From positions 28,024,001 to 28,088,000 of the forward strand of contig OX597835.1 of NCBI GenBank assembly GCA_951406725.2: a stretch of DNA of 64,000 nucleotides, read 5' to 3'. The stretch's first letter is position 1, and each line of letters begins with the position of its first letter. This document shows positions 1 to 64,000 of the stretch, piece after piece. The stretch comes from Octopus vulgaris (lineage: Eukaryota). The position numbers were made by a program, and so were the translations under genes. The notes under the pieces are model-generated. The model was not told the DNA's origin. It ran no database searches and saw only the letters and a program-made list of their open reading frames with translations.

Positions 1-7
1 GTGTATG

Positions 8-38
<31 letters not shown>

Positions 39-131
39 GTGTACATATATATATATGTGTGTGTATGTATGTGTATATATATATATATGTGTGTGTCATA
101 TATATATATATGTGTGTGTGTGTGTGTATGT

Positions 132-175
<44 letters not shown>

Positions 176-300
176 GTATATATATATATATATATATAAT
201 GTATATATGTATGTATCTTTGTATGTATGTATGTATGTATAACACACACACACACACATGTAAATATACAGATACACATTTATACTAACATACATACACA
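1..300. repeat. Compound (TA)n/(TG)n/(TATG)n/(CA)n microsatellite
   Basis: Directly visible dinucleotide and tetranucleotide runs; the overlapping YIYI/VCVC ORFs are artefacts. Confidence 0.97.
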
Positions 301-384
301 CGCGCGCGAATCTCTAAGTAGCTCTGTAATAGATATTTACCCTATTTCAGTATTGAACACACATATTTATGTGTGTATATGTGT

Positions 385-1010
385 GTACGACATGCGTTCA
401 AAAAGTATGCGACTTTATTTTTTACCGCCAAAACTAATGCCGCGTGAGCAAAAAGCCTTTGGATGGGAGGTAACGCCTTCCTTTCTGCTCACAGGTGAAA
501 ATTTTCGCGCGCTTGGCCACGTCAGTTCCCGGCTGTTAGCCCAGAGTACAGACGTGTAGTGGGTGCTCCTGAGGTTTTCGTTTTCACCACTGAGATATTA
601 TTGCTATTCTAGATGAGATATTGCAACAAGTTTTGACAAGAGCTTGGTGATACTCAAGCTGAAACCATCCAGAAGATTTAGCAGGTCTTTGGCGATGATA
701 CCTGGGGCAAAACTCAGATCAAGGAGTGGTACAACCGCTTCAAACAAGGCCACACCATAGTGGAGAGCGAGGCATGCTCAAGCAGGCCAAACTCAGATCA
801 AGGAGTGGTACAACCGCTTCAAACAAGGTCGCACCATAGTGGAGAGCGAGGCACGCTCAAGCAGGCCCTCCACGAGCCGACTGAGAAGGTTCAGCGAATA
901 GTCATGGAGAACCATCGTGTAACAATCTTAGGAAATTGCTCACAAAGTGGGAATAAGAACAGGATCGGCGCATTCGATTTCAACAGAAGATTTGTGCATG
1001 CAGGGGGTGC
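385..1010 (+). mobile_element. Decayed mariner transposon: left TIR plus N-terminal HTH region of transposase
   Basis: TIR-like TACGA..CGTTCAAAAAGTATGCGACTTT at ~385-416. From ~617 it translates with stops and frameshifts as RYC.KF.QELGDTQAETIQKI*QVFGDDTWGKTQIKEWYNRFKQG..VESEA.SSRP..EKVQRIVMENHRVTI.EIAHKVGI.TGSAHSI.TEDL, a mariner paired-HTH pattern. It contains a 79-bp tandem duplication. Confidence 0.85.
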
Positions 1011-1142
1011 CGGATTGTGCAAGCCACGACCCAGGCTGGTGGTGAAACATTGGTTTATGGTTTCTGCTTGCTGCATTCGGTCATTTTGCGTGGAATCGAA
1101 AATCCGACAAGCGTGCTCTACACGTCCGCACTCCAGAGAGGT

Positions 1143-1502
1143 GTAGGTGTGGCTGTGAGGTAATAAGTTTGCTTCCCAACTGCAAGGTACCGGGTTCAGT
1201 TCCCCTGCGTACCACCTTGAGCAAGTGTCTTCTACTATAAGCCTCAGGCCGACCAAAGCCTTGTGAGTGAACTTGGAAGACGGAAATTGAAAGAAGCCCG
1301 TCGTGTGTGTGTCTTTCTACCTGTGTTTGTCCCCCACCACCGCTAGACAACCGGTGTTGGTGTGTTTACGTCCTCGTAACTTATCTGTTCGATAGAATAA
1401 GTAACAGGCTTTTAAAACATCAAGTACTGGGGTCGAGACGCTCGATTGAAATGCTTCAAGGCGGTGCCCCAGCAAGGCCGCAGTCTAATGATTGGAACAA
1501 GT

Positions 1503-1505
<3 letters not shown>
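1143..1505 (+). mobile_element. SINE family A (tRNA-like head, internal microsatellite, LINE-like tail)
   Basis: Diverged match to the family consensus: head GTGGCTGTGTGGTAAG..GGTTCAGTCCC (A/B-box-like), core CCTTGGGCAAGTGTCTT, tail GGCGGTGCCCCAGCATGGCCGCAGTC..TGACTGAAACAAGTAAAA. About 20 copies in the window. Confidence 0.85.
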
Positions 1506-1542
<37 letters not shown>

Positions 1543-1546
<4 letters not shown>

Positions 1547-1850
1547 CGCAGGCGTGGCTGTGTGGTAAGAAGCTTGCTTCCCAACCACATGGTTCCAGGT
1601 TCAGTCCCACTGCGTGGTACTTTGGCCAAGCGTCTTCTAACTCTAACCTGTTGTGTGTAAGTATATATATCTGTGTGTGTGTGTTTGTCTCTCCCGCCAT
1701 CGCTTGAAAATTGATGCTGGTGTTTTATGTCCCCGTAACCTAGCAGTTCGGTAAAGGATACCGACAGAATAAGTCTTGAGGTCGATTTCTTCGACTAACA
1801 CCCTTTAAGGTGTGCTCCAGCATGGCCGCAGTCAAATGACAGAGATTAAA
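1543..1850 (+). mobile_element. SINE family A, internally deleted copy
   Basis: Same head and tail as the other family A copies; follows a (TA)n tract. Confidence 0.85.
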
Positions 1851-1879
1851 ATAAATATATATATATATTGAGAGCTGTC

Positions 1880-2070
1880 AACGATTTTGGAGGGAGGGAG
1901 TCAGTCGTTTACATCGACCCCTGTACTTGATTGGTACCAATTTTTTTTATATTTTACCGACCCACGAGCGAATGAGAGACAAAGATGACTGTGGCGGGAT
2001 TTGAACTCAGAACGTATGAAAGCCGACAGAAACACAAGGCAATTTGTCCCGAGACAAAACGATTTGGCGA
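1880..2070 (-). mobile_element. SINE family B (Nin/Deu-domain-like), diverged
   Basis: Reverse-complement match to the family B core GTTCTGAGTTCAAAT..CTTTCATCC..GGGGTCGAT. Confidence 0.7.
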
Positions 2071-2812
2071 AAAGACTTCCTCATTCTTTCATTTGCAGAA
2101 TTTCGTCTGTTGACTCTCAGACGAAAGTCTACAATTAAAATGAAAGAAAGAAACAAGAATTAGCCTTATTTGAGTTATTATTTAAATGAATAAATATATA
2201 TGTATTCACTCAATCGAGTATTTTGCTCTAGATTGTTGGTACGTCCAGTTTGTGTGCGTGCACGTACACTAATTTGATTCAATCATATTTATAAACCGCC
2301 TTAGAAGAAAAAGAAAACGCGGGTAGGATATACCAAATTAAAAATAATTTCTTTCGTCATAATGCGTGCATGAGTACTCGGTGACCAAAAACGTTCATAA
2401 TTCGATTCTAGATCGAAGTGGGGAACTGCTTCGCTAAGGTCGCTGAGAAGACTTGATAACGAAAATATACTATAATTTTGAAACCTTATCCTATCCTCTC
2501 TCTCTCTCTGTCTGTCTGTCTTTCTTTCTGTGGTGTTTTGCCTACGTAAAATATAAAGAAATCAATCGATAGTCTAGCACACCAGCATTCTATGACCCAA
2601 CTATTACATATAGATTGATAGAAGAGGAAAACGGTGAATACACGGAATAAGGATACAAAGCAGAGATCGAACAGAAGCAGAATAGTGCAGATAGATAGAT
2701 AGAATGGAGCAGAGGGAGAAAAAATAGAACACGGGTGGATAGAAGAGAACAGGGGTAGTTAATAATAGAGCAGGAGTAGAAGCAGAGAAGAAGACAGAAA
2801 TAGATGGAAAAA

Positions 2813-3082
<270 letters not shown>

Positions 3083-3474
3083 ATAAGGAGGAAAACACGC
3101 TCAATGTACGTGTATGTGTATAATGAGAGACAGAGAGAGTACAAGTAGTTGTAACTTAGCCATCCTCTCAGCAAAATGGCACGAAATCGCACAAGTGGTC
3201 GTGTTTTCAGCTATTTCGAAACTATAGTCTCGGTGGTTTTGCAAAATCCGAAAGAATTAATTGGAGGAAAAAAAAATTGATTAATTAATAAATTAATTAG
3301 CTAATTTACATAAAACGCATGATGGTGTGGGAGGTAGCGTCAGGTTATTACGTTTATACTGAGACAAAAAAAATATGTGATGGGGGGGTTGATGGGTTTA
3401 AGAAAAGCCGTTTTGCCTAGTCTTGGAGTGAACGATGATGATGATGATGATGCTGTTTTCAATCGGTTGAAATT

Positions 3475-3755
<281 letters not shown>

Positions 3756-4640
3756 TACACAATAATGTGTATGCGTATGTTTTTGAATCGGCAGCATTAC
3801 ATAGGTTTTCAAAACTGGAGCGCCGACATCAAGTTTTAGCGGTTCGGTTTCGATTCGCACGTTGAAACATTCCTGTAGGTCGATAACCACAAGACATTTC
3901 CTCTTTATCTGCCTCAATCGCAAATTATATAATCTAGAATGCTTCGTAGGAATATAAAATCTACATCAGTACAAGAGTACTACTTCATCTTATCGACACC
4001 CACTCACGCTCCAAGCAGCAGCAGGAGAGAAGAACACAGTTTATTTACCTCGACGGAATTTGAACTCAGAACGAAAACAAGTGGATGCTAATAATAAGTA
4101 CAGTAAATCAATTAACGTTTCCCCTTTTTTTTTATGTCGTTAGTAATTCCCTGGGAAATTATTAACTCACACATCTTCCTACATCTGCTTCTATAATCGG
4201 AGGTGTGTTGTCAGACCCACACAAGGTAGTTTGTCTCTGTGGAAGGCGTCAGCGAGTATCTATTTTCGTAACTACATCTTCGGGACGACATCAAACATAA
4301 TTACATACAAGTGGTACACAGCGAATGCCACACACACGTTATATATATATATATATAATGTATGCGACATATACACAAATATATCAACTATATACAGTTG
4401 TGTGTATGTGTATATATAGCAAATATTCCCGCACACAATTAAGTCGCTTTCGGCGATTCATTTTCGAGTTACTTGTTCGATTACTAGACCATACACACCC
4501 ACACTTGTTACTATTAACGGATCTTCAAGCAGAATCTGAGTAACGTGTAGGACAAAGTAGTAAACCTGCTTTTTGATGAAAGGCATAAATCTCTCTCTCT
4601 CTCTCTCTCTCATTATATATTTATATACATAATATATATC

Positions 4641-4850
4641 AAAAGAAGCAACAAGGATATCCAAGATAGTGTAGTACAATTGTTTCATGCTACTTCATTT
4701 TATTAAACACTAAGTATTATATGTTTTAAAATGTCGAGCAATCTTCAGCCACATTTTAAAACTGATGTAATACTTACAGTGTTTAATAAAATGAAGTAGC
4801 ATGAAACAATTGTACTACACTATCTTGGATATCCTTGTTACTTATTTTGA
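4641..4850. repeat. Inverted repeat (fold-back) built from a hammerhead-bearing element
   Basis: 4641-~4735 is the near-perfect reverse complement of ~4751-4850 (AACAAGGATATCCAAGATAGTGTAGTACAATTGTTTCATGCTACTTCATTTTATTAAACACT). Confidence 0.92.
4670..4753 (-). ncRNA. Type I hammerhead ribozyme with long stem II
   Basis: Minus strand reads TGTGG-CTGAAGA-T-TGCT..AGCA-T-GAAAC-AATT-GTA^CTACA. Stem I is TGTGG/CTACA, the core is CUGAAGA/GAAA, stem III is the palindrome ACAATTGT and the cleavage triplet is GUA. Confidence 0.75.
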
Positions 4851-4922
4851 TTATAATCACCCCATTTAATTTATATGGATAATACCATACCAAAATCTGG
4901 TGTCTTTAACTTAAGTACCATA

Positions 4923-5021
<99 letters not shown>

Positions 5022-5039
5022 AAAGATACATGCACACAA

Positions 5040-5250
5040 TTCAACATCATGTGCAACCGTTCATCCAGACACTTTGTTTCTCTCCGTTTTTTTCCTCTTT
5101 CCTTTCTCCATCTGTTTTTCTCTCCTCATTCCTTTCAGCAGAAGAGCGTAGGCCCGAAACGTCAAAGACATTCATTTTTACAAAGCGTCAAACTAACATA
5201 GCATGTTTGTTCTTCCCTCACTAGTCTCTGGCTTTTGGACAATTTTGAAC
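5040..5250 (+). mobile_element. Short hammerhead-bearing element (family H3) ending in (TA)n
   Basis: Pyrimidine-rich body. Minimal hammerhead at 5132-5167 reads CTTT-CAGCAGA-A-GAGC-GTAG-GCCC-GAAAC-GTC^AAAG (degenerate core). Architecture parallels the H1 and H2 elements. Confidence 0.6.
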
Positions 5251-5309
<59 letters not shown>

Positions 5310-6062
5310 AATGTCAAAGCCTTACAAACTTCGATCCCTCTCTCTCCTCTTCTACACGAGAAAGACATGATCAACGTCGTTTCCTCTAGTTTCTCTTTTA
5401 GTAAGCACCATCCCAATGTTGGAATCTGTTGATTCATCCATGTCTTTGGTCTTAGAAATAGCGGGATTAGAACACAATGTGTGCGCGTATATATACTCTT
5501 TTACTTGTTTCAGTCATTTGACTGCGGCCATGCTTTTGATCAGGGATCTGTTCAATAAAGGTTGATCTGGAGGCTAAAGAAATAACTACAAGATAGGGTG
5601 GTCATGGATGGAATGCTTTTAATCAAGAGTGTACTCAATCAGGATTATCCTGGAGCTAAACAAACTGCTCTAATATGGGATGGTCACAGTTGGAATGTTT
5701 TTAATCAGAGGTGTGATTTGTCTGAATTGACGAGAGTTTAAACAAACAACTACAAGATGAGATGGTCATAGCTGGAGTGGCTTTCATCAGAGGTGTGTTT
5801 GATCAAGATTCATATACGGGCTACTCCAGTAGTTCTCAACCATTTTTTAACTACAGACCCATTTGGTTCCTATTTTACTCAGGTGGAGGAGGACATGCAC
5901 GCACGCATGCATGCATACATACATACATACATACATACATTCTTATATATTCGGAGTTCTACTTCTGTTTATCCCACCAAACCGCTACGCGCGTATCAGA
6001 GGAAGTTTCGTTACAGCTTTCGGGAAAATTGGAACAAGCAAAATAAATGAAAGAGAGGCTGT

Positions 6063-6093
<31 letters not shown>

Positions 6094-6160
6094 TTAATAT
6101 TGAAACCTTTTGGATTAACTGGTGCTAGAGTGATCAATATAGTGACCACTCTCTTATATT

Positions 6161-6201
<41 letters not shown>

Positions 6202-6202
<1 letters not shown>

Positions 6203-6612
6203 TAGCAGCTAAGCCCGGTTTCACCCGGTCTGTTTGGATGATGTGGCTGTGATCGTTTTCTGTTAGGTATTATCTATAACAGCGTTTGTCAACCTTGTCA
6301 TTTGGGGTCCCCTGTTTCGATTGGAGCCTCCAGCTGTATGAAACTTTCCTGATCCCACCCCGTCAGAAAACAGCTTCTGAGCAACTGGTTGTTTTAATGG
6401 CAGAAGAAAGAGGGGAATTCCATTAGAAACCATTTTTAATCGATTTTCTCGGTAAGTATGGGGGTTAGGAAAAAAATACAAACTGCATTCCAATCTATGC
6501 ACCCGTCTCCACATGTGTGCCATTTTTCACGCGAATCCACCCACCCGTTTGGCTGTGAACCTCAAGACAAGAAAGAATATAACGATCGCCAATGTCCAAT
6601 TTATATTATAGA
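6202..6612 (-). mobile_element. Non-autonomous Helitron-like element
   Basis: Minus strand starts 5'-TCTATAATATAAA and ends with hairpin CCGGGTGAAACCGGG followed by CTAG|T; lies between microsatellites. Confidence 0.75.
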
Positions 6613-6884
6613 CGTATGTATGTATGTATGTATGTATGTATGTATGTATGTATGTATATATTTCCTCCGGGAACGAAGCTAATGAAGGTGCACATTAAAA
6701 TTCCAGTAAAGGATATATAGTTCCAGGTTAATTCTATTTGAGCGAACCTATGATGAAAGGCTTTGCAGCAGTCAGTCACCATTTTGATATTTTAACGATC
6801 AGAGAGAAACTTATCCAATGTTTCTCCTTTTTCTTTTTCTTAAGTAAAACAGTATTGTGTATGTATGTATGTGTGTGTGGTTTG

Positions 6885-7465
6885 AGCGGGGCTATATCGG
6901 TTAACATGCAGTTTACGGTCATTAAAAAATGTGAACTTGAATTTATCCTAAAAACATGAACGTAAATTGCGATATAGAAACCAGAAGTGACGACACTAAC
7001 ATACCAAAACCTCATAAAACATGCTTGATATCCGATAATGAACTTCTTATATGGGTCTCACCAACTCCTATACTCATGAATTGAGTGGGCTATACACCGT
7101 TTTGTTGAGCCAAATGATGGCAGCATCCATTCACAGTCTATAGAAGGGTGATGGATAATCACAAAGAAACCCAAGCGCCAATATCATGAGCATGGGTGAC
7201 AAAACAAATCTCACGATCATGAAAAACTATTCACAAATCTCATTTCGTACATCAATGAATGTTATTTTCCTATAAATATGATTTGTTTTCATCTTATATA
7301 AAATATATGTACGATATTCTTGTAATATGGAATAAATGTACGTTCGCATACATCGCATACATTGTTTACACTTTCAGATTCTGTTGCAATTTTATTTTGG
7401 TTTTAGTTTTTTAAGACAATCTTTACTTTCACTCATTAACTGCATGTTAACCGTTACCTCTACCG
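6885..7465. mobile_element. Putative MITE
   Basis: Perfect 16-bp inverted match CGGTTAACATGCAGTT (6898-6913) / AACTGCATGTTAACCG (7438-7453); no TSD resolved. Confidence 0.55.
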
Positions 7466-7857
7466 GTTCCAACAGGTTCAACGACCACATATAGAACTAT
7501 ATCGTTGCCTTAAAATTGTGATTTGGCACAAAAGACAAGTAAATACAGCAAGATTTTTTTTTTTCTTTTTTTTTTTTTTTTTGCAGACGACATTTCCTGA
7601 GCAGTTTCTCAAGAAACACTATCTGTGCAACGTACTGAACATATATGTAGAAATTACCGAGAAAATGAATAAAAAACCATTAATTTTGCAACAGTAATGT
7701 CTGGAGTTAGAAATTCAACAATGAAAAATAGGAGGAGGAAGAAGAAGAACAGAGAAATTTTAAAATTCCTCACGACTGTTTTGCGATTTTGCTTCCATTC
7801 CCCCCCCTCCCTTTTTTTTTCCAATGAAAACATTAAAACAAAATTACGATTACTTAC

Positions 7858-7887
7858 CAGCATTTCCAATTAGCCTTGCTTTTTTAA
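7858..7887 (-). CDS. Candidate 30-nt microexon of a minus-strand host gene (phase 1: xKKARLIGNA)
   Basis: Minus strand reads TTTCTCTTTCTTTCTTTCAG|TTAAAAAAGCAAGGCTAATTGGAAATGCTG|GTAAGT. Strong acceptor, consensus donor, length a multiple of 3, only one open frame. Confidence 0.55.
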
Positions 7888-8115
7888 CTGAAAGAAAGAA
7901 AGAGAAATATGAGAAAATATAAACGAAAATGAACATAATAGGCAGGAACTACACAAAGGTGAGACGGGTTTTAGATTTAAAAATTTTAATTTGTATACGT
8001 ATTCAGAGCTCTTTCCCTGTATGCACGCGTTTCTCCACGAGATGACTATATAACGCGTGTATGTGTGTATGAGTGTGTATAATTATATTCGTAAATTTAT
8101 ATATATTTAAATATA

Positions 8116-8322
8116 AGGTGGCGAGCTGCCAAAATCGTTAACACACCGGGCGAAATGCTTAGCGGCATGTAGTCTGTCTTTACGTTCTGAGTTCATATGC
8201 CGCCGAGGTCGACTTTGCTTTCATCCTTTTGAGATCGAGAAGTACCAGTTCAGGACTGGGGTGAACATAATCGACTTACCTCTCCCCCGAACACTCCTGG
8301 CCTTGTGCCAAAATTTGAAACC
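8116..8322 (+). mobile_element. SINE family B (Nin/Deu-domain-like)
   Basis: tRNA-like head AAGGTGGCGAGCTG.. followed by GAGGTCGACTTTGCTTTCATCCTTT..AAGTACCAG, a Nin-type domain. Confidence 0.85.
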
Positions 8323-8324
8323 AG

Positions 8325-9548
<1,224 letters not shown>

Positions 9549-9549
9549 A

Positions 9550-9580
9550 CTAGCTGAAATACCCAGCATTGCCCGAGTTA
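9550..9580 (-). mobile_element. Helitron-like 3' end
   Basis: Minus strand reads CTCGGGCAATGCTGGGTATTTCAGCTAG|T (hairpin plus CTAG terminus) and abuts the TA tract; 5' end not identified. Confidence 0.55.
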
Positions 9581-10389
9581 ATGACTCAGAGAGAGAGAGA
9601 GAGAGAGAGGATGGAGCGAGAAAGAACGTAATATGAAAGGTGTGTGAGGAGAGAGAGAGAGGGTGGGAAGGGATAAGAAAAAAAGAATAAGTTTGGTTTA
9701 ATCACAAATATAGTTGAAGGATTAAGTTATTTCTATTCCTGTGCGTAATGCCATAAGTGTATGTGTATACATGTTAATAGAGTAAAGCTTTGCTCTAAAT
9801 CATTCCTTTGCTTAAAGGCGACAGCGTGTCACACACACACACTGTTTTCATTAGTTATTGTCTCTCTGCAATGACTTGGTTTTGTAAACTGATTGAAAGC
9901 GCGCGCGTGTTTATCCCTGAATGACAGCTGTATTAACGTTATCATCCCACTGCCACCTGGGGATCGTGACTCCTGGTGGAGGGGGAGTCATTTGGAGTTT
10001 CTCGTGGGGTCACGGAGGATTTGGGAGAAAGTAATTTATTTCATGTATTTGAGGTATTGCATAGCAGCCATATTGCTGTATTGCAGCTGTTAGCCGTACC
10101 ATGGCTGTATCTGCTTCTCTCCTGTTCTGTGACTCCCATGGCGTCCTGCGTTCCAAGATTCTACAAAAGCTGAAGATTGGTGTTTTATGCCTCGTGTAAT
10201 ATGCCTCGTGTAATACATCAGTCCCAGCCAAAAACGTGTTGAGGGCTTGAGGCTCCACCCTTAGCCACAATGATACACCCTAAATTTATCATAGCGTCCT
10301 TCGCTTGAACGTGTGCGCGGGGCCCTCTTGAACGTGGGCGCGAGACCCAATTTGAACAAATCTGTCTAATTCGCTTGCAACCGGCTCTG

Positions 10390-10725
10390 CTGGAGGGCCG
10401 TGGGAGTAGAGTCCTCAGGCACCTACTCCATAGGGCCCTATCAGAAGCAATTGTTACGAGACTTTCCGCTTAGGTGTCCGGGCGTGACTAACTGAGACTA
10501 TGGATATGATCTAACTATCTCGTTCTTGGTCTGCCCTTAGATATCCTGCCAAGAATTCTCACGATTCTTTCCCGTGACATTCTAATCACATGTCCGAGGT
10601 ACCAGATCTGTGATCTCTCAATGCGGAGAAGTAGCGGCTCAACTTGGAGAGACTATCTGATCTTCGAGCTACACGTCCTGTCGAGTAACGTTACTCCATA
10701 TCCCCCTCGGAGGAACTCCACTTCA
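10390..10725 (-). mobile_element. RTE-clade LINE ORF C-terminal fragment (pseudogene)
   Basis: Minus strand translates to FLRG..GVTLLDR..SSKIR*SLQVEPLLLRIERSQIWYLGHVIRM..KGRPRTR*LDHI..DRALW, the RTE C-terminal pattern. Confidence 0.8.
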
Positions 10726-10942
10726 TAAATTAATACCCTCAAATAACCGGTTGCCAGTTGTCATGAGGTGAAGGATAAAACCGGCCTGCAATTTGCCACT
10801 GGTCTTGGAATAAAGAATACCCAAACAACAGCTTTGTTTTGTGTGGGAAATGAATATAAATGGTATGTAAAATTCAACTTGCAAGGAGTTGCGTTGATTT
10901 TTATTTCTTTTTGTTTTTACGTTTTCTAAGTGAATATTTATT

Positions 10943-11359
10943 GGATCTTTTCGGTTTGAACGGCAGTTTTTAACAAAATTTCTAGGTAACTAAAAAATTT
11001 TAAACTTCGTATACTGGTAGAATGTGTTTATAAAACATCTTTTTCTCTTGGCTTTATTGAGAAAATTCTATAGTTTGTAAGATATTTGGGGTTTTTTTCT
11101 TCAATTTCTGCAATTTCAACCAATCACTGACGTCTATTGAGGTAAAAAAACATTCTGTGCCGTATGAATATGTCCCTCGTTTAAGAAACAGCTTGGGTTT
11201 ATTTACACTTGTGAAGAAAAAAAAGATACCCTTTCCCCGCCCCTAACCCTAACCCTAAAAGAGATTGAAATGCAATAGATCGATACTAGGGTCATAATTA
11301 TGGGTGACAATTTCATATGACACCGCTAGAAAAAAATGCCGTTCAAACCGAAAAGATCC
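10943..11359 (+). mobile_element. MITE with GGATC TIRs, 8-bp TSD and internal (CCCTAA)3; Merlin-like
   Basis: TIRs GGATCTTTTCGGTTTGAACGGCA / TGCCGTTCAAACCGAAAAGATCC; TSD TATTTATT; telomeric repeats at 11241-11258. Confidence 0.9.
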
Positions 11360-12164
11360 TATTTATTTCTTTTGCAGGTGGTCAATTTTTTGACCGTCAG
11401 TTGAAACAGGTGGTCGCAATGAAAAGCAAGACGCTAAATCATTCATATCCACGTAGGGAATTCAACACATACAAAAAAACAGTGATAAAAAAATTAGGTA
11501 ACGATCGTAATAAATTCTCGTTAATTCATTTAATTATGTTGTATAGAAAAAAAAAAAAAAAGATTTCACAGAACGGAAAAAGTTTGAGAAAATACATATG
11601 TCATTTTTTTTTTTTAATGCCGATTTCATGTGTTAAAATGTGTGAAATGCAATAAGGTGATGGAAAATAAAGAAAAAGAAAAAAAAATTAATGATGGCTT
11701 CTGCCAGCATGATGGGTGGGGGTGGGGGTGGGGGTGGGGGGGCAGACGTTAAAAAATATTGTGATTTTTTTTTTTTAGGCTTTTTCCCCTAGTCGTTTTG
11801 AGATGTAATATTTAAAAAAACGGGAAAACTCCGCCAAAAACTGAGAAAATCCAACTTAAGGGGGACAGCTATTATATCTTCCAGTCTTAGAAACATTGAG
11901 AAAATAGAAGTCAAGAAGTTATGTAAATCTTGGTAGATATAATTACAAATTAGTGTCTCCTTTTGACTTTGCGTTTTCCTCATAACTTTCTAAACCCTTC
12001 TTTGCCTGTCCAAAGTATTTTCATAACTTTGTCCTGGGCATTCGTGATTGTTTCTCAGACTATTTAATTAGCCCTTCTTTCATACGGTCTGAGTAATATA
12101 AAGCTTTCTTTTCCTAAGACCCATGTTGTTGTAGTGATTGAAAAAAATTGAGAATGTGTATCAT

Positions 12165-12550
12165 GGATGGAAGCACTCCGTCGGTTCCGACGACGAGGGT
12201 TCCGGTTGATCCGATCAACGGAACAGTCTGCTCGTGAAATTAACGTGTAAGTGGCTGAGCACTCCACAGACACGTGTACCCTTAACGTAGTTCTCGGGGA
12301 TATTCGGCGTGACACAGAGAGTGACAAGGCCGGCCCCTTGAAATACAGGTACAACAGAAACAGGAAGTAAGAGTGAGAGAAAGTTGTGGTGAAAGAATAC
12401 AGCAGGGATCACCACCATCCCTGCCGGAGCCTCGTGGAGCTTTGGGTGTTTTCGCTCAATAAACACTCACAACGCCCGGTCTGGGAATCGAAACCGCGAT
12501 CCTACGACCGCGAGTCCGCTGCCCTAACCACTGGGCCATTGCACCTCCAC
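12165..12550 (-). mobile_element. SINE family C (tRNA-derived head, OR-like), tail type 1
   Basis: Minus-strand head GTGGAGGTGCAATGGCCCAGTGGTTAGGGCAGCGGACTCGCGGTCGTAGG..GGTTTCGATTCCC; 13-bp TSD GAATGTGTATCAT on both sides. Confidence 0.88.
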
Positions 12551-13214
12551 GAATGTGTATCATATGTGATGCATGAACGCACAGGGAAATATGTCTTGCG
12601 TATCACATATGACATGCAGGACATGCCTGTCCAAAGTGTGTTCGTAACTTTGTCCTAAACGTCCATGCTTGCTTTCAGATTTTTAGTTAGGCCTGGTTTC
12701 ATAAGTCCCAAGTTACGCTTTAGTGACTGAAACAAATGGGAATGTGTATCATATGTGATGCATGGACACTAGGGAAAGGGAAATGTGTCTTGTATATGTC
12801 ACAGAACAGGCAAACGGTCAATAATGCATATTTTTGTTTGAAATTTGACTGAGACACATTTTCAAAGGTGTAGATAAGTGGTTCCCAAACTGAGGTAAGT
12901 TGATCTCCAGGGGTAAATTTCGCCGATCTGGAAGGGTAAATTTCCTGATTCTGGGTTAGTACGCAATATTGAGGTAGAGAGGGCAATTATAATTTTTTTT
13001 AAACTTCGAGAAGAAATTTTGCGGTTTGTCCATCTTATACTAAAATACAAATTTCTTTTTCTTTCACTTTGGAGACAGCGATCAGGGTGAATATGAAAGT
13101 GAAAGTAGATTAAGTTAGGAGTAGCGACAATGAAACCTCATAATTTCATAAGCATAGATACGTAGTTACAGAGTATCTTCTTTTGATAACATAAGCATTT
13201 CTGAAATCGCAGCT

Positions 13215-13430
13215 GAGGTATGCTGCTGCAACGTTAATACACCCAACAATCAACAACGAACACGAGTGAAAAGTGACAGGGGTGCGTTTGATACCCGATG
13301 GATAGACTTCTTATGTTAGTTTAGGTCACATATATAGTTGTGAAGTTGTGAACCATTCTTTAAATTTTGCTGATCCAACGATAAGAGCATCCATACACAG
13401 AATATCGAAGAGCAATTGTTACTCGTCAAG
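13215..13430 (+). pseudogene. Merlin/IS1595-family DDE transposase fragment
   Basis: Translates as R.AATL...LIPDG*TSYVSLGHIYSCEVVNHSLNFADPT-(frameshift)-IHTQNIEEQL, matching the IS1595/Merlin motif SDGW..Y..L...Y.H..VNHS..F.DP..G.HTQ.IE..W. Confidence 0.72.
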
Positions 13431-13525
13431 AATGAACCCGGGTGACAATGCGGACACCGTATCTGCATATGGAATAATAGGTCCAGGTACTGTGAAAAAG
13501 CTATATATATGTTCTATGTATCGTT

Positions 13526-14169
13526 TGCTAACGATTCTGCCAGCTCACCGCCTTGTCAGCGCCTTTAATATTATTTTCTACCATTCTGCCGAGGTCGACT
13601 TTGCCTTTCATCCTTTCGGGGTTGATAAATTAAGTACCAGTTGCGTACTGGATTCGATCTAATCGACTGGCCTCCTTCTCCAAAAATTTCGGGCCTTATG
13701 CCTAGAGTAGAAAAGAATATTATTTTCTACTATAGGCACAAGGTTTGAGATTTAGGGGAAGGGGTCTAGTCGGTTACATCGACCCCAGTGATCAACTTGT
13801 ACCTAATTTATCGACCCCGAAAGGATGATAGGCAAAGTTGACCTTGGCGGAATTCGAACTCAGAACGTAAAGACCGAAGAAATGCCGCTAAGCATTTCGC
13901 CCGGCGTGCTAACGATTCTTATTTCTTTATTGCCCACAGGGGGCTAAACATAGAGGGGACAAACAAGGACAGACAAAGAGATTAGGTCGATTGCATCGAC
14001 CCCAGTACATAACTGGTACTTAATTTATCGGCCCCGAAAGGATGATAGGCAAAGTTGACCTTAGCGGAATTTGAACTCAGAACGTAAAGACCGAAAAATG
14101 CCGCTAAGCATTTCGCCCGGCGTGCTAACGATTCTGCCAGCTCACCGCTTTGTCAGTGCCTTTAATATT
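13526..14169. mobile_element. Cluster of SINE family B copies (+ 13582-13716; - 13723-13918; - 13918-14150)
   Basis: Nin-type core in both orientations; flank TTGTCAG(C/T)GCCTTTAATATT is duplicated at ~13553 and ~14150. Confidence 0.85.
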
Positions 14170-14609
14170 GATGAAATTTTTCTAATTTCTTTTTCTTTCT
14201 TTCCTTTTAGTTAGAAAAGAAAGACATCCCTGCCTTTTAACCATTCATTAACTCGCATACGATCATTGAAAAATCTATGTACATTATTATCTTGATTGAT
14301 TTTATTCATTACCAACATAAAATTGGTAGGCATGATGTATAAAAAAAAGAATGAAAAATAGAAGAGAAAAGAGAAAGAAAATCCGAGTTTATGTTACAAT
14401 ACAAATCGAAAGTATTTCACTCATAAAAGCGCTAACGAACTTGGCTTACGACAATGCAAGATCGAAGTATTCTTGATGATATCCTGCAATGCGCCCCAAT
14501 TCCTCTTTCTTATTGCACATCATTACGTCGTGCAACGATCACGAGAAAAGTTGAATGGTTGAATATGTATGGACTGTTTTCTTTTTCTATGTATGTATAT
14601 ATATATATA

Positions 14610-14948
14610 TACTCTTTTACTTGTTTCAGTCGTGTGACTGTGGCCATGCTGGAGCACTGCCTTTAGTCGAGCAAATCGACCCCAGGACTTATTCTTCGCA
14701 AGCCTAGTACTTATTCTATCGGTCTCTTTTGCCGAACTGCTAAGTTACTGGGACGTAAATACACCAGCATCGGTTGTCAAGCGATGTTAGGGTGACTTCA
14801 GTTTCCGTTTACCAAATCCACTCACAGGGTTTTGGTCGGCCCGAGGCTATAGTAGAAGGCACTTGCCCAAGGTGCCACGCAGTGGGACCGAACCCGGAAC
14901 CATGTGGTTCGTAAGCAAGCTTCTTACCACACAGACACTCCTACGCCT
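14610..14948 (-). mobile_element. SINE family A
   Basis: Reverse-complement tail and head; internal microsatellite deleted. Confidence 0.85.
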
Positions 14949-14962
14949 ACACACACACACAC

Positions 14963-14997
<35 letters not shown>

Positions 14998-15150
14998 TAC
15001 ATACATATATATATACATACATATATATATACATACATATATATATACATACATATATATACACATACATATATATACACATACATATATATATACATAC
15101 ATATATATATACATACATATATACATACATATATACATACATATATATAC

Positions 15151-15182
<32 letters not shown>

Positions 15183-15737
15183 GGAAATTAAAATGAGAGG
15201 TAGCCAAGGCGGGAAAACGGTGTTCCCCTACTTTTTCAGTTCACAGACGGTAATGCAACCCCTTGTCCCGTTATCCTTAACGTCACCCTCTTAGACTTTA
15301 GCGTATCTCCTAATACCCATTTCTACCATTGCTTCTTTACTTGTTTCTCAATTTTTTTTCTTTTCCTTTTTGTGAGTTCTCTCAAAAGAATCGGAATCTA
15401 AACCTCCGAAATCGAATTGCGCAAAGATCACGAGCAAGTTATTCGATGGCTAAAAACGTATGGACCTCTTTACAGTGACGGAAATGAGTAGGGGAAGTAC
15501 GCAGTGAGGAGGCAATGTTCCTCCTGACGGTGGGATGACAGCATATAACGTCTTGTACCACATACCCAAGGCTAGCCTCTTGGACTTTAGCGTACCAGTA
15601 TTTCTTAATACCATTTTCATAAATGCTTCTTTAATCTTTAATAAAATGGAATTTCTTTGTTCTAAATCCCATCAACATAATCGTAATCTAAGCCTCTAAG
15701 AAGTAATTACTGTAAAAATTCGATTTAAAAACAATGC

Positions 15738-16076
15738 TGGCGCATGAGCGATGTTCAGAAGTTTGCTTCCCGACGATGATGTCTTGAGTTCAGTCCCACC
15801 GCGGGACACCTTGGGCAAGTGTCTTTTACTATAGCCCCAGGCTGACCAAAGCCTTATTAGGGGATTTGGTAGACGAAAACTGAAAGATGCCAGTCTTTCT
15901 CTTTGACGACCGTTATTGGTTTGTTTACGACCCCATGATTACATAGATCGGCATAAGGATCCGATTAAATAAGTACTAGGCTTTAAAAAGCATTCTGGGT
16001 GTCGATTTGTTCGACTAAACTCTTCAAGACGGTGCCCCAGCATGGTCACAGTCCAATGACTGAAACAAGTAAAAGG
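15738..16076 (+). mobile_element. SINE family A, diverged
   Basis: Core ACCTTGGGCAAGTGTCTT and tail GGTGCCCCAGCATGG..TGACTGAAACAAGTAAAAG. Confidence 0.8.
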
Positions 16077-16319
16077 CATGAGTAACCAAAAAGGAAGCGA
16101 ACGAAACTGTAGTTATATACCGGCACTCCTTCGATATTGGTCTACAAAATGTCGGTGTGAAGAGACGACGTCATTTACTTTCTTTTTCAGCCAAGCCCCT
16201 TCATCTTTGTCATGAGAGAAAAGTGTGTGAATGACGTCATGTACCAATATTGAAGGATTGCCGTTACACCTGTCGATAATTGGTCAGTTTGAATGTGTTG
16301 AGAGCTTAAAGACACATCA

Positions 16320-16473
16320 AGAGGCGTGGCTGTGTGGTAAGAAACTTGCTTACCAACCACATAGTTCCGGGTTCAGTCCCACTGCATGGCACCTCGAGCA
16401 AATATCTACTCATAGCCTCGGGCCGCCCAAAGCCTTGTGAGTGGATTTTGTAGACGGAAACTGAAAGAAACCC

Positions 16474-16529
<56 letters not shown>

Positions 16530-17125
16530 AAATCTTAGGGTAGCAAGAATATTCATCGAAAAATTCTTAGTTACCAATAATGGTCTAGCGAGAAAGAAAC
16601 ATAGTCAATAGACTATATATTATTCAGAGAAGAATACAGTGTACATTCAAACACAAAAGAGATACCCGAAGAATAGGATATCTGAATCACTAGAAAAAGC
16701 AATTAAAACTCCAAGCCACTAATTGTTGTAATTCCGAATATATGTATACGATGGGCTTCTTTCAGTTTCCGTCTACCAAATCCACTCACGAAGACTTTGG
16801 TCGGCCCGAGGCTATAGTAAAAGACACTTGCCCAAGGTGCCACGCAGTGGGACTGAACCCAGAACCATGTGGTTGGTAAGCAATTATATATATCAATGTA
16901 TGTTTGTATGACTTTGTGTCTGTGTCTGTCCTCACCACCACTTGATAACCTGTGATAGTGAATTTACGTCCCCATAACTTAGCAATTCGGCAAAACAAAC
17001 TAATAGAATATGTACTAGGCTTTAATATATATATATATATAACAGTTCTAAGGTCGATTTGTTCGATTAAAATTCCTCCAAGGCGGTGCCCCCGCAAATG
17101 ACTGAAACAAACAAACAGCTAAAAG
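16320..17125. mobile_element. SINE family A pieces in both orientations (+ head 16320-16476; - head 16745-16882; + tail to 17125)
   Basis: Family A motifs; nested insertions within the internal TA tract. Confidence 0.8.
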
Positions 17126-17510
17126 ATAAACAAACAAAAACAAAAAAAGAAAGCTCTAAATACTTCAACCACCGTCCACTCGCTCTCTTCCAAAAGGAAA
17201 AGAATGGACGGCGAGAGAAAGAGAACAAGAAGTATAAAGGAAAGAGACTGTTGGGCGTGAGAGATACATAGAGAGTGAAGTGTGGGCTGTGAGGGAAAGA
17301 AACAGAGAGAAGGAGGTTTGCGGTGGCGTGTCTAATCGCATGAGGTAGTGTTACTAAGGAAGAAAAGTATTTGGTGTGATATGTTGGGGTGGAGGGGCCG
17401 ATGGTGTTCTCTGACTTATCTAATCGTTTCCGATTGTGCAACTGACTATTAAAACCTACAAAATCAGAAACGATTATATACATACATACATACATACATA
17501 CATACATACA

Positions 17511-17546
<36 letters not shown>

Positions 17547-17611
17547 TATATATACTATATTTGTTCCAAGTCCTCGCGTTGTTGTGTTTTTTTGTGCTTT
17601 CTTGTTTGGAT

Positions 17612-17656
<45 letters not shown>

Positions 17657-17855
17657 CATGATAGATCGTTAGCTCCTACACGCATTTTTTTCTCTCCTTG
17701 TTTCTTTTCAGTGTATTTTTCTGTCGAAGAGCGTAGGCTCGAAACGTAAAAGGCTTTTTCTATTTCTATTCCTGAGCGCCATACTAATACATTTGTTTGT
17801 TTGTACTCCACCTTCCTTCATCTTTCGTTTATTTTTGTAAACCTTCCCGTTTTAT
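17657..17855 (+). mobile_element. Short hammerhead-bearing element family H1, copy 1
   Basis: Near-identical to 52818-53012. Hammerhead at 17717-17752 reads TTTT-CTGTCGA-A-GAGC-GTAG-GCTC-GAAAC-GTA^AAAG; ends in (TA)n. Preceded at 17553-17616 by the 3' end of family H2. Confidence 0.75.
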
Positions 17856-18105
17856 ATATCATCATCATCATCATTTAGCGTCCGTTTTCCATGCTATATA
17901 TATCATATACGCGCACACAAACGCATGTGTGCGTATATATATACATATCATACACACAGACATATACATGCAGACATTTGTACATACATATCTGTGTATG
18001 TATACGCACACGGAGTCAAGCCTATAAAATTGGAAACTATTTGACAATTCACGTTATATACATATGTATACAATGCTCTATATACACAAAAATATATATA
18101 CACAA

Positions 18106-18147
<42 letters not shown>

Positions 18148-18150
<3 letters not shown>

Positions 18151-18325
18151 TGGCTGTCTGGTAAAAATGTAAAAATGTTTGCTTCCCAACCACATGGTCC
18201 TGGGTTCAGTCCCACTGTGTGGCATCTTGGGCAAGTGTCTTCTATAGTCTTGGGCTGACCAAAGTCTTCGTGAGTGGATTTGGTAGACGGAAACTGAAAG
18301 AAGCCCATTGTATATATCTATCTAG

Positions 18326-18369
<44 letters not shown>

Positions 18370-18590
18370 CTATGATGTGTATCTTTGTGTCTGTGTTCGA
18401 TCCATACCACCACTTGACAACCAGTGTTGGTGTGTTTATGTCCCCATAACTTAGCGGTTCAGCAAAAGTGACCAACAGAACCAGGCTTAAAAGAAAATAA
18501 ATACTGGGGTTGATTAGGTTGACTAAAAATTCTTCAAGGCAGTGCCCCGGCATGTCCACAGTCCAATGACTGAAATAAGTACAAGATAAA
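18148..18590 (+). mobile_element. SINE family A
   Basis: Head, internal (TG)n and tail all present. Confidence 0.85.
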
Positions 18591-18733
18591 AGATGTGCAT
18601 ATATAAAATGCTTACATATACACACATACGCATTTATGTATAAATATTTACACACACACACACACACACATATATAGGTAGATAGATATATGTATCAAAT
18701 GAAGTAAAATAAAAAACAGGACACAAAGGATGT

Positions 18734-18827
18734 CGCAGTACACATGTTTCGAGCTTTATAAAACAACTTATTCTTACATCAATGTATAATTGACATAACA
18801 GATAGTTTAAAGCCCTCTTCAGCCGCA
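18734..18827 (-). ncRNA. Type I hammerhead ribozyme, canonical core, long stem II
   Basis: Minus strand reads TGCGG-CTGAAGA-GGGCTTTA..TAAAGCTC-GAAAC-ATGT-GTA^CTGCG. All core nucleotides present, G10.1-C11.1, 8-bp stem II base, 5-bp stem I. Confidence 0.85.
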
Positions 18828-19114
18828 TGCAATTGCTACACCAAAGACTTGTATCACATTATGAAAGGTCTGAGAAAGAACATTTGGTATTATTTATAAT
18901 GGTAGGTAAACTGAGTATCACTGAGAAAGTATGTTTGTAAATCTTCATAATCAAATAGGTGTACAGGGTAATATTGGACTCCAAAAATCTGTCCATACCG
19001 TTTTCTCACTCAATATAGAGATATAGATAGATAGACATAGATATACATACATACACATACACACATGTGTATATAGAGAAAGAGATGATATGTGTGCATT
19101 TATATTCTCTCTCT

Positions 19115-19331
19115 TTTACTCTTTTACTTGTTTCAGTCATTTGACTGCGGCCATGCTGGAGCACCACCTTTAATCGAGCAACTCGACCCCGGGACTTATT
19201 CTTTTGTAAGCCCAGTACTTATTCTATCGTCGGTCTCGTTTGCCGAACCGCTAAGTAACGGGGACATAAACACACCAGCATCAGTTGTCAAGCAATGCTA
19301 GGGGACAAACACAGACACACAAACACACACA

Positions 19332-19375
<44 letters not shown>

Positions 19376-19541
19376 TACGACGGGCTTCTTTCAGTTTCCG
19401 TCTACCAAATCCACTCACAAGGCTTTGGTCAGCCCGAGGCTATAGTAGAAGACGCTTGCCCAAGATGCCACGCAGTGGGACTGAACCCGGAACCATGTGG
19501 TTGGTAGACAAGCTACTTACCACACAGCCACTCCTGCGCCT
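19115..19541 (-). mobile_element. SINE family A, full length
   Basis: Complete head, (TA)n/(CA)n and tail on the minus strand. Confidence 0.9.
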
Positions 19542-19772
19542 ATAGATATATATGTGTGTTTATGTGTGTTTTTGTTTCTTAGTTGCCATCATAATAGGTA
19601 CCATTCTTTTCGATCTTCCCTCTTAACATGTCAAACCTTAGAGAAATATCACCCTTGCTTCAAAATAGGTAAGGGTTGGTGACAGGAAGGGTACCCAGCT
19701 GTTGTAAATGTGCTTCGATGATTTCCCTCTTACCCATAAAAGCATGGAAAAGTGGACCACTGAAACGATGAT

Positions 19773-19977
19773 ACTCTTTTACTTGTTTCAGTCATTTGAC
19801 TGCAGCCATGCTGGAGCACCACCTTTAGTCGAGCAAATCGACCCCGGGACTTATTCATTGTAAACCTAGTACTTATTCTATCGGGCCCCTGTTACCGAAC
19901 CGCTAAGTTACGGGGACGTAAACATACCAGCATCGGTTGTCAAGCGATGTTGGGGGGACAAAAACAGACACACAAAC

Positions 19978-20008
<31 letters not shown>

Positions 20009-20180
20009 GATAGATAGATACAACGGGCTTCTTTCAGTTTCCGTCTACCAAATCCACTCACAAGGCTTTGGTCGGCCTGAGGCTATAGTAGAAGGCACTT
20101 GCCCAAGGTGCCACGCATTGGGACTGAACCCGGAACCATGTGGCTCGTAAGCAGGCAACTTACCACACAGCCACTCCTGT
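19773..20180 (-). mobile_element. SINE family A, full length
   Basis: Complete head, microsatellite and tail on the minus strand. Confidence 0.9.
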
Positions 20181-20374
20181 GTGTGTGAGTGTGTGTAGAT
20201 AGATATTAATGTTAGGGTTTCCCAGTTTCACCAGCCAAAGCTCTTCAAAAAACATCAAATAGCAGTAGACTTAATACTTGACCAACCCAGTGCCCCTCCC
20301 CTCAAATAACTGCCTTGCAATAGAAATTGTTTCACTCATTCCTCTTCCTGGCCTAAATCCAAACCAGCATTTGA

Positions 20375-20545
20375 AGGCGGCAAGCTGGCAGAAATGTTAG
20401 CACGTCGGGCGAAATGCCTAGCGGTATTTCGTCTGCCGTTACGTTCTGAGTTCAAATTCCGCCGAGGTCGACTTTGCCTTTCATCCTTTCGGGGTCGATT
20501 AAATAAGTACCAGCTAATCACTGGGGTCGATGTAATCGACTTACT
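20375..20545 (+). mobile_element. SINE family B
   Basis: GGCGGCAAGCTGGCAGAAATGTTAGCACG..GAGGTCGACTTTGCCTTTCATCCTTTCGGGGTCGAT. Confidence 0.88.
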
Positions 20546-20949
20546 CGCCTTGCACCGCCAACTTGAAGTTCCCAGTCTTTATCTTCAGTCTGCAACTCCT
20601 TGCTGCCTTGATCCTGTACCTGTCCGGTATGTCACATGTGATGCACAGGGCATAATTCCCTGGCTTCCATACATCACTTATGATACGCATTGCCAATTTC
20701 TTTTTTCAACTACTCAAAAAATGTGAGATTTATGAAAGGAAAGCTTTATATTACACACGAGCAAAACGCCCCCCCCCCCTGTCCAATGGACGGTGCTGAG
20801 TTGTCAAACATTTAAACCAAATTTTCTCAAAACAACTTGCGCAACCGTCCCATAGGCCTCCCCTTTGAGAAACACTGATTTAACCTAAATTTGAGACACC
20901 AGCAAAAGAAGAAATAAAGATAGACTTTTTTTCTATTCCAAGAAAAACG

Positions 20950-21146
20950 ACTTTACAAATGCACATTCCCACGGCTTTATCGATCACATTCTCACCTGGA
21001 ATCGATTTTTGCAATTTTTTCAAGACTTATACACGCTCTGATACAATCAGTATCTACATATCAAATTTGAGTGCAATCGGATGGAGGATGCCCGAGATCC
21101 TAGAAGACACACGCACAGACAGACAGAAATGATTTTATATAATAGA
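20950..21146 (-). mobile_element. Helitron-like 5' end fragment
   Basis: Minus strand begins TCTATTATATAAAATCATTTCTGTCTGTCTGTGCGTGTGTC (TC start followed by a GTCT microsatellite), resembling the start of 6202-6612. Confidence 0.5.
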
Positions 21147-21447
21147 TAACTTATGAAACGAACACAAACTAAAAGTTTGAAAACCAACACAGATGTTCAG
21201 GACAAACTTATGAAAATAATTTGAACAGGCAATGGGGGTAACCCTTTACCTATTCAATATATCTGTCGAACATATCTTCAACGACCCCTTCTGGCCTTTC
21301 TAATTCTGCTTTCATATTACTTTTATCACATTTTCAACTTTTTTATAAATCATCTCTAAAATTTCTTCTGCCTTTCTCAGAACTAAATTTTTCTCTGTGT
21401 TGCCATCCAATTCATTTTTCTCATTCAACAAACACTTCAGAACATTT

Positions 21448-21858
21448 GGATCTTTTCGGTTTGAACGGCAGTTTTTAACATAATTTCTAGGTAACTAAAA
21501 AATTTAAAACTTCGCATGCTGGTAGAATGTGTACATAAAACATATTTTTCTCTTGGCTTTACTGAGAAAATTCTATAGTTTGTAAGATATTTGTTGTTTA
21601 TTTCTTCAATTTCTGCAATTTCAACCAATCACTGACGTCTATTGAAGTAAAAAGCATTCTGTGCCGTATGAATATGTCCCTTGTTTAAGAAACAGATTGG
21701 GTTTATTTACATTTGTGAAGAAAAAAAAAGATACCCTTCCCCCACCCCTAACCCTAAAAGAGATTGAAATGCAATAGATTGATACTAGGGTCGTAATTAT
21801 GGGTGACAATTTCATATGACACCGCTAGAAAAAACTGCCATTCAAACTGAAAAGATCC
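21448..21858 (+). mobile_element. Merlin-like MITE copy 2 with (CCCTAA)2
   Basis: Same TIRs and body as 10943-11359; perfect 8-bp TSD GAACATTT. Confidence 0.9.
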
Positions 21859-22451
21859 GAACATTTTCTGCCTTCCTTTAATGCTATTCACATCAACAAC
21901 AATTTTCCCAATTTCATCCCTCAAACAGCTTACACCCTGTCACATTGCATGTCTTTTATTGTGTTAGTTTTTTTTTTTTTGGGGCTTACTGCTCTGCAAT
22001 CTGAAACACCTCTTTCCAACATCTTTTGTAATCTGCTTGGCTATCTAGTAATTGTCATGTGCTACCCTTCAACCACTTTATCTCTCTCTATCTCTTTCTC
22101 TCTCAACTAATCTCTGAACCTCTTCCTTTGCTTGTCAATTACCTTATTCCCTAATCCCACCATTACATTTCCAAATGTCTTTCTTAGTGGTCCTCTTGGC
22201 CATCCATACATAACAACAGCACCAATTAGTGGCTCTTGTTATCTATGGCTTCTAGATATCCAGAATTATCAAAACGCCAACTAAAGTGCTTTGTAACATG
22301 TATTTGAGTGCTTCATATTCTGAATTTTTGGGTAAGCATGACAAACTTGTCAGCAGTTCGCTGAAGATTTTCAGCATCTCTGCAACTGCCCTTCCTTGAT
22401 GGCCTGTTTGCTTTCACTGCCTTCATATCCTTAATGAGCTTTTTTGGCCAT

Positions 22452-22654
22452 ATACTCTTTTATTTGTTTCAGTCATCTGACTGCAGCCATGCTGGAGCAC
22501 CGCATTTAGTCGAGCAAATCGACCCCAGGACTTATTCTTTGTAAGCCTAGTGCTTATTCTATCGGACCCATTTGCCGAACTGCTAAGTTACGGGGGACTA
22601 AACACACCAGCATCGGTTGTCAAGTGATGTTGGAAGGACAAACACAGATACACA

Positions 22655-22695
<41 letters not shown>

Positions 22696-22993
22696 GTATG
22701 TATATATATATACGAAGGGCTTCTTTCAGTTTCCATCTACCAAATCCACTCACAAGACTTTGGTCGGCCCGAGGCTATAGTAGAAGACACTTGCCCAAGG
22801 TGCCACGCAGTGAGACTGAACCCGGAACCATGTGGTTTGTAAGCAAGCAACTTACCACACAACCACTCCTGAGCCTATATAGCTATAGTAGAAGACACTT
22901 GCCCAAGGTGCCCCGCAGTGAGACTGAACCCAGAACCATGCAGTTGGTAAGCAAGCAACTTACCACACAACCACTCCTGAGCCTATATAGCTA
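22452..22993 (-). mobile_element. SINE family A with 108-bp tandem duplication of its head
   Basis: GCTATAGTAGAAGACACTTGCCC..CCTGAGCCTATATA occurs at 22774 and again at 22882. Confidence 0.88.
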
Positions 22994-24285
22994 ATAATTT
23001 CAAAAGCCAGTGCCCTTCTATTGGGTTTATTCAAAGAAATCCCCCTCTCACTCTCTCTCCAGTACATTCTTATCATACAGCAACTTCTTCTGAAAGCATT
23101 TCCACTGCTATCTATTACACACTTTTCCCCTAACAACATTCTAATCCATCCTGACACACTACTTTACAATCTAAAATGCATCATGCTTCTGATCCCAAGA
23201 CCACACCACATGCAAACCCCATACCTTTTCTGCTTCCCTTTTTTCTTTTTTTTACAAAGTATACCTAATGTCTAACATCTCTTCTTGGCAACTGATTCCT
23301 TCCTTGCTGTTCCCTGCCTTCAATTCTTTCCAGGCTTGTCTCTTGGCTTTCACAGCACAATCGACCATACTCTTCCATCATCATGTCACCTTCTGTCTAA
23401 CTGGTCTGTGGTTCATAGCAAGACAAGTATTTGTCTCGCAGACATTCCCCGTCATCTTCAATGTTATTGGCTAAACCACTCCACCTTTCCAACAAACTAG
23501 TCAAATACTACTTCTTTGAACCTATGTTTGTCTGAGGGATATGTTTGTTTCCATATCCTTGTTCTCCAGACTGCCTTGAACAGAATTGTCCACATTCAAT
23601 ATCACGACTGTCATTCTTCTTTACCACTAACCATCACACTTTCCCCCACCCATGTCAGTCTTCATTGACTACCACTCTCACTTACCATTGCCTTTCACTA
23701 TGCTTTCATTAGTCACTCTCTCTCTCTCTCTCTCACCATCAATCATCATTATAGTTATCCCCACATGCTGCTAATGTTGTTTCTCTATTCAAGCTCCTTA
23801 CCAACAACCAAAATGTAGCTACCACTGTCTCCTACCACCCTCTTACTTCTATGAATGTTTCCCCAATCACACTCATACCCTCTCTTCTTTCACCTCCCCT
23901 CTTGATTATCATTTTCTCTTCTATTCAACTTCTTGTTCATATTTACCTTGGAAGAATGGAGGCAACACAAAGAAGAGAAGAGCCTTTAGTCATACAGAGA
24001 CAAGGCAGGTTATTCTGTGCTGATACCATGATAAAATGCATTCAGTACATTCTTTAAAATGGCTGGCTAACAAACAGATGTAACAGAGGAGTCCTCAGTT
24101 ACGTAGAGAACAAGGCAGGCTTTACTGGGTCAATGCCTTGACAAAATGCACCTAGTACACTTTGTAAAATGGTTGGCAAACACAACTGAGATAACACACA
24201 GAAGATAAAATTCTTTATTGTTGTTGAGGGAGAATATTATAACTTCTTGAGTGCTGGTACCATGCTAAAATGAACCCAATAGATT

Positions 24286-24520
24286 CTTATTTCTTTACTG
24301 CCCACAAGGGGCTAAACATAGAGGGGACAAACAAGGACAGACAAAGGGATTCAGTCGATTAGATCAACCCCAGTGTGTAACTGGTACTTAGGTTATCGAC
24401 CACGAAATGATGAAAGGCAAAGTCGACCTCAGTGGAATTTGAACTCAGAACGTAACGGCAGACAAAATACCGCTAAGTATTTCGCCCGGCATGCTAACAT
24501 TTCTGCCAGCCCGTTGCCTT
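24286..24520 (-). mobile_element. SINE family B, full length
   Basis: Tail TATTTCTTTACTGCCCACAAGGGGCTAAAC.. through to the head on the minus strand. Confidence 0.88.
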
Positions 24521-24767
24521 AGATTCTCTAAAGTGAATGGAGTTAGGAAGAATATCAAGCTAATGAAGCTATGCCAAAGATGGAAATGTTAATCAGGAGG
24601 TGGTCTTCCAAGCCAACTAGGAGAGCAGTAACTCAGAATGAGAACTAACTTAGATCATGTGGCCCCCATCAACCCATGCTAGCATGGAAACAGGCCATTA
24701 AATAATAATTTTACATAAATGTGTGTGTGTGTGTTTGTGTGTGTTTGTGTGTGTGTGTGTATTTGTG

Positions 24768-25066
24768 TGTGAAGGCGCATGGTTTAGTGGTTATGGTGTT
24801 GCACTCAGGATTGCGAGATCATGGGTTCAATTCCCAGACCGGGTGCTGCATTGTGTTCTTGAGCAAAGCACTTCATTTCACGTTGCCCTGCGATCATTTC
24901 GACATCTGACATGTGGGCACCCAGTTGCACCTGTACAGGTAATGTCAATCTGATGGAGGGAGTGAGCTTATGTCTACACAAACATTTGATCACTATAAAC
25001 AAATCATGTGTGGTTGTTCTGTAAGAAATTGTCAAACCCTCATACATTGTCTAACAATGGGAGAGT

Positions 25067-25070
<4 letters not shown>
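24768..25070 (+). mobile_element. tRNA-headed SINE related to family C, different body and tail
   Basis: Head GTGAAGGCGCATGGTTTAGTGGTT..GGTTCAATTCCC, then TTGTGTTCTTGAGCAAAGCACTT (CORE-like). Confidence 0.7.
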
Positions 25071-25111
<41 letters not shown>

Positions 25112-27067
25112 GTATATATATATATATATATAAAAGTAGAAACTGAGGAAAAGAAATCCTTCCAAGGGGTGTGTTAAACATCCAATTCACTGGTACTTCA
25201 GTTGGATATCATATAGGTATTGGTATAATTCAATAATAAAGATAAATTAAATATGGAGTTACTCTGTTGACCATCAAATAATTTATTTATATAATATCAT
25301 GTTATGTTATATATTATATCCATAGTATTTAATGCAATATTGTAATATAAATGAATTATTTGATTATCAATAGAATATCTCCATATTCGAAGTTGACTTT
25401 GTCTTTCATCCTTTTGGTGTCGATAAATTAAGTACCAGTTACGCACTGGAGTCGATATAATCAACTTAATCCATTTGTCTGTCCTTGTTTGTTCCCTTGT
25501 GAGCAATAAAGAAATAAGAATATCTCCATATTTAATCCATCTTTACATACATACATATATATATATATTTATATATATAACCCATGCCAGCATGAAAAGC
25601 AGATGCTAAATGATGAAGAAGATATATTCTTCATAGTCTCTGAAGTCCAAGAAAGACAATTCCATAATTTCTTGCAGCACAGCCTACACAGATGATTAGT
25701 TTATAGAAGTCAAACATTTGTACTGTACATTTGCTCTCTCCCTCCATCAAATAGACATTATCTGACCAAATGCACAGTGAACCACACACAGTGAACCACA
25801 TATCAGTTGTTGGAGTGATTTCAGAGTAACGTGCTCAAGGACATGCCGCACCACCCAGTTTGGGAATTGAAACGACAATCACATGATTGTGAGTGCAATA
25901 CTCTAACCACTGGGCCAATTTGCTTACTCTTGTCAATGGATTGTGGGCATGCTGTAGCACTGCTCTGAATTCACATTCACCCCAGTACTTATTTTGAAGT
26001 GTGGTGCTTATTTTTATCAGCCTCTTTTTGCCAAACTGCTAAGTTACAAGGATGTAACAAATTGTCGCCAGTTGTCAAACAGTGAGAGACAAACACAAAG
26101 ATGCTAACCTGCACATATATGCAGAATGGTTAGAATGTTTCCAAACTTTGCTCAGCGCCATCCACATGGTTTGTAATCCAGCAATTAATCACATTCCACA
26201 ACAACCAGAGAAAACAGAACCAGGCAGGATTTGAACACTACAAGGGTGTCAAGAGCACAGAGCTGCTGAGAAGGATAAAGGTACCAAGAGTTTATGGATT
26301 CCCACAAGAAACTTAGAAGGGAATTCCAGCTCTGTACACCAAATGCCATGAATTTTCTGCCTGCTTGGAAAGTAAGATGTCACAGGGCCTCTGTGATGCA
26401 GTCATCATTATTCTATACAAGAATGGGTGGGAAGATGGCAGAATCACCAGTGCACCAGACACAGTATTCAGTGGCATTCCTTGCAATTCTCCACATTCTG
26501 TGTTCAAATCCTGATGAGGTCGACTTTGCTTTTCATCCATTCAGGATCAATAAAATAAGTGCCAATTGGGTGCTGTCATCGATGTAATCAACTAACCCCA
26601 CACTACTCCTAAAATTGCTGCTCATGTGCCAAATGCTCATGTTCTAAATTTTGAAACCATTCAATACAAGAACATGTAATTCAAAATATAAAAACAATAA
26701 TAAACCATAAAATAAATTGTTTTTCAAAATGAGGAAAGTCCAGCCGCTCTAAGACTGAAGAATAATTCTGCATTCCATTGTAAGGAAAAAATCTTCAGAA
26801 GTTTAACTCTGGACAGACTGGAGCCATTCATTGCAGGGGAACACCTCCCAGAGACTCAATGTGGATTCAGAGCCATGAGAAGCACCATTAACACAGTATT
26901 ATTTGTTCTCAAGTAGCTTCAAGAAAAACATGAAGAGAATTAGCGATATTTGTCAACCATACCAAAGTGTTCAACATACCATGAACAGGAGGAGTAGTCT
27001 GGGAAAATCATGGAAACACTGGAATTCCCCACAATCACCAATGTCTCAATATAGTCTATTATGGTTA

Positions 27068-27355
27068 GTGGAGACACATGGCTTAGCGGTTAGGGTGTTG
27101 GACTGATGATCATAAGATTGTGGTTTCAATTCCTGGACCAGGCAACACATTGTGTTCTTCATTTCATGTTTCTCCAGTCCACTCAGCTGCAGAAATGAAT
27201 ACCACGAGTGGAGTTGTATCGCTTAGTGGTTAGGGTGTTGAACTTGTGACAGTAAGATTGTGGTTTCAATCCCTGGAATGTGTGACCCGTTGTGTTCTTG
27301 AGCATAACACTACATTTCACATTGCTCCAGTCCACTCAGCTGCAGAAATGAGTTT
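27068..27355 (+). mobile_element. Two tandem SINE heads (family C-related)
   Basis: GTGGAG..GCTTAG(C/T)GGTTAGGGTGTTG..TCCAGTCCACTCAGCTGCAGAAATGA repeated at ~27068 and ~27208. Confidence 0.75.
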
Positions 27356-27737
27356 ATCCTAGAGTGGGATGGGCTCTGCCAGGCTTTCTTGCCCTAGATA
27401 TGCTTCATCGCTGCAACACCCCAACAACTCCCAAGGGGTTAAGGGACTTGTCATTGTCAATATGGTCAACCCTGCCGCATGACATTAAGTGTGCCCAAGC
27501 CAGATACAATAATGACCACTCAGAGCCTTTTCTTATTAGGAAATGGTATAAAGCAAGGCTGCTGCAGTCTTGTGCCACCTTCTTCAGGATGATGCCTGCA
27601 AGGGTTGCAAAAAAAGTTTCATGAGGATAACTCAAGTGACTACAGTCCCATGCAAAGATACTGGAGCAACCTACCTAAAAGCTATTCTTTACTGATGTTG
27701 CTGCCCTTGTTACCAAAACATAGTAAACCCTGTAGAG

Positions 27738-28033
27738 CAGAGGTTCTCAACCATTTTTTTACATAGGGATCCTTTTGATTGCTATTTTATTTTGGTGGAC
27801 CTCTATAGTCATTCAATGTTTAAGAAACCTTATTGTGTTTCTATAATTAAATATTAGGACTTTGAAAATTGTGAAAATATTTTGTGTATTCTGGACATAT
27901 AAACCAATTTATTGCATAGAAACCTTACTGATCTGAAGCACAGTTTTCTTCATGGATTCTGAAAAATTATCATTTACTATATTGCATCTGTGAACCCCCA
28001 AAATTTTATATGGACCTCTATTGAAAACTTTAG
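27738..28033. mobile_element. hAT (Charlie-like) MITE
   Basis: Left end CAGAGGTTCTCAACC, degenerate right end TTGAAAACTTTAG, 8-bp TSD CTGTAGAG on both sides. Confidence 0.7.
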
Positions 28034-28054
28034 CTGTAGAGTATAATATCCTAC

Positions 28055-28305
28055 ATGGTAGAGGCTGCTGAGTTCTTCAGACTGGAAGTCACTTCAAAAG
28101 GACATGCACTCCATTGCCCAGATCTCAAGAAGATTACCACCCACCCAGCATTAGTAAGACAGCTGAAAACTGTCCACTTATTCAGCTACCTGGGATGCAC
28201 TATTTCGTCAGGTATCAAAGGCAACAAAGAGGTTGGCAACAGACAGGCAAAAGAAGAAAGCAAAGAGCAACTTTAGCAGACTGTACAGAAGAATCTGGGA
28301 CAGCA
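28055..28305 (+). mobile_element. RTE (BovB-like) reverse transcriptase fragment
   Basis: AAEFFRLEV..QEDYHPP..LKTVHLFSYLGCTISS..KEVGNRQAK, matching the RTE post-YADD region (F.YLGS.IS). Confidence 0.75.
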
Positions 28306-28829
28306 ATGAGATGGGGGATGCAGAATGGATGGTCAAATGTTAAGAATGAGGAATGGATGTCAATAGGAAGTGGTTTGGGGGAGAGAGAGTAATGACTGGC
28401 AACACAGAAAGGGTGATATATATAGTGATGAGTTTCACTTTTATTAATTACAGCAGCAAAATAATACAGTGCACAGAAGGGTAGTGGAAGCTGAGTGATA
28501 GGGAGATGAGGAGAGGACAGGCAATAAGGACTTGAGTAGGACACATTTGGAGAGGGACCCAAATGCAGGCATACACATCACACTCCCAGCCTCCATCACT
28601 ATTGCCATTATAACATGAGCTTTTGCCATGATCACATGCACCCAACACCAGAGCTGAAGACACCGCCGAAAGGGGGGGCGCCACGTCAAAACGGTAGAGG
28701 AGTAGGGGACAAACCGGACATGGTTCCTCCTGATGATTTCTTGAGCTAACTGGATCCTATAAAGGAGCGGTTGTGGTTGCAGACCATGAAACACGGTTGT
28801 AATTCCTGAGTTTTTGCCATGGTCACATT

Positions 28830-29555
28830 ATATGAGAGGGTCTTCTTGAGCACTGTATGTTACCGATCACTTCTGTCCTTTATCATCTCCTCTGAGGTTC
28901 AGCATCTTTAGATCAGTTTTCATCCTACATCATCTTGTTTTCCTTCTTCCACGGGTTCCCATCCGCTCTAAACAATCAGCATTTCTTCATGCAGATGTCT
29001 CATCCGTACACATCACATGCCTACCATAACACACTCATCTGGTTCATTTGTACCTCTGTTGCTCACACATGCTGACATTTCACATCTAGAGGAGCATGTT
29101 CACTACATTTCTTTCTAGTCTTCACAGACCCTCTGCATCCAGGGCCCAAAACTCACTACCATTACCTATTTCTTTACTACCGACAAGGGGATAAACACAG
29201 AGAGGACAAACAAGGACAGACAAACGGATTAAGTCGATTATATCGACCCCAGTGTGTAACTGGTACTTATTTAATCGACCCTGAAAGGTTGAAAGGCAAA
29301 GTCGACCTCGGCGGAATTTGAACTCAGAACATAATGGCAGACGAAATACCGCTAAGCATTTTGCCCGGCGTGCTAATGATTCTGCCAATTTACCACCTTA
29401 CCATGTAGCACTCAATTTATAGAGCGTCATACAACCTGCTTTTCACTCTGAGAGAGAAACCTTTTGGTGCCAGCAAAGGCAATAATAGCTCCTTCAACAC
29501 TCAACAATTTGTTCTTACTCTTGCTACTACACGTTCAGAACTATCTTCTTCACTC
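28830..29555 (-). mobile_element. Decayed RTE ORF C-terminus interrupted by SINE B (29165-29400)
   Basis: Similar to 51225-51660; a full SINE B copy is inserted in it. Confidence 0.7.
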
Positions 29556-30289
29556 GGCGCTGGATTAACCATTAAGCAGAATAAGCACGTGCTTAGGTCA
29601 TCAGGATGGGGGGGGGGGGACCATGGAAATGGTAAATGCTTTACAGCAGACAAGAAATCACTTTAAATTTGCTAAAATAATATTCCAAATGGCTTATCAT
29701 CATCATCATCATCCTTTAATGTCCGCTTTCCATGCTAGCATGGGTTGGATGGTTTGACTGAGGTCTGGCGAACCAGACTCCAATCTGATCTGGCAGAGTT
29801 TCTACAGCTAGATGCCCTTCCTAACGCCAACCACTCTGAGAGTGTAGTGCGTGCACGAGGGCCAATTTGGTGTTACTGGCAATGGCCAGAAATATAATTA
29901 TTATTAGACGTGTTACCTATGATTAATTTTGAGGATCCGATCTAAGATTCTGCAACTATAAAAAGTAGGAGAAAACTTTCCAAATATAATCAAGTGAAAG
30001 TATACATACAAAAATAAATATTACCCTCCACTTTACTCTTAGTTTTATTTCATTTTGAAAAACAATTTATTTTATGGTTTACTAAAGTTTTTATATTTTG
30101 AATTACATATATATCGGGGCACCAATATCTTTTAAGTGCTGAGGGCCATGTCTTCACTGCTGATTGGATCACCTTGATAACAAAAGATATCATCTACTCC
30201 TAGGGAACCTCCAAGGCATTTGACAGAATCTATTTTCCTAAGTGTTTTCAGCACTTATTTATAAGTCCTACATTCAAAAATCAATGGAG

Positions 30290-30647
30290 ACTGTAGTTGT
30301 GATCCCTGGGCCGGTGGCACGTAAAAAGCACCATCCGAACGTGGCCAATGCCAGCGCCACCATGACTGGCTTCTGTGCCGGTGGCATGTAAAAAGCACCA
30401 TCCGAATGTGGCCGATGCCAGTGGCATGTAAAAAGTACCAATCCGATCGTGGCCGTTGCCAGCCTCGCCTGGCACCTGCGCCGGTGGCACATAAAAAACA
30501 CCCACAACACTCACAGATTGGTTGGCGTTAGGAAGGGTATCCAGCTGTAGAAACACTGCCAGATCAGACTGGAGCCTGGTGCAGCCTTCTGGCTTCCCAG
30601 ATCCCTGCTAGCACGGAGAACGGACGTTAAATGATGATGATGATGAT
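30290..30647 (+). mobile_element. RTE 3' UTR-type element (family D) with internal tandem repeats and (GAT)n tail
   Basis: Four GTGGCA(C/T)GTAAAAAGCACC-type units, then GGTTGGCGTTAGGAAGGG..CAGCTGTAGAAAC..GGACGTTAAATGATGATG. Confidence 0.8.
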
Positions 30648-30769
30648 ACTTGACCCTCATTCTATTGCATCTCTAAAGTTTGCTTTAGGAACACAGTATG
30701 AAATTCATGCCTAATCTTTTCCTATATATCAAGCAGAGCCACACATAACGTCTTGTCTGTTTACTTACT

Positions 30770-31260
30770 AACTCATTAATCTTTGTCTAAGTTTACTTTG
30801 AGGCCCTTTAATTCCAGGTTTCGCTTCCATGCCTGCGATTTCTTCTCTAATACTACTACAGATCCAACTATAAGAACTATGTTTGTTGTTGTTTTGTTTT
30901 GTTCCTTCTCGAGCCATGCCGGGCTCATAAGGGCCGGTTTCCTGGTTTCTTGGCATATAGGTTCCCCACCTGGAAGGGACACCAGTCCGTCGCAGGTGAG
31001 CTGCAAGATGCAGGAGGAAAGAGTGAGAGAAAGTTGTGGCAAAAGGGTCAGCAGAAGTTCGCCATTACCTTCTACCTGAGCCGCGTGGAGCTTAGGTGTT
31101 TTGCTCATAAACACACACATCACCCACTGAGATTCGAACTTGCAAGCCCTCGACCGCGAGCCCACTGCTCTAACCACTAGGTCATGTGCCTCCACATAAG
31201 AACTATGTCATCATCAGGAGTTCCCGTTGGTATCTAATCTGAACCGTTCCAGTTAAGGCC
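30770..31260 (-). mobile_element. RTE RT catalytic region split by SINE family C (30883-31195, tail type 2)
   Basis: Removing the SINE (13-bp TSD ATAAGAACTATGT) restores ELL..DDIVLIVGSVVVLEKKSQAWKRNLELKGLKVNLDK, the YADD region. Confidence 0.8.
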
Positions 31261-31669
31261 TGGAGACAGAGAGAGAGAGTTTGAGGCAAGGTGATGAGAG
31301 AAAGAGGAATATGTGATGAGACAAAGAGATTTAATATTGTTTGCCAGTGGAAGTGGATTAGCAGATTAGATATGTTGGGAATGGGAGTATGGAAAAGACA
31401 GCAGAGGGGAAAGGGGAAAGGTGAGAGTAGTGTCAGGGGGTTAGTGAGAAGGAGAGAGGGACAGAGTAATAAGGGTGATGGTGTGGGTGGATTAGAAGGA
31501 TCAAATGATGGGTTATATTATACAGGTGGATATGGGTGGGGTTGGCGGTGAGTCAAAGGAAACATGACAGAAAGAAGGGTATGATGGGAATGAGGATCCA
31601 GACAGGCTGTGGGAACCCATAAGTTATATATGTGAGTGTGTGTGTCTGTGTGTGTGTGTGTGTATGTGT

Positions 31670-31819
31670 GTGCATGTAGCAAGAAGTCTGCTTCCCAATC
31701 ACATGGTTCCAGGTTCAGTCCCACTGCGTGGCACCTTGGGCAAGTGTCTTCTACTATAGCCTCGGACCGAACAAAGCTTTGTGAGTGGATTTGGTACATG
31801 GAAACTGAAAGAAGTATAA

Positions 31820-31879
<60 letters not shown>

Positions 31880-32035
31880 TATACGCTGTGTGGTAAGTAG
31901 CTTGTTTACCAACCACATAGTTCTGGGTTCAGTCCCACTGCGTGGCACCTTGGGCAAGTGTCTTCTACAATAGCCTCGGGCCAACCAAAGCCTTGTGAGA
32001 GGATTTGGTAGACGGAAACTGAAAGAAACCCGTCA
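31670..32035 (+). mobile_element. Two SINE family A heads separated by (TG)n(TA)n
   Basis: Family A head motifs at ~31670-31815 and 31884-32035. Confidence 0.85.
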
Positions 32036-32229
32036 TATATATGTATGTATGTATATATATATATATAAAATTAGTAATGCAATACTAGAGTATTGCTTTC
32101 CAGTAAAGAATAGCCCGTGAAGCTATACATTAGCGTCGTATTATTACGTTTGCTATTTCCAGTAAATATTGGTACTTCGTTGTGCCATATAGTTACTTCT
32201 TTATATATATATATATGTATATATATATG

Positions 32230-32515
32230 GTCAATGCCAGTGCTGTATGACCGGCTCCCCAAGCCAGTGGCACGCAAAGAACACCATCCGAAAGTAGTCA
32301 ATGACAGTGCCACCTGACTGACTCCCATGCTGGTGGCTTGTAAAAAAGCACCCGCTATACTCTCAGAGTGGTTGGCATTAGGAAGGGCATCCAGCTGTGG
32401 AAACCTTGCCAGATCAGATTGGAGCCTGGTGCAGCTTACGGGCTTGCCAGTCCTCAGTCAAACTGTCCAACCCATGCCAGCATGGAAAACAGATGTTAAA
32501 CAATGATGATGATGT
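32230..32515 (+). mobile_element. RTE 3' UTR-type element (family D)
   Basis: Same motifs as 30290-30647; (GAT)n tail. Confidence 0.8.
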
Positions 32516-32661
32516 ATACAGGGTGGACCAAAAATCACACACAAAATAAGTTCAATATGCTTTGGATTTGCCAAGGACATGCTTCGATTTTTCTAAAATT
32601 GAATAAAATAAATGAAATAGTGATGAATACACATGTACTTTTACATAATAATAATAATAAT

Positions 32662-33475
32662 AAGGTGAGCTGGCAGAAACATTAGCCCACCGGGTGAAAT
32701 GCTTAGCGGTATATTCTGTTCAAATTCTGCCAATTTCAACTTTGCCTTTCATCCTTTCAGCATTGATAAATTAAGTACCTCTTGCATACTAGAGTCAATC
32801 TAAAAGAATGGTCCTTCCCTCAAAATTTCAGGCCTTGTACCTAGAGTAGAAAAGAATAATAATAATAACCCTTTCTACTAATGGCACAAGGCCTGAAATT
32901 TGGGTGAGGGGACCAATCGAGTACATCAACCCTTGTGTTTCCCTGGTATTTAATTCATCGACCCTGAAAGAATGACAGGCAAAGCTGACCTCGACCGAAT
33001 TTGAACTTAGAACGTAAAGACTGACTAAATGCCACTAAGCATTTGGCCCAGTGTGCCAACGATTCTGCCAGCTCGCTGCCTTACTCTTTCTCTTTTACGC
33101 TTTTACTTGTTTCAGTCATTTGACTGCGGCCGTGCTGGAGCACTGCCTTTAGTCAAGCAAATCGACCCCAGGACTTATTCTTTGTAAGCCTAGTACTTCT
33201 CTATCAGTCTCTTTTGCCGAACCGCTAAGTTACGGGGACATGAACACACCAGCATCGGTTGTCAAGCGATGTTGGGAGGACAAACACAGACACACAAATA
33301 CACACACATATATACGACGGGCTTCTTTCAGTTTCCATCTACCAAATCCATTCACAAGGATTTGGTCGCCCCGAGGCTATAGTAGAAGACACTTGCCCAA
33401 AGTGCCATGCAGTAGGACTGAACCCGAACCATGTGGTTGGTAAGCAAGCTACTTACCACACAGCCACTCCTGCAC

Positions 33476-33506
<31 letters not shown>

Positions 33507-33916
33507 CCTTTCTACTGTAGGTACAAGACCTGAAATTTGGGGGGAAAGATCAGGTTGATCACATCGACCCCCCAGGACTTAACTGGTACTTGATTTATCA
33601 GTCCTGAAGGATGAAAGGCAAAGTCGACCTAAGCGTAATTTGAACTCAGAACGTAACAATGCTAACAATTTTGCCAGCTGATTGCCTTAATAATAATAAT
33701 AATAATCTTTTCTACTATAGGCACAAGGCCTGAAATTTTGTAGGAAGGGGCCAGTCGATTAGATTGACCCCAGTAAGCAACAGGTACTTAATTTATCGAC
33801 CCTGAGAGGATGAAAAGCAAAGTCGACCTCAGCGGAATTTGAACTCAGAACGTAAAGAGACGAAATACCGCAAAGCATTTTGTCCAGTGCGTTAACAATT
33901 CTGCCAGCTCACCACC

Positions 33917-33968
<52 letters not shown>

Positions 33969-34205
33969 TTTCAAATTTTTGCCACAAGGGCAGCTTTGGG
34001 GAGGGGATTGAGTCAATTACATCAACTCCAGCACATAACTGGTACTTATATAATTGATCCCCAACAGGATGAAAGGCAAAGCTGACCTCAGCATAATTTG
34101 AACTCAAAACACAGCAACAAGTGAAATACCGCAAAGCATTTTGCCCGGTATGCTAACGATTCTGCCAGCTTGCAACCTTAAATAATAATAATAATAATAA
34201 TAATA
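32662..34205. mobile_element. Array of SINE family B copies separated by (AAT)n, plus one SINE A (33085-33475)
   Basis: B copies at 32662-32860(+), 32868-33082(-), 33505-33690(-), 33706-33920(-) and 33967-34180(-), mostly bounded by AAT repeats. Confidence 0.85.
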
Positions 34206-34647
34206 GTTTTAATATAAATAAAATGTCAAATATTTTGGTGCATGACATTTGGTCCACTCTGTATATATATGTATATATGTCCTACCATACTTAAAATCCC
34301 ACCACCCCATCAAATACCGGTATGTCACTTAGTAACAGGAGCTTTTCCCTTCTTTCTCTTGTTCTCTTTTTTTTTTTTTGTCTTACTGATTACTTGGCCA
34401 CCCCACTGCTGTTGGTTGACAAAAAGAAAAGAAAGAAAAAAATGCCCACTACACTCTGTAAAATGAATGGCATCAGGAAAGGTGTTCAGCCTTATAAACC
34501 ATGCCAAAACTGACGTGGAGCATGGGGTCACCCTGCAGCTCACTGGATCCTATCAAACTGCCCAATACATGCCAGCATGGAAAACGGACAACAAATGATG
34601 ATGATGATGATAATGTATGTACATGTATAGATGCAGGCATGGGTATA

Positions 34648-34810
34648 GACGCAGGTGTGGCTGTGTTGTAAGAAGCCTGCTTCCCAACCACATGGTTCTG
34701 GGTTCACTCCTACTGCATGGCACCTTAGGGAAGTGTCTTCTGCTACAGCCTCAGGCCAACCAAAGCCTTGTGAGTGGGTTTGGGAGACGGAAACTGAAAG
34801 ATGCTCGTCA

Positions 34811-34876
<66 letters not shown>

Positions 34877-34984
34877 CCTGCTCGCTTAGCCAGCAGGGTG
34901 GCATCATTTGAAGGCTAAAACAATGCGAACGCATTGTGACCAGCGATGTGTAGCAACATCTGATGGTCTGGTCGGCCACGTGAT

Positions 34985-35046
<62 letters not shown>

Positions 35047-35265
35047 TTATGCATGTGTGTGTGCCTGTGTTTGTCACACCATCATCGCTTTACATCCGAT
35101 GTTGGTGTGTTTATATCCCTGTAACTTAGCAGTTCGGCAAAAGAGACCAATAGATTAAGTACTAAGCTTACAAAGAATAAGTTCTGGCGCATCGATTTGT
35201 TTGACTAAAAAGTAGTGCTCCAGCATGGCCACACAGTCAAATGACTGAAACAAGTAAAAGAATAA
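34648..35265 (+). mobile_element. SINE family A with a family C tail fragment (34873-34990) inserted in its internal (TA)n
   Basis: 34873-34990 matches 56119-56240. Confidence 0.85.
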
Positions 35266-35297
35266 GACAATGTATATGTGTGTGTATGCATATGTGT

Positions 35298-35375
<78 letters not shown>

Positions 35376-35604
35376 TTTCTGGTTTTGACATCACATGATA
35401 GTTGTACGAGTTTTCACTGTCATATAATCAATGTTACTCCTTTCCAACATTCAGCAAAAACATCTTCTGGTCATGGGGGAAAAGTGGAACCTTACATGGA
35501 AACAGTGAGGGTTGTATGACAGGAAGGGCATCCAGCTGTATAGAAAACTTGCCTCAATAAACTCCATCTGCCTCCATGGAAAAGTGGAGATAAAACACTC
35601 GTTT

Positions 35605-35645
<41 letters not shown>

Positions 35646-35650
<5 letters not shown>

Positions 35651-35870
35651 CTTAATTGCCCACAAGGGGCTAAACATAGAGAGGACAAACAAGGACAGAC
35701 AAAGGGATTAAGTCGATTGCATTGACCCCAGTGCATAACTGGTACTTAATTTATCGACCCCGAAAGGATGAAAGGCAAAGTCGACCTCGGCGGAATTTGA
35801 ACTCACAACGTAACGGCAGACAAAATACAGCTACGCATTTTGCCCGGCGTGCTAACGGTTCTGCCAGCTT
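35646..35870 (-). mobile_element. SINE family B
   Basis: Nin-type core on the minus strand between TA tracts. Confidence 0.88.
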
Positions 35871-36059
35871 GATATATATATATATATATATACAAGCGTA
35901 GGTGTGGCTGTGCTGTAAGAAGCTTGCTTCCCAACCACAAAATTCCGGGTTCAGACCTACTGCATGCCACCTTGGGCAAGTGTCTCCCACTATAGCCTTG
36001 GGCCAACCAAAACCTTGTGAGTAAATTGAATGACTTTGGAAACTGAAAGAAGCCTGTCA

Positions 36060-36114
<55 letters not shown>

Positions 36115-36641
36115 ATGTATATGTGTATGTATACATATTTATGTATATATATAAATGTAGAGAAAGAGAGAGATCATCCAATAATGTTTCGCTAAATCTA
36201 TTTGTTCATTCCTTCACTTTCCCTGTGCTAATGGAGTGCAGAATGTGGTTTAGAGTACTGTTTCTAGCACATTAGTACTTTTCTCAGTACTCTTAATTAT
36301 AATTATATAATTATATATATATATATATGTTAATCTTTACTTATATGGTTTTTAATTACATGCTGACCACTGATATAATTGGAGTTTTTTTTATGATCAT
36401 AATTTGACCCTTATTGTGCGAGTGTGTGTATATACACACACACACATATATATCTCTAGGTGTATGTCTGTCTGTGTCTTTGTAACTTAGTGGGTCAGCA
36501 AAAGAGACTGATAGAATAAGTAACAGGCTTAGAATGAAAAATAAGAAGAACTAGGTGCAATTCATTTTTCAAGGCAGTGCCCCAGTATGGCCACAGTCTA
36601 ATGACTGAAACAAGTAACTGATAACAGATATACACACACAC

Positions 36642-36683
<42 letters not shown>

Positions 36684-36752
36684 CGGAGATGTACTTGCAT
36701 GGCAAGTGACTTGATCTAAGATCATGTGCTGATATATATATGTGTATGTATG

Positions 36753-36811
<59 letters not shown>

Positions 36812-37304
36812 CGTCTCTCAGGGTTAAATAAAGATATAGGCATTCATTCTTCTCACACTATAAATGTGCAGAAAAAGTCGTGAAGGCATATTTTGATGGA
36901 CTATTTTACATTTCTTTTTTTTTTTACAACTCCTCATGGACAGTGAAACTAGCTTCCTTCCCCAATCATTAGGAAAGACCTGCTGCTATACATTACAGTC
37001 ATAAATTAGACTAACGCATTAATGGATAGCCAAATTAGCATATTTACACTCTCGACAGCTAATCACTAATCAAACAATATTTATGCACAACATGGTGTAG
37101 ATTAAAAGAACTAAAATAAATTTAAATAGTATAATGCTTCACTGTGGATTACAACTTATGTGCAAAAAAAAAAAGGGGAGGGATATGAAGAAAACAGTAG
37201 GAGTCTCTTGATAGAATGATTCACTGTTTGGTGAACACTCCTCAGAGAAGGCGTGTCCACCTGCCTTCATCAATAGCATAGATCAGCTGCTTATGAAACA
37301 GCCA

Positions 37305-38265
<961 letters not shown>

Positions 38266-38267
38266 TG

Positions 38268-38500
38268 CAAGGCGGTGAGCTGGCAGAAACGTTAGCGCGC
38301 CAGGCGAAATACTTAGCGGTATTTCGTCTGCCGTTACGTTCTGAGTTCAAATTCCGCCGGGGTTGACTTTGCTTTTCATCCTTTTGGGGTCGATAAATAA
38401 AGTACCAGTTATGCACTGGGGTCGATGTAATCGACTTAATCCCTTTGTCTGTCCTTGTTTGTCCCCTTTATGTTTAGCCCCTTGTGGGTAATAAAGAAAT
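38268..38500 (+). mobile_element. SINE family B, full length
   Basis: Head AAGGCGGTGAGCTGGCAGAAACGTTAG to tail GCCCCTTGTGGGTAATAAAGAAATA. Confidence 0.9.
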
Positions 38501-38874
38501 ATATATATATATATGTATATATATTATAGAGATATATAGATATATGCATATATGCATATATACATATGCATATATATATATATATATACATAACGCGTAT
38601 ATATGTGTATATATATATATGCATACATGTATATATATATGCATATATGTATTTATATACGTGTAATATATGTATCTATATATTTGTATATATCTATATA
38701 TGCGTGTATGTATGTAAATGTGTATGTATATGTATATATACATATACGCACACGCATTACCGTGCGTACATACACATAAATTGACACATACATGTGCATA
38801 TATATATATACACACACGTTCACATGCATACATACACAAATTCATTGACATACATATATATATACATATATATA

Positions 38875-38946
38875 CTTTATTTAAAAGCAGCAGAAAATTC
38901 AACAAAACCTGTTACTCTGTGAATTTTCTGCTGCTTTTAAATAAAG
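38875..38946. repeat. Perfect 27-bp-arm hairpin inside a short element embedded in (TA)n
   Basis: CTTTATTTAAAAGCAGCAGAAAATTCA (38875-38901) / TGAATTTTCTGCTGCTTTTAAATAAAG (38920-38946). Confidence 0.92.
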
Positions 38947-40122
38947 CATATTACTCTACCCCTGGTATTTGAGTACTCTTTTTTCCACCTTGTTTCACAT
39001 TTATGTGTTTACTCCGGTATACATATATATATATATATATATGTATGTCAGTATATATATATATGTCATACATACACACGTACATAGATTCATTCACACG
39101 CAAATAAATTCATTGATACATACACACACACACACACACACATATACTCATATGTATAACGGTTTCTCAATCCAACACAACATCAGCTATTTAAAGGGCG
39201 GGGGAGTTCGTCAACGCCGTCAACACCAGTATTTTGCTGGTACTTTATTTTATGGCCACCTCTCGCCTCACCCCGAGCGAGATGGAAGGCGAAAATGAAC
39301 TGAACAAGATAAAGAGCCGGATATAAGCATAACACACACACACAAACACACACACACACCAATACGCACACGCAAACGCACGCACATATCATTTAACGTC
39401 CACATTTCCATGCTTTTTATGGATCAGACGGAATTTGTCGAGGTAATTTTTCTATGTCGCCAACCTTTACCTGTTTCCAGACAAGGCAGTAATAATATGT
39501 CCCCATGGCCAGACATGCTTTTCATAGGGGATTGAAAAACAAAAAAAAAAAAAAATCGCTTACACCACGGTGATGCCCGTTTACAACGATCACATGATGT
39601 CAAGTGAAAGATACATACAAGTACATATATATATAAAGAGTCATCATACATATAAGCGTGTGTGTGTGTTTGTGTATGGATGGATGGATGTGTAGGACAG
39701 GCATCTTCCAGCTACCTATTTCTTTGCTACCCCCAAGGGGCTAAACACAGAGAGGACAAACAAGCAGAGACAAACGGATTAAGTCGATTTTATCGACCCC
39801 AGTGCGTAACTGGTACTTAATTTATCGACCCCGAAAGGATGAAAGGCAAAGTCGACCTCGGCGGAATTTGAACTCAGAACGTAGCTACCATCTACCAAAA
39901 TCCACTCGCAAACCTTTGGTTGGCCCGAGGCCCTAGTAAATGCCATTCGCCCAAGATGTCTCGCAAAGGAATTGACCTCAAGACCACATGCTTAAGAAGC
40001 AAGTTTCTTAACACAGAGCCTATTATACACACACACACACACACACACACACGCACGCATATATATGCGATGGTGAATGTGTGGGGGGGGTCTGCTTTTT
40101 AAATACACACACACACACACAC

Positions 40123-40300
40123 CATGTACCATGTTTTCGCAAATAGTATACGGTGTCTGTAGAGTCGCAAGCCGAAAGAGAAACCCTCGCCCTGCCGTCG
40201 TCGCGCTTCCCTCAATAGAAGATTCAGAATGTGACAGCTCAGCTGCAGGGCGAGAAGAGTACACGGGGAAACGAAGTGCTTACACAATGCGCTGCCCTGT
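40123..40300 (-). other. Unique CpG-rich island, possible minus-strand exon
   Basis: Non-repetitive and CpG-rich. Candidate acceptor CTCTTCTCGCCCTGCAG; ends AAAACATG|GTACAT or ATGGTACATG|GTGTGT. Frame not established. Confidence 0.3.
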
Positions 40301-40474
40301 CTAAATATTGAACCTTTGTGGTTATACAATATATACAAGGATGCTTATATGTGTGTGTGTGTGTGTGTGTACGTACGTACATACATACATACATAAGAGT
40401 GGGGGAACGAGAAACAGAAATTTCATATACAGATATATTTATTTATATTTATGCGTGTATGCATATAGTACGCT

Positions 40475-40530
<56 letters not shown>

Positions 40531-41891
40531 CACAAGTATTATATATATGCACACACACACGCTATATAAATTTGTGCATATATATATATGTACAAATATT
40601 AAAGTGTACACACACACACACACACATACATACATATATATATATATATATACATATATATATACATACATGTATACACACTCATACACAACACAGGTAT
40701 TTAGAATTATCTACATGTATATATAAATGTAATTAAATATATATAAATTCATGTAAATGAATATATATATGTATTGCGTGTATGTCTATGTATTTATATT
40801 TATGCGTGTATGCGTATAGTACGCTTATATATATATATATACAAGTATTATATATATGCACATACACACACGCTATATGTGTGCATATATATGTGCAAAC
40901 ATTAAAGTGTATACACACACATATATATATATATATATATGTGTATGTGTGTGTATACACCCATATAAAAATATGTACGGTTACACACACATATATGTAG
41001 ATATATATTTGCATACACGCATGTAAATATATACATTTACACATAGGTGTGTGTGTGTGTATGCGCGCGTACTAATATGTAAATATATGCATTTGAATAT
41101 ATATATACATTGAAATGTACATTACACACACACAAATATGAACAAACATGTATTGAGGGTGTGTGTGTATATATAAAAATATGAGTGTATATATACATGC
41201 ATACACACATATATATATTCATTTACATGAATTTATATATATATTTAATTACATTTATATATACATGTAGATAATTTTAAATACCTGTGTTTGTGTGCGT
41301 GTATATATATATATATATGTATACACTTTAATGTTTGTACATATATATATATATATACACACATGCATATATACACATACACAGATTGACAGCTGTATCT
41401 ATGTATATATATATGTGTGTATTTATGCACATATATTGGTGTGTAAATATATTTATATATCTATGCATTGATGTATATGTATGTATTTATAAATAGGTGT
41501 GTGCTTTACGTTGTTGAACATATATATGTATGTAGTCATGCACACAATATATATATATGTATGTATGTATATTTGCATTTATGTAAATATTTATGTATAT
41601 AGGTATTTACATAGATATTATATTGATGAATATACACATTAACTGCTATAGATATATATATAGATAGATATGTATACATACATTCACAGTGATATACATT
41701 TATATATTGAAAGACATCAATTGAAAAACGGGAAATGATGACACTTACCACATACACACAATAAGGACATAATTCACGTGAAGAAATTGGAATGCTACAT
41801 TCACATTTTCACGTAATCGTTCCTATGTACATACTATATCCATTGAAAAGCAGTCAAGTGAATGTTTTCGGTCACCCGTATCTTTACATAC

Positions 41892-41911
41892 CAGCAGCAC
41901 TGAGCGGCCAT
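41892..41911 (-). CDS. Candidate first coding exon of a minus-strand gene (MAAQCC-TG, phase 2)
   Basis: Minus strand reads CTTCAAAATATGGCCGCTCAGTGCTGCTG|GTATGT: A-rich Kozak context, YY1-like motif over the ATG, consensus donor, and promoter motifs upstream. Confidence 0.5.
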
Positions 41912-42380
41912 ATTTTGAAGAAGTGATAGCTAAATGACTTCGTTCGATGGTATAGCCAATGTCAATCAATCAACCACCTGTTTGTACATGAGAGTGAGAG
42001 CGACGGAGACAGGGAGGGCGTGAGAGAAAGAGAGAAAGAGATGCGAGAGAGACAGAGAGAGAGGAAAGGAGGTTAATAAAAAAAAGGGAGGAGAGAGAGT
42101 AGAAGTGTTAGTAGAAGGAAGAGTCAGGGGGAAAATATAGAAGCAAACGAAATATGAATAAATAAATAAAAAAGCCAGCAAAAGCTCTCTCGATCGCCCG
42201 TTTTCAATACCGTCTTCTTAGAAACATTATCGGCAGTTTTCGTTCCGATCCTGGAAAAACCAATAATGCATTGGCTGTCGGCTCGAACGCAAAGAAGCAG
42301 CAGCGAGCACGGCAAGCAAGGCAAGGCTTTGACGTCACTGCAAAGCTTTGGAAAACTAATTTATTTCTCGTCATCCAACA
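41912..42380 (-). promoter_or_regulatory. Putative Pol II promoter region
   Basis: CCAAT at ~41956, inverted CCAAT pair CCAATAATGCATTGG at ~42260, perfect CRE TGACGTCA at 42330-42337, GA repeats, CpG-rich, free of SINEs. Confidence 0.5.
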
Positions 42381-42596
42381 TTTGCTGTGTACGTGTGTGT
42401 ATGTGTATATGTGTACGTGTGTGTATGTGTGTGTGTATGTGTATACGTATGTGTGTATGTAGTTAAGGTGAGTTGGTATGCATGTTTTACACGTATGCTG
42501 TGTGTACGTGCAAGATTAGTATTAATGCGCACACTCACGTGAGTATATGTGCACACGCGCGTATTTTTGATATATACATGCGCATACACACACACA

Positions 42597-42705
<109 letters not shown>

Positions 42706-42836
42706 GTATGTATATATAATTTTTGTATGAATGAATGGAATGAGAGATCGAACGAATAATATGCAAGTGATTGGGGTGATCAAGGGAATAAGTGTGTTTA
42801 GTACCTATGTGTGAGTGTGTAGTTATATGTGTATAT

Positions 42837-42892
<56 letters not shown>

Positions 42893-43492
42893 GTTTGTAT
42901 AATTATATATGTACACACAACACGCGCACACAAACACATACACAAACACACATACACACACACACACAAACACACACACACACGTACCCAATACACTCCA
43001 TCCATCCATCTCTCCCATCACCTACTTTCATATTCACTTCGCTCCCATCATCATCACCCCCATTCATTCATTCATTCATTCATTCATTTTCTCATTCATT
43101 CCACTCACTCAATACGCACAAAAATGATGGATATATAAACATATACAGGAAACAAACATTCATCGACAACAATTATACACTCAATTACGATTTTTTCCCT
43201 CCACCACCACCACCATCATCACAATCACCGCCACTTTTGTTTCAACCTCTGTCTCTCTCTCTTTCTCTGTCTTCCTCTTTCTTTCTTTCTCTCTCTTTCT
43301 CTCCGTGCCCGTCTTCTTTCTTTCGTTTCTTTATGAGGGGAAGAGGGGTTATCAGGTAGTTTATTTCGCTTTTGATTTATATCGTCATTTGCCAGAGAGA
43401 GAGAAATGTTTAGCGAGGTTTCGTCATGGCCAGACATAATAATATTAACATAGAGAATAAACATGCACGCTAGGTGCAAGGACTGTCACACA

Positions 43493-43493
<1 letters not shown>

Positions 43494-43558
<65 letters not shown>

Positions 43559-43596
43559 CTTCTTCTTCTTCTTCTTCTTCTTCTTCTTCTTCTTCT
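43494..43596. repeat. (CTT)n microsatellite
   Basis: Directly visible; gives poly-L and poly-S artefact ORFs. Confidence 0.97.
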
Positions 43597-43668
43597 GCTT
43601 TTTCATTTTTTTTTATTCGCTCGTGCTCGTTCTCTTTCTGTCAGTCTCGTTTTTTTCCCTTCAGTGTT

Positions 43669-43705
<37 letters not shown>

Positions 43706-43767
43706 ATCTTCTTCACTCATAAGCTATCTTTATCTTTCTCTATCTCTTTCTTTCTCTCTCATAGTTG

Positions 43768-43799
<32 letters not shown>

Positions 43800-43834
43800 T
43801 GTGTGTGTATGTGTATATGTATATATATATATAT

Positions 43835-43910
<76 letters not shown>

Positions 43911-43956
43911 AAATATATGTGTGTATATATATATATATACACACATATATATATAC

Positions 43957-43989
<33 letters not shown>

Positions 43990-44094
43990 TAAAGACTTTC
44001 ATATGTATATATATATATATATATATATACATATCCATCTATCCATCTAGCTCTTCCTTTCATTATATATTTATTTATATGTACATGCATACAT

Positions 44095-44161
<67 letters not shown>

Positions 44162-44264
44162 TACATACATACATACATACATACACACACACACATACAT
44201 ACATACATACACACACACATACATACATACATACATACATACATACATACATACATACATACAT

Positions 44265-44301
<37 letters not shown>

Positions 44302-44704
44302 TACATACATACACACACATACATACACATACATACATACATACACACTCACACATATACACATACATACACACACACACACACATACATACATATCTGC
44401 CTTTCTGGTCCATTGCATTTCCCATCACACACACACACACACGCACAAGTCTCTTTCTTTCTCACATGCAAAAAAAAAATCTATATGGATGTGCGAATAT
44501 TTTTTATTACTTTTATTATTATTACTATTTTATATATTTCTTAAGTAGGCCAAGATAGAGAAATAAAATATCATCAGGTAAAAGATAAAAAAAATTGATT
44601 ATAATAAACGTTTAAAAATTCCTTTCGTTTTTTCCCCCTCGTTCTATCCTTCACAACATGAAGAAGAAGAAGAAGAAGGCGAGCAACAAAACAAAAAAGG
44701 TGTG

Positions 44705-44752
<48 letters not shown>

Positions 44753-44841
44753 GTACAAATAATCAAAAATAAATGGTTAAATAAATAATTCTATCAATTT
44801 CTCTATCTCTCTCAATCTCTCTCTCAATCTCTCTCTCTCAC

Positions 44842-44876
<35 letters not shown>

Positions 44877-44990
44877 ATGCATGTGTATATATATATGTGT
44901 GTGTATGTACATATGTGTATGTATATATTTATGTATGTGTGTGTGTATTATATATATATATGTATGTATATATTTATGTATGTATGTGTG

Positions 44991-45025
<35 letters not shown>

Positions 45026-45082
45026 TGTGTATATAAATACACAGGCATACATGTATATAGATAGAAAGACACACACACACAG

Positions 45083-45133
<51 letters not shown>

Positions 45134-45178
45134 GAAAGACAACATACACATAGGTATGTATATACATATATATGTGTG

Positions 45179-45219
<41 letters not shown>

Positions 45220-45374
45220 ACACATACATATATGTACATATACATACATATATACATAAATGCGTGTTTTATGTAACTCAAAGTCAGTCCCGGTTGACTG
45301 GACTTAAGACAGAGTTTAGGGGTCATCAGTAACCCCCCACCCGCACCCACCCCTAAAATAAACATCTGTTCGAT

Positions 45375-45412
45375 GTATTGCTTCCGGGGCTTATATCGAG
45401 AAAATGGTAAGG
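45375..45412 (+). other. Candidate first exon of a plus-strand gene ending at the start codon (ATG 45404-45406 | GTAAGG)
   Basis: ETS-like CTTCCGG at 45381, then GAGAAAATG|GTAAGG, in CpG-containing unique sequence. No downstream exon identified in the window. Confidence 0.5.
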
Positions 45413-45730
45413 CGATCCTTTTGACAAGGAGACTTGGCTGCTGTTTCTAGCCGGCTTGATCGGCAGCATTTACCAGCACCCTTCCCTTCTCCATCTCCGA
45501 CCCCCTACAGCGTTGTCTCGTGTGTGCGCGCGTGTGTGTGTGTATGTGTGTGTGTGTGCGCGTGTGGCAGCAGTAGGGGCGCCAGAGTAGGTGAAGAAAT
45601 CGTGTCAAAATCTTTTATTTTTGATATGTTCACATGATTAAAAGAAAGCCACAATGAATCCACGTAACTACTATTGTCATCGTCGCTGTAGTTGTTGTTA
45701 ATACCTATATATATACATATATACATATAT

Positions 45731-45765
<35 letters not shown>

Positions 45766-45966
45766 CTACTTTCATTATCGATTTAGTCAAACATTGTCAC
45801 AGGATTTCGCGTTTCTTCTTTTTGCTTTCTTTCTTTCTTTCTTTCTCTCGTTCGCTCGTTCATTCATTCTTTCTTTCACTCCTGCTTCTTTTACACACAT
45901 CATTTCTTCCTTTCTCATATGCATTCGTCCTTCTTTATTTACACTATATACTTTCTTTCCATCTCT

Positions 45967-46146
45967 TCGTCTGTCGTCACGTTCTGAGTTCAAATTCCGC
46001 CGAGGTCGACTTTGCCTTTCATCCTTTCGGGGGTCGATAAATTAAGTGCCAGTTACGCACTGGGGTCGATGTAATCGACTTTATCCGTCTGTCTGTCCTT
46101 GTGTGTCCCCTCTGTGTTTAGCCCCTTGTGGGTAGTAAAGAAATAA
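45967..46146 (+). mobile_element. SINE family B, 5'-truncated
   Basis: Nin-type core and tail; flanking ACTTTCTTTCCATCT occurs on both sides (TSD-like). Confidence 0.85.
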
Positions 46147-46702
46147 TACACTTTCTTTCCATCTATAATTATCTATTTTATATGTATTCTTCCTGTCTTT
46201 CATTCTTCTTTACTTTTCATTTCGTCTTTCCTTCTTTCCGTATTTCATTTACATTATTTGCTTCTTTCTTTCGTTCGTTATTCCCTCTTTCTCATAAACA
46301 TCCTTGATTCATTCATATACGTTCTTCCCGCTTTTCTTTCCTTCTTTTTTCTTCATATATACCTTCTTTCTTCTTGTCATTATATCTTGTTTTCATTATT
46401 TACTTTCTCGTACACACACATACATATACATATATATATATGTATGTCTGTGTGTTTGTATGTATGTATATATTCTTCCCTTTTTTTTTCTTTACCTGCC
46501 TTTTTCCCCCTTTACTTCTAGTTAGATCCTCCTTACTTTCGCTTTCCTTTCTCATTTCCTTTCGTTTTCTTTTTTGTACGCGCAAGCTTTCCTTCTTTCT
46601 TTATATGGTATCTATCGTTCTATATTGATTTCTATATGCATATCTATCTACTTATCTATTTGTATGTGTGTATGTGTATCTATTTATCTATTTATCTATC
46701 TT

Positions 46703-46740
<38 letters not shown>

Positions 46741-46742
<2 letters not shown>

Positions 46743-46972
46743 ATTTCTTTATTGCCCACAAGGGGCTACACACAGAAGGGACAAGCAAGGACAGATAAAC
46801 GGATTAAGTCGATTATATCGATCCCAGTGTGTAACTGGTACTTATTTAATCGACCCCGAAAGGATGAAAGGCAAAGTCGACCTCGGCGGAATTTGAACTC
46901 AGAACGTAACGGCAGACGAAATACGGCTTCGCATTTCGCCCAGCGTGCTAACGTTTCTGCCAACTCGCCGCC
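46741..46972 (-). mobile_element. SINE family B inserted in (CTAT)n
   Basis: Full copy flanked by CTAT repeats that extend to ~47305. Confidence 0.9.
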
Positions 46973-46979
46973 TATCTAA

Positions 46980-47050
<71 letters not shown>

Positions 47051-47063
47051 CCTACCTACCTAC

Positions 47064-47104
<41 letters not shown>

Positions 47105-47134
47105 ATCTATCTATCTACCTACCTACCTACCTAC

Positions 47135-47197
<63 letters not shown>

Positions 47198-47218
47198 CCT
47201 ACCTACCTACCTACCTAC

Positions 47219-47308
<90 letters not shown>

Positions 47309-47780
47309 GTGTGTCTGTCTGTCTGTATTTCTATTAATCTATCTACTGTTGTCTTTTTATCTCTCGAACAATGCCCTTTCTTTTTCTAACTTCATATTTT
47401 CGTGTTTTACCCCTTATGACACCCTCCTTCTATTTTTATTTCTTACAGTGTTCTTACGTTCTTGTGCTACGTTCCCTAGTCGTCTTGGCCCTTATGACCA
47501 AATGAAAGGAATTATTATTTCATCAAGTAAGTTCAAATTCCGCTGAGGTCGACTTTGCCTTTCACACCTTTCAGGGTCGATGAAATCAGTCCCAGCTGAG
47601 TACGAAGATCGATATAATCGCCTAGCTCTCTCTCCTCCAAAATTTCAAGCCGAGTAAAGCCAGAATCGGTAGAGTAACGACCGAAATGGAATTTTGTGTA
47701 GTATTTAGTTATGACACTTTAATTTTGAATTCAAATCCCGCTCAAATCGATTTTCTTTCAGCCTTCGTGGCACTCTGTCG

Positions 47781-48214
47781 GGATCTTTTCGGTTTGAAGG
47801 ACAGTTTTTTAAATAATTTCCACGTAACTAAACACTTTTAAACTTCATATACTGGTAGAATGTGTTTATAAAACATCTTATTCTCCTGGCTTTATTGAGA
47901 AAATTCTATAGTTTGTAAGATATTTGTTGTTGTTTTTTTCTGCAATTTCTGCAATTTCAGCCAATCAATGACGTCTATTGAGGTGAAAACATTCTGTGCC
48001 GTATGAATATGTCCCTCGTTTAAGAAACAGATTGGGTTTATTTACATTTCTGAAGAAAAAAAGATACCCTTTCCCCCACCCCTAACCCTAACCCTAACTA
48101 ACCCTAACCCTAAAACAGATTGAAATGCAATAGATCGATACTAGGGTCATAATTATGGGTGACAATTTCATATGACACCGCTAGAAAAAACTGCCGTTCA
48201 AACCGAAAAGATCC
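47781..48214 (+). mobile_element. Merlin-like MITE copy 3 with ~5 CCCTAA units, inserted in a SINE C tail
   Basis: Same TIRs; TSD CTCTGTCG/CTCAGTCG. Excision restores the SINE C tail GCACTC.GTCGGTT.CGACGACGAGGGTTCC seen at 12172. Confidence 0.9.
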
Positions 48215-48545
48215 CTCAGTCGGTTACGACGACGAGGGTTCCAGTTGATCCGATCAACGGAAACACGTGTACCCTTAACGTAGTTCTTGGGGAGATTCAG
48301 CATGACACAGAATGTGTCAAGGCTGGCCCTTTTGAAATACAGGTACAACAGAAACAAGAAGAAACAGTGAGAAAAAGTTGTGGTGAAAGAATACAGCAGG
48401 GTTCGCCACTACCCTCTGCTGGAGGCTCGTGGAGCTTTATATATTTTCGCTCAATAAACACGCACAACGCCAGATCTGGGAATCGAAACCGCGATCCTAT
48501 GACAGCAAATCCACTACCCTAATCACTGGGTCATTGCACCTCCCC
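48215..48545 (-). mobile_element. SINE family C (tail type 1)
   Basis: Matches 12165-12550. Confidence 0.85.
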
Positions 48546-48859
48546 ATAAGATACATCACCTATCAGCAACTTGGATTCATTTGGTGGACTTAATATCTCT
48601 CTATCAAAAGCCAATTTGTAATTATTTTTCTATTCTTTTTTCAATCTTTTGCTTGTTACAATCATTGGACAGCAGCCATGCTGGAACACGACCTTGAAGG
48701 GTTTTAGTCTATTGTTTCTGTTACAATCGCCTATATTTGCTCTGGTACTTATTTTAGCTACCTGTGTATATATTGATTGGATTCGTTTACCTTGAGTTAT
48801 ATTCGGGGGAGAAGAGTTACAGCTTGTTAGGAGGTGATACTGGAAATGTATGTGAATAT

Positions 48860-49230
48860 ACAAAACGCCGCCGCCGTGGTGATCTCATTCTTGCTCACAA
48901 TATCATAAGCAGAAAGTTTAACCTCTCGAAAGAGCTGTTCTTCACTCCTGCTCCTGAGCGTTGGCTGCGGGGTCACTCTGAAAAGCTCTATCTGCGACGA
49001 TTTCATCTCAATCGAAGGAGAGGGGCTTTCTCCATCCTGGTAGCGGATCTGTGAAATAAGCTGCCGGATGAGATAGTGAAGATGCCGACAACCTCTCGGT
49101 TCAAAGTCTCTCTTGACCAGAAATGGCCTGAACTCTTTGCATGAACACCCTCCCTGTACATAACTCCATGTCCCCCTACATGGACTTGGTTTTTGCTTTT
49201 TGAGCCAAAAAATTAACTTAACTTAACTTA
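48860..49230 (+). mobile_element. CR1-clade LINE 3' end
   Basis: RRRRGDLILAHNII..LRGHSEKLY..RRGAFSI.VADL*NKLPDEIV..FKVSLD, followed by a short UTR and (TAACT)n tail. Confidence 0.85.
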
Positions 49231-49583
49231 TATACATGTGTGTGTGTGTGTCTATAAATGTGTGTGTGTATACATATATATGCATGTTTTAAGAAGACCC
49301 TTCAAGTGAAGTGAAATTGTAGGTGTGGCTGATGCAGGTGTCACGTAAGTTGCATCCATGCTGGTGGTACGTAAAAGGTACCCATCGCATTCTTGGAGTG
49401 GATGGTGTTAGGAAGGAAGAACATCTAGCCAAAGAAACCATGCCAAATCAAACTGGAACCCGGTGTAGCCCTGCGTCTTACCAGTTTCAATCAAATCGTC
49501 TGACCCATTCCATCATGGAAAGCAGATGCTAAATGATGATGATGATGTGTGTGTGTGTGTGTATACACACGTATGTATATGTG

Positions 49584-49878
49584 TGGCACACAGTTGAGCG
49601 AGAGAGACCAACAAAATTCCTTGTAACACCAAAGATGAACTGAAGGCAAGGATTATTGCAGCATTGACCAACTTAAACATGGAGACTGTCCAGAAGAGTT
49701 GCAGGAGATTCCGAAGTCATCTGGAGGCTGTGGTTGAAGCCAATGGCGATTTTATTGAATAAATCTACTCTTTAGAATTTCAAGATATTTTCATGTTATT
49801 TTGGTAAATATACCTGTTAAAATGTATAATTTTCGTTTTTACATAATTTAGACAACAGTTTATTCACCACACCCTGTA
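49584..49878 (+). mobile_element. Tc1/mariner-superfamily transposase C-terminus and right TIR
   Basis: VERETNKIPCNTKDELKARIIAALTNLNMETVQKSCRRFRSHLEAVVEANGDFIE*; ends CACCCTG|TA. Confidence 0.82.
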
Positions 49879-50162
49879 TGTATGCCTTATATATATTATT
49901 ATCATCATCATCATCGTTTAACATCCACCTTCCATGCTGGAATGAGTGGGACGGTTTGACAAGAGCCAGCCAGGCAGAAGCCTGCACCAGACTCCTGTAA
50001 CTGATTTGGCAACCACTCAGCAGAGTGGACTTAGTACTTTTTACATGGCACAAGCACAAGTGAGGTCAGTTTTGGCAAGGTTTTTTACAGCTGGATTCCT
50101 TTTGAAACATCAACCACTTTACAGTGTGGACTGGGTGCTTTTAAGCAGCACCTGCACTGAGT

Positions 50163-50462
50163 GAAAACACCTAAAGCTCTACGAGGCTCCGGCAGGGGGG
50201 TGGGGCGATCCCTGTTGTACTCTTTCGCTCCAACTTTCTCTCACTCTTTCCTCCTGTTTCTTGTCATCGACTTCCTAAGCAACCGCTGAGCCTCGATGCG
50301 CATTCATCCATTCGTCGATGCTCTCGGTGTCGGGGATTAACCTGCTTTCTCTTCTGTGGGACTTACAAATAGCCAAGGACCACGTTTCGGACTTCTACAG
50401 ACAATCCTGAGATGTGATCTTGCGAGCTCTGGGATGAAGACCGCTACGCTCAACAAACAAAC
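50163..50462 (+). mobile_element. SINE family C body with tail type 3
   Basis: Body AAAACACCTAAAGCTC.ACGAGGCTCCGGCAGGG..CAACTTTCTCTCACTCTT, then a unique tail ending (ACAA)n. Confidence 0.7.
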
Positions 50463-51224
50463 AAAGCAGCACCTGCACTGAAAGGGTCACCAAGTACTTG
50501 CAAGACAAAACAAAAAAACCCTTTTGAGAGGGGAGGATGCATTGCAGGAGGTGATCTTGTGTCAGATGATGAAAAGTTATAGTGAGGCAGAGAGACAGAA
50601 ACAGGTGTCTTGCTGTTGAGGAGGTACAAGTTTACCTGGCTGGAGAGAGGGAGAGAGATCAGGAATGAGGACAGAATCAAGTGTGCTGCCACAAAGGAAA
50701 TACATGGTTACCCAACCTGAGGGAAGTGCAGGAGAAGGAAAGAGAGAATGGGAGACAGCGGGATAGAGATGGTGACAAAGTGCTGGGCATACGCAATGAT
50801 ACAATGAGACAGGGCGTGGGCAGAACACGGAGATCAGAAGCTAGCAGAGAGCAATGCTACAGTGGCACAGGGGCCAAGAGGACAGGATTGCGGTGTGGTA
50901 GGTAAGCCTAGTGCATGAAGGGGAAATGAGTAAGAGAAGAGATGTTGCTTGGTTTGTTATGGTAGAGTGTGAGTGAAATTTTCTTGTTAAGTGTGGGTGG
51001 AACACGCAGCTCTTCTAGAACTCAGGTTCACTGACGTAGGCAGGTCTTCTCAAGAACTTCATATTACCAGATATCATCATCGTTTAACATCCACCTTCCA
51101 TGCTGGAATGGGTGGGACAGTTTGACAAGAGCCAGCAAGGCAGAAGCCTGCACCAGACTTCTGTAACTGCTTTGACAGGATTCTTACAGCTGGATGCCCT
51201 TCCTAATGCCAACCAGTTGTCATT

Positions 51225-51660
51225 TCCTCTGTGAGGCCCAACATCCTGAGGTTAGTCCTTACTACTTCATTCCATGTCTTCCTGAGTTTCCCTCTTCCTC
51301 AGGTACCATCAACTTTCAGTGATCGGCACTTCTTTATGCAGCTATCCTCATTCATACACATCACATGTCCAAACCAACATAGTCTTCTCTCTTGCATGCT
51401 ACATTTAATTCCTCTTATGCCCAACTTTTCTCTCAATACATTTGCACTTTGTTGTACAGGCACACTGATGTTTCACATCCAACAGAGCATACTACCTTCA
51501 TTTCTCTCAAGTTTACACATGCCTTCTGCATTCAGAGCCCCTGTCTCACTACCATATAACATAGCTGTTCTCACACAAGCATCATACAATCTACCTTTCA
51601 CTCTGAGAGAGAGTCCTTTTCTTGCCAACAGAGGTAATAGCTCTCTGAATTTCCTTCACC
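51225..51660 (-). mobile_element. RTE-clade LINE ORF C-terminal region (pseudogene)
   Basis: Minus strand translates to RKFRELLPLL..KGRLYDACVRTAMLYGSET..LREKLGIRGI..ERRLCWFGHV..GRGKLRKTWNEVV. The 213-aa plus-strand ORF is its antisense. Confidence 0.88.
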
Positions 51661-51679
51661 CATTTCTTATTATATATTT

Positions 51680-51878
51680 TGTTTTTCAGTCATTTGAAAG
51701 TGACCATACTGGAGCACTGCCTTTATTCAAGCAAATCGACTCCCAGGACTTATTCTTTGTAAACCTAGTACTTATTCTATCGGTTGCTCTTGCTGAACTG
51801 CTAAGTAACAGGGGATGTAAACGCACCAGCATCAGTTGTCAAGTGATGTTGGGGAGACAAACACAGACATAGACATAC

Positions 51879-51919
<41 letters not shown>

Positions 51920-52082
51920 ACAGGCTTCTTTCAGTTTCCATCTACCAAATCCACTCACAAGGCTCTGGTCGACCCGAGGCTATAGTAGAAGACACTTGCC
52001 TAAGGTGCCACACAGTGAGAATGAACTCGGAACCATATGGTTGGTAAGCAAGCTACTTACCACACAACCACTCTTGTGCCTA
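51680..52082 (-). mobile_element. SINE family A
   Basis: Full structure on the minus strand. Confidence 0.85.
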
Positions 52083-52213
52083 TATATATGTATATATTAG
52101 GAAGAGCATCCAGCCATAGAAACCAAAACAAACTATGGAAACTATTGCTACCCCAGCCCCTAGCCTTGCCAGTTCGTGTCAAGCTATCCAACCCATACCC
52201 AATGAGCAAAACC

Positions 52214-52257
<44 letters not shown>

Positions 52258-52258
<1 letters not shown>

Positions 52259-52467
52259 GTTAATCCAAACATGAAAACACAAAGAGAAAACACAACAACG
52301 CGAGGACGTGGAACAAGTATAGTATTATTGGACGCTCGGGAAAGAAGGAAAGAAGGAGGGTTTAATGTTTCGAGTGGAGCTCTTTGTCAGAAACATAGGA
52401 GAAGGAAAGATCTAAAGAAGGGAAGACAGAGGAAAAAAAATCGCCAACAGTACACACGTGGGTGTCA
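52258..52467 (-). mobile_element. Short hammerhead-bearing element family H2 (CpG-decayed hammerhead at 52360-52394)
   Basis: Reverse complement of 53183-53385. Minus strand reads GTTT-CTGACAA-A-GAGC-TCC-ACTC-GAAAC-ATT-AAAC; 3' end abuts (TA)n. Confidence 0.75.
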
Positions 52468-52817
52468 CTAACTGGCACCGATGCTGGTGGCACATAAAAA
52501 GCACCTTTTGAGCATTGGGCCTCACAGAGGCAAAGTGTCCAATGCCGGTGACTCATGAAAAGCTCCTTCCAAGTGTTGGGCCTCATGGTATTATGTCATG
52601 ATTGAGAAGAAGACCCTTCAAGCTGAGCAGAATTGCAGTCATGGCAGATACCCATGTCATGCAAATGGCACCCATGCAGGTGGCATGTAAAAGCACCCAT
52701 TATACTCTCTGAGTGGTTAGCATTAGGAAGGGCATGCAGCTGTAGAAAACATGCCAAATCACACTGGAGTTTGGTGCAGCCTAACAGCTTGCCAGCTCTG
52801 GTACCTAAATATTATGC

Positions 52818-53012
52818 CATGATAGATCGTTAGCTCCTACAAGCATTTTGTCTCTCCTTGTTTTTTTCTGTGTATCTTTCTGTCGACGAGCGTAGGCTCG
52901 AAACATAAAAGACTTTTTCTATTTCTATTCCTGAGCGCTATACTAATACATTTGTTTGTTTGTACTCCACCTGCCTTCGTCTTTTGTTTATTTTCATAAA
53001 CCTTCCTGTTTT
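52818..53012 (+). mobile_element. Short hammerhead-bearing element family H1, copy 2
   Basis: Same ends as 17657-17855. Hammerhead at 52876-52911 reads CTTT-CTGTCGA-C-GAGC-GTAG-GCTC-GAAAC-ATA-AAAG. Confidence 0.75.
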
Positions 53013-53137
53013 ATATATATATATATATATACTCTTTTACTCTTTACTCTTTTACTCTTTTACTTGTTTCAGTCATTTGACTGCAGCCATGCTGGAGCAC
53101 CGCCTTTAGTCGAGCAAATCGACCCCGGGACTTATAT

Positions 53138-53185
<48 letters not shown>

Positions 53186-53258
53186 CATGTGACCGCATGT
53201 GTACCGTTGGCGATTTTTTTCCTCTGTCTTCCCTTCCTTGGATCTTTCCTTTTCCTAT

Positions 53259-53293
53259 GTTTCTGACGAAGAGCTCTGCTCGAAACGTTAAAT
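53259..53293 (+). ncRNA. Minimal type I hammerhead ribozyme in element H2 (53183-53385)
   Basis: GTTT-CTGACGA-A-GAGC-TCT-GCTC-GAAAC-GTT^AAAT. Intact core; loopless palindromic stem III (AACGTT) typical of Penelope-associated minimal hammerheads. Confidence 0.8.
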
Positions 53294-53621
53294 CCTCCTT
53301 CTTTCTTTCCTTTCCTGAGCGTCCAAGAACACTATATTTGTTCCACATCCTCGCATTGTTGTGTTTTCATGTTTGGATTAACTTTATATATATATATATA
53401 TATACATATATATACATACATACATATATATATATATACATATATATACATATATATACATACATATATATATATATATACACACACATATATTCTTACA
53501 TACACACACATATATACATACATGCACACACACTCACACACACACACACACATACACACACACACATACACACGCACACATATCGTCAGTAGATCATATA
53601 TCCGAAAACAAACCACACTGT

Positions 53622-53869
53622 CCCTAGCCTTACAGACAGCTCGTCGGACTCCAATGGCCATGGGCATATAGCCTCTTTTCAAAATGGAATTAGGGAAGCA
53701 TCATGATCACTTAATTTTCAGACAATATATATCTTTGTTTACAAAATTAACTGACCATAACATTTTTCTATCTCCATTTTCAAAAGCTGTTATAACGCCC
53801 ACAGCCATTGATTGCAGTCTGACAAGCTGTCTATAAGGCTGGGCTTGGATGTGAAACCATTAGTCACTC
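53622..53869. repeat. Old fold-back (~105-bp arms) carrying a decayed hammerhead at 53816-53869 (+)
   Basis: 53622-53725 is an imperfect reverse complement of 53733-53843. The consensus of the two arms gives GAGT-CTGACGA-GC..GT-GAAAC-CATTA-GTC^ACTC. Confidence 0.6.
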
Positions 53870-53897
53870 TATAACCTGCCATATAATTAACTTCCTA

Positions 53898-53933
<36 letters not shown>

Positions 53934-53935
<2 letters not shown>

Positions 53936-54250
53936 ATCATCATCATCGTTTAACGTCCGTTCTCCATGCTAGCATGAGTTGGACGGTTCGACCGGGGATC
54001 TGGGAAGCCAGAAGGCTGCACCAGGCTCCGGTCTTATCTGGCAACGTTTCTACAGCTGGATGCCCTTCCTAACGCCAACCACTCCATGAGTCTAGTGGGT
54101 GCTTTTTACGTGCCACCTGCACTGGTGCCAGGCGAGGCTGGCATCGGCCACGGTCGGATTGGTGCATTTTATGGAAGCCAGTCGAGGCGGCACTGGCTTC
54201 GGCTACGATTCGGATGGTGCTTTTTACGTGCCACCGACACGGAAGCCAGT
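53934..54250 (-). mobile_element. RTE 3' UTR-type element (family D)
   Basis: (CAT)n, then CGTTTAACGTCCG..CAGCTGGATGCCCTTCCTAACGCCAACC and GGTGCTTTTTACGTGCCAC repeats. Confidence 0.82.
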
Positions 54251-54429
54251 GTGTGTGTCTGTAAATGCTGAAGAACAAGAATGAGTGCTCAACACTGCAT
54301 TGGTGAATAAAATTTCTTTCTTTGTTCATTAAGGCTACCATTAGATAAAAATATCTTAATATCTTAACAATTTTTCCAGCCAATCAGATGGAGGAATGGT
54401 GTTCATCTCTGGAGGCAAAGTGGCTGTGA

Positions 54430-54790
54430 TCTTTCCAAGTGTTGGGCCTCGTGGAGGCAAGGACCAAGACCTTTGGCATTATGTCGTGCTTGAGAAGAAG
54501 ACCTATCAAGCCGAGCAGAATTGCAGTTGTGGTAGATACTGGTGTCTTGCAAATTGGCACCTGTGCCAGTGGAACATAAAGGCGCCCCTGTGTCATGCAA
54601 ATGGCACATAAAAGCACCCATTACAGTCTTGGACTGGAAGGTGTTAAGAAGGGCATCCAGCCATAAAAAAATCATGCCAAATGAGACTGGGGTCTGGTGT
54701 AGCCTTCTAGCATGCCAGCGTGGTCAAACTGTCCAACCCATGCCAGCCTGGACAACGGGCATTAAATGATGATGATGATGATGATGATTA
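54430..54790 (+). mobile_element. RTE LINE extreme 3' end (ORF end running into the family D UTR)
   Basis: VLGLVEA..KDQDLWHYVVLEK followed directly by family D motifs and (GAT)n. Confidence 0.7.
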
Positions 54791-54802
54791 TATATATATA
54801 TA

Positions 54803-55223
54803 AGGCACAGGAGTGACTGTGTAGTAAGTAGCTTGCTAACCAACCACATGGTTCCAGGTTCAGTCCCACTGAGTGGCACCTTGGGCAAGTGTCTTCTACT
54901 ATAGCCTCGGGCCAACCAAAGCCTTGTGAGTGGATTTGGTAGACGGAAAACTGAAAGAAGCCCGTCGTATATATGTATATATATATGTATGCGTGTGTGT
55001 GTTTGTGTGTCTGTGTTTGTCCCCCTAGCATTGCTTGACAACCGATGCTGGTGTGTTTATGTCCCCGTTATTTAGCGGTTCGGCAAAAGAGATCGATAGA
55101 ATAAGCACTGGGCTTACAAAAGAATAAGTCCCGGGGTCGAGTTGCTCGATTAAAAGCAGTGTTCCAGCATGGCTGCAGTCAAAAATGACTGAAACAAGTA
55201 AAAGAGTAAAAGAGTAAAAGAGA
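54803..55223 (+). mobile_element. SINE family A, full length, (AAAAGAGT)n tail
   Basis: Complete structure. Confidence 0.9.
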
Positions 55224-55224
55224 G

Positions 55225-55259
<35 letters not shown>

Positions 55260-55269
<10 letters not shown>

Positions 55270-55540
55270 TAATATCAAAAAGTATTAAAAAGTTTAATAT
55301 AAGATAATAAGTAAAAAGTTTAAAAATTTATTAATATAAATTTTAAAAATATTTTTTAAAATATAAAAATTTATGAATATGAATTAATAATTTTAAATTT
55401 AAATAATTTAAATTTTTTAATTTTATATTTTTTATATATTTTGTATATTATATTAAATATTTTTATTTTAATGTTTTAGTTTATGTTTTTCACTGTTTCA
55501 TTTGCATAATAGTGGTTTTATCTCTAATTTAATTCATATA
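55260..55540. repeat. Extremely AT-rich element, direct duplicate of 57350-57630
   Basis: AATATCAAAAAGTATTAAAAAGTTT..TAATAGTGGTTTTAT.TCTAATTTAATT in both copies; the tail also matches 62005-62052. Confidence 0.85.
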
Positions 55541-55554
55541 TATATATATATATA

Positions 55555-55705
55555 TTACAATTACTCAATAGTCAAGATAAAACTCTGAGTTTCAGATGCC
55601 GAAGTGGAAATCCACAAAAACCATCTCTTCGGTTATCTGGTGTTGTGGATTTTCACTTCAGCATCTGAAACTCAGAGTTTTATCTTGACTATTGAGTAAT
55701 TGTAA
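55555..55705. repeat. Fold-back (63-bp arms) containing a hammerhead-like motif at 55575-55638 (-)
   Basis: Arms 55555-55617 and 55643-55705. Minus strand reads AGATAA-CCGAAGA-GATG..CATC-T-GAAAC-TCAGA-GTT^TTATCT (U4C core variant, 6-bp stem I). Confidence 0.75.
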
Positions 55706-55789
55706 CATATTAATTTATAGATAAATTTCCTCTATTTACATAATATTGAGGTCCCTTTCTTTCTTTTGTTATCTTACCGTTTTCACCAA

Positions 55790-55821
<32 letters not shown>

Positions 55822-55827
55822 CATATG

Positions 55828-55858
<31 letters not shown>

Positions 55859-55863
55859 ATATA

Positions 55864-55924
<61 letters not shown>

Positions 55925-55930
55925 ATATAT

Positions 55931-56243
55931 GTGGAGGCACAATGGCCCAGTGGTTAGGGCAGTGGACTCACGGTCGTAGGATTGTAGTTTCGATCCCCAG
56001 ACCGGGCATTGTGAGTGTTTATTGAGCGAAAACACCTAAAAGCTCCACGAGGCTCTGCCAGGGGGTGGTGATACCTGCTGTACTTTTTCACCACAACTTT
56101 CTCTCGCTCTTTCTTCTGTTGGCCTGCTTGCTTAGCCAGTGGGGTGGCGTCATTTGAAGGCTAAAGCAATTCAAAGCGCATTGTGACCGGCGATGTGTAG
56201 CAACATCTGATAGCCTGGTTGGTCACGGTCACGGTCACGGTGA
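55931..56243 (+). mobile_element. SINE family C with tail type 4 ending (GGTCAC)n
   Basis: Head and body as in 12165-12550, different tail. Confidence 0.85.
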
Positions 56244-56387
56244 TATATATAATATATAATATATATATGTCTTTCAGTGTATGTCTGTAGCTTTTTCAGT
56301 GAGTTCTTGCTGACTAATCAATCAATCAATCAATCTAGCCAGATACGTTAATTAGCTAGAGTATTCATTTATATATATATATATAAG

Positions 56388-56439
<52 letters not shown>

Positions 56440-57315
56440 TTTTCTAGTTACAGCTCAGAGCTGCAGCCATGCTGATGCACCACCGTTTTGTGCTACACTG
56501 TTATTACGACGAACCTCGTCTAATATGTGGCACTTGGTGAAGAATGGAGTTTGATGTAGCTACTCTCATTTGCACCTCTTGCCGTTAGGTAGGTTCATCT
56601 GGGACTCTTGATAGGAAGATGTCCAGCTTTGATTTAAAAACCAGACATATATTACTGCATACCTCTCCCGTCTTCTCTCTAGGGAGTAGAGTCTTAGCTG
56701 TTTCAACCTTTCCCAGTAGCTGAGCTGTTGCAAAGAGATGATCTTCTTTGTGAATCTTCTCTGGATTGCTTCAAGGTCTGCTGTTAATTTTACACTGGTG
56801 GTGACCATAGCTGTGAGCAGTAATCCAGGCAACTGAGGATGGATGTCCAACAGAGGACCATCATGGTTTCCTTATCTCTGGTTCTGAATGTTCTTAGGAT
56901 CCACCCAGCCAGTCGTCTGCACTTTGTCGCCATCCTGGTAATGTGCACTTGGAAAGAGGTATCATCACTCATGTCGATACCCAGGTCCCTCACAGACTTA
57001 GGCTCTGGGATTGAAATTGCCTGTGGACCGGTGTATCCTGTAAGTTTAATATTCAGTTTTGGATGCTGGTAGCGCAGGGCCTGGAATTTTTCAGCATTAA
57101 ACTGCATATTATTATCCTCAGCCCATCTGTAGATTGAGTCCAACTCCTGCTGCAGGTGTGCAACATCGCTGGTGTTCTGTATTCTCTGCAAGACTTTCGT
57201 ATCGTCTGCATAGCTGGCCAGAGTGGCTATCTGGGCATATGAGGGCATATCTGAGAGGGCCACTATAAAAAGCAGTGGTCCCAAGACAGTGCCCTGTGGA
57301 ACACCGCTCACTATT
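56440..57315 (-). mobile_element. CR1-group LINE, 5'-truncated: RT domain, C-terminus and 3' tail
   Basis: SGVPQGTVLGPLLF..YADDTK..WAEDNNMQFNAEKF..RDLGI..LDYCSQLWSP; frameshift; LEAIQRRFTKKI..YWERLKQLRLYSLERRRERY; 3' tail followed by poly(A). Confidence 0.93.
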
Positions 57316-57621
57316 TGTGTATTCATATAGATATATATATATAAATATATATATAATATATAATATCAAAAAGTATTAAAAAGTTTAATATAAGATAATA
57401 AGTAAAAAGTTTAAAAATTTTAAAATTTAATTTAAAAAATATTTTTAGAAATATAAAAATTTATAAATATGAATTAATAATTTTAAATTTAAATAATTTA
57501 AATTTTTAAATTTTATATTTTTTATATATTTTGTATATTATATTAATTATGTTTATTTTTATGTTTTGGTTTATGTTTTTCACTGTTTGATTTGCCTAAT
57601 AGTGGTTTTATGTCTAATTTA

Positions 57622-57679
<58 letters not shown>

Positions 57680-58310
57680 ATATATAATATGTAATATATA
57701 TATATTACCCTGCTTGCAAACAAGTGGTAACAGGAAGGGCATCAAGCTATGGAAAATCTGCCTCAACAAATTTCATCTGACCCAATGCAAGCATGGAAAG
57801 TAGACATTAAAACGATGGTCATCATCATAATCGTCATTGTTATACCTCTTTCTTAATATTTCATTTGTTATCATTATGAGCACACCTGAATCAACAGATT
57901 GTTTCTGTTGACTCAGGTATGTTGTTTGTTGAATACGTTATGAGTCTAATAAAGCTTTGATGTGAGAGATTTTTGATTTTATAACAATCATCGTCATCAT
58001 CATCGTCAACAACAGCGACATTCGATCTTGTTTCTCTTCCTGCTTAAGCTAACATGATGCAAAACCACTTACTTTACTCTCGTTTTAAATCCGTCTCACC
58101 CCCATTGACTCATTCTCTGATCACTAATCAATGCAGTGTAATAAACTCCTTTTTTTCTTCCTGTCACTTTCCATTACTTTCATTTTACTTCTCTTACTAA
58201 CACTCACTTATTTTTTGTTTGTTGCTTGTTAGCCTCCTACTATCTCTTCCACACTATCTCTTTAATATGGCAGTAAATAAATACTCATAGCTAATTAACG
58301 TATCTGGCTA

Positions 58311-58342
<32 letters not shown>

Positions 58343-58471
58343 AGTCAGCAAGAACTCATCGAGAAAGCTACAGACATAGACTGAAAGACATAGCCAAACA
58401 AAACTGCTGTAAAGAAAACCAACCAGCTCCTTTGTTTGTTTGTTTTACACAGGGGACAAGATAGATATTAT

Positions 58472-58882
58472 ACCTATTTCTTTACTACCCACAAGGGGCT
58501 AAACACAGAGGGGACGAACAAGGACAGACAAACGGATTAAGTCGATTACATCGACCCCAGTGCGTAACTGGTACTTAATTTATCGACCCCAAAAGGATGA
58601 AAGGCAAAGTCGACCTCGGCGGAATTTGAACTCAGAACGTAACAGTAGACGTAATACCTATTTCTTTACTACCCACAAGGGGCTAAACACAGAGGGGACG
58701 AACAATGACAGACGAACGGATTAAGTCGATTACATCGACCCCAGTGCGTAAGTGGTACTTAATTTATCGAGCCCGAAAGGATGAAAGGCAAAGTCGACTT
58801 CGGTGGAATTTGAACTCAGAACGTAACGGCAGACGAAATACCGCTAAGCATTTCGCCAGGCGTGCTAACGTTTCTGCCAGCT
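58472..58882 (-). mobile_element. SINE family B with ~183-bp tandem duplication
   Basis: TACCTATTTCTTTACTACCCACAAGGGG.. occurs at ~58471 and ~58655. Confidence 0.88.
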
Positions 58883-59397
58883 GCCAGTAGAGAGAGATCA
58901 TTCCTTGTGGGAGGACCAAAGCACCCCGCTCTACCCTGCATCAGTTCTTTTTCAAAGTGATGCTCTCCTGAGATAGGGAATCTGTGATGTGGCTTACGGG
59001 GTCCAATGTTTTGTTTGTACTTTACATTTTTTTAGCATGTTTTATAAGGCTAGTTGGCCTTGTTATAACCAAATATTTTAGAAAATTTAATAATGGAGAC
59101 ATTTTATCAAATTTACTATCTTTCATTAGTGAAAAACATTAGAATGGATGTTAAAAGAAGAAGAAGGAGAAAGAAAGGATAAGTAAGAAAACCAAGGTTT
59201 TCATCCCTTTTCACTGTAAAACCATAATTAATGTAGATGCTGCAGAATACTATCAGAGAAAGGAGGCCAAAGTCTGTGAGATAATTATTTGATCTGGAGC
59301 AAATGGTGTCCTCCAGACAAAAGAAACTTGTCCATGTGCATGCATTTGCTAAAACTTTCAGATCTGGAATTAAGTAGTGGGATAGAATTCAGTAGTA

Positions 59398-59632
59398 AGC
59401 TAAACCTTATAGAATAGGGAGAAAGCTAAGCCTTATAGAACAGAAGGAAAGCTAAGCTTTACAGAATAGGAGGAAAGCTAAGCCTTATAGAAAAGGGAAA
59501 AAGCTAAGCCATATAGAATAGGGGGAAAGCTAAGCCTTATAGAATAGGAGGAAAGCTAAGCCTTATAGAAAAGGGGAAAAGCTAAGCCATATAGAATAGG
59601 GGGAAAGCTAAGCCTTATAAAATAGGAGGAAA
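59398..59632. repeat. 26-bp minisatellite, 9 copies
   Basis: Unit AGCTAAGCCTTATAGAATAGGAGGAA at 26-bp period; no spacers. Confidence 0.93.
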
Positions 59633-59699
59633 GAGATGTGACTTATGCTTGAAAGAACACCAAATTTTCACTTTAAAATACACATTAGTAAACACAAGA

Positions 59700-59970
59700 C
59701 AAGAATGTGCATTGGGGTGTCTTCATGCATGAAAATGGATGTTTGGACAGTTTAAATGAAAACATAACGCAATACACGATACTAATAAAGGAACAGCCAA
59801 AATTGAATGAATGCTAACAAAATACTTCTACGTAGAGAATGTACTCAATACAACAGGTAGCACACAGAACTATCAGGAAATACGAAGAAGACTGCAAAAC
59901 CAAGAACTCCAACCTTGACCAACTTAAAACCATGCTCCACCAACGACTATGGCAGGGGTGAACTCTAAGT
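59700..59970 (+). pseudogene. Possible Penelope-like GIY-YIG endonuclease C-terminal remnant
   Basis: CIGVSS (YIG-like) ... RRRLQNQELQ-(frameshift)-LDQLKTM..GVN resembles the PLE terminus L..RE..WI..L.T..P.GLN; a hammerhead lies 100 bp downstream. Confidence 0.45.
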
Positions 59971-60067
59971 CAAGTTCCTATTAATAGCAACACCCTTACC
60001 TTCCACTGAACACTAAACAACAAGCATTTTCTTCATCCAGTTTAATTCGAGGCAAACCTAAGTTACA

Positions 60068-60151
60068 GATCCTGATGAAACTGCACTGACAGCATGGCAA
60101 GGTTGCATCTGCAGCAGCATGCAGTTACTGCAGTGGAAACATATGTAGGTC
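60068..60151 (+). ncRNA. Type I hammerhead ribozyme with long stem II
   Basis: GATC-CTGATGA-A-ACTGCA..TGCAGT-G-GAAAC-ATAT-GTA^GGTC; stem III is the palindrome ACATATGT. Confidence 0.75.
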
Positions 60152-60379
60152 AAGGCAATATGCTATAAATAATTGTAAAATAAATTATTGATGTGCAAAT
60201 CTCCATTCTCTTCGTTTTTGTTATTTTACATTCTACAGAACCTTTGCAAACCTGAGTAGGACACACGGAATTATCCAATGAGAAAATTTATGTAAGCAAG
60301 GGCATAGGATATCGACCGTTGTGCTAGCCAGCATCTGGAACTGAACTGAGAGCCAAGCATGGCATCCGCCTGGACAATA

Positions 60380-60800
60380 TCATCATCCTCATCATCGTTT
60401 AACGTCCGTTTTCCATGCTAGCATGGGTTGGACAGTTCGACCGGGGTCTGGGAAGTCAGAAGGCTGCACCAGGCTCCAGTCTGATCTGGCAGTGTTTCTA
60501 CAACTGGATGCCCTTCCTAACGCCAACCATTCCTTGAGTGTAATGGGTGCTTTTCACATGCCACCGGCACAGGTGCCAGGTGGGGCTGGCAGTGGTCATG
60601 ATCAGTTGGTGCTTTTTATGTGCCACTGGCACAGAAGCCAGTCAAGGCAGCGCTGGCATCAGCCACATTCGGATGGTGCTTTTTATGTTCCACTGGCATC
60701 GTCCACATTCAGATGATGCTTTTTACATTCCACTGGCACAACTACAATTTCCATTTGATATTTTATTTTGATGTTGATGTACTTGACTCAATAGGTCTCC
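60380..60800 (-). mobile_element. RTE 3' UTR-type element (family D)
   Basis: Reverse complement of 30290-30647, including four internal repeats. Confidence 0.82.
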
Positions 60801-61289
60801 TCAAGCACAGCAGGTTGCCCTACAATCCAAGGTAAGCACAGCAGGTCGTTCTGCAATCCAAGGTACTTTGGATGGAAACTCATTATGTGTAATGTAATGT
60901 GTGTGCATGTGTGTGTGTATACATTTACAAGCTTGCTTCAACTTACATCATTTTGAATTACATCATTTTTGATGTCAGATTCTTTTAAGAAATTAATGAA
61001 ATAAAATATACTTCAACTTCAGTCAATTTATCCAACTTTGTGCCAGTCACAGTAAGCTTATTTAAAAGCATAAACATTAAAAAAAAAATACCTAAAAACC
61101 AATACTGAAGTGCAAAATCAAATAAAATATATGTAAAAGTATACACAAACCATTTATTAAATAGATATAAGCTAATAAATTTTTTTAAATGCTTTTTCGT
61201 GTTATGTGTTTCTCGTGTTAAATCAGAGTTAGAATCAATTACCAACATAAGTTGAGGTATATATATATATATACCTCAACAGAGTGTAT

Positions 61290-61495
61290 ACTCGACAGAG
61301 TGTAATTACCTTGAGAGAAAAGTTGGACCTAAGAAGCATCAGGTGTGGTGTGCAAGAGAGATGACTGTGATGGAATGGTCATGTGGCGAGAATGGGTGAG
61401 GATAACTGTATGAAAAAGTGCCACACCCTAGCGGTTGAGGGAACCTGTGGAAGTAGTAGACCCAGAAGACCTGAGATGATGTGGTGAAGCACGAG
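61290..61495 (+). mobile_element. RTE ORF C-terminal fragment
   Basis: LREKLDLRSIRCGVQER*L*WNGHVARMGEDNCMKKCHTLAVEGTCGSSRPRRP. Confidence 0.8.
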
Positions 61496-61691
61496 AGGGA
61501 GACATAGTTATCATCATCATTGTCATTATCGTCATTGTTGCCGTTATGTCATCATTGCATCATATACATATATATATATATAATATTATTTATAATATAT
61601 TTAAATTTTTTCTATGTGATTTAATATAGATAATATCTTTCACTATCAATTGAATTACTTAATAGAGGTTATTTCTCTTAATTATATACAT

Positions 61692-61720
<29 letters not shown>

Positions 61721-61725
<5 letters not shown>

Positions 61726-62060
61726 TATATTAAATTAGAGATAAAACCACTATTAGGCAAATCATACAATGAAAAACTTAAGCCAATACGTAAGATTAAT
61801 TAATTTATATTATTTTAAATATATCAAAATTATTAAAAAAGATAATGAGTATAACACTACGATCGTTTCATGGCTGTCCAATTCGTAATTAATTACGAAT
61901 TGGACAGCCATGAAACGATCGTAGTGTTATACTCATTATCTTTTTTAATAATTTTGATATATTTAAAATAATATAAATTAATTAATCTTATGTATTGGCT
62001 TAAGTTTTTCATTGTATGATTTTCCTAATAGTGGTTTTATCTCTAATTTAATATAATATA
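61721..62060. repeat. 340-bp spacerless near-perfect palindrome containing two hammerhead 3' halves
   Basis: Centre 61890/61891 (CGTAATT|AATTACG), 170-bp arms, two mismatches seen. Each arm reads ..GCCAT-GAAAC-GATC-GTA^GTGTT outward from the centre. Confidence 0.95.
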
Positions 62061-62144
62061 ATATTTTACTATAAAATTAGATTTAATCCTAAATCTGATT
62101 TTTCCCTGTAAGTTTGGTTTTATTCACTTCACTAATATTTTATT

Positions 62145-62176
<32 letters not shown>

Positions 62177-63046
62177 CATCATCGTCATCATCATTATTTA
62201 ATGCCCATTGTCTATGCTGGCATATGTTGGATGGTTTCACCAGGGCTGTTAAGCTGAGGGGCTGCACCAGACTCTAGTCTGATTTGGCATGGTTTCTACT
62301 GCTGGATGCCCTTCCTAATGCCGTATATACATGTGTGTCTGTGTGTGTGTATAGCAAGAGAAAGAGAGAGAAAGTCAGGACACATGAGATAACATATTTA
62401 GTCCTACATGCAACAAAAAAAAAGAAAGGATGAATCGGTCATGAGTGGAGAGTCTCTAATTGATCGCCTGCACGATCAGGCTTAGGCTAAACAGCTACAA
62501 CATGTCATATATAACACAGCTGCTACTGCTGCTGCTACTGCTGCTGCTGCTGCTCCTGTTGCTGTTACTGTTGCTGTGGTTGTTGTCAAGTGTCAGCTGT
62601 TGCACTCTCTCTCTGTCGTGAAAAATCTATTGAACTTCTGATTCATTGATTGAATCACAATAACACTAAATATTTTTCCATATCAAATTATCTGAGATTT
62701 TATGGTGAAATTGTTTGATTTTTCATTCAGTTTGTGTTTTGTTTTTGTTTGGTAGTTTTTGTTTTTTTTTACTTTTGGTTTCTTTTTTTTTTTTGTAGTT
62801 TTTTTTTTTTTTTTAGTTGTTGTTGTTTTTCACTTCTGGTGTTTTGCTGTCAGATATTTTTCTGTGTGTTTAAAAAAAACATTTCAAAAATGTGTGTCCA
62901 TCGTGCATTACTTTGGAGATGCCTCGTAAGCTGTTTTACCCAGATTTGTTACGTGTTTCAGCAATCATCGTCATTGTTATCATTGTCGTCATTTTTAACA
63001 TCTACTTTTCCATACTTGTGTGGGTGGTTGAAGCAGAATTTCTATG

Positions 63047-64000
63047 GCTGGATGCCCTTCCTGTCACCGACCCTCATATGTTCCCAGCAAGGTAACATAC
63101 TTTTCTGCTCTAGGTACAAGACCCAAAATTTTTGGAAAGTGGGGCCAATTGATTAAAGTGACCCCGGTATGCAACTGGCAAGCTGGATGCTCTTCATGTC
63201 ACCCACCCTCATGTGCTCCTAGCAAGGTAATATACTTTTGTAGTCAAGGCACAAAGCCCAAAACTTTTGGAAAATGGGGCCAGTTGATTAGAGCGACCCC
63301 AATACACAACTTGCAGGCTGGATGCCCTTCATGTCACCAACCCTCATGTGTTCCCAGCAAGGTAATATACTTTTCTGCTCTAGGCACAAGGCCCAAAATT
63401 TTTGGGAAGTGGGGCCAGTTGATTAGAGCGACCCCAATACACAACTTGCAGGCTGGATGCCCTTCATGTCACCAACCCTCATGTGTTCGCAGCAAGGTAA
63501 TATACTTTTCTGCTCTAGGCACAAGGCCCAAAATTTTGGGGAAGTGGGGCCAATTGATTAGAGTGACCCTGGTAGCGCAACTGGCAGGCTGGATGCCCTT
63601 CATGTCACCAACCCTCATGTGTTCGCAGCAAGATAATATACTTTTCTGTTCTAGGCACAAGACCCGAAAGTTTTGGAAAGTGAGGCCAGTTGATTAGAGC
63701 GACCCCGGCACACAACTGGCAGGTCAGATGCCCTTCATGTCACCAACCCTCATGTGTTCCCAGCAAGGTAATATACTTTTCTGCTCTAGGCACAAGGCCC
63801 AGAATTTTTGGGAAGTGGGGCCAGTTGATTAGAACGAACCCAGTACGCAGCTGGCAGGCTGGATGCCCTTCATGTCACCGACCTTCATGTGTTCCCAGCA
63901 AGGTAATATACTTTTCTGCTCTAGGCACAAGGCCCAGAATTTTTGGGAAGTGGGGCCAGTTGATTAGAACGAACCCAGTACGCAGCTGGCAGGCTGGATG
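63047..64000. repeat. ~135-bp tandem satellite, at least 7 units, running off the window end
   Basis: GCTGGATGC recurs at 63047, 63182, 63317, 63452, 63588 and onward. The unit fuses a family D-like segment with the SINE B tail. Confidence 0.95.

Follow-up and report, generated by a model that had tools for sequence, protein, structure and literature searches.

The palindrome at 61721-62060 of the 64,000-nucleotide stretch of Octopus vulgaris DNA analysed here (hereafter the window) is probably a dead, 5'-truncated pLTR insertion in a TA microsatellite, composed of two cDNAs copied from one RNA, one on each target strand, and joined head to head. The original prediction of a 5'-truncated insertion of Penelope-like (PLE) type was right, the source being a Hydra-clade Penelope-like retroelement. 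The fold-back synthesis invoked to explain the symmetry was not supported, and this conclusion was reached mostly from the other members of the family.

Inverted-repeat analysis of the locus found two arms of 170 nt each (61721-61890 and 61891-62060) that abut with a 0-nt spacer and are 99% complementary. They differ at exactly two pairs, 61790 G/61991 T and 61758 C/62023 T, so that arm length, lack of a spacer and number of mismatches were all as had been claimed; the symmetry is gone from pair 171 outward. The motif GAAACGATCGTA lies at 61912-61923 on the forward strand and at 61869-61858 on the reverse strand. Its distance to the axis, predicted as about 20 nt, was 21 nt in both arms. The CTGANGA core, whose half had been described as missing, was indeed absent in and near the palindrome on both strands. 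Also in agreement with the first reading, the right arm carries on as element sequence for about 86 nt to 62146, where (TA)n begins, and the whole insertion covers approximately 61721-62146. In a genome-wide search, the centre of the palindrome was found at one place.

The left target flank (61692-61723) is a (CA)n and then (TA)n microsatellite, and its boundary with the element is blurred over about 4 nt. The left arm (61721-61890, reverse strand) is an inverted pLTR piece that runs from loop II of a hammerhead (position -33) to a short end site S (about +137 to +141) and bears a private change, A>G at 61790; its mirror GAAAC-GATC-GTA (61858-61869, reverse strand) is the 3' half of a hammerhead core with a 2-bp stem III and a palindromic loop. 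The arm junction (61884-61897) lies, without spacer, in loop II (A/T) of the parent hammerhead. The right arm (61891-62060, forward strand) is a direct pLTR piece from loop II onward with a private G>T at 62023, and holds the 3' half of a type I hammerhead (61904-61926, forward strand), an identification that the original prediction had right. This half comprises the 3' strand of stem II (61904-61911), GAAA (61912-61915), stem III with the GATC loop (61915-61922), a predicted cleavage position after A61923 and the 3' strand of stem I (61924-61926), as assigned from pair counts over 83 distinct family motifs and with the architecture described in PMC4209133. The left arm stops at site S (62041-62060, forward strand), which is also where the 3' pLTR ends in the full-length element L064 and where 42 of the 52 solo copies end. 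Only the right arm continues through a tail (62058-62146, forward strand) to a long end site T; this tail measures 84 nt in relatives and here includes a short local duplication in addition. The right target flank (62144-62170) is again a (TA)n microsatellite.

Other repeats were observed in the window. The palindrome adjoins a pLTR piece (61575-61690, 85% identical to L057:2821-2924) that ends at S and comes from a more diverged Hydra-type family; the microsatellite at the 3' end of this piece is where the young element inserted. Two older S-ended pLTR pieces, about 80% identical to L064, lie at 55250-55560 and 57340-57645; their near-identical upstream sequences, about 2.09 kb apart, mark a local duplication. 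A 135-bp tandem repeat of at least seven copies occupies 63035-64000 and continues past the window end, and a compact hammerhead-like motif (CTGACGA ... GAAAC) at 53255-53302 on the forward strand belongs to a different repeat that is also present in L179. A scan of the 64-kb window against Rfam returned 0 matches.

The right arm belongs to a high-copy repeat, with 2451 candidates; among the 40 that were scored, full-length matches were 94-97% identical, self-match aside. A 31-mer taken from the hammerhead had 223 exact matches in the 2.8-Gb genome, for 0 with the control. Upstream of the part present in the right arm, un-inverted copies carry an extended stem II, CUGAAGA and then AATCAC or AACCAC. 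The core was intact in 81 of 83 distinct motifs, a proportion that applies to a search demanding a near-intact core and leaving broken ones uncounted; the upstream CUGANGA anticipated in un-inverted copies was thus present. The expected stem I partner was present as well, its sequence (a 3-bp CAC/GTG pairing) being near to, although not identical with, the AACAC that had been foreseen. The parent motif combines CUGANGA and GAAA cores, an NUH site and three helices, as type I hammerheads do: helix I is 3 bp long, the cleavage site is GUA, helix II forms 7 of 8 pairs and shows a single compensatory change, in an older subfamily, and helix III has 2 bp closed by the palindromic GAUC loop. The predicted fold of the monomer was marginal and was not the minimum-energy structure in the seven variants folded, and PLE hammerheads are described in PMC4209133 as weak as monomers. 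The parent motif fits the PLE hammerheads of that paper, with a short helix I, a long helix II with a mismatch and a tiny palindromic helix III. The end of an intron beside helix I is also found in Penelope of Drosophila virilis. The octopus family differs by its first helix II pair, predicted as A-U or U-U instead of the conserved G-C, and by a window copy reduced to the 3' half of the core. Counted from the cleavage base, the axis corresponds to position -33 of un-inverted copies, in which the CUGAAGA core starts 23 nt further upstream. The axis had been placed inside stem II; it does lie in the extended stem II of the parent, but in its A/T terminal loop (loop II) and not in the helix. Non-LTR retrozymes, defined in a preprint (bioRxiv 10.64898/2026.07.22.740005) as non-coding units in tandem that each bear a complete hammerhead, were considered as a class and rejected: no such tandem units occur at the palindrome locus, and the repeat is a pLTR, part of a coding element.

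This coding element was found by walking upstream from pLTR copies. The order of parts in L064 is (TA)n, a spliced 5' pLTR, a broken open reading frame (ORF), a long 3' UTR, a GT-AG intron, an unspliced 3' pLTR and (TA)n, and direct pLTRs surround the ORF in L064, L168, L170, L171 and L173. Their occurrence in direct and inverted orientation, with an optional 84-nt tail, is the arrangement of EN+ Penelope-like elements. L174 joins a pLTR of the window type to an open frame of 745 aa, and a sister subfamily has intact frames of 828-841 aa, with an 838-aa frame at G000:C7:50721705-50724221; the 838-aa ORF of L167 is 79% identical to the L174 frame. The predicted model of the L167 ORF, in which YRDD is present, had a pLDDT of 82 and a pTM of 0.79, and its best eight fold matches in the PDB were telomerase RTs, with E values of 1e-9 to 7e-8; as judged from this model, the parent ORF encodes a telomerase-like RT. 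A C-terminal GIY-YIG endonuclease is indicated by an [IV]YIG motif (residue 730) that follows a VVYKC strand, by PF01541 (GIY-YIG) in 3 of 40 aligned homologs (best E 0.00037) and by Atlas neighbours at 0.95-0.97, in which GIY-YIG occurs in 16-50% of members. PF00078 was carried by 2 of 44 homologs. Direct Pfam searches with six ORF pieces or ORFs returned no relevant family, neither RT nor GIY-YIG; a homolog search with L056 among longer proteins gave none, and PDB sequence searches yielded 0 matches and then six weak, irrelevant ones.

According to Craig et al. 2021 (PMC8557442), the Hydra clade of C-terminal EN+ PLEs, which includes Hydra-1_Obim of Octopus bimaculoides, is recognised by RWK, DKT, a CxCx5C linker, and CxxC and CxH around conserved E and N residues. 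L167 has KWK at 44, DKT at 129, CTCRDKSNC at 689, CYLCSNE at 795 and N..CRH at 815, and L174 has all of them except KWK, being 5'-truncated. The family thus appears to belong to the Hydra clade by all five motifs tested and by its (TA)n preference, a placement by motifs alone. It further resembles the clade, as portrayed there, by its C-terminal GIY-YIG-type endonuclease, a pLTR hammerhead, the (TA)n target and inverted, 5'-truncated copies with a tail at one end only. Its hammerhead sequence differs from the Hydra-1_oBim row in the supplement of that paper, which points to a different family, so that the palindrome would represent a new family of a clade already known in octopus. Other differences concern size, with octopus elements of 5-6.5 kb, long 3' UTRs and an Asn-rich insert compared with the <3 kb given for the Hydra clade, and a tail of 84 nt compared with 30-40 bp described for PLEs. 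The Asn-rich insert (L167 residues 493-600) is a disordered stretch of the ORF, as described for rotifer Penelopes, and the 3' UTRs of 2-3.5 kb in L064:6910-8920 and L168 are longer than in published Hydra elements. Comparison of L082, L141 and L027 with L064:7115-7135 pointed to another splice donor further upstream in the 3' UTR, apparently used with the same acceptor before the hammerhead; this donor would take out about 1.8 kb.

The ends of the family were analysed on a sample picked irrespective of ends, in which the first 100 of the 223 hammerhead 31-mer matches were merged into 89 loci. The arms end at either of two sites separated by 84 nt, S at about +137 to +141 and T at +221, and of 129 such ends 121 are in (TA)n. 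Head-to-head pairs were present in 37 of the 89 loci: 30 were S+T, one S+S and one T+T, and five had one end at neither site. An excess of 30 S+T among 32 classifiable pairs has a p value of 2.5e-7 against an independent 50:50 choice. Both exceptions look doubtful, owing to an odd end in L154 and to a much older second piece in L078; one clear T+T pair, L013, came from an end-biased first set and not from the 89-locus sample. Conversely, two separate insertions lying close together may underlie one or two of the S+T pairs, as in L133, where the gap is 379 nt and the arms are 10% apart. The remaining 52 loci, without an inverted arm within about 1.3 kb, ended at S (42), at T (9) or elsewhere (1), and include two duplicated locus pairs. 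Among long insertions, S+T was found in all four with both outer ends fetched (L169/170, L172, L173 and L176, up to about 14 kb), and in the other 7 of the 12 long loci fetched no inverted arm could be resolved for the main element. The largest case (G000:C3:63968400-63982650, L169 and L170) is a head-to-head arrangement of about 14 kb with an ORF in each arm, an S end on one side and a T end on the other. The window palindrome keeps the same rule, its left arm ending at S and its right arm at T. As a repeat, the palindrome is far beyond chance, yet such a layout is not rare in the family.

S and T ends are A/T-only sequence and could also come from annealing to (TA)n during repair. A conserved RNA structure around them was sought in seven sequences, and none of the 39 predicted pairs had a two-sided change; single-sequence folds hinted at a predicted pairing with the ORF start, again without covariation. 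A similar short motif occurs about 11 nt before both S and T, and in the diverged L057 family a 5-bp hairpin is predicted at both. Three nearer copies fold at T alone, and other A/T-rich windows reach an equal similarity score; sixteen diverged RT loci offered too few intact 5' ends to extend the comparison. The S/T stretch (+57 to +221) is about 86% identical between L167-L173 and L178 on one side and L016 on the other, although the hammerheads have diverged beyond alignment. This conservation across diverged subfamilies suggests that a binding signal of the enzyme may reside in the S/T stretch.

Comparison of paired arms bears on how they were made. They agree at 150 of 153 subfamily-diagnostic sites, for 64% in random pairs, which indicates that both came from one source; same-subfamily arms would fit one RNA or two RNAs of one source alike. 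In 12 of the 30 S+T pairs neither arm is contained in the other, the S arm reaching further 5' (by >50 nt in 11 of the 12) and the T arm having the tail, and in three pairs (L077, L118 and L126) the arms share no sequence at all. Non-nested arms of this kind cannot be copies of each other and cannot be yielded by copy-back of one cDNA. A single T-primed cDNA that stalls in the hammerhead, snaps back, copies itself as far as S and joins the other target end via the A/T-rich S would nevertheless produce a palindrome like that of the window, where the arms are nested and of one subfamily; S does resemble (TA)n, and some family junctions sit on small natural hairpins, such as L075 with its 7-nt loop. 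We consider this scenario unlikely, the case against it coming from the family, as the arms of the window alone are nested. Besides being unable to give the 12 non-nested pairs or the three without shared sequence, it has to face the 42 direct solo copies that also end at S, which indicate that S behaves as a start site. The more specific fold-back of the original prediction, primed in the ribozyme hairpin, is not supported: nothing of the stem II 5' strand was kept at the junction, and a hairpin loop has no room in spacers of 0-2 nt. Junctions are spread along the repeat. Of 44, only 2 have both arm ends within stem II/loop II and 8 have one end there, while 33 have an arm reaching the 5' region of the RNA (-70 or beyond). 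Paired ends and non-nested arms in the family point instead to two separately primed cDNAs.

The template strand is indicated by an intron. The parent has a GT-AG insert of about 900 nt overlapping the pLTR/5' UTR, and among 106 hammerhead-spanning arms, scored on genomic sequence alone, it was spliced in 55 and kept in 20, 31 being uninformative. Splicing at GT-AG on the sense strand implies that sense RNA was the template of those 55 arms. Self-priming on an antisense RNA template has been published for head-to-head PLE palindromes (PMC3846280), and accounts generally for palindromic junctions and for retained introns such as those of the 20 arms; since it predicts nested arms and the spliced arms need a sense template, we regard it as highly improbable here.

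The centre of the palindrome may be read in two ways. If the parent had a rare loop variant, present in L038 and in contigs of two sequencing runs, it would correspond to two cDNAs ending at one base with a 2-nt TA overlap; in the other reading one untemplated base was added, the commonest parent loops mismatching by one extra base. A search for a parent loop already containing the full centre gave 0 matches. Tight centres are not rare in the family: spacers of 0-2 nt were found in 5 of 48 junctions, after six further zero rows were dropped as A/T-repeat artefacts and with 11 lacking a symmetric core. Blast overlaps of 1-20 nt occurred in 20 of 44 junctions, a count made without a chance control. 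Three independent palindromes (L020, L022 and L147) have a 1-nt centre in the same near-palindromic 7-mer close to the 5' end of the RNA. An ordinary, spaced inverted pair could have come first and lost its centre symmetrically by hairpin or cruciform processing, in line with the spaced layout of most family pairs, which reach the 5' end region of the RNA, and with a centre unlike the commonest parent loops unless one base is added. Palindrome processing usually leaves asymmetric centres, and no positive sign of such a loss was seen. The other pairs with spacers of 1-2 nt sit at self-complementary points of the template, so that tight centres can form at insertion; a later loss is accordingly very doubtful.

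An assembly artefact from a fold-back chimeric long read was also considered. No read or contig listed for 24 sequencing runs bridged the centre, a result that weighs neither way, as the insertion may be absent from other individuals and palindromes interrupt contigs. A chimera would have mirrored into the flank, whereas the symmetry stops at pair 171, at the S end of the family, with different host flanks on the two sides, which makes an artefact unlikely. Moreover, each arm has a private substitution, being one change away from its nearest relatives, and the S+T layout recurs at 30 other loci; we give this explanation hardly any credence.

The age and the RNA properties of the palindrome differed from what had been proposed. 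Arm divergence is 2/155, compared with a mean of 2.2% over 35 pairs, and was lower in 14 of the other 34 measurable pairs, so the palindrome is not unusually young. Gene conversion had been offered as the other explanation of the near-identity, but the arms have one private change each and none in common. By these substitutions the palindrome seems to be of the same age as its subfamily, and they give no hint of conversion. Its transcript, with a predicted fold of -243 kcal/mol, had been expected to offer the substrate half of a hammerhead for cleavage in trans; in the folded palindromic RNA, the bases of GAAAC-GAUC-GUA-GUG are all paired with a probability >0.997. It would be a poor substrate because this half is locked in the predicted hairpin, and trans-cleavage by the palindrome transcript is unlikely. 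The stub likely has no function.

The observations established here are the identity of the family, its parental RT-endonuclease ORF, sites S and T 84 nt apart with one of each per pair, arms of one and the same subfamily, their lack of nesting in 12 of 30 pairs and spliced sense-strand templates. They are consistent with the following series of events, in which the endonuclease would nick both (TA)n strands, and one reverse transcription would start at T and one at S. The T-started RT would read again the stretch copied from S, either by displacing the first cDNA or on a second RNA of the same source, and the 3' ends of the cDNAs would be joined through a few paired bases or by end joining. 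At the palindrome locus, both cDNAs would have stopped at -33, in loop II of the hammerhead, leaving a spacer of zero and a CUGAAGA half that was never copied; that synthesis stopped in loop II is put down to chance. As a more general rule, we are inclined to think that PLEs insert by obligatory two-site priming, in which one enzyme pair would use one RNA to make one cDNA per fixed site and strand, the trailing copy displacing the leading one.

Related behavior has been reported in vitro for Poseidon_Ac (PAc) from the green anole, which cuts and extends both strands and has two internal starts bounding the tail (Frangieh et al. 2024, PMC11167929). The octopus family would share with PAc these two internal RT starts, the use of both strands, A/T-rich targets and a hammerhead dispensable for insertion. 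PAc belongs to a different clade, and its starts are inside the ORF and not homologous to the target, whereas the octopus starts are A/T-only and upstream of the ORF; the PAc paper is silent on inverted arms and on one site per strand. In twin priming of L1 (Ostertag and Kazazian 2001, as summarised in the review PMC9148063), both target strands prime on one RNA and an inversion results. The three family loci with abutting, non-overlapping arms look the same. In L1, the second primer lies at variable internal places and the first at the poly(A), whereas both sites are fixed here, and most pairs of the octopus family overlap, meaning that the same stretch was copied twice, unlike in L1. An inverted truncated copy with a one-sided tail has already been published (legend of Fig. 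2 in PMC8557442, and PMC3846280). The rule of one S and one T with non-nested arms was not found in the non-subscription literature searched. The locus is real but ordinary and the layout of its palindrome known; its value lies in a family-level test of mechanism.

In itself, the locus is minor, a dead stub with half a ribozyme, but its family provides a genomic test of how Penelope-like elements build inverted ends. The pairing of one short with one long end, together with the non-nested and spliced arms, argues against fold-back and against the published antisense self-priming, and connects the two start sites known in vitro with the inverted structure. If obligatory two-site priming is true, one rule would cover the inverted pLTR, the one-sided tail and the solo stubs, and the spacerless palindrome would be its limiting case, in which both copies stopped at the same base. 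Intact sister ORFs of 838-841 aa are present in the genome and make this mechanism testable.
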